A stretch of 64,000 nt of DNA from Lama glama. Lineage: Eukaryota. The DNA is taken from NCBI GenBank assembly GCA_028534125.1, contig CM052816.1, positions 47,432,001 to 47,496,000 on the forward strand, read 5' to 3'. The translations under genes were made by a program, and so were the position numbers. Shown here one piece after another: positions 1-64,000 of the stretch (the first letter of the stretch is position 1; each line of letters opens with the position of its first letter). The notes beneath the pieces are model-generated. The model had not been told where the DNA came from and searched no databases. It saw nothing but the letters and a program-made list of their open reading frames with translations.

Positions 1-664
1 TCTCATCAAAGCAGTGTTTGTTCATTTGTAGAATCATTTAGCATGTATTGGACTATGGGGACCTGAGATGGAACTTTTCCCATTTAAGAAAATAGCCACT
101 CTGTATTTAGATTCCTGTAGGGGACACTTTAGGAGAGTGATGTTGTTATATCATGCCTACAAATACTTCATCTGGGTTTGGAGTCTCTGATGTATCTGCT
201 CATTCAAGATAGCGGCACTTAGCAATTCAACAAGATGTAAGTTGGCTAATAAACAAAGCCAGTATTCTCTGGGGGTTTGAACAACACTTCCTGTGTTTGA
301 CTGTGGCTGCCCCGGAGTTGTTTTAAGCCCAGCACTGCTGGTGATGTTTCCCTTGGTGCACTGAACAGCTCATGCCATGTCAAAGGGCGTTGACCTTTTC
401 ACTCGTAGAACAAAAAGACTGGAAACAAATTATGCTCTGAGAACTGGTCAAAGGATAACAAAAAGAAAGGGAGGGGGGAGAAGAAAAGAAGAAAAAGTGT
501 TTCCCCCACACCCCAAAACAAGTGACGGACACAAATTCTAAGCTTTAGAGCATTATCTTAGGAGTATTAGCTCTTTAACCAACTTTTCTTTAAAGTGCAA
601 CATGAGAATTTGCTTCAATTTACTCTGAAACCACCCACCTCCACCCTCTTGGCTCTCTTTGCAG

Positions 665-805
665 AACACGATGAACCAACTACTGTTGTCTCCAAACCCC
701 CCGCCCCCCTATCCAGCTGACTCTTCCAGTTTACGAGCTGTCCACCACGGAGCTGAGGCTGGGAGAGAGGATGACTCATCTGCAAGTTTCGCTCGTGGTC
801 TCTGA
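665..805 (+). CDS. Candidate terminal coding exon of an unidentified gene entering from the left (phase 0): NTMNQLLLSPNPPPPYPADSSSLRAVHHGAEAGREDDSSASFARGL*
   Basis: Strong acceptor ctcttggctctctttgcag| ending at 664; open frame with PPPPY motif; TGA at 803-805; same frame stays open to TAA TAA at 908-913; polyA signal ~190 nt further on. An alternative frame (HDEPTTVVSKPPAPLSS*) cannot be excluded. Confidence 0.5.
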   Translation, partial: NTMNQLLLSPNPPPPYPADSSSLRAVHHGAEAGREDDSSASFARGL

Positions 806-1083
806 GAGGAGATTCAGTGTGAAGAACTGGAGGATGCAGCATATCCAAACACATGCCAGGGGACAGAACTTGAGTGGGAGGAAGAGGACGGGGCAAAAAT
901 AGAACCGTAATAAGCCAATTCTTACTGGAGGCCTGGCATAGCCTTTTCAGCTGTGTAGCTTCAGCAACACCTACAGTTCCCCGCCAAGAACGGCACGCCA
1001 TCCTGACACAGTGGAAATGAGGCATCCCTAGTGGTTTCCGCCGGAAGGAAAAAAGAAAAACAGAATACAAAAGCCGTACTTAA

Positions 1084-1140
1084 TGTAAAAAGTAATCAAA
1101 AATAAAATAAACAAATGCTGCTGTGCTTCACTATTGTATC
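1084..1140 (+). terminator. Polyadenylation signal of the candidate terminal exon
   Basis: Overlapping AATAAA hexamers at 1101-1106 and 1106-1111, upstream TGTA at 1084, CA at 1129-1130 followed by T/GT-rich tattgtat. Confidence 0.5.
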
Positions 1141-2439
1141 ACGCTGATGGAAAAGTGATTTCTCCTTAGAACAGTGAAATCAGACAACACGTGGCCAGGA
1201 GCTCCTTGGGCAGATAGCTGTGCTGGGTGGGCTGGTCACAGTCCTTAAGAAATTGCTGAGATGGGATCTTCCACAGCAAACCCTTCCATAGCAAGCAAGC
1301 CCCAGTTGAATTTGACACAATTCCTAGGGAACACTTTCTTCTTTCTCCCAACTATTCAAGGTGGGCTATGGAGATGCAATTATGATCTTAGGTGTAGAGT
1401 GTTCATCAGTTCATCAGTTTCTGCCCCGAGTCAGCATTTGAAAACAGTGATCACAAAAATTAACCATCAGAGGTCCAGGTCCCAGTAAATTCCATAGTGT
1501 GATCTAAGTAGCTTTCTTTTGCTTAAACTAGAACTTCCCTCAGGGTCTTTAACTGAATTGTTGTCTTTCTTCTTTTCTTGCTTTGTGGCTCTTTGTTTAT
1601 TAGTGTATCCCTCTTTCTGTGGCTATTCCTCAATTTCTCATGCCTATCAATCTCTTTTTCTTCTATCTTCTTTTAATTCAGTCTTTCCTCACCTATTTCC
1701 CCCAATTTCATTTATTTTCCTTAACTGATCATGACATAGAACTAATGATTATGTTTATGTAACTTGTAAATCTCTGCAGAAAGTTTCTTATTTTCTCTTC
1801 TTTAATAATCTATAATCAGTAAAACCAATATTTTACATTGCTTTCTTAAAAAAATCTTAAGTCATTGTTTCTTTGTACGAAACCTTGATTTCTTTTTTTC
1901 TCTTAGTAACACTTGATAGAAAAAGGAAAATTTTCCTCAATGCTAATATAAAAGCAAAATGGATTGTAGGAGTAAAGCAGCTCAAGTTGTCCAATTAACC
2001 AGGAAAACTTGTTTCTAACCAGTTGCTTTGAAAGTGTTATTTCTTTGATTACTCCTCAAACTAACTCATGAATAGAGACAGTTTTTATTGACTTTATGGA
2101 CAAGGCTAGCAGGCTTCAGTAATTTTAATTGCAATTTCAATCATATTTTATAAATAGCTCTTGCATTGTTTCATTTTTCATATCTTGTTGGTCTAATGTA
2201 CAGCCAATTATCTTTAAGTGAAGTATTACCTGTAGTCTATAAATATATGGCCAAAAAAATCATCAATGTATCTGCCAACTAAGTAAATGTAAATTAAAAG
2301 AGTTAGGTACGTCCTCTTTTTTTTGCCCAATCAAGTAAGCAAGAAGGAAAAAATTATGCCTCCAATGCAATGGTTCTGTGAAATTCACAATTTCAGTTTA
2401 TACATTGCTAGCAGGAGTGCAAATTGGTTTCTCTCTTTT

Positions 2440-2453
2440 TATATATGTGTATG

Positions 2454-2528
<75 letters not shown>
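2440..2528. repeat. Compound (TA)n/(CA)n microsatellite
   Basis: Directly visible dinucleotide runs. Confidence 0.97.
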
Positions 2529-2530
<2 letters not shown>

Positions 2531-3404
2531 TACATATGCTATAAGAATACGTACATATCTTCTCTGTAAGAACACACTTTTGGAGGAACATTACCCCCAA
2601 AGTCTTGTAAGCTTTAAAATTTTGAAAGGTAGCATCATTAAATTACTTTGCAATCCAAGGGAAAAATTATATTTGAATATTTGCCCTCTCTTGATGATCA
2701 TTATTTATATTGTCATTGTAAAAAGCTGCTCCCCAATTCCACCAAGTAAAAAATACTGTTTTCTATGTATATTAAACATTTCTAAAGGCTATTCTTGCAG
2801 CCTTATTCCTACAAAAAAGAAAGAAAAGATGTTTTGCAAAGTCTAATATTAGAATAAAGAAAGGACAAAAAATGAAATGCAAACACAGAATTTTTATTCC
2901 TATTACAAAACTTAATTTTATTTCTAAAACTTCTACCTTTTCTCTTTGGGCAACATTTAATATCCGAGGCTTATACATAAATACAGACAAAAAACATACC
3001 TGAACAATTGTGATTATGAGTGTTATGTTAACAACTACTGCTGTTCTATCAAAACTGTGAACAGAGAATGGGTATTAATTAATGGGAGACATTACCAGGC
3101 GGGAAAAGTTGGGAGAGTATTCAATAAGCTGTCAAAACAGGAGCTGAATTCTATAGAACGGGTGTTCACATATCTGACAAAAATCGATCCTGAAACTTTG
3201 CTTTTCCATTTTGCTTAGAAACAACATTACCCAGGCTCTCACCTACTAATCTTTCAATAGCTTAGAATAATGGTGTTTATAGTGTGAAAATGAAATTTAT
3301 TTTAGTACCTTTGAGATCAACAAAGCCACTGTGAATTGTGGCACAAAAGGGAGATACAGGTGTGTATTTAGATCCCTGCTTGAAACTCTTACTTTTTCTT
3401 GTAG

Positions 3405-3491
3405 GATTAAAGACTTCAGAAAGATGGAGCATGGTTTGGGAAATAAGTTGTGTCAAATATTCCAGTCAAAGGCCATAGAAGTCTTCAGAAG
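3405..3491 (+). other. Possible 87-nt internal exon (coding or lncRNA)
   Basis: Acceptor cttactttttcttgtag|G, donor AAG|gtaaac, length divisible by 3, one open frame (IKDFRKMEHGLGNKLCQIFQSKAIEVFR). Confidence 0.25.
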
Positions 3492-3969
3492 GTAAACTGT
3501 TTTTTTAAATCATAATTTTGAATACATAAATTTTATTTTAATATGTGTGTTTAAAATTTCTCTGGGAAAAACAGATGGCACAGTGACATGAAAACCGTAA
3601 ATAAAAGGTCTGAGGTCAGTAAATTAGTCATAAGTATTTTCAATGAACATTGTGAGAGATTACTTTGAAGAGAAGGCAAAACATTTAAATAAACAAATAC
3701 CCTGATTTTCTAAACTGCTTGTCTCACAATGACATACAAGCTAAGAAGAACTCCTGTGTCATCTGGGACATCTGACACAGTGTTGGTGTTCCTGGCAAAG
3801 GCCCATGAAGGTCTATGATCTGATGGACACTCACAAATGTCTTTCTCTTCCTCTTGACTCCAAACTTGAAGTTCCAACATTAGATATTTTGTGATGCTGA
3901 AAGCTTTAACGATTACTTGTGAAAGGCTTGTCAAAACACTAGAACAGGCTATGATAGTAAATTTCAAAA

Positions 3970-4390
3970 GAGAAAATACAAATGACCAATAAGTCTATGA
4001 AATGCACACATTTCCAGCAAAAATCACTGTGCCCATATTTGCAACAATGAAAAATTTGAGTTCAGTCTAAATGTCCATTAATATGTTAAAGTGTGTTATA
4101 TACGTATCATGAACTACTCTGCTGCTGCTAGAATGAGATTTAGATTTTATTTATTGACACAGAAAAGTATCTATAACATAACTGAGTTAAAAAATCAGAT
4201 TGCATAAGAGCTTGAGTAAAATGATACCATTTCTGTAAAATGCATACCTATGCTTATAAATATCTATAAATGTGTATGTGTCTGGCTATCTCTGGATAAC
4301 TGGTCAACTGGGTGATGTGTGACTTTTTTTTTGGCCTTTTCTATACTGTTCAAAATTTTTAAATTATTCTACATCATTTTATCAAAACAA
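3970..4390 (+). mobile_element. Old L1 (L1ME-like) 3' fragment
   Basis: Degenerate L1 3'-end phrases: aaatgaccaataag, ctaaatgtccatta, atgaactactctgc, atgataccatttctgtaaa. Confidence 0.6.
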
Positions 4391-4509
4391 TGTATGCTAT
4401 TCAAAAATATATTAACATGCCTTTGAAAAATGAGTTAGCTGGTAAGTATCCTACATGGACCTGCTTAAAGCTCAACGGATCATTTTTGCATTTCTTGCTG
4501 GCCAAGCAG

Positions 4510-4945
4510 GCATCAGTGCACTATTAGGTCTTTGGATAAAAGAAACACTAAGAAAGAGTTCCCACCTTCGAGGTGCCCACAGTTTAGTGGATGAGACGTA
4601 CTTGTAAACAAATCATTATGAATCCATACAGTAAGGATGAATATGATGATGTAAAAATGCACGGAACAGAAAGGGTATTGAAGAAAGAATAACAACCTAT
4701 GACTGTGGGGTGAAAGTTGGAGGTTAAGAAACTTGGACAGAGGGTGGTGCCTTGGCAAATTTCCAGAAGAAAGGGAGGAAGGTTGTCCGGAAGATGGGGA
4801 GGCAGGCAGTGTGAGAGGGAGAAGGAGGAGAAGTGAGAACAGGACATGGAGGGCACTATGTTTTGGTGAAGATGCAGAGGTGAGAACCTGTGGGGCTCAG
4901 TGTAGCTAAAAATGAGGCTGGACGGGTAGGCTGGAGGGAAGACAC
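4510..4945 (-). mobile_element. LINE L2 fragment
   Basis: cccaccttcgaggtgcccacagtttagtggatgagac followed by purine-rich sequence typical of antisense L2. Confidence 0.6.
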
Positions 4946-6267
4946 ACAAAATGTTTCCCAGGGTTAGATGTTGGTTCTAAGTCCCTTTTAGGAGCTGATC
5001 TAATTACTGGAAACAGTTGTAATTTTAATCAATTATGTCAGGGTTTTACAATGTAGACTTTATGGGCATGGCCACATTTTATTGTGTTCTTTATGAACAG
5101 ACAGCTGATACCTGAATTCACCAGTTTAACTGGCTTTTCCACTGTCTTTGCTCCTGGTAGGTTTTGATTGATAAACTTAAGCTGGTAAAATAAACAGCAA
5201 CTGAGATCTACAACATTGTTCTTGTAGACACTCAGCTTTGCATGTCTGGTGGCTTTGCACACTGGCAAACTGTCATTTAGTTGGAGCAGTTATCAGCCAA
5301 GTCGGGCGGAGGAGACTGCAGCCTGAAAGCTGTCAATTTCTACATCAGTGGTCACCAAGACAAGCACTGCTGTCTGTACCATAATTCTTCATTATTAAGT
5401 AACAGATCCTTGTTCTTCTCATGCAGTGTTACTGCAACACATCAGAGTAAGGAGTTACTTAGAACTTCCACTCAATTGGGAATTAGAAGACTGCACTATA
5501 GTGGAGATACTTGACAATTATAAGTGGAAGAAAAATTAAGCTGATGTGCAACTAACTTCGGAAACTAATCAGCAGTAAAAAATGCTTTTGGACACAATTT
5601 CTCTCTGCATGAAGATGTGATTCAGCAGCTCTCTTTTCTAGGTCTATCAATGACTTTGAACTGTTTGGGACCTTTGACCAGGCTCCTTGGAGCAGGCCCT
5701 TGACAGGGATTGCTAATTGAGCCACCTGAAAGGGTGGTCCTGCAGCTCAAAGCTCCACTAGCCTACACTCGACACTTTGAAACCACTTTCATCTATGGGC
5801 TATGCAGAGGATTTCACACGCTGCTGTCCTATCCTAAGAGGGTGCTGGGAGGAACAGCTGATAGGACTGATTGCGAAGCACATGGCGACATGAAGTGCCA
5901 TGCAAATGCTACTTAACAATAATAATATTCTGAAGTCCCTAGAAGAGGGAGGCCAATACTGTACCTTAGAAATTTGAAGCAATACACAGCCAATTCAGCA
6001 ATTAAAAGTGTTTAAGATAAACTGTGCATTTTAATATTCACTGAGATGATTGTCATACACGTGCATATCAAGAATCATGAGGACTTTTCTTTTTAAAATA
6101 TAAAACCCAATGCATAAACAGAACACAATAATTAGCAGGCTGTTCAGCTCTTTGACTCTTAAACTTTAAATAGACAGTAAATTAGGTCATTTTATTTAGT
6201 TATTCCCAGAGGGAGCCATCTGGATTGGGAGTGAAGCTCGAGGTTTTGGCCCTAACTTGGTCTGACA

Positions 6268-6495
6268 GGGTAGTGTAGAGGTCAAACCCATAGCTTCCGA
6301 GTCAGGCAGCGTGGGTTCAGTTCTCCCTCCTGACCTGTTAGATGTGTGCCCTTGGGCGTGTCACATGGCCTTTCTGAGATGTATCTATTAAATGGAAGTG
6401 ATAGTAACTCCTACTTTATGGGGTTGTAATGAAGGAAAATACATTCAAAGCATTGACACAAAGCAAGTACTCTAGATGTGTTAGACACTATGATT
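6268..6495 (+). mobile_element. MIR SINE, apparently nested in an older MIR3-like copy (6206-6265 and 6660-6745)
   Basis: gagtcaggcagcgtgggttc...tgtgtgcccttgggcgtgtcac...aaatggaagtgatagtaactcctact matches MIR head and core. Confidence 0.75.
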
Positions 6496-6498
6496 CTT

Positions 6499-6646
6499 TT
6501 TTTTAATTGAAGTCTAGTCAGTTTACAATGTCATGTTAATTTATGGTGTACAGCATAGTGATTCAATTATACACACATATACACACACACATATACATAT
6601 ATATATATTCCTTTTCATATTCTTTTTCATTATAGACTATTACAAG
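6499..6646 (-). mobile_element. 5'-truncated cetartiodactyl/camelid-type L1 3' end with target-site duplication
   Basis: polyT then aattgaagtctagtcagtttacaatg...gtgtacagcatagtgattca; TSD atgattctt at 6490-6498 and 6647-6655. Confidence 0.88.
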
Positions 6647-7049
6647 ATGATTCTTGTTTTCAAGTTATATTCCCTTGGGCAAAGCTAAAATCATTTATCA
6701 TCTGTGAGTCCCACTTCTTTATAAAGTATGGAGACTAGACAGGAAGACAAAAGGTAATAAATGGATATTGACAAAGAAGTCCAGTGCCCACATCTGTTTG
6801 GTAAGCACGTCAAGCTGAAGCCCTTTTCTGGAGCTTCACAGACTCTGCCAACAGCATCTAGAAGGCTCAGAGAAACCCTTCCGTAAAGAACCTTGTATTT
6901 TTTGTTTAACCTAACATTTTAAACTTTGTTTAAACATGAAACACTTATGTTTTCTCAGAGCCCCTGCCATCATCTCTTAGAATTGTTTGAAATAAGCTTG
7001 ATTAGACATTTTCCATAGTCTTATTCTGGTCCATGAATGGCTCTTATAA

Positions 7050-8330
7050 AAAATTAAATTTTTTATTTGGATATAATTTCAAACTCTCAGGAAAAAAAAT
7101 ACAAGAACAGAAATAGTTCAAAGAGTACTGATAAAATTTTTGCCTAGGATTCACCTATGTGAACATTTGACAATTTGTTTTATCATTTGCTCTCTATCTA
7201 TCTGTCTATCCATCCAACCATCATCCATCTATGAATAATATTGTTTCTAGACTCATTTGAGGGTAAGTTATATACTATGTGGCTCTTTATCCCGAAATAC
7301 TTCAGTGTGTGTTTTCTACTATGGATAGCCCCTCACATATCCACAGTGCAATGATCAACATCAGTAATTTTAATATCGATACAGTACTTTGTTGTCCATT
7401 TTCCAAATAAAAAAAATTAATCTTATAATGTCCTTTATAGCATGTTTCCCTCCAGTACTGGATGTAGGTCAGATAATGCATTTAATTATCATGTCTCTTT
7501 AGTCTCCTTTAATCTATAACACTTCAGACTTTCATTGCCTTCAAAGACACTGATTTTGCCCTTCTTTTTAGAAAAGAATGTTTCTCAGTTTGGGTTTGTC
7601 TGATTATTTCTTCATGAAGCTCCAGACTCAGTTTACCCATTTTTTGCCAGAAGACTCCCCAAGTAATGTTGTGTTCTCAGGATACCACATCTGGAGGTTC
7701 ACAATATGCGTTTATTCTTCATTGGTGATAGTAATTTTGTTCATGTGGTCAAAGTGATACTGATTTCTCCATTGTATACCTGCTATTTTTTCCTCCCTAC
7801 TGTTAATAATCAGTCTGTGGGGACATAATTTAAGGCCATGTAAACATCTTGCCCCTCGTCAAAATTCCTGTCTAGATTTACCATCTATTGATAATTTTTC
7901 TCTGACCAATCTTTTCTATAATGGTTATAATTTTCCAGCTTCAGTCCTCTTTCCACATTTATGAGTTGGCAATTGACATTCAACCCTGAGCAAGAAAGAC
8001 TGCCTTTTTATTTATCTACTTATTAGTTAATTATTAATATGGACTCATGAATTCCTATTTTTCAACAGTATTAAAATTCCCTATTGTTCTTAATGATTTT
8101 AGTCAACAAATTGTCACAGATCTGGTCAAGGGAAGCCCCTTCAAAGAGACTTCTTTGATCTTCTGACATCACCCATCATTTTTTGACCCTTTCTGGCTTA
8201 AGAAAATGTTCCAGGCTCATCTTGCATGTTCTCTGCTCCTGCCCTGGAGTAAGCTACCTCTCTGAGGAGTTCTGATACTATAGAGAATTGGTATGCTCAT
8301 TGCTCTTGGGTGCCATTATTTCTTGGCTCT
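7050..8330 (-). mobile_element. L1MC4/L1MC5-like 3' region
   Basis: ttttatttggatataatttcaaactc...gagggtaagtt...aaatacttcagtgtgtgtttt...tgttccaggctcatcttg matches antisense L1MC 3' UTR. Confidence 0.8.
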
Positions 8331-8699
8331 ATGAAAGGATCTTCTTACTATCCAAACATCATGACATTAGACAGATGGATAGACACATAGATAATTTTTT
8401 GGCCAGTTCTAAAGTAAAAATCTGGCAATGGCATGACAGAAATTTAGTGGCCATCTTATCTGACTCTTAATTGATACAAGAATCTCAAACATAATGGATT
8501 TAATATCACCAAGTCTTGCAGAATTTTTTATTTGTATTTTAGTTCTTATGAGAAATACAGAAAATTTTTCCATTGCCTTCTTCTCTATTTACACATTCCA
8601 TTTTCCTCACTTTCCTTGGGCTATTAAGATGTCTTAGATTAGTGAGTACAAACTCTCAATATATTTTTTAGGACTTTGCACAAAAATAAATCAATTTGA

Positions 8700-9150
8700 T
8701 GCTGGCTAGCAATGACAAAAAATAAAATTTATTATAAATATAGAGGGATGTCCTGTGAAACAGAAGGGCAGCATCACTCTCAGGTATCCTGAAAGCCTGT
8801 GATCCAGAGATTGTTAGGATCCTCTCATTTCAGCTTCTTTTTGAGTGTGTGCTTCGTTTCTCTGTCTTTAACATTTAGCTTTCTCTGTTTCTACAAACAT
8901 GTCTCTCACAACCCCTGAATTTATAGGTTATGGTTTTTGCAACATGTAGAGATAATCTAACTAATAATCTCTAAATCCTAATTCCATAATTAGGATAGGA
9001 GGAGCTGACTGGTTGAACCTAGGTCAGGTGTTTACCCCTGAGCCAGTCAGCCATGGTCATGAATATCAGCATGGCTGGCATAGGACTTCTTTCTGTGCAT
9101 TGTAGAAAGCTGTTTTAAGATAAATCTGGAGTTCTTGTGAGTCGGGCAGA
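8700..9150 (-). mobile_element. MaLR LTR (MLT1J/K-like)
   Basis: ctgactggttgaacctaggtcaggtgtttacccctgagccagtcagccatgg resembles antisense old MLT1. Confidence 0.55.
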
Positions 9151-9721
9151 GTATCACAAAAAAGGGTTATACTATACTCACTTATATGTCATATTCAATA
9201 TGGACTCTTTATAAAAACATAAACTCAAGGAAGCATGCCAGGGTGAGGCTTCTCACTGGAAAGGGGAGACATGAGTACCCTCAGTATATGAAGACCTGGC
9301 CTCCCTTGACAAGGGTGCGGGAGGAGAAAGGGCAGTGGGGCATGTGAATAAGCTGTCAGAACCCTTTTCAGAATATCTATGTGGGTTGACAAGGGGAGGT
9401 GAATAATGAGGGGCCAATAAATTTTGTTTTGCTTTTCCCCCACTTACTATTGGTAAGACAAGGCATTTTGTAAACTTTATGTTGCTCAGTGTATTTTTAT
9501 CATAACCATTAGGACGATCTGGCATGTGGGCATCACTGACATTTTACTTACTAGTGACTCCTTTTGGGTCCCTTAGAGGGGTCAGCATCAGAGATGCCAG
9601 CTGTCAGAGGGATCGACCTTGTACACTGAGGCAGGTGGTTCCAGGAAGCATGGTCACCACTCACTCTATTGGAGAATTAGGTAGTAGCAGGAGATCTTAA
9701 GAGAATTTGTTTTTATGTGTA

Positions 9722-9920
9722 TAGCCCTTCAAATTATATAGAACCCTTTCATAATATTATTTTATTGGATTTTCATTCAAAACACCCAGTTGGTGAGATC
9801 TGACAACACTGGCTCTATCAACCCCGTTTTACAGCTGTGAAAACTGAAGCTACTAGCAGTGCCAAGTGCACAGAACAAGTAGTTGAACCACGATTCAAAT
9901 GCCAGTCCTAGGACTCCATT
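9722..9920 (-). mobile_element. MIR SINE
   Basis: ccccgttttacagctgtgaaaactgaagct...gattcaaatgccagtcctaggactcc (antisense MIR core). Confidence 0.75.
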
Positions 9921-11504
9921 GCACTTTGGCTAATCTCACAATACTCAAAAGTAACAAGCAATGGTTTAAATCCCGGCCTTGTGTTTGGTTAGAACAGGCC
10001 TGGTGCTGAGGTAGGGGGCTGGCTGACCACTGTGCAGCACAAAAACAAACAGGAGCATGCTGCATTTTTATTCTAGATGCCCAAGTAAAAGGACAACTCC
10101 CAGACTCACTCCATGGTGAAGACTCAGCCTTGCACCTGCAGATTTAAAAACAGAGTTTGGCCTTATAAGATCACATATCTATTATTTTTTATTTGTACAA
10201 AATGGATACTCCATTTTTCACTAAATCTGCTTTGAGATTTAGAAAATGTTAATCCACAACAACAACAACAAAAAAAAACCCAAAGTCGAATTTGATGAAA
10301 ACTCTGAACATGAATGCAAAAAAGAGCTTGAAATTATTGAGTAGATTTCAGCACGGAGCCTTTCCTAATGAGAAGACTACTTAGTGAACCCTGCATGAGA
10401 AAGAACAAGGTTGTAAAGATGCTCCAGGAAGGGTCCTCCTTACAGAATTTGTACCCTGGTTGTGTCACTCGCTTTTTCCTCTTGCTCAAATGCTCTGTTT
10501 CCCAGGCAGGGAAAAGCATCTTCTCTCCTTTGGATAGCTTTGGCACTCTCTCTTTTGTACAGGTTGTGTTTGTGGCAGGCACTTAGCAACCTGTTTTCCA
10601 CCCCCTGTTTTTCAACCACCACTATGTGCTTCCCACACTGATTTTGACTTTCATCTTGAAGCGTACCGGTACTGTTTGCTGGAATTTAAATGCTGGGTAG
10701 CTGGATGACAATCCCCAGAAAGATGTGCACCATTTCAAGCTTTTATGCCACAGCTTTGACATGTCACTGGTTGTCAGACGCAGACTGGTGTGACTTCTAG
10801 CTCAAAGTCCTTCAGTGTTTCACGTGGAAGGAAGCTGGAAAATGGTACCCGGGGAATTGTACTTTATGATTAAAATCCCTGCATCAACTTCCTTCATATC
10901 AAAAGAAAAGGGAAAAGAGACAGGTGCAATCTTACACAAACACACACTTAAAAAAAAAATCCAAAGGAAAGTCCTGCCAGCTGCCACGACATGTAAAATC
11001 CAAGTATCTGCCGGCAGTCTGTGAGACCGCAATTTTCAAAATGGGCCAGACCGCTCAAACACATTCAAATTGAGAGGTCATGTCTCCATCAAATGCAACT
11101 TACTTCTTGCTAGTTTAAGTCTAAGTGTTCACTTTGCTTTGGTGCATCCACCTTTTCTGGTGTTGTTAAGTGAGGCAAGAGACCTCTAGCAGTTCAGCGG
11201 CAGTGGGGTTGTGGGGGGGAGAAAAGTCTTTTTCAATGTCATGGCCGTATTTTAGTTAACATGTTGTCAGTCTTTAATGACTAGTGGTGTAACAGCTGGT
11301 TTTGATGTAATTTCTTTTGAGACCACTAGATTACAAGCAGTTTATTGCATTCTTCCTCTCAGACTGCTCCCTGGATACAACCTAAAGTCAAAAGGTTAAA
11401 GGTCTAAAGCCATAATCTCAAGGATTTGTCATCATTTAACAGGTCACTTGTTGCTATGTACTATGCAAACTGAAAAATTTGACTGAGCCTGCCATTCTAA
11501 TACT

Positions 11505-11580
11505 TATTTATGTACATATATATACATATATATATATACACACACACACATATATATATAAGTTTATATATGTATATATA
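11505..11580. repeat. (TA)n/(CA)n microsatellite
   Basis: Visible dinucleotide runs. Confidence 0.9.
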
Positions 11581-12660
11581 ATTTTCATTTCAGTAAAAAG
11601 AAACTGGCTATCAAGTTGGAGACAAATTCTCAGATATCAAAGAATATGCTTTAAATGTGTATGTATGTGTTAAATCTTCATCAGGGTGAAAGACTATGTT
11701 AAACTATTAATTTAACTTTCACTGAAAAGATCTGAAATGGAGAAATTAAATTCTGCAGAAACATGGTAAGATGACACCAGATCTTTGAAAGAGCTGTAGG
11801 TAACATATCCACAACTAAAAGGGAGAGAGACAAAGGAATGGGGTCAGACAGCTCAGGGAGGTGCTGAAGGTCACGGAGCCCCATTGTTGGTTCACTGCAG
11901 ATTTGTAGCTTTTCAATCTGTCAGAGTCTGGCAGTCCAGCTATGCTGTACCGGCCAAGGGCCGTCTTTTGTTTAAGGAAGGAGTCATTCTTTGAAGACTG
12001 AGCTTGGTAAAACAGGAGAACAGAAAAACCAGAAGAGACTGTGTGAAACAGAAATCTTTTTCCTTCCAGACATCGAGGGTGGGTTCGAGGGAGTTTTGCA
12101 GAGTGTGTGTACCTTCTGACTCTGAAAGAAACAGTTGATTTCCATTGGTTGATTGTATGCCAATTTAGACGGTCTCTCTTTTTAGCATTAAAAATTCTTG
12201 TTTTTATAGTCTCACAAAATGGTGTAAATAAAATTGTGGAAATACTCTTAGACAGTTTGGAATCTTTTGAACTCGTGACTCATCCACAGCATCACCAGCC
12301 TGGGCTCCGCCTCAAGATGGTGACACGGTGTGTCAGTTCAGTCAAACCTATTTTCTGTGTGTCTGTTGCCCTCTAGGGACTCCAGCATGAAAAGAAACAT
12401 GCAGTGTGGCCATTTGGCAGGAAACAGTATGCCACTGGCTTTCCCGCACCACCATCACTCATTCAAATCTAATCTCAATTCTTATTCTTGTAAACTTGTA
12501 TTTAGCATTTCTGTGATCTGAGTAAAGTTAATTAAAAACATCAACTTGAATTATTCTTCCAAACTCAAGGTCTATGGCAAGTATTACACCTTGGTAATTC
12601 TGATTATTTTCAATCTGGTTCTGTGAGTTTGACAGAAATAGAAAAATGGAACTTAAAAAT

Positions 12661-12797
12661 TTTTTTATTGAAGTATAGTCAGTTCAGAATGTTTTGTCAA
12701 TTTCTGGTGTATAGCATAGTGATTCAGTTATATAAATATTCTTTTCATATTAAATTTTTTTTATTGACGTATAGCCAGTTCACAATGTTGTGTTAAC
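12661..12797 (-). mobile_element. Two tandem short L1 3'-end fragments, each with its own polyA (polyT on +)
   Basis: ttttttattgaagtatagtcagttcagaatg (12661) and ttttttattgacgtatagccagttcacaatg (~12757); same family as 6499-6646. Confidence 0.85.
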
Positions 12798-12864
12798 TTT
12801 TTTTTTTAAATGGAGTTACTGAGGACTGAACCCAGGGCCTCGTGCATGCTAAGTACGTGCTCTA
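12798..12864 (-). mobile_element. 5'-truncated Vic-1-like tRNA-derived SINE (Camelidae)
   Basis: Reverse complement tagagcacgtacttagcatgcacgaggccctgggttcagtcctcagtaactccattt(A)n, with a B-box-like ggttcagtcc. Confidence 0.8.
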
Positions 12865-13189
12865 AAAGATGGGAGAAATTTTAAGTCACTTGATCTACTT
12901 TGAAATTTTAGAATCCTAATTTTTGTAGTAGGCAGCAACCTACATCTGATAGTCTTGTATAAAGGTACTATAGTAATGCAGATTATTTCCTGAGAAATAA
13001 TTATGGGGTAGAAAAAGAACTGACTGTAGTAGTAGTAACATCGAAAAGATTTTTGCATTTAAAAATCATATTTTATTAGAGTTCAGATAAACTTGTATGA
13101 GTAAACTATTTAGTTGAAAGTCACACTCATGTTAAACCTATAGTTTCTTCACAGAAAGGGGAACAGCCCACACTAACTGGACATGTTTT

Positions 13190-13720
13190 AGACCATGCTA
13201 GCATGTCTTCCTTGGGCACAGCTGACTACATGTGTGCCTGTCCTGAGGCAAGAATCAACAGGCCAGGCAGCTGCCCATGAGGTAGCCTTGGGTGAAAATG
13301 CATTCTGCACATGGGAAATGCCTGGACCAATCTGATGTTCCCTCTGAGACATATTTGAGAAATACAGAGAGTACCAGACAGTTGGCAGCTGATCATAAGG
13401 ATAATGACGCCCAAGTGCATGAACTAGAGTCATAGTGAAGGAGAAGCTGTGAGGGAAAGATGCTGAGTAAATCCAGATGGTAAGAAGGGGAGAAGAGAAC
13501 ACAGAAAGAACCAAAGACCGAAAGAGAACTATGTTACATTGATGGTCAGCCCTGGGGTAAAATTCCATAGAATCTGGCTGCCATGATCCCTTTAACTGAT
13601 ACAAATCCAGAATGACCTTCTAGTCCAGCCTCCTTGAGAGCAGGTTTTATCTCAGTTCCTTGCTAGTTCCATTCTATTCATTACTTGGGGTAACTTAATT
13701 GCACCTAAAAGAGCCAGACT
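13190..13720 (+). mobile_element. Degenerate ERVL/MaLR-type LTR (LTR33/MLT1-like)
   Basis: LTR-end-like phrases taactgataca (13592) and ttgcacctaaaagagccagact (13699). Confidence 0.35.
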
Positions 13721-14515
13721 CCATGCCATTTAATAAAATCCCTACAGTGAATGTATCTAAAAATCCTCTTCTAATTAATCAAACAAAGGAAGATTTTCTC
13801 TAGTACATTGCTCACGTAAAAATTGTTTGTCTGGTTGTTTAGACAGTGTTTGTGAGCCTAGGTAAAGGAGGGGGGTCTGTTCCAAAAGTGGATGTTACCC
13901 TTTGCTACCGCCTATTACACCTTCACTACCACTCTTCGCTCTCTCTTCAATGCAGGTTAGTTAATTTCTTGGAGCCTGTTTACTCAATGGTATTAAGGAG
14001 ACTTAGTTGTAGAGAGGTTAAGAAAAAGTCATGTGTGAAATCATCCTTTTTAAATAAAAGAAATTTCCCAAATAGAATTATTTCTTTGTCTCTGAGTCAC
14101 CACCTGGATTACCACTACCTAGCATGGCAGCCCTAAGCTCTTCAACTCTTGGCAATGTAGTTGTTTTACCTTTAATAATTCTTTGCTTTCTTGATATGTT
14201 TCTGAGAAAGGTTCCTTAATTCTTCCATTGTTATTATAAATTTGTGGTTTCTCCTCATTCTTGTACTGAGTTCTGCTGTTTATGTTTTAATGTTATGTTG
14301 CTAAGCACATGGAAATTCAGATTTGTTAAATCTTACGGGTGAAAATGTTTATCATTATATGATAACCCTCTACATTCTTAATCCTGCTTTTTTCTTAAGG
14401 TCTATTTTGTCTGTGTATTTTGTGACACTAGCTTTCTTAGATGAGTATTTTCCTGGAGTACACTCTATTCCAACCCTCTTTCTGTCCTTTACCTTCAAAC
14501 TTTCTGTGCTATCAT

Positions 14516-14759
14516 GGAAGATATTATAGCATTGTGGTTAGAACATGGCCTCCAGAACCAGACTGACTCTAATTTATAGCTGTGTACCTTGGGCTAGTTA
14601 CTGAACTTCTCTATGCTTCAATTTCTCCATCTGCAAAATGGGAGTAATAATTGTACTTACTTCAAAGGTTTATTGTATTAAATACATCAGTATGCGAAAA
14701 CCACTTAGAACTTCTCCTGTCACATAGTAAATACTCAATGAGTGATAGTTATTTTATTT
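14516..14759 (+). mobile_element. MIR SINE
   Basis: agctgtgtaccttgggctagttactgaacttctctatgcttcaatttctccatctgcaaaatgggagtaataat (MIR core). Confidence 0.9.
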
Positions 14760-14773
14760 TCACTCTAATGATA

Positions 14774-14947
14774 ATAGTGGTTAAACATGGATTCTGGAGC
14801 CAGACTACCTGAATTTGAGTCCCTTTCTACGGCTTGTTGATAATAATACCTACCTCAGGGGTTGTTGCCATGATAAATGAAGTATTTATTAAATGTAGAG
14901 CGCTTAGGAGATTGCACAGTATGCACAAAGAGTTGCCTATTATTACT
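14774..14947 (+). mobile_element. MIR SINE with internal core deletion
   Basis: gtggttaaacatggattctggagccagactacctg head joined to ataataatacctacctcaggggttgttg tail. Confidence 0.8.
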
Positions 14948-17900
14948 AATCTTAGAATGGTTCTTGGTAACTGTTTATGGTTGGATTCTTTTTTCATTTG
15001 ATCTGAGAAGAACTGATTTACATTTATTCATATTGTATCTATAAATGTATTTTCTATTTACCATGCTTTTTCAAAGTTTGTTTCCCCCTTTTCTCCTGCT
15101 CTCTCTTTCTACATTCTCTTTTCTCTTCTAATAGGTTGGATGTTTGCATTCTGATTTTTTTTTAGATAGCTTTAAAATAATTTAAACACATGTTAAATTT
15201 AATAAAGTCTGTAACTAATATTTTTCCATTTTTATCAACAAGACCTTTGGATGCTTTTGATTATTCCTTATCCTATCTTGTATGTTATTATTATCCATTA
15301 TTTTCTCTAAACCTGTAAATATATATTGTATTAATTTCTCTTACAGGCAATGCTTTTTCAACCATATATTCATGTTTCCCAATATTTTGCTCATATTACT
15401 TCCTTCTGGTTTTGATTTCCCTTGTAAAAATAGCATATAGGAATTAGAATCTAGAAATGGTAAATTCTCTTGTTTTTTAAATAGGAAACATCTTTATTTT
15501 GCCCTCTTGAATGATAGTTTTGGTTAGCAGCTATTTTCCCTTGCTCTTTAAATATATTATTCTATTGTCTTCTCACATTTATTGTAATTGAGAGAAACCT
15601 ATTCTCAGTCTGGGTCACTCATTCATACCTAATCTTTTTTCTTCTAATTGCTTTTAAAAATTTCTCTTTTTCTTTGATGTTCTGTTTTATGTATTATATA
15701 TATATTTCATATATATATTTATTTTTATTTACTATATCTGGGATTAATTGTACTTCCAGATTCCAAGTATTCATGATTTACATATATTTTTGAAATTTTT
15801 AGCCATAATCTTTGAATATTATCTTTCTTTTGTTCTCTCTGTTCTTCCCTTCTAGAATTTCTGTGAGGTGTATGTTGGAATTCCTCAGTCTCTGTTCAGT
15901 TCCTCTTAATCTTTTTCATATTTTCAACCTCTTTGACTCTCTGTGCTGCATTAATTTCCTCAGCTCTATCTTCTAGTGCATATACTCTCCCTTTAGTAAT
16001 ATCTAACCAGTTATGAACTCATCTATTGAATTTTTAACTTGAGACTATTTTTCATTTCTAGAGGTACAATTTGGGTCTTTTTTTCTATTTCAACTGTTCT
16101 TTTTTCATAGTATGTTCCTTAATTATAATTTATATATTTTTAATTGAATGTTTTAAGCCCATTTTTAGTGATCTCTTTCAGATTCTTTTTTATCTCAAGG
16201 TCTTGGGGTGCTATTCTTTCTGTTTTGGCTCTGTCCACTTTCATAGTAAATCATATCCTGTATGATTTGTTGTTTTTGACTATATACTTATCTTTATCTG
16301 TGGTTCTTTTTCAGGGGAGTTTCTGTGCCCTTGATTTTGGAAGTGTCCAAATTCAGTATCTTTGTGTTAGCTTCTCCTAGGCACCTCAAATGTTTTATTG
16401 GTCGTTAGCCTTTATCCTAATTTTTTCATGGGATTTCACAATAACACATGAAGCATAATTCAGATTGCAAACCCAGGTGTGGGGAAGAGTTGCAGATACT
16501 ATTTCCTTTGGCTTTTTTTTTTTTTGCTTTAATTTTTTTAGGCCTTTGGGTAGAAATTGTACAACTTTCTCATAAAATCTCATAAAATGGAGTTGTTCCA
16601 GGATGCCAGCTTTGTGTGCAGAATGTTCAGTTTCAGTACCAAACTGCAAATGAATCCAAGACCACATGTCTTGAAACTGTCTGAGTATGGAGACCAGAGT
16701 CCTTAACAACAAGAGTTTATAAGGAATCTCTCTCTAGCCTAATATAGTGTTAACTAACATAAGTATATATCTGTCTTAAAGTTTCTTCTTCATTCCTGGT
16801 GTCTGAGAATTTCTTTTTCTTCTATAGAGCTCAGTCATGTTTTAAAATTCTTTTGAAACATTTTATCCAGCACTTGTGTATTTATAACTGGACAAGAAGG
16901 TAGTTTTCATTGCTCAGTATGCCATGTTGGAAAAGTGTGAAATGAAAGAGTTCATCAAAATTAGGGTTGATAAATCAGTTTTATGTTGAATGCTATTCCT
17001 GATACTTGGTAGTGGTCATCTGGAGCACTGGGCTACCACAATGTGAAAACAAATTTGGGAACAGTGGGAAAAAATATTGCGGTCAATTAGTGGTATTTGC
17101 ATGGAGGTTTGGGGTCATGCTTGTCTTGAATTTACTCCCAAGGATCCAGTACATTTCTATGTCTTTTACAGCATTATGATTCTATGATATCTTGATATAT
17201 AAGTGTATATATTTTAAGTATTTGATTAATTTTTAAAAATCAATGAAATAGTCTTGATTTTTGTTTTTAAGTAAGAAAGAAGTTGAGAACATTCTATGTG
17301 ATTTTACTGTATAACGTCATCTTTACAAATGTTACTTTGCTCCAATCTTTTCCTAAACACAACCTGCCAACACTAAAGACATTTCAAGGAATGGAAAGCA
17401 TAAGATATGAGCATCCATAAACAAAAGCCAAGGAATTCAAACATGTGATCTATTTTTGTTCAGAGTTATGCAATTCCCTCAAACACAGTCCACAAGTGAA
17501 GTACCAAAACTTGGACTTCATGCTTTCTTTGATTATTTTTTTATATGCCAGCCTTCTTTGCCCTACTGAAGAAGTTTTTTTCCCCCTCATAATTCGTCAG
17601 ACTCTCATGACTTCCTCTAGTACATCTTACACAAATGTGTTACGCAGACCACTGTTGCAAATGAATCAGAGGCAGCTTCCTGTCTCTCTGTTCATTTCTA
17701 AATAATTCTGCTCAGAAGTACCAGGAAGAGGGGTGTGGCACAAAGCATCCCATAAAGACTGAAATCCTGCATTTCAAAGAGAGTAATAAAACAGTTTTTT
17801 CCCCTTCCCTTGGGTTAAGATTTATTACCTGTATACCATCATCTTTCATCATATAATAAGTGCCCATTGGACATCTGGAGAAATAGTTGCTGTGACAGAC

Positions 17901-18106
17901 CTCTTCATCTGCAGAATACTTGAATGTATTTTTCTTGGCTTGATAGGAAAAGAGGAAATAGGAGAAGAAGTGGAAAGAGTTGAGAAATCTTTCTAGTGTT
18001 GTTTTCCAAGTTGGTAGGAATCAAGTGTTTCATGTTGGGAACGTGCATATCTCTACTGTTTAGTAGTGTACTAGCTAGCTTTTAGTTTCATCTGACTCAG
18101 ATAAGT

Positions 18107-18282
18107 CTAGCGTTGTGCTGGGAAGAGTTAACAACCTGTGTTTGTAGCATTTACCAATTTTTGAGGAACTTCCCCCATGGCCAATTTCAATATATCAATT
18201 TGATGTCACTGAGTGTGGGGTTTTGAAGAGACATAAAATCAGCTCCCATGAGCTGGTAAAACCTGGCTTCAGCACACTACTG
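18107..18282 (+). mobile_element. MER63-like hAT (Blackjack group) DNA transposon MITE
   Basis: Imperfect TIRs tagcgttgtgctgg / ttcagcacactactg; internal ccatggccaatttcaa...tgatgtcactgag. Confidence 0.75.
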
Positions 18283-18792
18283 AAAAGAACACACATATTT
18301 AGAAGAAAGGGATTTTGTGCATCCTACTGTATGTAGTTGTAATAAATTTGCTACACTATTCTTATTCAAAGTTGGATATTTAAAATCTTAAACTTTCTAT
18401 ACCAAACAGGTATCAATTCTCAGCAACTTTTAGTGACAGAAACAGAAACTATGATATGGATGAGATTAAATGCATGGATGTACCAAACCCTAGTGTTAGG
18501 TTTTAGTTTTCATATTAACAAATCGTTAATTTACACACCAAACAAGTAACAAAAGAAAGACAATCATTTTTTTCCACTTTTGTTTCCATCCTTACTGACG
18601 GCAATGCTTAAAAGTCATAGATAATCCACAATCTGAAAAATAGACATTTACAAAATCAATAGTAAAGCAAATCTGCAAAAAGACTTAATCTTTTTAAAAT
18701 AATTGACTTCATTGACAGAAATTAGTATACTTGATTCCATTTTTGCACAATGTAATTTCTTCCAAGATTTCAAACAATGATTGTAGGTTACT

Positions 18793-19000
18793 TTCATTCA
18801 TTCATTCATTTAACAATATTTTTTGAGGGGCTACCATGTGCTAGGTGCTTATCAAGATTCTGGGACACAGAAGTGAACAAAACAGACAAAAATCTCTACC
18901 TTCACATGGCTTACAGTTTGGGGAGGGAAAAATAAAAAAGAGAAATAAGCAAAATACATAATATAATAGGGATCATTGCTAAGGAGATAAAATAAAGTAA
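18793..19000 (-). mobile_element. L2 (L2a-like) 3' end
   Basis: (ttca)n tail followed by ctaccatgtgctaggtgc...gtgaacaaaacagacaaaaatctct. Confidence 0.88.
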
Positions 19001-22000
19001 AGGAAGGGAAATATTCTGGATTTGAGATAGAAATCTAGATGGGTAGATAGTGAAATAGCTGCAGCCATAAAGAGAAATCACCCAGGTCTTGACCTTTGCC
19101 TTGTCTCAGTCTATGAAGAACTCTACTGACCAACCCACACACCCAAAGCTAGTTCTGAAAAACAGCACATTTCTAAAGCCCTTGAATAGGCATTTCTTTA
19201 GACCGAAACTACAGAAGAAAGAAAACACATCTAATGATGCATTTAAGGGATAGAGCCTGTAAGGGGACATTCTGTAATGAGATGGGAGAGAAGTTTTCTT
19301 TGTCTTCACTGAGAAAGACCCAGGGAGGAGAAGGTCAGCAGTGACAAAAGGGAGAAGAAAGCATATATTTCCCCTGGGTTCTTTATTTTTTGCTAATTGA
19401 AAAAATAAAAAGGTTAAACATGTTGAAGATTTTTTTGTAAAGATTTTGAGATAATGAATTTAAAATCACTCTTAAAGGTTAGGACATATTGCCGGTAACT
19501 GTGAAAAGCATTTTCCATTTTCTGATTTATAAACAATTTCAGAGATTTCCAGTGTAAATATTATAGAGCATCAGGTGAACAGAGGAGGGGCATGAGGACA
19601 CATAAAATAAAGAAATGGTTGGCAACTCCTTGGCAATATTTTGGTACAATGTAATTTTTATCACCTCTTTAAACCTACTCCTTAATATTGAAAATCATTA
19701 TAGATTAAGTTATTAAATCTGTAAACTTTTACTCAATTCCAATTAAACAGTATGCCATGAGTGGGCAAAATAAAATGTACATGTCAATGACTATAAGTCC
19801 TATCTTTTGGTTTAGAATGCACGCACTTGGCTATTACTTCTGCAGTAAATGCTGAGGTGGGGAGGGGTGGAGATTTGGCGAGATTCACTATAGGGCAAAG
19901 GGGATGGATTTGATCTTGCTAATTCAGGTCCTGGGAATTCAAGTCGACTTCAGATTATGCACTTGGGCCACTTTTATTTAAATAAATGGAAAATTGGCAC
20001 ATGAATATCTCAGAAAGCGTTCAAGCTTGCCTCATATACAATCTATGGAGAAGGAGAATCCAATTCAATAACAACATTTGAAAGAGAAAATTTTACCGAG
20101 AAAATCACAAAGGGCCTTTTGCTCTCTAAAAAGAGTTCTTTTGGCAAAGTGCCTGCTTTTACATTAGACTTCTGTTATGATGGTTTTTTTTCTACAGTTT
20201 ACATTTTCTGCTTTTTTTTTTCATTTCACAAGTTTAACTTACACAGGCTTCTACAGTATTATTTATATTTTATCTTATTCTCAGTATGGCAGTTTCTAAA
20301 ATAAAATATACAAATGCTTCTTAATTTTTGCTCTTTTTTTTTTTAATGCTGTGGAATCCTGGGTACCGTGGATGTGGTAATAGACAAATGAAAAATTCCA
20401 TGAGGGGAAACAATTGAAGATACATGGAAATTTGGGAAGATGCACTGGTGATGCATGTCCTTTATGGTAAAATATATCACTGCCATTAAGTTGTATAGTC
20501 CTCTCTATATTGCTTTAAAGAAGAGAAAAACCGATAACCTCTCTGATTCTACATATTGTCTAACCAAAAAATTTTGGCCATTTCTCCATCTTACACAAAT
20601 CTCAGACATCCTCAATAAAATAAGTAAAGAAATCAATAGCTCCTTAATTGGTGGAAACTCTTGGTGTGGCTATATAAAGTTCATTACTGTTCAGGGATTT
20701 AATAGGCAAATGTCCTCTCAGCAACTCCAAATGGCTTCAGTTCCTATTGAACACAATTCTCTTTTCAAACCATTGATGTGAAATGATTCTATTGACACTA
20801 GCTATTGAAGAAAACCTTTAGTTAGAGAGAACTATGTCCAACATTTATCTCTATTGGTGGAATTTTTTCATTTTATTTATTCCTCTTTTATTTTTTATGT
20901 GAGAAGGGAAAAACAAAGTCAGATCAAACACATCTACAGAACAAAGCGACAGGGTTCACACCGACGTCCAGGGATGGGAAGATTCTGCTCTCGTTTGCTC
21001 TGAAAAGCCCCAATGCATTTTCCCATACCCAGACATACCAGCGGATGCCTCAGCCACTTTCACACAATGCCTCAGACGTGTGTTTCTCACTGAACTTGCA
21101 GTTTCCATGCTTTTCTGGACATACCTCTTAAACTTCTTTTTCTTTCTTAGCTTCTTCTCTTTCTAATTAAAAAATAGAAGGTACGTTTAGAAAGGAGCGT
21201 GAGTGCAGTCACTTCTTAGACTTGCAGATGGAGTGGCCTTTCTCATTCTTCCAGGTGAGTGTTTGATAAAGGGTCTGCAGCAAGATTGCTTGGACTGACT
21301 GATTGTTTTTATTCCAAGTTAAGTTGTGATGCCAGTTGAGTAAAGACACTCAGAAAAACCCTTCTGAGCCTTGCAGGGTTTCTCTTCCCTTTGACGTTTG
21401 AAGTCAGTGCTTACTCTGTATCTACCATCCACTGGTCCTTTAATCAGTGTCCAGCCTGCCCTATGAGAATAGCCCTGGGATGGTGCCCCAGACCAGACTA
21501 TGGGCAGCACCCCTTTGTCCCTCTCACATGGATGGGACATGATTCCACAGGATTAGCCAACAATTATATGCTCTGAACTGATCAATTCAGTCAATTTACT
21601 GTGCAAAGTAAATTGATCCTTCAGAACAAAGGGTTCTGTCAGCAGGGAGCTACCTGAGAAAGCAGCATGCCTGTGTAAACAGTTCTGTCCTTGTCCCAGT
21701 GTGGAGTGGCCCTGCGCCATATGGTGCCACTATGAACTTATTAGCTGACGGATTAACTGATCTCCGCATTTGGGATCCCCAGTTTCCAGCTGTGAGAATG
21801 ATTGATGGGCTAACTACTGCTCCAGTCTTGGAAGTTATTTCCTCCATTTAACAGAGTCAAGAAGACAGAAAATTGCCCCCTTTGTAAATGCTAATCTCAC
21901 CACTCCTTCGAACACCCAACATAGCAATTTATTCAAGGCAAAGTCTTAAAATTGGTATAGTGCACATCAAATGCATACTAATTAGCAATTTCTTTTGAAG

Positions 22001-23364
22001 GCTCCATCACTTATTAAGGGTCTCCTTTTCCATATGTTCATCATGCCCCACTTCACCCTTTAATTACAAAACAGCACTTTCAACTAATTGTGAGAAGGTA
22101 TATTGTGCCTGGAATCTGTATTAAACACTATACCTTCTGAGGCCTAATTTAGGGTCACATGGAAGGCAGACAGATAAGCAGGCAAAAAAGCTCACAACTG
22201 TCGTCTGCAATTTTAGGCATATTTGGGCGTTGTTCAGGAGGAGCATTTTATCTAAGATGGCAGCGATGACCCTCATCGGTGGGCAGGCAGTACAGCAAGC
22301 ATTGCGTAGAAAGAATGGAATGGAACTTAGGTTAATAATTGGGATCTTTTCTAGTTCGAGAGAAACACACGGAAGCCCAACAGATACGTGATAATAATTT
22401 GCAATTTAGCAATTTCTTCACCTACAAAGTGACGACACAATTTTATAAGGCTAATCATTAGTTATTAGATTAAATGCCTAGTCATTTAAGGATTTTTCCA
22501 TAATTGCACCATAGAAAGGGTGAGTTTTGCAATATCCACTGAAATGATACTTAAACTCTTCCTCTCTTGTGAAACATTGATATTTCAGATCGTTCAAGCC
22601 ACCCTGGTAACTCTAATCTTGATCCCAGTGATATGCCTGCCACTTACAGGCTGTTATTGTCAATCTCACTGCCATATAGGATGGTAAGGAACAACTCAGA
22701 TCCTTTCTCTGGTTCTTTATTTCCACCGAATTTTCTAAACAATTTAGTGGAAGTTCCTCCTCAAGGCGCTAGCACTCATAGAAAGAACTGGTGGGAGTTT
22801 TGAATTCAGGTACACTTAAGCTGCAAAATGAGAACTGAACCAAAGACGACTTTGGATTAGGGGTGGTGAAAGGGGTGGGAAAGGGGTTCACACTTTTTAA
22901 GAGAAGTTCATTTTTGGTCGGAATTGGGGACTTTTAGAGATTGTCTCTGTGGAAGCAAGTCCCACAAAACTCTAATGAGTCTGACTCCATTGACTAACAG
23001 TAGAACCCTATGAATATTCCAGAGAACCAGTCAGCCCCACCTATTTTTTTAAGTGAAACCACTTTGAGGCAGTTTTGAAAACCACCCCTAACTATGCAGC
23101 TGATGGATGGAAAAGACGGGAAGACTGTGAATTACAAAATAGATCCAGACTCTTTTTTGTCCTCTGGAAAATAATTGTAAGACATCTGGAGCAGCCTCTT
23201 CGTTGTTTGTTGTCTTCAGCCAAATATCCATCTTAAACCCAGATTGCCGCTCTTTACGATGGTTATTAACACTCTAATTCCCAAGCTCTCAAATTCAGAA
23301 TCACCTAGCTTCAGATTCTGCTACTCTGAGTTATAGCCAAAGTTCATCCAGGACTTATCCTGGT

Positions 23365-23520
23365 TTGTCCACTGTGGTCACCTGCGGCAGATTTTGACCA
23401 TTCTGCATCTCAACTTCCTCATCTGGGATTCCTGTTGGGAATCATACCTCACCTCAAAGGTGTAGGTTAAGTCTGATGTGCTGCCATGTGAGCACACTGG
23501 GGTGGCATGGAACAGAGATG
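23365..23520 (+). mobile_element. MIR fragment
   Basis: tctgcatctcaacttcctcatctg...atacctcacctcaaagg. Confidence 0.6.
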
Positions 23521-26500
23521 GAGACTAAAATGATCCTTTCTTTTTCCTTCCTTTCATTCACTAGTCACTCTGGCAATCTGATTTCACAACTCTTGGTACT
23601 CCACTCACCATTTAGGTTCCCTCTGTGGAAAAAGAACTTGGGTATTTCTCCTCCCTCAAGTTCACAGCATAAGGAAACTGTCATTAAAATGGAAGGAAAA
23701 GGAAAAATACCATATTATCTTCTTTCAAGCAACACAAAATATACTAAATATTAATGTACTGTGGGGTCAATCATTTACTCTAAAATGGTTTTCTGAAATT
23801 GGGCTGCTCTTTCTTTCCATATTGAAATTTTGTGATATGTGCAAAGGGAACATTCCATGCAAATACGAGTTCAAGAGACAATCACCATGTTTATGAGAAA
23901 TTGGTGTCAAAATGGAACTTGAAGAAGTAATTTGTATAAACCTGGCAAATAATTGTCAGGTAAGAGTGATCTCAGCTTTTTTTGGGGGGGGGGTTTAATG
24001 GGTCTAACAAAAGTTTATATTGAATTGAGTTTATGCAGATGGACTTCTGCAAATATCTTTATATACACTAAACAGTCAATTTTAGCTTTGAGGGTCTGAC
24101 CATAATAAATGCTTTTATTATAGAAGGCTTTATAATATTTAAAAAGTTATATTGGATATACTTTGCTGGGATATTAAGATTATAAGCTGAAATTTATATT
24201 TTGGAATAAAATATGCAAATCTTGTTTCTGATTATCTATGCTAATTGAGAGGTTTACTTGAAAAGAGTGCGTGGCTGACAAACGGTTTATGTTTGGTTGG
24301 TAGAGTCTATTTTTTTCATCAGATATATCTTTTTCTTTTCTGCCTTCTCCTTCCCTGTTTAGGCAATTCTCTTAGAAAAATGTCAGCAAGCCTAATTTCC
24401 ACCTCTGTATCAAATTATTCAAGGATGATCACATGTTTAATAATGATAAAAGTGACACCAGATTTCAAAAAGTTGCTCTTGGTATTGGTATTTGCTGTTT
24501 AATTTTTTCTTCCCAGAGAAGAAATCATGAATGATACAGTATTTGGGGTAAAGAACCTCTACCCTCAAGTGTTAGGAGAATTTTATCCCTTGGGAAACCT
24601 CTCCCAAACAATTCATCTTGACCAATATCTGAGTTGCTTGTGATTTAAGAGGAAGACCCTATTTTATACATCTGTGTATATCTGGTCTTTTAGAAATAGT
24701 AAATATTCAATAAATGTGGTTGGACACAGGAGATAGTCATGCATGTGAAAAACACACCTATTTGTGCTGTTAAATAGGAAGTAGGGTGTCAAAGCGCATC
24801 TGATATTTAAATACCAGCCTTGTACATTAGTCAGAGCTATAAATTCTGAGCTTTTAAAGTGTGACTGTTAGAGAGTGGAGGCCACAACTCACACCTCTTC
24901 TCACGTTCTTCAAACTTCTATTCCCCAAAGACTGAGTTGCAGAGTGTCACTGACCCTGTGTTTCTTCTTCACACATTTTTTATCTGCTCCTCTGTCACTA
25001 TACTTAGGGGTGTACATATGAGTGTGTAGGTGGCCGGGGTGTGTGGATAGGTGGGTAACTGGATGAGGAATCCTTTCCTCCTAAGGTTGACTGAGCTTGG
25101 GAGTTATGTTGGTGAGTGTACATCAGTTCATCTGATATTCACAGAATGCAACAGCATCTTGGGGGTCAGCTTGCTCTCTTCCCTTGTGAGCTCACAAAAA
25201 GGACACCTCACATTTCCTAGAGGCTGCATTTGGAACCAGCATTAACTCCTTAGTCTGCATTAATGTTTCAAGTGTTTGGCCTTTGAGGTTTTACACTTCA
25301 AGGGTTGCTACTGGATGTTGTTTGCCTTCATGACACTAGTAATACCCCCATGGTTAAAGTGGTATATTGTAAGTGATAGGCAGAGTCACAGTATAAGGTG
25401 TGCAGTACCTAAGTCACTATCAGAGATTTCCCAGCTTTACAGATCCTTGCAAGTTTACATATTGAAGTTTTCGTGAATGAAGAGAGTCAGTTTCAGTATT
25501 ACTTTGTATTTCCTAAAAATACATCAGTCACACTGGGGAAAGGAAGGCAGACAATGGCCATAGAAGGCTTCAGTGTTCATCTCCTATCTGTCATAATGTG
25601 GATAATGCAGATACACGATCAGCAGGTGACCAACAGTGTGGCTCCTTCTCAGCCACAAATACGGAAACGTTTTACAAAGCAAGGTCAAGAGTATGGCGAT
25701 TTGGCACTTGGCACTGTTTTCATAACAGAATATAAATGGTCCTTAAGAATAAATGAAATCAAGAATGTACCTCAATTTGTCAATAAGCACACTACCAGTG
25801 GAAAAAAGATTACGTAAGGAATGAAACATAAATGAGATTCTAGCATTTTAACTTTGGTGGAAAATTTTGAAATTCACTTCTAAAATTCTAAAACTGAATG
25901 CAAAGTTGCCTGACGAAATGATTAGTTACATTAGATTATATTAGAGATATACCAGGAAATATTCTGATGCTGGGGACTGGATCAAAACCAGCATTTCTAA
26001 CCTGACGTTTTACAGGTATTTTTGTCTTCTTTTCTGAAAGAACATTGCACTTCTTCTCCTCTTTCAAATATTTGTTATGACAGTAATCCCCATTCAAATG
26101 AATAGAGATCTTTCTCATTCACTTGGATCAAAACCAGTATTGAAACATTTTTAGACTAACTCTTTTGCACATTTCTTTTAGACTAGAGATTGAGGAAAGA
26201 AGCATGAAAATTGTATACTTTTATTTTTTATTCAGAACTATCTTGAAAGACTTCAAATACTTTTTTTTTCCTTCACATAATGGCAGCTGGACTAACAGCC
26301 CATATGCCAAGTTAAAATCTGAAGCAATTTGAGATGACTGAGATTTTAAACGTCAAAAACGACTGTTTATTATGGAAACTCAGGCATGATAGTCCTTGAT
26401 GGAAATTTAGTCACCATAGTGAGGTGGATGGTGATGTTGCAATAAGGAACTGTAATTAAATTGTCTATATCAGGAAGAGAGTTGACTAATCATTCCTAAG

Positions 26501-27529
26501 GAGGCTTATGCGCTTTCACTTTTTAAATTAATTCTTTCCTTAATCATTCTTAGGGATTTTATTCCCAGCTATAACTTTGTGCTGATCAAACCTGCTTCTG
26601 ATTTCTCTTAATTACTAATGCCGTAAAGATGTTGCATCTTTTCCCAGCTCGCTTACAGCCGACTTTCAAATCAATTTAGGCATCTCAAAAGCATTTCTAA
26701 AATACCAGATGCTCTGTCAGCTGCACAGAACAATGCGCTAATAATTATATTTCTCTTTCTTACAGCAGATCAAAGTTAGAGATGGGGTGACATACACCTA
26801 AGATATTCAAACTCTGGCTTGAAGGTCAATTGGATCTGCCGACATATGTTGCTGATTTTGTAACATGAAAGCCAGCTAAAAACAACAGATCAGTGAAATG
26901 CATGTACACCGTAGTCTTAATTTCAGCCCTATCCAAATGTTTACAGAACAGTTTGAACAGATTTGCAGTTTCTTGTTATCAGCCTTATTCAAGTTTGGCA
27001 AACCTTTAATAACAAGTCTATCAACAACCTACCGGGAATTTGATTTTAGTCTTAGAGCGCTCGAATTTTTTTGTTGATTGAACAAGTTTTAATTGGATGC
27101 ACCAAGACCTTTCCTGATCAGTTGCCCACACTGCCTCATGGAAGCGTGGTATGCGTGCTCAGCTTGAAAAGGCAATGGTAGCTGGGCAAAAATAGCACTG
27201 TGAAAGCCGGGGAGAGGGCAAGCAGACAGGCAGCAAGATTGCCCTCCGCGGTGCTGTAATGTGGGTGCTTTAAGCCATACCGAAAAAGTAAACCCGACGA
27301 ATCACTACATGGCACTTGTGTTATGGTTCCATGGCTGAACTTAAAACATTGGAACCAGGATACAAGTGCCATTCCAAAGCCAGAGGACATCAGCTAAACC
27401 AGAACTGTGGGTCAGATTCACGTCTGTCAGCTACACAGCACGCTGAAAACGGCACTTCAGGAAAAGAGAGAAAAAAATAACAAGGCAGTCAGTTTGACCC
27501 ACCAGTGCCAGATTAATTTGACCGTATTA

Positions 27530-28440
27530 GACAAGTGTCAAAACCTTCAAGGATTTCCCTCTGCTCTAGGAGTCAGATACCAACTCCTACGTTTGCGTGT
27601 TAATGCCCCTCTGCTATAACCCTGCCCTGTGTGTTCCATTCTACATGAGAGTCCGGGTTCTGAAGCCAGGCTCTCTGGGCTCGGATTCCAGCTCCATCAC
27701 TTACCAAGCTGGGTCACTTCTCACAGGTTACTTAACCTCTGTTTTGTCCTCTCTGAAATGGGAGTTAAAGTACGGTCGATACTCTGTGCTCATTATGAAC
27801 ATTGAATGAGTCAATATGTGAACGTTCTTAAAACCGTGCCTGGTCTCTGGTGAGAAGAGTTCTGTGTAACTGCTTCAGTAAGTGAAGGGTGTCCCACCAT
27901 ACTACAGTGAGGTCCTGTTTCTTCCCCTCTCTGACTCTCTCCTCGCGCTCTTCTACTCCCTTAAAATTCGTGATAAGTTCGGAAGTGGAAGTAGTTAAGA
28001 ACCAGAAAGCTAACTAGCATGGAAATCACCGGGGAAGGGATTAGACCGTCCTTTCAGAATGGTCTGCTCAGAACTCCCCCAGCCCTTCATCCTCTACACG
28101 TTTGCTTACTCGATTCTCCTTCACTGTGTGCCTTTCCCTCCCTGTTTACTCAAATCCTACTTAGCTTTCAATGTCAAGATCAAGTTCTCTGTAATACCTT
28201 TCTAGAATGCTTTCGGCTTACCTGTTGCTAGTGTTGTTGTTTTTAATGAACTCCATCTCTTATTGTGTTTGCCATTTCGGGGGTCCTTAATGATACACTG
28301 TTTTGTGAATTAATATTTGCTGTACATTGATCATGTTTCCCCGAATATATGGACATCTTATCAAGGACAGGGGCAGATGCTTCTTTTATGTTTCCTGTGG
28401 AACTGACCTAACTTAAGTGCTCAATAAATTCTATTGAATA
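27530..28440 (+). mobile_element. Fragmented L2 interrupted by a MIR
   Basis: aaaaccttcaaggatttccctctgctctagg; caaatcctacttagctttcaatgtcaa; ends aagtgctcaataaattctattgaat. Confidence 0.6.
27645..27850 (+). mobile_element. MIR SINE
   Basis: ctgggctcggattccagctccatcacttaccaagctgggtcac...ggttacttaacctctg...tgaaatggg. Confidence 0.85.
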
Positions 28441-29034
28441 TAATTTAATAGAGTCAGTTAATGTCTTTTCTTTTAGTTCTCTCTACGAAACTAGTCATAG
28501 GAGCTCAAAAGAAAAGGTTAACAGAAAGTAATAAGATACTGAAAAATATCAGGGGTTAGAAACAAAAACTATAAATGCCAAAGCCAAGGTAGATTTTCAT
28601 GAGCTGAAATGAAAAAGATGGGCTTTCCTCGGAGTCATTTTCCGACTTCCTTCATATATTTAAAATCTATTTATAAGTAAGGAAACTTGACACACGGAAT
28701 GAGTTAAGACAGAATTAGTGCTAGAACTTCTGTTTCCTGGTGTTCGGACTAGAGCATCATACATCTACCACACCATGGATTATCTTGATATCTGCAAAGT
28801 TCCTCCCTTCTTTTTGGTGCTACCTTTCCCATTTCTTCAACGGGATTGACATTGTATCTCAGTGCCCAGATCTACACAAAATAATTACTTGTCAACTTAA
28901 TGAATGAATAACCTCCCTGTCTCAATATCTGTACCCTTTAAGTGCATTCCAGATTAATTGTTGCTTTAAAACCATGTTTTCATCTCATCACTCTCATACT
29001 GGAAAACCTTCAGTGCCTTTCAGTTATTTACAAA

Positions 29035-29345
29035 AGTGATTGCTAGTTCTGACTTCATTTTGGAATCACCTGGGGAGTTTTAGCATGTCCTAGGCCCAGA
29101 CTTACCCAGACCAAATGAAACAGACTCTGCAGGGCAGCCCCAAGCATTTAGGGGTGATCATCAAAGAATCTGGCAAGTAGCATGGCAGAATACCAACCAA
29201 AGCAGAGTTGCTTTGCTGACAAATCAGCATGGACGCTGGCAACAAAAAGACAGACTCGCCCTAAATACCAGCTAATTATCAGCTCTGCCAGCATCCGTAT
29301 TTTTTAAGATCTCAAGTAAGTCATGCTAATGAATCACTAATTTAT
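29035..29345. mobile_element. MER5A-like hAT-Charlie MITE split by a 139-bp insertion (29149-29287)
   Basis: ttggaatcacctggggagtttta...cccagaccaaatgaaacagactctg on the left; cagcatccgtattttttaaga on the right. Confidence 0.6.
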
Positions 29346-30587
29346 AAATAAATTCTATATTCTTGACCCTGAAAATCAAGCCTCTTTATAACATAGCCAC
29401 ATCTCCTTTAAGAACATTATTGCCTCTAGCCTTTATATGAAAAATCTGCTTTAGTTGGATGCTCGTATCTGCTGAACACACCTTGCTCCCTGACGTTAAG
29501 TTGCTTTTACTTACCGAGTGGGTTACCTGTGGTAGGGTGCAACATTGCCTTACTTTATTTTAATGGGTAATAGAACAAAATAATGTAGAACATTAACCCT
29601 CTCAACCAATCACATAGCAATTTACAGTGTGAACTTTTAAGGACATCTATGTTTGTCTACCAATGATGGCATTGAATTCCAATGAAAAATGAAAAATTGT
29701 AATTCTGGAATAAAGGGGAGCAGACCTGTGATTTTCGGGTCTTGTCTATAGAGGAAGGAAATTGCTGAGGCAAAGAGAGTGGACATATATGTCTATTAAA
29801 CACTCTGCTTCTGATCTCTTTAAAAGGACTGGGTTTGTGAATTTCTAACTTTCTTTCATGAAGTTATAGCTCCTTCTTTTAGATAAAATGTGAACATGTT
29901 GATCAAAAAGTAAAGTGGGTTGAAAAAAGACTAATCTCCAAGAGTAATGGAAAGTAATTCCGTTATTCCTACTCCATGGAATTCTTTCCCCTCATAGCAT
30001 TTCTGGTGTCCTTGGCCACTTCTCATAGCCAGCATCCACAACAAAAATGCTCAGAAGTGAAGGATATGATTTAGGGACCAAAAAGATTTTATCTGACATA
30101 TGTCTCATTCACAGGAGGACACAGAGGACACATAGAGGGCACTGACAGAGGAATGACTAATTCTTATCAGCTGAACTATGGCCACATGAGCCTTAATTCC
30201 CACGTTTAAGCAAGCGGAAACTGTAGACCACTGATTACATCACACCTCGTCTCAGAAACTTGTTTCAGGCTGTATTTGTGTCTTGAGCATTTCTGCAAAT
30301 TCAGAGGCCTGTTAAGAGGATGCAGTGACTTTATGGTGTTTTACACCAACACCAGAAAATGGAGTTGGTGTAAATGGAGTGGAATCTTTAATTAACTCTT
30401 AAAAATTCTTAATTAAACTCTGTTGAGTGGGATACTCACAAATAAATATTTGACTCCAAGGTGCTCTTTGAAGCTCTCTCTTTCCATATTGCATTCAAAG
30501 TCTTTTGGTAGTCAATTGTATTTATGTTATTATTAAGTTTGGAGATTAGGTCTAAAAGTTTCCAAAACACAGAACTACAGTGGGTAA

Positions 30588-31086
30588 TATGGTAAGCAGA
30601 ATAATGGTCCCCCACAAGGATGACCTGTAAATCTCTTATGTTACATGGCGAAAAGACTTTGCAGATGTGATTAAAGGCAAAAGGACTTAGAGAGATGGGT
30701 CGATTATGGATAGGTGGGTTATATGTGTGGGACTAGTCTAATCACATAAATCCTTAAGAGGAGAGAATCTTTCTTGGCTATGGTTAGAGAAAGAGAATAT
30801 GAAGATGGAAGGAGGGTCAAAAAGATGCTATATTGCTGGCTTTGAAGATGGAGGAAGGGGACCATGGGCCAAAGAATTTGGATAGCCTTAAGAATCTATA
30901 AAAGACAAGAAAACAGACTTCACCCTAGAACCTACAAAGGAAAATTCAGCTTTGCCCACAAAATTGATTCTAGCCTGCTGAGAACTGTGACAGCTTCTGA
31001 CCTACAGAACTAAAGGATAATACAATTCTGTTTGGTGAAGCCACTGGTTTATGGTCATTTGTTACGGCAGCTTTAGCAATCTAACA
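30588..31086 (+). mobile_element. MLT1D-like MaLR solo LTR, near full length
   Basis: Starts tatggtaagcagaataatggtccc; contains gactttgcagatgtgattaa and gctggctttgaagatggaggaagggg; ends atttgttacggcagc...ctaaca. Confidence 0.9.
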
Positions 31087-31283
31087 GAAGATCTTGCATG
31101 GCCATTTTTCTTCAATAGAGAACAAGCAGGGAGGACCCAAAACATATAGACCATTCTCAAAGCATTTACTAAGAATATTTGGCAAGAAACCTAGAGGCCA
31201 TCATTTTTGTTTTTTCAGACTTCCTAATTATTATGTAATGTAATTGTAATTTCCATCCATTTATTAGGCTGGCTATTACATAA

Positions 31284-32192
31284 TTTTCTTTTTTAAAAAC
31301 AGCTTTATTGAAATATAATTCACAGATAATTCACCCATGAGCAATTCATTGTTTTTTAGTATATTCAGACAGTTGGGCAACCATCATGACAATCTAATTT
31401 CAGAACATTTTTTGACCTCCTGAAAGAAATCCCAGACCCATTAGTAGTCAGTCCCCAATCTCTCACCCCCAGGCCTAAACAATCACAAATCTCCTTTCTG
31501 TCTGGATAAATTTGCATATACTGGACATTTCATATAAATGAAATTCTACAATAGGTAGCCTTTTGAATCTGGCTTCTTTGATGTAGCATGTTTTCAAAGT
31601 TCAATCATGTTGCAGCAGGTGTCAGGACTTCATTTGTTGTTGCTGAATAATATTCCACTATATGGCTCTACCATATTTGTTTGTTCATTCAACAGTTGAT
31701 GAAAATTTGAGTTGTTTCCACTTCTTAGTTATCATGAGTAATGCTGCTATGAATGCCTTTGTATGAATTTTTGTACCAACATATGTTTTCGTTTCTCTTG
31801 GGTATAAAGCTAAGAGTAGAACTGGTGGGCTGTATGATAACTCTATGTTTAGTGTTCTGAGAAACTGTCAAATTGTTTTCCAAAGTGACTGCATCATCCT
31901 GCATTCTTAATAGTAATGTAGTTCAAATTTTCCAATTGTACTAGTAACTAGTAACTATTACAAGTCTTCCAATTTCTCTACATTCTCATTAGAACTTGTT
32001 ACTGTCTCTCTATTTGATCATAGCAATTTTAGTGGGTATGAAGTGATATTTCATTGTGGTTTTCATTTGTAATTCCCAATAATTAATGATGTTGAGTATC
32101 TTTTTATGTGCTTACTGACCACTTGCAAGTCTTCCTTGGAAATGGTCAAAGTCTGTTCAGATCTTTTGTTCACTTTTCAACTGGGTTGTCTT
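31284..32192 (-). mobile_element. L1MB-like 3' end including the ORF2 C-terminal region
   Basis: aacagctttattgaaatataattcaca...ggacatttcatataaatg...gtatgaagtgatatttcattgtggtttt. Confidence 0.9.
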
Positions 32193-33015
32193 TTTAAAAA
32201 ATATATAGATATTCTTTTAGAGCAGTAAGTATTAGGTTCACAGCATCATTGAGGAGAAGATACAGATTCACCATATACTGCCACCCCCATATATGCATAG
32301 CTTTCCCTGTTATCATCATCTCCACCAGAGTCATACCTTTGTTATAATTGATGAAACAACATTTACACATTATAATCATCTGAAGTCCATAGTACAGTTT
32401 ATCTTGCAGTTCAGTCTTGGTGGTGTACATTCTGTGGGTTTGGACAAATGTGTCCATCTTTATGGTAGCACTCAAAATAGTTTCACTGCCCTAAAGAGCC
32501 TCTGTGCTCCCCCTATTCGTCTCAATCCCTCTCCTCTCCCCTGGCAACCACTGATCTTTTTATTGTCTCAGTAGTTTTGCCTTTTCCAGAAAGTCATATA
32601 GTTGGAATCACACAGTATGTAGCATTTTCCAGTGGGCTCTTTCACTTAGTAATATGCTTTTACATTTCCTCCATATCTTTTCATGGCTTGATAGCTTCTT
32701 TTTAGCACTGAGCAATAGTCTGTTGTCTGGAAGTACCACAGTGTGTTTATCCACCTACTGAAGGACATCTTAGTTGCTTCCAAGTTTTGACAATCATGAA
32801 TAAAGCTGCAATAAACATCTGTGTGCAGGTTTTTGTGTGGACAAAAGTTTTCAGCTCTTTTGGGTAAGTCCCAAGGAGCCCAATTACTGGATCATATGGC
32901 AGAAAACTCTGTTTAGTTTCCTGAGAAACCGACACTGTTTTCCAAAGGGATGGTACTATTTTGCTTTCTCATCAGCGATGAATGAGACTTCATGTTGCTG
33001 CACATCTTGGCCACC
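32193..33015 (-). mobile_element. L1MC1/2-like 3' end with a decayed ORF2 C-terminal remnant
   Basis: ORF 32747-32935 reads LPYDPVIGLLGTYPKELKTFVHTKTCTQMFIAALFMIVKTWKQLRCPS, homologous to the L1 ORF2p C-terminus. Confidence 0.92.
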
Positions 33016-33029
33016 GGCACTTCACAGTA

Positions 33030-33394
33030 TGGGTGCTCAAGTCAGAGAAGACCAGTGAGATGTTAGTGGAAGTCTTTTTGGAGAGAGGTTTCTGTGGTAC
33101 CTTGGGCTTTCCATTTGCTCCTTTCCCCTCTTTCTGCCCGTTACATGCTTGTGGCACCTGAATACAGCAGTCACATTGCAATCATGCATTGATTAGCACA
33201 ACAATGATATGCTGAGGATGGCAGAGTGGGACAGAGACAACTTGGGTTAGTGTCAAGTCAGTGTGAAGCAGCTACCCCAGCCTAGTGCTGTCTAACTTTG
33301 GATTTCTTTTTATTTAAGAAAAATAGACCTTCGTTTATTTAAGTCAGAATAGTCAGATTTTCTATTTGTGACGGAGTGCATTCCTGATCGATGC
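33030..33394 (+). mobile_element. MLT1I/J-like MaLR LTR (3' part)
   Basis: gcagtcacattgcaatcatg...gctgaggatggcagagtgg...ttatttaagtca...gcattcctgatcgatgca. Confidence 0.7.
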
Positions 33395-33689
33395 AGTAGG
33401 GAATGCCAACAAGCAAAGCTAGTCTTCACTCTTTTTGATTTGAGTGTTGGCAATAAGATTTACTAAACACATACCTCAAATTCAATTCTACATTTACTAA
33501 ATATTGCAGAACCAAGAATTTTGAGGGTCAGGACCCAGTCTAGACCCACTTACTGAGTCAGGGAATAAACTTGTCAGACCCAGTTTGGTGTGCAAGATCT
33601 GAGAATTTAAAGAAAAGCATGGATTATCTCTTCAGGAAAGCACGTATTACCTAGGAGAATACAGAAGAAGGAAGGTCACAGATGATGAA

Positions 33690-33910
33690 AATTAGTATTT
33701 ATTGAATCTTTGGATTAGTCAGTGAATATAATAAACACATTTTACTCTCAGAACAATTTGTAAATGTTCTTACCCTATTTTACATGGGAGGAAATTGAGG
33801 CTCAGAGAAGATAAGATATTCACCCAGATTCAGAGTCAGCAAATGCTAGAATGAGATTAACATCCAAGTTTGTTTTTGTGCTGAGTTATTAATTCCACCA
33901 TCCTGAACTG
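33690..33910 (-). mobile_element. MIR SINE
   Basis: cctattttacatgggaggaaattgaggctcagagaagataag. Confidence 0.8.
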
Positions 33911-34157
33911 CCCTGGAAATGCAGAAGCTAGTAGTTAATATCGAAGAAGTCTGTCAGTAGGAAGTATGGCTCTAGCTACCAGAATGGTGACGTTGGTGTC
34001 GGATAAGGTCCAAGGCCCAGGGAAAGTAACTGGCAAGGTCAAGGCATAGACTGCCTCACAGGGATCATCTTCCTAAACAGTGTATAAGGAAAGGACTCAG
34101 AGGCCAAGAGGACATATAGCCCCTGTTATCCCAGACCCAGATCTCCAGATAAGAAAA

Positions 34158-34860
34158 TTCAATTCAAATCAACTAATACTTTGAGCACTTGCTAGGTACG
34201 CAGCACCATTCAGTGCATTAGGGATGTAACAATACACAAGTCCCTCTTCATGCCCTCAGGGAGTTCCTAGTCTGCTAGAGATGCAGGAGAGTTGACAGAC
34301 AGTTGCAATGCTGGGTAATACCTCTTTGGAGAAGATGAAAGTAGAATAGACTGTTATGGGAGAACATACGGTATCGAATTCAGTCATAGGAAGTCAGAGA
34401 GGGCTTCCTGGAGGAGGTGAGGTTCAAGCTGAGAACAGAAAAAGAAGGTGGGACCAGACAAGTTGGGAGGAGAAAAGGACGTTTAGGCAGAGTAAACAGC
34501 AAGTCCAGGGGTCCTGAGGCAAAGAGAACATGGTGTGTTCAGGAAGCTGCAAAATTCTGAGTCCAACTGAAGCCGAAAGCATGAGGATGGAGTGGTGAGA
34601 GATCAGGAGAGTTAAATACACAGAGGTTATAGGAAGAAACACTGGCTTGGCATGATAAGATTTGGTCTTTATACTGTGGGCAATGGGGAATCATTAGTGG
34701 GTTTCTAAAAAATGGAGTGATATGACTTTAGTTTTAGTTGAAAGTATTGCTTTCTTTAGAAGGCAAAGAACATATTAGAGAGAGGCAGAGCTGGGAGCCG
34801 GAGGACCAGTTTGGAGGCAAGATGATAGGCAGCACTTGAAGTGGAGATGGTTACAAGGGA
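34158..34860 (-). mobile_element. L2 3' fragment (further L2 remnants at ~35380-35790)
   Basis: attcaattcaa...tttgagcacttgctaggtacgcagcacc...tgccctcagggagttcctagtct...gggcttcctggaggaggtga. Confidence 0.85.
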
Positions 34861-35859
34861 GAAGGACAGATTGGATTGACATCTCGCTCTCCTAATGAAG
34901 TAGGTTAGCTGGACTCAGTGAATAAAGAGGCACAGAGTTTGTGGCCAACTTTAATTTGCCAAAGAAGGGCATTTGGCACTTTTTTTTTTCCTGTTAATAT
35001 CAGAGAAAACAGCCTCTTTCAACTGTGTTGGAAAAGAGCCTACAGTAAGGAGTAGAAACAACAAATAGAGAAAAGTCCTTGAGGAGAAAGAAGGAAGAAG
35101 GTGTTAAGAATTCGAATGAAGATGCTAGCTCTCTTTATCCTGAGATGCGGGCAGCATTTCCTGCCTGGCAGATGCAGATGGAGTTCACATCTGAGAATTA
35201 GCACGACCAGACTCCTGACTCCAGGCCCTGGGGAAGGGATTGGCAGGTGTGGGAGGAGGAGATGACTCTGCCACCTTCACTAGAACATTACTTGAGGACT
35301 TGGCCACTTATTTGTGCTCATGCTGCTGGAGTTCTTGCTTGGAAATTTCTACTGTCTTGTTAAGAAGATATTCTAAGAGCAACGAGGAAGAATTAAGGAA
35401 AGTGGAGATGGTTTGAATAATCACAAAAAGCATAAAAGAAAGCATTGACTAAGAGAATAAAAAGATCAGGCGGCATCGTTAGGGTCCCCATTTGTTGGAA
35501 ATGATAATTTTTTTTTTTTGTGGCACAGTCTTTGCCATTGTGTGGCTCTCCCCATGAGCACTTGGTTGCCTCAGTGTGAGGGCAGGAGGGCTAACAACTA
35601 GATCCAAGGTCAGGATTTTAGCCAGCAGAGGATTGACAGGGCAATGCAAGCTGTGATCAGAGAGTGGGGATGTTAGAACCTAAAACTTCAGAGCTCTGTC
35701 TCTTCCAGATATTGACAGGAGTGAGTGTACAGGAAAGCCGATGAGGTGAGGTGGAGGTGAAGACCTTTGGCGATGAGGAGGTCAAATTTTGACAGCTGCA
35801 TGGAAAATGCGTCACATACCGAGGGTACTGTCTAGATGAACACGTTGGCTGACACTCTG

Positions 35860-36230
35860 TTTTACATCAGTTAGAATTAACAACATTCCAAGAAGAAAGT
35901 ACTTTTATTCCAATTTTCAGATGAATAAATTGAATCTTGGAAAGTTTGAGTAACTTACATAAAACCAAGGAGATATTAACAGTAATAATAACGAACATTT
36001 TATAGCAATTGACTATGTATCAGGCATTGCTCTAAGTGCTTTATATTCTAAGCCCTGAGGAGTCAGAAAATTTTATTACTGTCATCATGTTAGAGAGAGG
36101 GCACAGGAAGTTTCAGTAACTAAGGTCACATGGCTACTAAGTGGCCGAAGCTTGGACTTAAAGGAAGTGTCAGAAACAGGCTATGAATGAAAGTCAATGT
36201 TACTCCAAAACTCATGTTTTAGCCACATCT
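35860..36230 (-). mobile_element. Two adjacent or nested MIR fragments
   Basis: ccaattttcagatgaataaattga; actatgtatcaggcattgctctaagtgcttta...aaggtcacatggctactaagtggc. Confidence 0.75.
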
Positions 36231-36680
36231 ATTTATGGTATTTCTCTATTAGCATCTATTTATCTATTTAGAGTGTTTTTCATTCAAGAAAGTCTATGGA
36301 AAAAAAATTTTCCAAGAATACTAATAAGATTTTAATCTGTACAATATTAAAATTTTAAGCATAAAAAATAGATGAAATGGAACTAAAATTCACATTGCAA
36401 AAACTACAAAACAGAATACTTGAGGCTAATACAGGTTGAAGGAAAAAAAGGCAGAAATAGGAGGGAAAATGAGACAAAAGTCAGAAATCATTGGAGGGGT
36501 CTCTGCTAATTTTTCCTATCTATGAAGTGGAAGAGATTTTTCCTACTGAAAAAGGTGAGATTTGGGTTCCTCACAGGCATGGTTGCATTGTTTTAGGCCA
36601 ACAGTTAAAGTGCAAAGGATTTTGCATGAAAGCCTTCACAACCTTTGGCAGCTACTCCTATTACTAGTTACCCGAACCCC

Positions 36681-36699
36681 TGGGCAGGAGGGGGCGCTG
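36681..36699 (+). promoter_or_regulatory. CTCF core motif
   Basis: tgggcaggagggggcgctg versus consensus TGGCCACCAGGGGGCGCTA; the AGGGGGCGC core is intact, in non-repeat DNA, with the CpG retained. Confidence 0.55.
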
Positions 36700-37129
36700 A
36701 CAGCTTCTCTGACAATGGAGCCCCCTCTTTTCCATCAGTCTACACAGACTCTTCCGGGTGAACTTCACCAGCTGGGCACCAGCCTCCATTGTCCTTTCTC
36801 CTCAATTGTTACTACCCTCTCCTCCACAGCTGCCAATGGTAGTCGGCCCAAGGAACGTAAGGAAATGGAAAGCAGCGTGTCTCCTGACTCACTGGTCGTG
36901 CTATGTTTAAGTCTAAGAAAGGTGCGCAAGGAGATGACAATATCCAAGGGTCTTTATACATCCTGAACTTGCTAAAGGGAGAGTAACCGCAACTTTTTCT
37001 TTCTAAATAACGTTAACAAAAAATGAGAACCTGAACACTGAAGAACTGTCGTGAGCACAATATTTTTCCTTCAAACTTAAGAAATCAATGTCGTTTAAGG
37101 AAAATAAAAATCTGTGTGGCTGAGATTGA

Positions 37130-37300
37130 GTTTTCGAGCCTTCTCTATCACAAGTCATCTGACCTCCCTTGAGCCTCTGTCTCCTTGTCCTTGTAGATAA
37201 TAACCATCTTCAGGGATCATTATAATAAACAAACATTATAATGAAAATAGATAATATATGTGGATAGCCTGTGACCTGGTACAGAAAACTAGGTCATTAT
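37130..37300 (+). mobile_element. MIR fragment
   Basis: caagtcatctgacctcccttgagcctctgtctcc...ataataaccatcttcaggg. Confidence 0.6.
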
Positions 37301-38299
37301 AACAGTCTGCTTCTTCATTTGGAAAACATATATCTTCAGACCTGGGCACGGAGGTTATATTTGCTAGTACCTGGTGCTAAGATCACTGTAAACAGCTACA
37401 GTCAAGGCAGGATGCTTACCTTTCGATAAAGACATTATTGCACATTGGATTCTTGCGGAGTTAACGAATATTACATTCACTACAAGATGAAGCTGGAAAA
37501 GTTTCTTTCCAGCCCAGATGTTCAAGATGTGCAATGTATGTAGATTATCCTTTTCTTCTGCAAATGTATAGTTTTTTGTTTTTGTTTTTAAATCAAAATG
37601 AAAATGACTAGTGCATGAAAGCAACATGTAATTGGAGTTACTGTAAAGGTCGCAATTAATGATAGAATAATTTCGAATATGTGGTTTTGTCAGCAAAACA
37701 AAGAGTGTTTTATGATCCATTAGTGTTTGTTTTATTTGGGGGAGGGGAGTGGAAAGTAGGGAGATCTTGATTTCCTTTAGGATATACCTGACTTGGACTT
37801 TTAACCAAAACTCTGGTTGGTAGACTATTGGTTTTTTAAAGCTCTTCTAATTAATTTTCATTTAATTACCTCAAAATAAATAGTGGCCTGCTACATTTAG
37901 CCTGTGGGCTGAATTCAGGCTGGAGAATGTGCTATTTGGGTAGCATAGATTTTACAGGTTGCGGAGTGGATGTACTTGTGGGATCTGTGTAAGCTCCTCA
38001 CTGTCCTGAGCCTCCGTCTCTACACCTCGTCTCATGCTGACCTTGCACTCAGCCGCGTCACTCATTCCTGTAAATTGCCTGGTCATGGTGGGCATTGGAG
38101 TTTGGGGCTTCTGATTCATGGAAAGGAGAAAATAAGAAATCGCCCAGGTATTTATTTCTGCAAAACACTATCATTGTAGAGTGGAAAGAGAATTCTATTT
38201 TCATTACGAATACATGCTAAGAGTGCTTTAAAACAGTCTGTCTCCAAAATAATCTAAAAAAGGGACTAGTTTTTCCAACAGTTCCTTGAAGGGCTCTGT

Positions 38300-38760
38300 T
38301 AAGTTAGCAGCCTAAAAGAGAGTAGAGAGCTACTGGATATTCAATTAGAGAGAGAGAATTTCTGTCAGCCTTGCTGCAGGGGGAAAAAAGGCAAATCTGG
38401 CAGACGGGGGGCCTTCCACTCAATGCCCAAGTGATTGCCCACAAAGCTCCCGCGACCGGCGCCGGCTCCGCACATCTCCCTATTTGCACATGTATGGAAA
38501 CACTTTTTGTTGAAGCTACTTGACAACATTTAATGTTTATTGTTTACTTGTCATTCCCAGAAGCCACACACAGACTGTTTCGGTTACACCTAATGACAGT
38601 TTTTATTCGTTTTTCAGTTTAACGTTTCTTTTTATTTAGCTTTTGTTATGGTTTAACAACTCCTTTCATTTGTTGGAATTGTAGACAAGTCTGAAATGTG
38701 AGCGCACCCGTAAGACGAACACACACCATTACCTTTCCCTCTCCTGGGGTGTAGCCCTTT
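38300..38760. promoter_or_regulatory. Candidate enhancer / conserved non-coding element
   Basis: Repeat-free, local CpG cluster, tandem FOX motifs, octamer-like, TEAD and homeodomain/MEIS motifs. Confidence 0.45.
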
Positions 38761-40809
38761 GTGAAGCCTGCCAAGGGAGCGGAGATGCTGATGCAAGGGT
38801 AAGGGGGAGTGGGGAAGGATGGCTGCGGAAAGCCCTGAGATTCCGTGGGTATTTCTTTGAGAAGGCTTCTCCTGGCGAGATGGGAGCCGTGGGAGAGAGG
38901 TACTACATGGTCTACAAAGTGCAGGACATTAATAAGACTTCAGCAAGGATATTTCTAAGAATATAAAGTCCCTGAGGAGAACCAGCATTTAGTTTCCTTT
39001 CCTCCCTAGTCCTTTGGCCAAGAAATTATACTGATTTGTGATTAGAAAGGAATCACCATTGAAAATCTAAATACACATTTGTACCCCATCCTAAATTCAA
39101 ATTAGCTAAAACTGGGAGGTAAAGAAATGGCTACTTTACACGGATTGGTTATTCATTCATATGACAAATAATTAAGAACGTTGACCACCCTTGGCTAACT
39201 CCTGCCTCTGTCCCGCAATAGGACCAGCAAAAAAGGGAGCTGGTAGCTTTCATGTGCCTGCCCCAACGGATGTGATAGGGCCTGGATCCCCTGCAAAAAT
39301 CCATTAAGCTACATGATGAAAATAGATGTGAGCCAAGATGCCATACTTTGGGTGTCCAAAATAAGGTCATGTTACCCAAAGGAAAAATTAAAAATACACT
39401 TCAGGGATAACCTGCTACCCAAGTAGAGTCAAAGAAATATTGATCTTGGCAGTTGAAATTTATAGCTGTTGGACTGGAGAAATTTGAGGTGGAATGGTAA
39501 CAGTACTTTGCTGAGCATTTGCTCATCAGCATCAGCATACTTTTGGGGGAATAAATAGGGCTTCTGTATCTGCTTGTACGAGTAGTGGCTCAAAGAAAGG
39601 GGTGTCTTTAGGAAGGATAAAGCTACAGAAGAAATGGAAGCTCAGCTCCAGCAGGAGCTTTGTGAAGTCAGGGAGCACATAGGTGGGGTCCCCAGGATCA
39701 CACAGCCATCTTATGATTGGTACCAGGGGATTTCATCCAAAGCAGGTTGAAACTACAGGCTGGTTAAAAATGAATGTTCCCAGCTATGAGTTTTTTCAAG
39801 TACTGCTAATTTGGGTGAATCATGGGAGCAGATTTGCCACATTTCATGAGTCTTTGAGCCATTTGGTCTGTTTTTAGTTTTAGTTACCTGTTTTTTCAAA
39901 CATGTTTTCTTCTTTCAATTAAATTTCAGGCCATTTAGACTTGTTCTGATGTTTGGCTGTTTTCATGATTTTTTTTTTAATTACAAATTTGTGGCAAAGG
40001 AATGTTTCCAAAGATGAGTTTATATATATATTGCAAATTTTGCACCATGTGGATGATTTTACAGCATGAAAAAGTTGTTTTGAATAAGGTCAATGAGGCT
40101 CCAGCCACAGGATGAGAGAATCCCAACAGAGAAATCTCAGAGGTGTGGATGGCCAGCGAAACAGAAGCTGATGAGGACTAGTGCCCCCATGGATAGAAAC
40201 TGGCCTTTTGTGGTCGGGAAAGCTGTGGCCAGAGAGGGTCAGTGGGGGCTTCCGAAATGGGTGTGTCCAAAAAGAGAGTCAGCTTTTTACAGATGTCGGG
40301 CTCAGACAGCAGAAAGCCAGAATACTGCTTGCTTAACCACCCACCAGCTGAGTGTGAGCTAGTCCAGTCATTCCCTTGGTCTTTCTCCTCCCATTACCTG
40401 TGACCCGGGAGGTGAGGAGGAGGTGAGTGGAGGAGGCAGGTGGCTTGCCGACTGGAGACTGGCGGGAAGGAGGACCAGGCTTCCTTCTGAATGAAGACTT
40501 AAGGATGGCTTGCAATCTTGAACTTTTGAGACTTGACATTTCCAAAGTGAGACTATGTTTTATGACTCAGAAGGACTGTAGGATTTTCTATTACCTGAGT
40601 ATAGGCAGAGGAGTCGGGGGCTTCTGGAGTTTTCACATAGTGCCATGGGGGAAATTATCACCCACTAAGTAACATGTGCAGGGACTAGAGGAAACAACAT
40701 AAAATCACATTTAATCATTTCCTATGTGTTTAACATGTTTGTTACATCATCATCATCACCATCAACATTCTTAAAACTGGCTTACACACGGGTAGTTAGT
40801 AGGGTTATG

Positions 40810-41120
40810 TACCTTGACATTCCAGAGGTTGAGCTGGCATCAGGTAATGGTACATTTGACCACTCAACCCTTCTATTGTTTCTCATGTGGTCCTAAGATG
40901 GTTGCCAAGAGTACCCAAAGCATATTTTCTGTCTCATGTCTAGCTGGAAAAGGAGATTCTTTATATTGACATATTCCTCAAAAGTCTCGAGATACAACTT
41001 GGTTCAAACCACCATGAAACTATCTCTGTTACCCAGAGGCCAGAGGGTAGATTATGTTGATTGCTTAGTTTAGATCACATGCAGGAGGGCAGGATCATCT
41101 TCCCTGGAACCACACAGGTC
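40810..41120 (-). mobile_element. Old MaLR LTR fragment (MLT1J/K-like)
   Basis: ccagaggttgagctggcatcagg...cctaagatggttgcc...aggatcatcttccctggaaccacacagg. Confidence 0.5.
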
Positions 41121-41139
41121 CTATGTGGAAATTACTGCA

Positions 41140-41310
41140 TTGGCAACCCTTCTTAGCAACTTTGTGAGTTAGGTAATATTATTACCCCATTTTTCAGACG
41201 AGGAAACTTTCCCAAGAAAAATAGTTTGTAAGTAATGGTATGAGAATCAAATCCAGGTCATTCTAACTTTGTTCCTCAAAGTCATTTTATTTTACTACAC
41301 TGCTGTGTAA
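41140..41310 (-). mobile_element. MIR SINE
   Basis: attattaccccatttttcagacgaggaaact...gtaagtaatggtatgagaatcaaatccaggtc. Confidence 0.8.
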
Positions 41311-43574
41311 CACAAATCATACACGTATAAGGTCATTGGATCTATACCAGGAAATAATTTTAGGCTTTGTCTTCCATAAATTTCAGGCTGTAAAGAAACT
41401 TGGTTGGGAAGTTTAAGAGTTTAAAATGATAAATAAATAGCTTTCTCTTCCAGGAACTGAAAAAAAAATCTTATCATTCATCGATAAGAAGAGTTTCATT
41501 TAATTTTTGGAAACTTTAAAAACGTTCTTTTATTCTTACTTATGGAAAGCACAGAAGAAATATATGTACCTTGGGACAAAGCTCCTGTTGATTTTAGAAT
41601 TATCTAATCATCCCAAATGCCACATGTAACATTTGTGCTTTTTTTTTTTTTTTAAATTTAGTTTGAACTGCAAATGGCAAGGCCTAAAGCTTAGGAAGTC
41701 AGAGAAAAGAGAGGCTCCTAACAGCCAAACTGACTGGAGAATTCAGGAGCTGTTAGCATTATGAATGGAAGCTATTACCTGAAAAAATATTGCTGCAGGA
41801 GGTTTCGACTAGGACATTAAAACAAATCATTGTCCTGGGCATTGGAGTTAAATAAGGGGGCATGATAATGAAGTTTCATTGTCTTGAATCTGTGGGAAAT
41901 AGCTATTCCAGGACTATGAGCTCATAAGCATTAATGCTGTAGGACTGCACCTTGATGAGGCTCCTTTGGGGAAAAGGTAACTGAGCAAATTATGCTGGTG
42001 ATACCTTGGCATATCTTATAACCCACTTCTTATTTTAGAAATGCTTAATATTATTAATTTACCTGAATGCCAGGGGAGACAGATGCTCAGAGATTTTCTA
42101 ATTGCCCAAAGAGTTATCTTCTAAAACTGGAAACCCCAGGTGGTCCCACCTCAATTCTGAATGGCAGGAGAGGAGTCTTGCTGCTGTTCGCCTCTGCCCT
42201 CCAGCAGAGCTGAGAAAGGCTGAAAAGCTCAGTCACTTCTCTCCAGCCAGCTCTCGCCTGGCTTCTCAGGAATCGTGTTGGACAAGATTCAAATTGAGTG
42301 GCTGAACAGTGACAGCAGGGGCTTTCAAGAAATCAGGATGGATTCTCCAATGTTTAACAACGTCCTTCTCACAGTCAAGTTTCTGAATTGACATTGAAGC
42401 AGGGGTGGGGGAGCCTACAAAATAAATAGAATCCCAAGGCTTATTTTAATCAAATTTCTCACTTCTTTAAATCCCCCTCTCTGCCCAATAAAAAAGAAAA
42501 GGAAATGAGAGACATGAGTCTCTTTAGTATTGTAACATCTATACGTCCACTTGATCGATGTTACTACAAATACCTGCTGTTAATGTAAATCTGCGAAACT
42601 GATGAGGTAATAGATTTAAAATTCTGTGAAAAACAAGAAATTTTGTTCTGCCTGTGTGGCCAAGTTGCAATTATCTCAAAATGTCAAAGTCTCAGGGAGC
42701 TCAAAGTCTTCAGGGCCCTTAAAACTAATATCCTTTTAGGGGCAGAGACATATTTACTGAAATACGTAACACAGAAAATAAAGTTCTTTGCCTTGCTTTA
42801 CACCCAGGAGTGTGATAAATTTTGTGGGCAGTAGAGTAAGCCAGTCCGCTGGTTTCTCAGAGGATTTGGTTCAGTACCAGAATGCCACTGGAATTTTAGT
42901 GCTCGATCTTTTGGCCTTTGGAACGAGCATTTGTTTTGGAGAGCACATGATGTAAACGCCTCTGAAATGATATTAATACCTTTTAACCATTTCCTATAAT
43001 TATTTCAATAACTTACAGGAAAGTTCCTGTTTTAAAAGGTCCCCTTTCTGGTGAGGGACAATTTATAGCCGATGTGTAACTCAACAGGAAGTCAAGAGAG
43101 CAACCACCAAGAGGAATGAGACAGACAAAGTTTCTCCAAACTAACACATAAAAGGATTTCTTGGGAACAAAGTCAGCAGTAAAAGAACGCAGGATTAGTC
43201 ATACCGGATTGGATGCCCCAGCCTCCCCCATTCTTTCTCCTGAGGGGAAATGCCTCATGTTCTATAGGAAAATTGGAAGGCCTCAGGATATAGTTCACCA
43301 GTTGTTTCCTTTGAGGGAAAAGGTTACTTGAAAAATTTCTGGGTGGGAATATGGTAATAGAGGCAAATGGGAAAAAAATGCACTGAGTCATCAAACTCAG
43401 TTAATTTTTGGTTTTTATGGCTATGAATTTTAGGGCAAGGACTGATTGAGTCCACAGTTGCTTTTCAATACAGGAATTATCGCTTGTTTTGGTCCAAGAA
43501 TCTCAGAAAATATTTCAATAGGAAATGCCTCTTCATTTTCATCATCTACTGTAAACTATCAAGAGGTAGGGGGG

Positions 43575-43785
43575 ATACACAGTACCGTGTATAGAGCAGA
43601 TAAACAACGAGATCTTACTGTAGAGCACAGCGAACTAAATGCAATACCTTGGAACAGCCTATAACGAAAAAGAATCTAAAACAGAATATATATACGTATG
43701 TATAACTGAATCATTATGCTGTAGACCAGAAACTAACACAGCATTGTAAGTCAACTATACCTCAGTTTAAAAAGAGGGAAAAAAT
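43575..43785 (+). mobile_element. Cetartiodactyl-type L1 3' end
   Basis: cagataaacaacgagatcttactgtagagcacag...tataactgaatcattatgctgtagaccagaaactaacacagcattgtaagtcaactatac plus A-rich tail. Confidence 0.88.
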
Positions 43786-43789
43786 GCAG

Positions 43790-44015
43790 TGGAAAGTTGC
43801 TACTCAGTGGGCATCAAGTTTGTTCTGCAAGATCAATGAGTTGTAGGGACTTGCTGTACAACATTGTGCCTGTAGTTAGCGATGCTACTTAGGACACTTA
43901 ACGTTTTAGAGGGTGGATTTCATGTTAAATGGTCTTACCACAGGCAGAAAGAAAGAAAGGAAAGACAGAAAGAAAGAGAGAGGAGGGAGGGAAGGAACAG
44001 CAACAACAACAAAAA
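43790..44015 (+). mobile_element. L1MA9-like 3' end with a (GAAA)/(CAA)-derived tail
   Basis: gctgtacaacattgtgcctgtagtt...gagggtggatttcatgttaaatggtcttaccaca. Confidence 0.75.
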
Positions 44016-45817
44016 GTACCGTTCTAAAGTGCAGCTCTCGATTCTCCAGACAGAAGTCAGTATAGGGTTAGGCTGGGGCCCCTTTGATCCCATCTTCCCT
44101 CCAGTTTAGAGGGCTCACCGTGTCCACTGGGATTCCATCTGGGCCCTGGAAAGGGCCTCACAGAAGCCACTAGCGGAGAGATGGGCCCTACCCCTACTTT
44201 CATACGTTCTTCAAAATGGAAGTTTAGTTTCCAAAAGGACACTACTTAACGTGATGTGGAAATGAAAACAGTTTCCTTGTAGATGTTTTTCTGTTTGCAA
44301 AATTCTGGACACATTCATCAAAGAGGAACCTGCCTCTTTGTGATTTTGTCCCCCACTTCCCTGCTCTGTTGAGATCTGTAACTAGTCTGCCTACTGGGAA
44401 AGCTAGCCTAGGACATGTACAGACAGCAGCGGCTTCTACTGCATTTTCCTTTGATCTTCTAAATCCGAAAGCCAGTTTTAAAAAAAATCAGAGCTGACAT
44501 ATGCTTTGCAAAAACTTCTTTGTCTCTATTTTTGTGATTTCTCAGTTTAGTTTCTAAAGCAAACACATTTCTCAATAGCATTTAAATTTTCCTGGTGATT
44601 GCTGTTTTTATTTTCTCCTGTATAAATTCATGCAAGACAATAATGCAATGCACTTATAATAAAATGGGATCCACAAAAAATGTTTGCCGCAAATCACTGC
44701 CTTCTCAATGCCATTTAGTGAAGAGGGTTTTATAAACCTCTCTGGTTTTCTGTGGTTCAAACAACAAATTTGGGATTCACTGTTGTCCCGAAACATTGAT
44801 CATCCAGACACTATTTACTCTGAAGTCATCCTCTCTGTCCTATGATTAAATGCTCCTCCATCTCCCCTCTCCTCTGCCCAAATGTACTAGGAGGAGCTAA
44901 GTATGTCCTCCACTGCCTGACCTCAGTCCCCTGCTGTGATTTTGCTGTGTCAGCTGTCCCTGCAGGTCGATTACTCTCATCTTCAAAATGGCTTGGGATA
45001 TTAGGGATTTGCTCTTAGTAATGTCTCTAGTCATTTTGATTCATTTAGGTCATTAATCTGTATTTTTTTCAACACCAGGTATGAGAATTTTTTTGGAATA
45101 GTTTTGTTTCATTTTCACCATAGAAGTTTTTGTACTCTCTACTTCCCCTGGTCACATCTTTGGGGAGATAGGAAAGTGGAAGGAAAAATTGGAAGAACAA
45201 TCAGTTCTCACCAAAGACAAGGAATTCAGATGTTAATTCACAGCACAGAGTTTTAAAGATGACAGAGGTGCCTTGAATACCTAGGCAGGGTCACCAGGAA
45301 TGTGTGCACTTTAATAACGGAAGGCCCTAAGGAAAGAGTCTGAGGTGTGGTATAAGAGGAAGACAGAAATGCACTTGAAGTCAAAATTTCAAATTCGAGA
45401 ATCTGGAAACCAAGAGAAGTTGCAGGAATGTTCCAGAATCCTATGAGACTCAAGTTTTCACAGATGAAAGAGACTTCCAAGAACTTCTATAGAATTTTGT
45501 TTCATGAATTGACTTTTTTCATAAGAATATAATTAATTTTACACCAAGGATAATCCAAAGATTTCTTTGGAGCAGCTTGAGAGACTCAGATATGTCAGGG
45601 AAATAATTTATAAACTCCACTCCCACGTGTAACCACCATCACCAATTCCTCCCTGGTGTCCTGGACAGGGGACACATGAAAATCAAGAATGCTGGCCTGG
45701 CTTCCGGGAACATGAGCACTGAGGGACTCGAATCACAGGGGCAACTGGCTGTCCCAGTGTCTGCACTGCTGCCGCTAGACATTCATTGCGCTGAGACGTG
45801 AAGCCTTTTCTTCAAAC

Positions 45818-45965
45818 CATAGAATCTTAAAGATGAAAGGAATCTTACAAATGAGACCAATTCTACCATTTTATAGATGATAAACTGAAGTATTCAGACC
45901 ACTCATTGTGTTCAAAGTCACGGTTAGTGTGTTACCTACTTAGCTGTGACTAGAAATTAAGACTT
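45818..45965 (-). mobile_element. MIR3-like fragment
   Basis: catagaatcttaaagatgaaaggaatctta...ccattttatagatgataaactgaag. Confidence 0.7.
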
Positions 45966-46035
45966 TTGTTTAAACTCTTATCAATTAATCATGACTGAAA
46001 TATAACCCAAAGGAAATTTGCTGAAAGAACCCTTG

Positions 46036-46550
46036 GTGTCTTAGCCTGGATCCCTCAGAAGCAGAGCCTGGCACAAAGGATTCCTTAGAGTTTATCTGGG
46101 AATATAATGCCAGGGAATAGGGGCATGGGGCTGAGGGAGAGAAACAAGGGAGGAGGAAAAGCCGATTCAGGAGTAATAACTAAGTCAGCCTCCCTAATTG
46201 CACCAGGGGATTGGGTGACTAGTGCTCAGACTCTCTGAGACCCTTATGAAGCACACATGCGGACAAAAGGCGAGTGCCTTTATCCATTGACATCCATTGG
46301 GCAATGGCGAGACCACGGGCACTAAGTCCCTTGGACTTCCATATTGTACATATAGGAGTAGGGCGCAGATCCCCACACTGTGGCATCACAGAAGTTCCCA
46401 GGTAGGAAATGAGAAGGAGAGTTTGGGCCTTCTATCAGATGGTGTCGAACTGTAGCTTCAAGAAGTTGATGGAAACCTGCATTGAGCCAGTAGCCACAGC
46501 ATGGCTGGCACAAGAAGTTAGGTCAGGAGGATTCTGAAGGGCAGCGTAAG
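46036..46550 (-). mobile_element. LTR16-family (ERVL) solo LTR
   Basis: tgtcttagcctggatccctcagaagcagagcctggcacaaaggatt...gtttatctggga resembles the antisense LTR16 end. Confidence 0.75.
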
Positions 46551-46679
46551 AGGTGTCTTCTGGATGCCAAAGAGGAGCTAAAACAGCTGTGGGAAGGGCA
46601 GGAAAACTGCTTGGCCTCCCTTCTTTCCCACCCCTCAAAATAAGTCTTGTGGAATCAGCATCTCTACTATTTCCCAAAC

Positions 46680-46990
46680 TCTTTATGTCTCATCTCTCTG
46701 TATCAGCGTCATTTTTCTTTCTCCTGGGGGCTAGCACTCTCTGTGTGATGTAAATGTGGCCACCAGTGCTTCATGAGTTTAATATCTTACATTTTTAACC
46801 CAGGAGAGAAACTACTCTACCGCTCTCTGTCCCAGGTTTGAAAATCTCAAGGATGATACTGTCCTAGCCAAGGACAAATGACAGCTCCTGGATCAGAAGG
46901 CAGGATCACAGAGGACACAGTGGGTGGAGTAGGGCGAAAGACAGTCGTCATAAAAAAGAAGTATGGTATGTGATGGGTGGATGAGACAGG
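46680..46990 (-). mobile_element. Old MaLR LTR fragment (MLT1-like)
   Basis: aaatgtggccaccagtgcttc...tttaacccaggagagaa...gacagctcctggatcag. Confidence 0.45.
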
Positions 46991-47537
46991 AAGTACCCAC
47001 TAAACCAGCCCAGCATTTTTCCTTCTAGGTGTTTTCTATTCAAATGAAATTATACTTGAAGAAATAAGACCAAATTAATATATTCACAGGTATTCTTCAA
47101 GCTTGGATAACCTCTGAGACAGTGGAAATGGGACCCAGGATAGACCTCTAGTGAGGGAAAGGATGTCCCAATGGGACATAGGGCCATTTCCTGTTTTACA
47201 GTTAACCCTAGGGTTATCCCCTGAATCAGCCCTCCTAAAGGCTATGAAGATGTAGGCAATGCAATGCAATGCAATATTAAGTTTGAATAATTTTTTAAAC
47301 CCTTGGTTAATACTTTTGGAAAAAGGAGAATCACAATCAGTTTTTTTTTTCTATCTTCCAGTGCATTTTTCCTTATTGAGGTTGTTTTCTTCTTAGAATG
47401 GAACTCACTTGGAGATAAAAAGAGGGAATTAAATCTTCAAATAGGACAAAAATGTTGATTTACATTCTCTCATCAGAAAATGAAAAGTCAAATGGATATT
47501 TCAGCACTTGGTTTATTTAGAATACTTACCATCCCCA

Positions 47538-47790
47538 AGGAATAGCTAGCATCCTTTGACGTTTACCAGGTGCCAGGCCATGTGCGCCATGTTCTGTATG
47601 CTTTCATTCACCCGATACTCAGAGCTACCCAGTGAGATAGATGCTCTTCCCCTCCAGTTTTTCCAGTGTAAGAAATGAAAGTGAAGAGAAATGATGCACA
47701 CTAGTTGGAACAGCTAGTAAGTGATGGACCTGGGACTTAAGTCCAGGCAGTATGATTCCACAGCCTCCTTCCTTAACCCTTTTGCTCCAT
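47538..47790 (-). mobile_element. MIR SINE, near full length
   Basis: tttaccaggtgccaggccatgtgc...acagctagtaagtgatggacctgggacttaagtccaggcagtatgattcca. Confidence 0.85.
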
Positions 47791-49469
47791 TGCCTATCTG
47801 ATGAATTAGGAAATTAACTTTAAAGAGACTGTTCCAAACAACTACAATAAAAGGGGAAAGTGCCCTTCAGATGAGTTTGTAATTGCAGGCTTATTTTTGT
47901 TTTGCCTGAGGAATCCTGACTTCTGCCTCTAAAACGATGTTTATCTAAAACTGACATCTATTAAGAATGTCATGTTGGTACATGCCCTTTCCAGGCTGGG
48001 ATGTATATCATGGTAATACCATTCTCGGTATTACTCACAGAGATGAATGCCATAAAGTTAACTTTTGATAGAGTAAACAAAAAATAAATAAATATACAAG
48101 AGTAAACCTGGTAATTATGAATTAGCAAAGTACATGGGAAAAGGAGCTTTAAAATATCTTCCACCTGAACAGAGGTAGAAATAAGGACTTGGTCTATGCT
48201 AAGATTCTTATAAAATACTCCCCATGTCATATTAGATGTTAGATACCAGTCTTCTAATCCCATGTTCTTGTGATCGTTAAATTCAAGTACTACCTATTAA
48301 ATTGAGAACTCTAATTCTAGAGATGTCCTGAGAGGAGCCACATAAGCTTAAACACTGGTCCATCAGAAAAAAACAAAACAAAACAAAACTATTGTGAGTC
48401 TCCTTAACCTTTATTAATCACTAAATAATTTATACATGTATGTGTAGGTGTGGGTGTGATTGGTGGAGAAAGGTGCTCCCTTTTCCTTTCAAGTTTCCCT
48501 TCTTAGCCCCTGCTTCCTGCAAACACTGGGCTCCATGAGATTTATCATCGTGAGTCTGCTCTCACTGAGCACCCTCTGTCCATGCTGTGGTTGTGCTGGA
48601 AGTTGGGGCTGCATCAGATGATATGCCATGATGCCTGGCTTACAAGCTCCATGTGGAGACAGAACGTGCACTCAAAAAGATAAACTCAAATGATCTCATA
48701 TGCTGAGATCCAAATGAACGCTGCTAACAATAAGAGCTGAGGAAAGACGGGGAAGGACCCACTGCTGAGTGTGGGGGTGTGGTAGCAGGAGAGATAGGAA
48801 GGGTGGGGCCTGGATCAGAATTGTTAGGGTCTTTCTGACACATGAATATTTTTGCCCAGGAAAATGTTGCCTAAATATTAAACACTTTTTTGAGTCCAAT
48901 GTTGTGGGGGAGATTTTGAGGATGGAACTGTTCAATTATTTGTGCCAGATTTGGCATTTAGCACAGTTGAGATGAAAGTATTTAATTTTAAAAGAAGGTT
49001 TTATTTTTGGTAATGAAGTGGGAGCAGCTTATTACAGGTTGTTCTTTGCAACATAGCACAAGAAGAACAAAGAGAGGAAGCTGCAAGTGTCTAATGAAGC
49101 AAAAATATCCTTTATCGGTGAATGTTATAAGAGCAAACTGTAGTCCACTTTTCGTAGTCGAGCTGAGACATTGAGAATTAATGGAAAAACTGGAATTGAG
49201 TGGTGCAACAGTGCCCAATAGCGATAGTAATTGTATTGGATACATCATGTGTCATCTACTGTGATCATATCACCTTGAATATCACTTTTCTTTCAGCTTC
49301 AGCTTGGGTAGGAGTTGGGGAAGGAGGTAAGAGCCAGTATTTGATTGACAAACAGCTGCTCAGATGCCATAAAGAAACTTGCTCTTTCATAATTGTGAAA
49401 AAGAATATTAAAATCAAATTCTACACGTGCCTGGTTAATTCTACTATCATTTCCACTCAGAAAACTACA

Positions 49470-49840
49470 CATATTAATTAGGGTAGATACTATATTCCTG
49501 TGAAAAAGGAGATCCAATAGTCTTAAATAAATAGAAGTTTATTTATCTCTATTGTAACAGGCCAGTTCGTAATGGTGGGTAACTGTGCTCCACACACCTT
49601 TAGGAACTTGAATTCCTTTCATCTTGTAGCTCTAATGCTGATTACAAAGTTGAAGTCTGGGTTGCTGGTTCATAATAGTCCTACTCATGGAAATAAAAAC
49701 CGAAGTCCAGTAAAAGTAGCTTGTTTTCAAGTTGGAGATAATTCAGAATTTATGTATATATCATTTTTACTCACATCCCATTGGCTCCAACCTAATAACA
49801 GTTATGCCCTTGGCCAAAGGGAATGTACTTTCTAGCTGGG
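49470..49840 (-). mobile_element. MLT1J-like MaLR LTR
   Basis: ttaaataaatagaagtttatttatctct...cctttcatcttgtagctct...tcacatcccattggc. Confidence 0.7.
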
Positions 49841-49939
49841 AACATGCGTAAGTGACCAGAATAGTGCCTGGCATATAATAAATGATCTGTTAAGTGTTGG
49901 CTATTGTTATCATTACCAGTATTATTGTATCAGTTCCCA

Positions 49940-50930
49940 TTTGCTGGAGACTTGTTGAAAATGCCATCTGGCTTGTTGAATCAAGGGACCAATTTGTGTC
50001 TCATCTTGACTTTGGAAGGTCCAAAGCATTGTCCAAGACTAGACAACTGACCTTCCCCTTTCACTCCAGCTCCTCCCACAGTCTCCCCCTTCTCTCCTTC
50101 AACCTTTCAGCTTAGAAACCATATAATCATCCTCAGTCTCTTTTCCTCACACCTCAAATCCAATCCATCAGAAAATCCTGCCTCTTTATCTTCAAATAAT
50201 ATTCAAAATCTACTCACCAGAATCTAATCACATCTCCAATACTGTCATCTTGGTCCAAGGCACCATCATCTCTCACATGGATTATGGTCATTGCCTCTTA
50301 ACTAGTCTTCTTGTTTTCAATCCTGTTGTCTATTCACAAAAGAGCAACAGATCATACCCCTTACCTGAAGAAAAAATTCCTCTATCAAGGTGCTTAAAAG
50401 GTCTGAATTGGCCTCTTGCTACTTGTCTGACTTTATCTCTTACTATTCTGCCTCCTGCTTGCTCTCCTCTATACCACTGGCCCCTTGGTACTAACCAGCA
50501 AGCATGGTGCCACCTCAGGGACTTTGCATTTACTGACCCCTTTGCCTGGAATGACCTCTCAGATACCTAAATGTCCACTCCCTCTCTTCCTGCTTAAATG
50601 TCTATCAGGGAGGCTTTGCCTGACCCCTCTAAAATAAGGCAGTCCCTGGCACTCCCTATTCCCCTTCCCTGATTTATTATTTCTTCCATAACACTTACAA
50701 TTATGAAAATATTATACTTTTCCATAATTGCTTAGTAGATATTTTCCTTCCCTAAAAAAGAATCTACATTAGGGCAAAAATATTTTTATCTTTTTTATTC
50801 ACAACTGTATCTCCAGCACCTAAAACAGTATGTGGCACAAGATTAGGGCTCAGCGAAGATTTATTGGATGAATGGAAGGATGGATGGATGGCTCCATAGA
50901 TGATGGGTAGATGGATGGAAAGATGGATAG
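49940..50930 (+). mobile_element. L2a-like 3' region with (TGGA)n tail; a short MIR tail precedes it at 49845-49925
   Basis: atccaatccatcagaaaatcctg...cacctcagggactttgcattt...ctgtatctccagcacctaaaacagt...tgaatggaaggatggatgg. Confidence 0.9.
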
Positions 50931-51984
50931 CTTTCCAGATAGGACCATGGCAATATGAAACACAAATATTCATTGTTTTGTACCAGCAGAGTTTATTGGC
51001 ACCTGTAAGGTATTTCTGGAAGTATTCTAAGCAGAGAGGGAAGATTTTAAATAAACTTACATCTCTATATTCATTTATTTGTTGAGTATTTATTAACTGC
51101 CAAATTTTGAAGTTTCAGCAATGAACAAGATAGACATAATCCTTACCATTAAGGGAATTAAATTTGGAAATACATTCTAAGATTAGAAATACCTTCCAAG
51201 GAATTCCAAGATATTAACAAAGTTAATATTGTTTTAAAATATTACTGCATTTTCCCTCTTTTGTATTTTCACATACAGGATTCAAAACCTTGAAAGCAGT
51301 AAGAGTAGTTAAGAGGCATTTGATTGAGTTGAGAGGTAGGAATAAGGGAGAAAACCTGCTTGTCGTGGAGAGTGGGGAGGAGGAGTGGATACTGTGGGGC
51401 TTTGACCCCCTCGGAAGGGCCACTGACCAAACCAAATGAAGCCCTGGGTCAGTAGGGGAACTATGAGACAGGAGAATTTTTAGGAAGGTGGAAATGGTCC
51501 AAACGCAATTGTGTTCTGTCCTGTGGCTGTCCTAGGTCATCCTGGGGAGACAGCTACATGCCGCAGGAAACCACAGGAATCGTACTCTTGTAAATAGTTG
51601 ATCTAAAATGTTAGGAACTATCCAGGCAAAGTTCTTTCTCAATTTCCCTTTAATGTGGGAATCACAGTAATAGTTGAATAATTTCTATTATTATCTGTTT
51701 ATAATGAAAAGTTCATGATCTTTCTTAATTTCTATAGCAAGAATGATGTGAGACTGCTGGCTATTCTCCATAAAAGTGTTCTCACTAAGCAGAGGAGCAG
51801 AACTGGAGAGAAGTTTGTTTCTGGAACATGACGGGGAATTAAGAGAAGACTTTGGGGGCAGGTTTCAAAATCCAGTGTGAGCAATACTAACTGGATCTGG
51901 ATGACAGTGATTGAGCCAGCAAGCTTTCTGTAGGTTGCACAAATCTATATAAAACTAATTTCAAGGTCCCTGCTTTCTGTGTTG

Positions 51985-52040
51985 GGGTGTGTGTGTGTTT
52001 GTGTGTGTGTTTTGTTTTGTTTTGTTTTGTTTGTTTTTTT
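51985..52040. repeat. (GT)n plus (TTTTG)n simple repeat
   Basis: Visible runs. Confidence 0.9.
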
Positions 52041-52421
52041 AGGGCAGGGTGCCCAGTTTGAGGGAAAAAAAGCCCGATAAAAAATAGGCATTCTGTGATA
52101 AAATAGGTTCCCTAGAAATAGGAGCAGATAGAGATTTCATTCATTTATTCACCTATTCATTTATTTATTGAAATAAATATCTTGAAACAATCTTGATTGC
52201 TCAACCAAATCAGGTGAGAATCGTCAAGACTAATTTAGCAGGAATTGCATCCTGAGCACAATATTAAAATACACGGTTACCGTCAGAGAATTAATTGATA
52301 GGTGTTTTGGCATTGCCATTTTTCTCATGATTTTGTTGTATCCTTACTGCATGCCAGTTCTAGAGAAGGTTAGAAAAGGTGGATGATAACTTTGGGATGG
52401 TAGAGATGGTTAAATTTTGCA

Positions 52422-52457
52422 TGAGAGAGAGAGAGATAGTGTGTGTGTGTGTGTGTA
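52422..52457. repeat. (GA)n(GT)n microsatellite
   Basis: Visible runs. Confidence 0.92.
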
Positions 52458-52605
52458 TTCTGTGTGCCCTTTAAATGAGAAATAGAATTAGAAGATCTCT
52501 GAGCTCCGGTGGAGTGTCATGACTCGTCACTCTGTATCTAAGTCAGCCCCCAAATATCCAAGGGCTCCTGCAAACCAAGGAAATCTCCCTTTAACACTTA
52601 CTTAC

Positions 52606-52705
52606 CCCTGACTTCCTATTTAGGTTCCTGCATTCAGCACTCCTCTGTTTCAGAAGAAAATCACTTTCCATTATAAGTTGGAAATACACAGGTCCCCAAA
52701 CGAAC
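52606..52705 (-). other. Possible exon containing a strong-context ATG (52671) and a 22-codon phase-0 frame MESDFLLKQRSAECRNLNRKSG
   Basis: Donor GGG|gtaagt at 52605; Kozak ataATGG; acceptor at 52706 is weak, so this could instead be a first exon. Confidence 0.3.
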
Positions 52706-52829
52706 CTGAGGTTTTGGCTGTTCAGCAAAATTTTTATTTGCAAAGCACATGCCTGCTGGCCTGCACGACTGCAGTTGCTATTCATATGAATACTGGCAAC
52801 ATTTCATTGTGGGGGTCAGTTATGGTCAT

Positions 52830-53640
52830 TTTCCGTGATGACATAGTAACAACCGCAAAAATGCGAAAGCTAAAGTACGGTTATTATTACTGTTTGTAAA
52901 GTCTGTGTCCCAGATCTTCCCGCCAGGAGAGAGAAAAGCTGGAGTGCAGAGATAGCTGACGGTTATGCTAACCATTCAAATCGCCAGCAGACAGAACAGT
53001 TTGCAAGACGGGGCTGCGACAAGAGGCTCAAGCTGGGATTCGGGTTGCACTGCCTCCCTCACCTTGAACTACCGGGTTTTTCCTTCCCGCATGTCATACA
53101 GAAACACTCCCGCCTCCACACCCCTACCCGGAGGCTGAAAGAAAAAGAAGAAATACAAGCAGAGCATTTGCCCAGAGAGATGGGCCAACAGCCAATGTCA
53201 TCCTCTGATATATAGCTGAGGAGGAATTTATTTCCAACTAGTAGAGGATTGGGGGGCTCATAAAACTGTACAGCTTCAACCCAATGAAATAAGGTTAGTA
53301 AAATACATAAACTCTGATACAGCACCGTGAAGTATGCCTCCAGTCACCTACAATTCACCAATGGCCCCGTGATGGATATTCCCAGCACCTGGCTGTCCCC
53401 TGTCAGCTGTGACCCGGTGCCTTTCAGCAGTGCTTGCCCTTCCTCCCGTCCCCACCCTCCTCCTTTTCCATCCTGGGTAGAGGTCTCGTGCTAGGGTAGC
53501 AGCCAGCTTGCTGATTGCGGAGACATTTAGCAGATCCTACAGCAGATCTCTTGAGTGGTAACACTCCCGTAGCAAGCACCCGCGAGAGACAAACGCCCCG
53601 TACTTGTCGAATGAAAAATACAACAGCAGTTGCAGGGACA
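52830..53640. promoter_or_regulatory. Promoter/enhancer-like CpG-retaining unique region
   Basis: About 14 CpGs in 52830-53130; RFX X-box-like gatgacatagtaac at 52837-52850. Confidence 0.4.
53063..53134 (-). other. Possible 72-nt exon
   Basis: Strong acceptor ttgtatttcttctttttctttcag| and donor AAG|gtgagg on the minus strand. Confidence 0.4.
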
Positions 53641-54363
53641 AGAAGGTAATTTAAAAAAAGTCCAGCTCTAAAAAAAATTCAGCTCTGATGATGCCTGTTT
53701 TTTTTTTTTAAATAGGAAAAAAATCAGTAGGCAGAAACTCCATTTTTTTTTAACACATACTTCTGTCAGTGTGATGTTGAACAAGTGTCATTAATCAAGA
53801 GTGCTGGTATTCATTAAGCACAGTGATGTACTTGAAATGTTACCGTAGTATCTTTGTTCAAAGCCTTTAGAACAGCTTTAAAGAAGGAGAGAATTTACAG
53901 CTATAGTTTACAGCTAGGACTGTGAAAGAACTCTTCCACTATTAACCACATGTTTAACGTGGTAATAATAGTAATAATACCTTGTATTTATACAGCGACT
54001 ATCTTCCGAGAAACTCAAAGTACACAATAAACAGTAGTATATTCATTGTCAACAGCATCCTTTGGAAGAAAGCTGGGGGGAGGTATTATTACCCTCTTCG
54101 CTATCAGGCCAATGATAGGTTCTTTGTGTTTGCAGTGATGTCTGATGCAGGCTGCGGGGGAGGTGACAGACGGAAAGGGAGAATGGGAGATGGTGGATGT
54201 GGTGGTGGTGGGAGTGGATGGAAGAATTCTGTGTATCTTGATTCTCTCCAATAGATTATGCATCCAGCTCAAGTTTTTTTGTCCCCACCTCCAACATACA
54301 TATGGCCTCTAAGATAGAAATGTCCCAAGATAACTGCACTCAGAAGACTTTATAAGGGTAGAA

Positions 54364-54944
54364 TGAAACTGTGGCTAAACATGAGTCAAATCCGTTTCAC
54401 CTGCCTTAACAAATCGTTTTAATCATGGTTACACAAGACTTGCACGTCCCCCAAGCAGCACGTAGCCCAAGTTGTTTCCCAGGAATTGGAGCCAACAATG
54501 TCTATTTTGATCTGGGCTGGTTAAGACCCAGTAGCACCCCCAACCCTCCAACTGGGCATGCGCAAATGTTCGCTCAGTGACCTTCTGATGTCAAAGTGCC
54601 AAAAACTGCAACCTCAGACTGTACTAAGTGCCCTCCTGTTGGAGAGTGCGGAGGCCTGTGGCTTAGTTACAGCTGCACAGATCAAGGGTTACAGATTACC
54701 GCACCTTTTCCCAATCACTTTACCCCACGCCCCCAACGCCTCCCACGTCTCAGACCGCTTTGCTGCTTTATTCGTTATGCCATAAATACCCCAGCCCCTT
54801 GCCTTCGGCAGGGAACGCCTGAATTTTGTTTTTTTGCAGCTTGGTTGCTTTGCAAACAGTGTCTCTCTCTTCTCTTTGCTTTGCTGTAAACTTTACCACT
54901 TTGGCTTGCTTAGTGTAGGGCAAAATGAGCCTAGTTCAGTAACA
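54364..54944 (+). mobile_element. ERV1-class solo LTR (MER41/LTR8-like)
   Basis: TG...CA termini (tgaaactg ... cagtaaca), 581 bp, TATA-like cataaata at 54781, 3' end gggcaaaatgagcctagttcagtaaca, flanks agaa/aaaa (imperfect 4-bp TSD). Confidence 0.75.
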
Positions 54945-55779
54945 AAAAGACTCTCAGTGTAATTTATTTGGTGTGCGTTTGGCCCCAACAAATCTAAAGC
55001 TTCTGGGAGTTCAGCCCAGCAGGGAAAGAATGTTCAGTAAATTTTATATCTCAGTTCTGGAAAGGGTGACTTTTTTGGTGCTGATAAGCCTATTTCTTTT
55101 TCTTTAAATCTGATTCTATTTTCTTTGTACCCTCTGCAAATCAGTTTTTTTTTAAAACAACTTGAAGGAGCTTGTAGAAGATTGACCTATATCTGCGAAT
55201 CACTTTTATCTGATAAGACAGAAACAACAAAAACCTCAACATCTGATACTCGAATCAGACTTTCAGGTCTGAGGAGAGGATACCAGAAGAAACCTGCTGA
55301 GTCATTAGTCAGATGCAGTATCCCCAGATTCTTGCTCTCCTGCCACAAGTAAAAGAAGCCACATTCCAGTTCAGTCCCTCTGTGTATCTCTTATTCCTGA
55401 AACACGGTCATCTTCACCTCTGTAGAGCAGACTAGAACAATGGCATAGGTGCTCAGAGAAGAAAAACGGCAGTGATCATAGGTCAGTACAAAAGGGCCTT
55501 TTAAAGATCTTTCCAAAAAAGTGGACCTGCCAAAACAGTGACCCTGTGGTCTGTTTTCTTTCTTTCTTTTGCTGTTTTTTTAAATTAAAACTTCATTGAA
55601 GAAAACACACCAAAAACATATCCCGGAAGTGAGTTATACGGAAGCGATCACCATCTTGCATTTCTTCAACATTTGTCTTATTTTTAAAGACTACTTCTTT
55701 TTAGAGAAGTTTTAAGGTCACAGAAAAATTAAGAGGGAGGTCTTTTTTCTTAGAGGGTCTGTTTTTCAGAGGCTCCTAC

Positions 55780-55960
55780 AGGTAGGCCAAGGACTCTGGA
55801 GTGAGATAGGCCTTCCTAGATTCCTTTAAACAATGACTGGATAGGTTACTTAAACTTTCTGAGGCTGTTTCCTTGCCTTGTAAAATGGAGTTAACAATAG
55901 CAATTATGTAGGCTAGGGACAACGAAATGAAATGATGCACACAAAACACCAGGCACCTGG
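55780..55960 (+). mobile_element. MIR SINE
   Basis: ggactctggagtgagatagg...ggttacttaaactttctgaggctgtttcc...tgtaaaatggag. Confidence 0.8.
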
Positions 55961-58900
55961 TTGCAGGAAGAAAGGGAATTCTGCGTACTTGGGGGAGGGC
56001 TTCTCACATGCGCCGACATTATCGTGACTCAGGTACCCCAGTGATTATTTAGATGACACCAATTCCGCATAATTTTCACTAGATGTTCTTAATACTTGAA
56101 ACGTAATGAGTCAGCCTCAAAACAGGTTCAAATGGAATTAGCTGGTCCTGCTCGTTGTGTTACTAAAATAACTGAAGCGTTTCACAAGGTTGTTTCAACC
56201 CGGCATCCCTGGGCATGAAAACGGACGAGACTAAGGGTAGCATGACTTAGTGGGCAGTGGAGGGACTTCTCTGCACGCTGTCATTCTGGAAAGCTCCACT
56301 GGCTGCCGCTGCATTGGCTGAGCAAGGTAGCTGTGTTCTGAAGTGGCTTCAGCAGGTTACATGTTACAGGTGCTGACTGATAGCAAACAGTTTGAAGGGT
56401 CTCCCAGCGGACTTAAACTACAAGCAGAATAAAGCCTCCTGTCCTTAGTGCTGCAACAGTTCAGGTTCTCATTCAAGGACAGGACATTTACAGGACATGA
56501 CTTTTTTACACTGAAAATGATGTACGTTTTTAACATGAAACATACACATTCCCTTAAAGTTCACCAGTTCTCTAAATCTAGAGCCCAGCTTCCCATGGGG
56601 AGCTTGAAAGAGCCATCTCTTTAGGACTTTTGATTGAATTTTGTTACTCTCATCAATTCATTCCATTTATTCAAGAAAAGTTTTCCTTAAAATTTTTTTA
56701 CTCTATTCTTGGTAGCGGTGCTACAATGCTGAGAAAAGCTGACTTGATTCCGTCCCAGAGCAGGGGAATCTCCTTTCCCTATCTCTTCTGCCTGTGGTCT
56801 CTGATCTCGCCACTAACAATCTGTACTTTCTACTCCTGAGCTTCAATTTTCGCCTGTGCCTCTGTGGGTGGATATACTTTCTTGCTGGAAATCATGGTAT
56901 GTGGGATAAATTCTAAAATCCTTAGCAAGGCATACAGGGCTGCTTCTGTTGTGGCCCCATTTTGAGTCTTGTAACTTCCTCCTTCCAGCCCCACAATAAT
57001 CAAGCTAAACTCCCTGCAGCTGGTCCTACTGAGCCTCCCTCTCTTTCCCCACCCCCTTCCTTCCCCTTATCCCTCTCTTGGCCATCCAGGGCCTGGGTAA
57101 GATATAATTGCTACTCAGAACTGCCTTTGTGACACCACAGGGACAAGCAAAAGGTGTCTGATACTGGTGAGGCCACCTGTGAAAGAATCCCCTTGGAGTG
57201 AAAGGACCTCAAGAAATCTCAAGGGAATCACTCAAAGTGGGGGATGGAAGGAGGACTTTGCATCTCAGAGTGTCAGTGCCATCAGTGGGGAAGCTGACCT
57301 GGCTCTCCAGACCCAGTTGTTAGGCATCGCCCACTCTGGGGCAGTGTTGCTTCTGGTTGCTGTAGCAGAAGAGAGGCCAAGTCCTCTCCAGAAGTGATGA
57401 GCCCAGCTGTAGATCAGAGAGCCAGCAGTGACGTTCATGAGACAGCTCAGCCCCTTTCCTGCAGCCAAGGGATTACAAAAACTTCTTTGACCAGATAACA
57501 CTGGGGAAAGACACAGAAGAAAAACAGCATACACACTGTGGAGTAAATCTACCCAAACAGCCTTTACCTGGAGTGAGATCAGAAAAGACTGAGTCACATT
57601 AAATAGCCAAGCTAATTTGTTAAAAACATTTTTGCTGCTGAGTGAAAACAGAAGCACCAAAACATGGTAAAATCAGCTAATGAAAAGTGATGTCTCTCTG
57701 TGTGCGTCTAGGTGCACACACAGTGCAGTACATCTGAGTTCTAATAAGAAAATTATGACTCCACTCTACCTTTCTGTCTGTTCTACTCACTGGGACCTAG
57801 CTTATGCTCTGCAGTATTGTCATCCATCCCTGTCTTCACTCCCCCTACCCAAGTAGATTTAAACTACTTTCTGTCAAGCATTGCATTTTACTTCTTGAGA
57901 CCCTCAGATTCTGACGATGTCTTACACAAAGTGAGCTCTCAATGTACTACGATAAGCCTGGTCTTCTCTCCTGTCATTACTATATCAGCTGAAGCGTAGA
58001 TGGTACCCTCTTTCTGTGAGTGGAGAAAACTGGTGTGGGTGTGACTGTATTTGCTTCCCCAAGTTGAGGTTTTCCTGAGGCAGGTGAGCCTTGAATAAAA
58101 GGAATGAAGAAGCTGGGAAAATAAGGCTGTCCAGGATGAAATGCTAGCTGAGGGGAAGCCCAACACCAGGGAAGAAGGGATACATGTCCATGGAGATTGG
58201 TTTAAGCTCAAAGCAGACAGGTCTGTAGTAGGAATAATAAAACTACTTTGGGAAAGAAAGATGGAAACGTGACAGTCACTGTCAAGGTACTGAAAGTGAT
58301 GTAGTGGGAGCTGGGACGAAGAGGTTTCTCAGACGTGTAAAGAATGCCCAGTGGGACAAGGGGTGGAGATACATTTGGTAAAAACATTTGGAATGATTAA
58401 AGGAAAGAAAAGCGAGGGCACTTTGTTAGAAAAGGATAGGTGTTATTTTTTTTTCAATGTTTAGGTAAGTGAACAAATATGTTTATACATGAACTGAATA
58501 TCTAAATTTTTAATAAGTTAAAACAGGTTAAACTCATTTTGTGGATTAAATGAGTTAATTTCATTAGCAACAAATAACAAAAGAGGATTTATGTAAATGT
58601 TTATGAATAAAATACTGTATAGTATCAAATGTATGTCTATGTCCCTATCAAATAGCCGCTACCCATCACTGAGATACTAGTTTTCAGCATAACTTAACTC
58701 ATGATTAGAAATATTATGAACTTCTTTTTATTGGATGGCTATTGAACTTCAACATATGCGAAGTATTACAGAGGATGTCAAATAAGGCATCCTGTTCTTT
58801 CCTGCTGAGTTCATAAGATAACTTAAGAGGGGCCACTTTTTTTTTTTAACTTATCGTGTGTCCATGGCTCATCAAGCATTTTAATATCCCAAAGGCCAAA

Positions 58901-59284
58901 GATGCACTACACATTTATATTCAGGTCTGATATTTATATATTGTAATGTGCTGGGATCCATATTACTTTTAGTAACACCATCTAGTTCTAAAGGGCAAAG
59001 TACATAGAATTCCAAATAAGTTCATCTTTTTTCTTCTTCCCTAAAGGAAGGAATGGAAAATCGTCAATATTCTTAAGGGTTTTAGAGCCGGGGACAATGG
59101 AATGCTGTTTTGATTCATTGCTGCTTGCAGTAACTGCTTGATATTAAGGACTCTTATTTTCATTATTTTAATAATTATTTCTTAATTTGAAAGGAATCCT
59201 TTTACTCTAATCAGCAGTAACTATGATCATCAGAAACTGATTAGAAGTGATGTAGAATCTTCATTTATCTTCATTGCCTTTACA

Positions 59285-59655
59285 AAATCATAGAACTTCA
59301 GATTTAGAAAGAATCCTGGAGATTATTTATTCCAATAGCTCTCAATGCCTGTCCACCAACTTGTTGCCACAAAACATCAAAAACACATAGGACATTAAAA
59401 CTGCAAATTCCTGAGACTCACCTGAGTTAGAGTAATTGAATCAGAATCTGCAGGGTGTGGTCCAGTTATCTGCAACAAAGGGGTTTCTGATGAGGAGCTG
59501 GACTGGGGACTGACTGGTAATTGAATTGATCATTTTTCTGTTAGGGAAAATGGCTCTCAGATACCAGGTTCATACAGGTAGATGCTGTCAGAGTTGGAAA
59601 CAAAATCTGTACTTACCTTTCCTTGGTCTAGTGCTCTTTCTAATACACTATACTG
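59285..59655 (-). mobile_element. MIR3-like SINE split by a MER5-type hAT MITE (~59345-59518)
   Basis: aaaatcatagaac...agaaagaatcctggagattatt, then aattgaatcagaatctgcagggtgtggtccag (MER5), then tctagtgctctttctaatacactatactg. Confidence 0.65.
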
Positions 59656-60154
59656 TTTCACACAAATAATTTGTGAGAGATTTCTTAGTTCTAGGCAACA
59701 TGTGGCAATGTTAGTTCAAATCTGTTGTATTTATAATAGAATTCTCTTCAAAGATAGCTTATAAATTATATGAAAAAAATCATAATTTTGACCCATTGGC
59801 TTACCTAGGTTGCTCTTTCATTCTATTTTGTCAATTTTAACTGTGAACGACACTTGGTTTCATCACAATTCCAATCCATCATCAAAGGATTACTGTTGTC
59901 CTCAATGGAAGTTATTTAAGAGGGTGTTCTATTCCGACTTGCCAAAATATTTTAAATGGTAGTATATCATTGGAGTTAATATCTAGCCTCTGAAAAATAC
60001 ATATTTTGAAGAAAGACAGATGTTTAAAGTGCTGAATTCTGCTCAGGATAATTTAAACAGCCCTTTCTAGTCACACTTTTGGTTTGTTACACTTTTTTGC
60101 AGTTCTAAACAACACTATGATGAACATCCCCCACATACATCCACCTCACTGGAT

Positions 60155-60250
60155 TATTCTCTACCTCATTGGGTTATGAGATTCAATGAAATAATGCATT
60201 CAAAGCATGTGATTCAGTTGTTGCATATAATGAATGCTTAAATGTTGTAA
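60155..60250 (+). mobile_element. MIR 3' fragment
   Basis: ctacctcattgggttatgagattcaatgaaataatgcattcaaagca. Confidence 0.65.
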
Positions 60251-63200
60251 ACAGATTTTCTCAAGGAAAGATATATACGTATACAAGAGAATTTGTTTGC
60301 CTTTAGACAGTGATTATATCTAAATCTCTGGATATTCTGTTAACTCAGAGTAATCTCTAATGACTTAAATTACTGAGAATTTAGGAAATTAGAAGTTTTC
60401 CATTAACAGATATAAATATAAATAATTGCAAATTAGAACCACAGTGGAAAATAGGCAGGAAAGAATAACTGGGAAGTGGGCTGAATTTAACTACAGGAGT
60501 CATACAGAACTTTTTCTTCAAGAAAGTGAGTCACACGGGGTATTCAGCTTAGATGGTCTCCTCATAATATTGTGAGAACCCAAGCGAATCTTTTCTCTAG
60601 GCACGTGGGCACTTTTAACTCATTTTATTTCCTTGGATGGGACCAAGACACAGAAACTAGCAGATAGAGGCGTGGAATATTAGTGTTAGAAAAGAGCTAG
60701 TTTTCCTAATACTTGCCTAAGAATCCACATTTTTGCCATCTATATTAAGTTATAATTCTCCAAAACTGCCTCAGGTGATCTTCAGGTGCAAGTCTCTAAA
60801 AGCTCCTCTGGGAGTATTAGGTTTCTATTAACAGACTCTACTCAAGTCACACTTTAATCTCATAATGCACCAGGTAATATAGGTCAATAACAGAAGTGGG
60901 AAAGTCCTATGATCACCTAAAAATTAGTTCAAGGCAGAAGGTAAAACTGTTTAACAGTGCAGGTATCCACTGTGAAATGTATTACAAACAAGAAGATCCC
61001 CCTTGCATCTTTATGATTGTCCCATAATATATATGTCTAGGGAATGACTTCTATTATTAATAACCACCCCTCTAGAAGGTATTGAGATCTTAGAAGGTGT
61101 AGTTCACTACTTTGCATGAGACATGATAGGAATTTCAATAGAGAAAGAATACCATCTCCCAAATGTCCAAGTAATTGAAAAACTCAAAACTTAAAATTCC
61201 TCAGTGGTATCTTAACTGTATCCAACACAAATGAATAGAAGATTCACTCCTTGCCCTAGATTTGAAAGCTTTTCAATTTACATTTAAGTATATTCAGGAT
61301 GTATTATTTAGTAAAAAGTTAGTATGAAAAAAAAAACCCCCATAGATCTGATGCCCAAAGATCCAAAACACAATACCGTATGCTATAATTTTCAATGATA
61401 GATTTGTTATTAGTATCAACAAGAGTAATTTTACCTACTAGTGATTAACCCCCCCCCCAGGCACCTCCCAAATTCACACTATTGTGTAATAATACATGCG
61501 AATGTACTTGGAGCTTGGTTAATGACATGTAGAATCAATTGTTCTATGTCCAAAAATAAAACTAGATAATTAAAAGGAAAAAAAAAATCTTCCGTTGGGA
61601 CTGAGGCACCACAAGGGCACTTACACTGCAGATTATGTATGTGGTATAGATTGTAGGGGGAAAGTGTTTGAAATAAAGGTAAGAAACGGATTGCACTAGC
61701 TACAAAAGCTGAAATTGTGTTTCATTTTCAAACCAACTTTCATTTTGATAAGAGTGATGTTAGATGCTTTTTCCACACCATTTACCTAGCTCTTCTCTTT
61801 ATTCAATTATTTAGCAATGATAAGTCAAATTGCATTTAGTGTACCAAGGTTTGCGTAGTACCCATTTGTTGAAATCAAAGGTTACTTACAGCATGCAAAA
61901 AAAAAAAAACCTTCTATGTAGTAGGTCTAATTATCTGTATAGCAGATAGTGAATGTTTCTGTACCTACTAATTGTACTTTAGTATACCTGAAAACAGTCA
62001 TTTAAATAGCATAGCCACAAAGGACATTGTCAGTAAAGTGAGGACATGGAACTAGCCACATCTGATTTTTGGAAAGAGATGAGAAGCAAGCATTTTTGTG
62101 TTAAGGGAATGATTTGAATATATATATATATTTATTTTCTGCTTCCATTTTACCTAATACGTCAATACCCACTTTAAAAAAAAAAACAAACTACGTTCAC
62201 ATCTTTTGGAGATAAAGTATTTTAGTGGCATATCTAACCTATTCTGTAAAGTCCAAGCTTTGTTTCGCACGTGTGTTTGTGGTAAGTGATAAAATTTGAA
62301 AATAATTTGAAACAGTCATAAATATCTGTTGGCAGCTCGTGAGTAGATATATTTTTCTTCCTGAAGAAGTTACACCATGCGCCTCAAACACGTTCGCCAT
62401 CAGGCCTATTGAGAAATCATGTTCGTAAGCAGGGTGGATTTAACAGCAGCTTCCTCGCAGGTTTACGTGTTTAATTAGCTGACAGGACAGACAGAACCAT
62501 AGGGGCTAAAGAATTGCAAGAGAAGATAACGTGGAAGTGTAGCGAACTTCTTAGTGTGTCAAGCACTATTAATGACAGAAAGTGAGGAAGAGAATTAACT
62601 GAACTTTCTCATGTTTTAAAGAATCCATATTTCATTATTCACCTGGTTATAATAAACTGTAGATCCCACAAACCACTCACTCAGGGAACAAATGCCCCAG
62701 TTTCAGACAGTGTATCTGAGTTCAGGTCAGTGACGCCAAATTGGAAAATAAAGATGAGGTTGTGGTCCTGGAGGCAGTGAATGAAACTGAGATGGGTGTA
62801 GTCTGACCCTAGCTCTCATTTTATGTTTTCAATATATAAACAGGAGCTCAAGACATCATTTCCATGTGGCACAAACTTTGCTGTAGCCCAGATATTAAAT
62901 ATTTCCCCTATCTTTTAATGAAATTCTCTTGTATTTTAAAAATACGTATGTTCAAGGTAATGATTTTATGAGCATATATGTTTATTATAGGAAATAGCCA
63001 TATAAATATGTAATATTATTAGCTTATATATGTTAAGGCATTGAAATACTTTTTAGAATCAGTACCTCTATAACTTGATACCAGAAAAAATACGTGAGTT
63101 ATAACAGAAACTTATTTAAGAAAATGTGTTAACTACTCAAAGCACTGATTTCACCATTTCATTTTACATGGTGATCACTGATGATGGTAAAAATGAAATT

Positions 63201-64000
63201 TGTCAAATTCAGAGTTTGTTTAAATTTCTTGGGCTATAATACTTTATTCGATTTGAGCCATGTGGGAGTTTAATTTCTCTTCTGACTTTTTTTTTAAAGG
63301 AGAATAAAAGAAAGATAGAACATCCTTATTTTGAGGGAAAAATGGCCTTGAAGAGACTATACCAAAGATTCTAGGGGGTCTTTCATATCACATAGCCTAC
63401 AGAATAGGATTCTTGGGTGCCATTCGTGAATAATTCCAAAATATTTAAATTAAGGCGTGACCGGCTTTAACTTTAGGATGAAGTGCTTGGAAAACTATGA
63501 CAACAGTTGCAGGATCAAGGAGATGGAAAATGTGGAAACCCTAGGCTGAATCCCAAGTAATAATTACCGATCACATTGTAACTAGTGGTTTCTCAAAATC
63601 GTCAAATCATGCAGTCTGCCTTATACTTCTTAGTACCTGGGGCGGGACTGGCAAGTTCCACTGGCCACGAGGCTTTCAGAGTTGGAGCATCTGGACTTTG
63701 CCTGAGGTTCATAGACCTATCCTACGTGAGCACCTATAGCAACATGGCCAAAATTCCTTTATCAAGGGAACCTGTTAAACAACAAAACAAAACAAAAATA
63801 CTTCTAGGCCTGGAGATGTTGATCCATCAGTGGAAAACCAAAGACAGATTTGAACACTAAGGGCCAGAGAGAACCATATCAATCCTTTGGATAGAATGGG
63901 TTATTTGAGGAAAAAATAAATTTTCTAAGACCAGTCCTGTTTAGACCAGAGCCGATCACCTGTAGTCACCTACCTGGTAGGAATTGAGGGTTTCCAGAAG

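Follow-up and report, generated by a model that had tools for sequence, protein, structure and literature searches.

Analysis of the 64,000-nucleotide stretch studied here (the window) suggests that the region from position 665 to about 1135 may be a last coding exon that has decayed in the camelid lineage, probably through two lesions, a frameshift and a nonsense change. We prefer this reading tentatively, with somewhat less than even confidence. The odds given to it and to every other reading discussed below are a judgement, in which a strong phase signal, recognized after the fact, was weighed against the missing homologue. A non-coding origin of the region, with chance mimicry of a last exon, stands close behind.

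The region begins with an acceptor-like intron end on the plus strand (607–664; splicing use putative), which consists of a 56-base AG-free zone, a pyrimidine tract and a CAG ending at 664, with the boundary at 664/665 (...CTCTCTTTGCAG|AAC). A possible branch A was located by eye at 622. From 665, 46 open codons lead to CTC TGA GAG, where the internal TGA occupies 803–805 and is followed by GAG G; another frame, 675–902, stays open across this TGA. The next 34 codons (806–907) are again open, contain 13 Asp or Glu residues and are closed by TAA TAA at 908–913, the candidate original stop. A candidate polyadenylation signal (1084–1111; use putative) is located in an A-rich stretch further downstream and is formed by TGTA at 1084–1087 and two overlapping AATAAA at 1101 and 1106. 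The acceptor, the TGA, the 34 acidic codons, the double stop and the AATAAA had been placed at these coordinates in an initial annotation of this DNA, and re-reading of the letters confirmed all of them. Two features that define a terminal exon, a 3' splice site with a pyrimidine tract and a poly(A) signal 3' of the stop, are thus present at the level of sequence, on a strand that carries 69 AATAAA in the window. The strong acceptor, the TGTA and the twin AATAAA stand in the right order, which speaks for a decayed exon. The stop that would be used depends on the phase of the intron at 665: phase 0 leads to the TGA at 803, phase 1 (HDEPTTVVSK...) to a TGA at 718 and phase 2 to a TGA at 672. A second acceptor-like AG is present at 715–716 on the plus strand, after a C-run; entry there in phase 0 gives a 61-codon frame that crosses the TGA and reaches TAG at 900.

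All the statistics that follow were picked after the sequence had been seen, and the finding itself was drawn from very many windows. Little weight can be given to the open frame, to the double stop or to the CpG content, because each of them is matched in controls from the window. At least 34 open codons follow a stop in 979 of 7259 stop-to-stop intervals in the six frames (13.5%), 5.5% of the stops are double, and the 14 CpG in 665–1080 compare with 12–15 in eight other patches. These CpG-retaining patches (12–15 CpG per 416 bases, at 27051, 27751, 38451, 52751, 53301, 54401, 55901 and 62151) show no long coding signal and are candidate enhancers. Among 103 acceptor-like sites, defined by at least 14 pyrimidines in 17 positions, six are followed by at least 46 open codons, a stop and at least 34 further open codons (four with TGA as the first stop), the 665 site being one of the six and the thresholds having been set at its own values. 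When an AATAAA within 200 bases is added, one of the 103 sites is left, namely the 665 locus itself, and three of 397 are left at a looser cut-off. With respect to the AG-free zone, 14 of 4126 YAG sites are as good as the 664 acceptor, which is among them.

The acidic run at 806–907 is far above what shuffling and simulation produce. It is the sole stop-free 34-codon window with at least 13 Asp or Glu residues among 18,813, the maximum elsewhere in the window being 10. Dinucleotide shuffles reached 13 such residues in frame in none of 20,000 cases and in any frame once. Among 1690 real stop-to-stop segments of at least 25 codons, only 806–907 (38%) exceeds 30% Asp and Glu, whereas 11 of 373,482 Markov-5 simulated segments of this length reach 30% and none reaches 35%, in a model that understates real clumping at least two-fold (25% or more in 2 of 1689 other real segments against 184 of 373,482 simulated ones). 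A decayed GAG microsatellite was considered as the source of the run and was rejected, because the lag-3 autocorrelation (0.30) is no higher than at other lags.

These numbers have to be set against the possibility that the region was never coding and is instead enhancer- or promoter-like DNA or the last exon of a lncRNA, in which a purine-rich stretch reads as acidic by chance. We consider this a substantial possibility, ranking second. The acidic run is 72% purine, and the searches gave no protein relative for either of the two long plus-strand frames. No Pfam family reaches its curated cut-off in any of the 107 stop-free frames of at least 75 codons in the window. The CpG content resembles that of the eight patches, several of which coincide with codon-usage peaks elsewhere in the window, and the region contains sites at 699, 772 and 1041 that we take to be GC-box-like, AP-1-like and ETS-like, respectively. 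However, a non-coding origin does not readily account for a segment whose 38% Asp and Glu is reached by none of the simulated segments, nor for a codon phase that is the same before and after the TGA and does not extend past TAA TAA.

This phase is seen in the position of G within codons. G occupies codon position 1 in 11 of the 18 codons of 749–802, a Gly/Ala/Glu/Asp-rich stretch in phase with the acidic run, and in 18 of the 34 codons of 806–907 (53%), where A occupies position 2 in the same proportion (53%). The permutation P value is 0.012 for 749–802, with bounds chosen afterwards, and 0.038 for 665–802, the bounds of the initial annotation; 665–748 gives no phase signal in the 665 frame (P 0.53). 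Over 749–907, again with bounds chosen afterwards, the G-first excess is the highest among 125,766 windows (15.0 vs 14.5). Past TAA TAA the signal is lost, with a chi-square of 20.6 over 749–907 and 2.8 over 914–1072. Since the bias keeps one frame across the TGA, it fits what an ancestral stop at 908, as proposed in the initial annotation, would predict, and to this extent the proposal is favoured. The codon-usage contrast, calculated with a human codon-usage table, is 15 bits for 806–907 (top 0.4%) and nil for 665–802 (−1.8), and over 698–802 the frame 675–902 scores higher than the 665 frame (16.1 vs 11.3 bits). With this nil contrast, no match among proteins of 44–2000 residues and first codons that fit another phase (see below), the view that 665–802, read in this frame, ends a working and annotated protein is not supported.

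An in-frame, coding-like extension closed by a double stop is also what recoding at 803, by programmed readthrough or by selenocysteine insertion, would leave, and a study of mammalian UGA-CUAG readthrough (10.1101/2021.04.18.440353) describes systems that, like the locus, have a UGA with an extension in the same frame up to another stop. In that study UGA CUAG is given as the leaky consensus of mammals and UGA(A/G) as an efficient signal that is widespread. The locus differs from these systems in its UGA GAG G context and in the lack of a 3' structure, as 800–1000 folds no better than shuffles (z −0.5). Neither a SECIS among the 11 Rfam matches to E 1 in the window, which are sub-threshold and located mostly on microsatellites, nor the SECIS core pattern in 806–2400 was found. 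The earlier opinion that readthrough is the less likely explanation is therefore upheld on the grounds of context, fold and SECIS, and we regard such recoding as very improbable.

At the start of the exon the phase points elsewhere. In the first ten codons (665–696) all four G's open codons in the phase-1 frame (HDEPTTVVSK) and none of the four does so in the 665 frame, so the initial annotation's use of the 665 frame at the exon start does not hold up well. As these ten codons fit the neighbouring frame better, we take them, on the strength of four G's, as a hint of a one-base frameshift in the C6-G-C6 run at 697–709. Such a run is a natural slippage site. It encodes a PPPPY motif in the 665 frame, resembles a GC box and also provides the pyrimidine tract ahead of the second AG at 715–716. 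Allowing one frameshift places 37 of 68 G's at codon position 1, against 33 of 68 without it, and control windows score as high in 1 of 4172 cases with one free shift and in 12 of 4172 without a shift. If the hint is right, the present exon stops at the TGA that closes the phase-1 frame at 718–720, 17 whole codons past the acceptor, and the TGA at 803 would be a later lesion in sequence that was already untranslated.

The initial annotation had pictured a simpler history, in which an active gene is entered in phase 0 and a single recent nonsense change at 803 removes the acidic tail. The phase-0 frame is indeed open for 46 codons and then for 34 more, and the 33 of 68 G's in this phase correspond to a binomial P of 0.007. 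However, the first ten codons favour the other frame, and an active gene should probably have a camelid or other mammalian protein model that includes these residues, of which none of 44–2000 residues was found. We consider a single nonsense change in a working gene distinctly unlikely.

In the decay that we prefer, the original frame would have reached TAA TAA at 908 and its product would have had a disordered tail with a PPxY motif of the WW-domain-binding type and an acidic end. With less certainty, phase 1 may have been the entry phase of the exon, and slippage by one base within the C-run (697–709) may have brought the stop forward to 718. The codons past 718 would then have become 3' UTR, where the TGA at 803 would have arisen afterwards as a second, neutral lesion. 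The most probable origin of this TGA is a CGA codon changed by a CpG transition. If the gene is still transcribed, a tail-less protein would be made, because stops in the last exon escape NMD; otherwise the gene would be a unitary pseudogene. The claim in the initial annotation that a last-exon stop escapes NMD agrees with the 50-nt rule as given in PMC12776119. As in the NMD-escaping stops described there, a terminal-exon stop, whether at 718 or at 803, would provide no trigger for decay, the likeness here being one of sequence only. The locus also resembles the unitary pseudogenes and polymorphic nonsense alleles treated by Zhang et al. (2010, PMC2864566), in that an exon anatomy is kept and the lesions are a nonsense codon and, perhaps, a frameshift; among the lesions listed there is a CGA>TGA change in GPR33. 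In contrast, what defines those cases is that another species retains an intact orthologue, and none was found for this locus.

No search put a name on the gene. Word-based protein searches covered proteins of 44–2000 residues, a scope within which fast-diverging, low-complexity tails can be missed. For the 665 frame read through the TGA, none of 67 candidates of 143–2000 residues matched at E 10 or better, and no match was present among proteins of 44–142 residues. The only match to this frame among 1.84 billion representatives was an unrelated tandem-repeat protein, no match was found in PDB, and 0 of 595 metagenome pattern matches were confirmed. The Atlas gave no usable match for 665–802 (recognition 1292), a 22-base acceptor pattern had no match in metagenome contigs, and none of 14 candidates for the frame 675–899 reached E 10. 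The best Pfam match to the 665 frame was a weak one over the proline motif to TMEM171 (PF15471; E 0.15–0.31). The family shares a PPPPY-type motif followed by small polar residues, but at E 0.15 and 11.5 bits against a cut-off of 27 this is a motif-level likeness and not orthology. The PPPY motif is also the only feature shared with a retroviral gag late domain; a gag origin was rejected, as Pfam gave no gag match. The one-frameshift reading, compared with Pfam and PDB, gave a weak Pfam match to Shadoo (E 0.16) and nothing in PDB. None of five small ORFs was present in an exact look-up of the protein collection, six peptide motifs had no occurrence in the full-text literature, and no gene was named there for the locus.

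The missing homologue is the main argument against the coding readings, above all against an intact annotated gene. It also weighs against the decayed exon that we prefer, as annotated orthologues would normally be expected for a mammalian gene broken only recently, and none was found. A related possibility is that the region is the last exon of a mammalian gene absent from the gene catalogues of the searched collection, whose product, a membrane or adaptor protein, would carry a PPxY motif and an acidic tail and be intact in other mammals and shortened in camelids, with the other exons before the window; we regard this as unlikely. As no long frame reaches the Pfam cut-off, the window resembles a gene desert or the inside of a long intron, and any upstream exons would lie before it. 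We take the window to correspond roughly to human 5q14.3–q15, by interpolation between the human coordinates of DMXL1 and CCDC152, with an error of several Mb. We know of no gene in that interval with such an ending, which does not amount to a test. For positions 400–1400, 24 sequencing runs were listed, of which six, from one organism and two studies, contain 0.80–0.88 of the sampled words; the region is therefore present in other samples, which does not show the codon at 803. Another 14 of the 24 runs, RNA or guessed to be RNA, contain 0.04–0.19 of the words and count as no evidence.

It is also conceivable that the region is an ordinary working last exon with its normal stop at 672, 718 or 803, or at 900 by way of the AG at 716, and that the remainder is old 3' UTR, possibly reached through frame-shifting alternative splicing. 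Two acceptor-like sites offer these four stops, and a tail of 2 or 17 residues would escape protein searches. Splicing-accessible coding 3' UTRs, as presented by Preussner et al. (2020, PMC7392665), likewise have one last exon with several readable frames, and the proline-rich alternative frames of this kind are described there as common in mammals. However, they need a frame-shifting alternative penultimate exon, which here would lie outside the window. An ordinary exon leaves the phase signal at 749–907 unexplained and the frame 675–899 without a relative, and we judge it improbable.

A processed pseudogene or retrocopy was rejected, as the searches gave no parent protein and the target-site duplication is weak. 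The possible old duplication (14 of 17 positions match between 423–439 and 1109–1125) flanks the locus behind the A-rich stretch, and an upstream match as good is found at 7 of 149 AATAAA sites.

Several other features were observed in the window. A 54-codon, ATG-started basic ORF at 377–541 (plus strand) is in frame with the 665 exon, has a negative codon-usage score and is absent from the exact look-up; it is probably a product of chance. On the minus strand, a 154-codon stop-free frame spans 615–1079, with a strong pyrimidine tract and TAG upstream near 1030–1075 and a donor-like GAG|GTGGGT near 638. It has no Pfam, PDB or exact match and could be an antisense non-coding exon. Six PETase-pathway hydrolase sequences matched the minus frame 618–1079 at E 0.25–0.27, these matches being due to chance. 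A repeat-poor segment at 11815–12376 contains two open frames without Pfam match, one of 154 codons on the minus strand and one of 109 codons on the plus strand; an acceptor-like site is seen near 12069, and near 12277 there is an AP-1-like motif. The T-rich pieces at 6499–6660 and 12655–12870 may be similar to the 3' end of a camelid LINE-1 or SINE in reverse orientation.

If the region is non-coding, it would be a useful example of how closely chance mimics a last exon. If it belongs to a gene that is absent from all annotations, it would point to an unlisted mammalian protein gene with a motif of the ubiquitin-ligase-binding type, of which camelids would have a natural tail-less variant. 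If it is the relic that we prefer, it would add one more gene loss or C-terminal truncation, an event of an ordinary kind, to those of the camelids.
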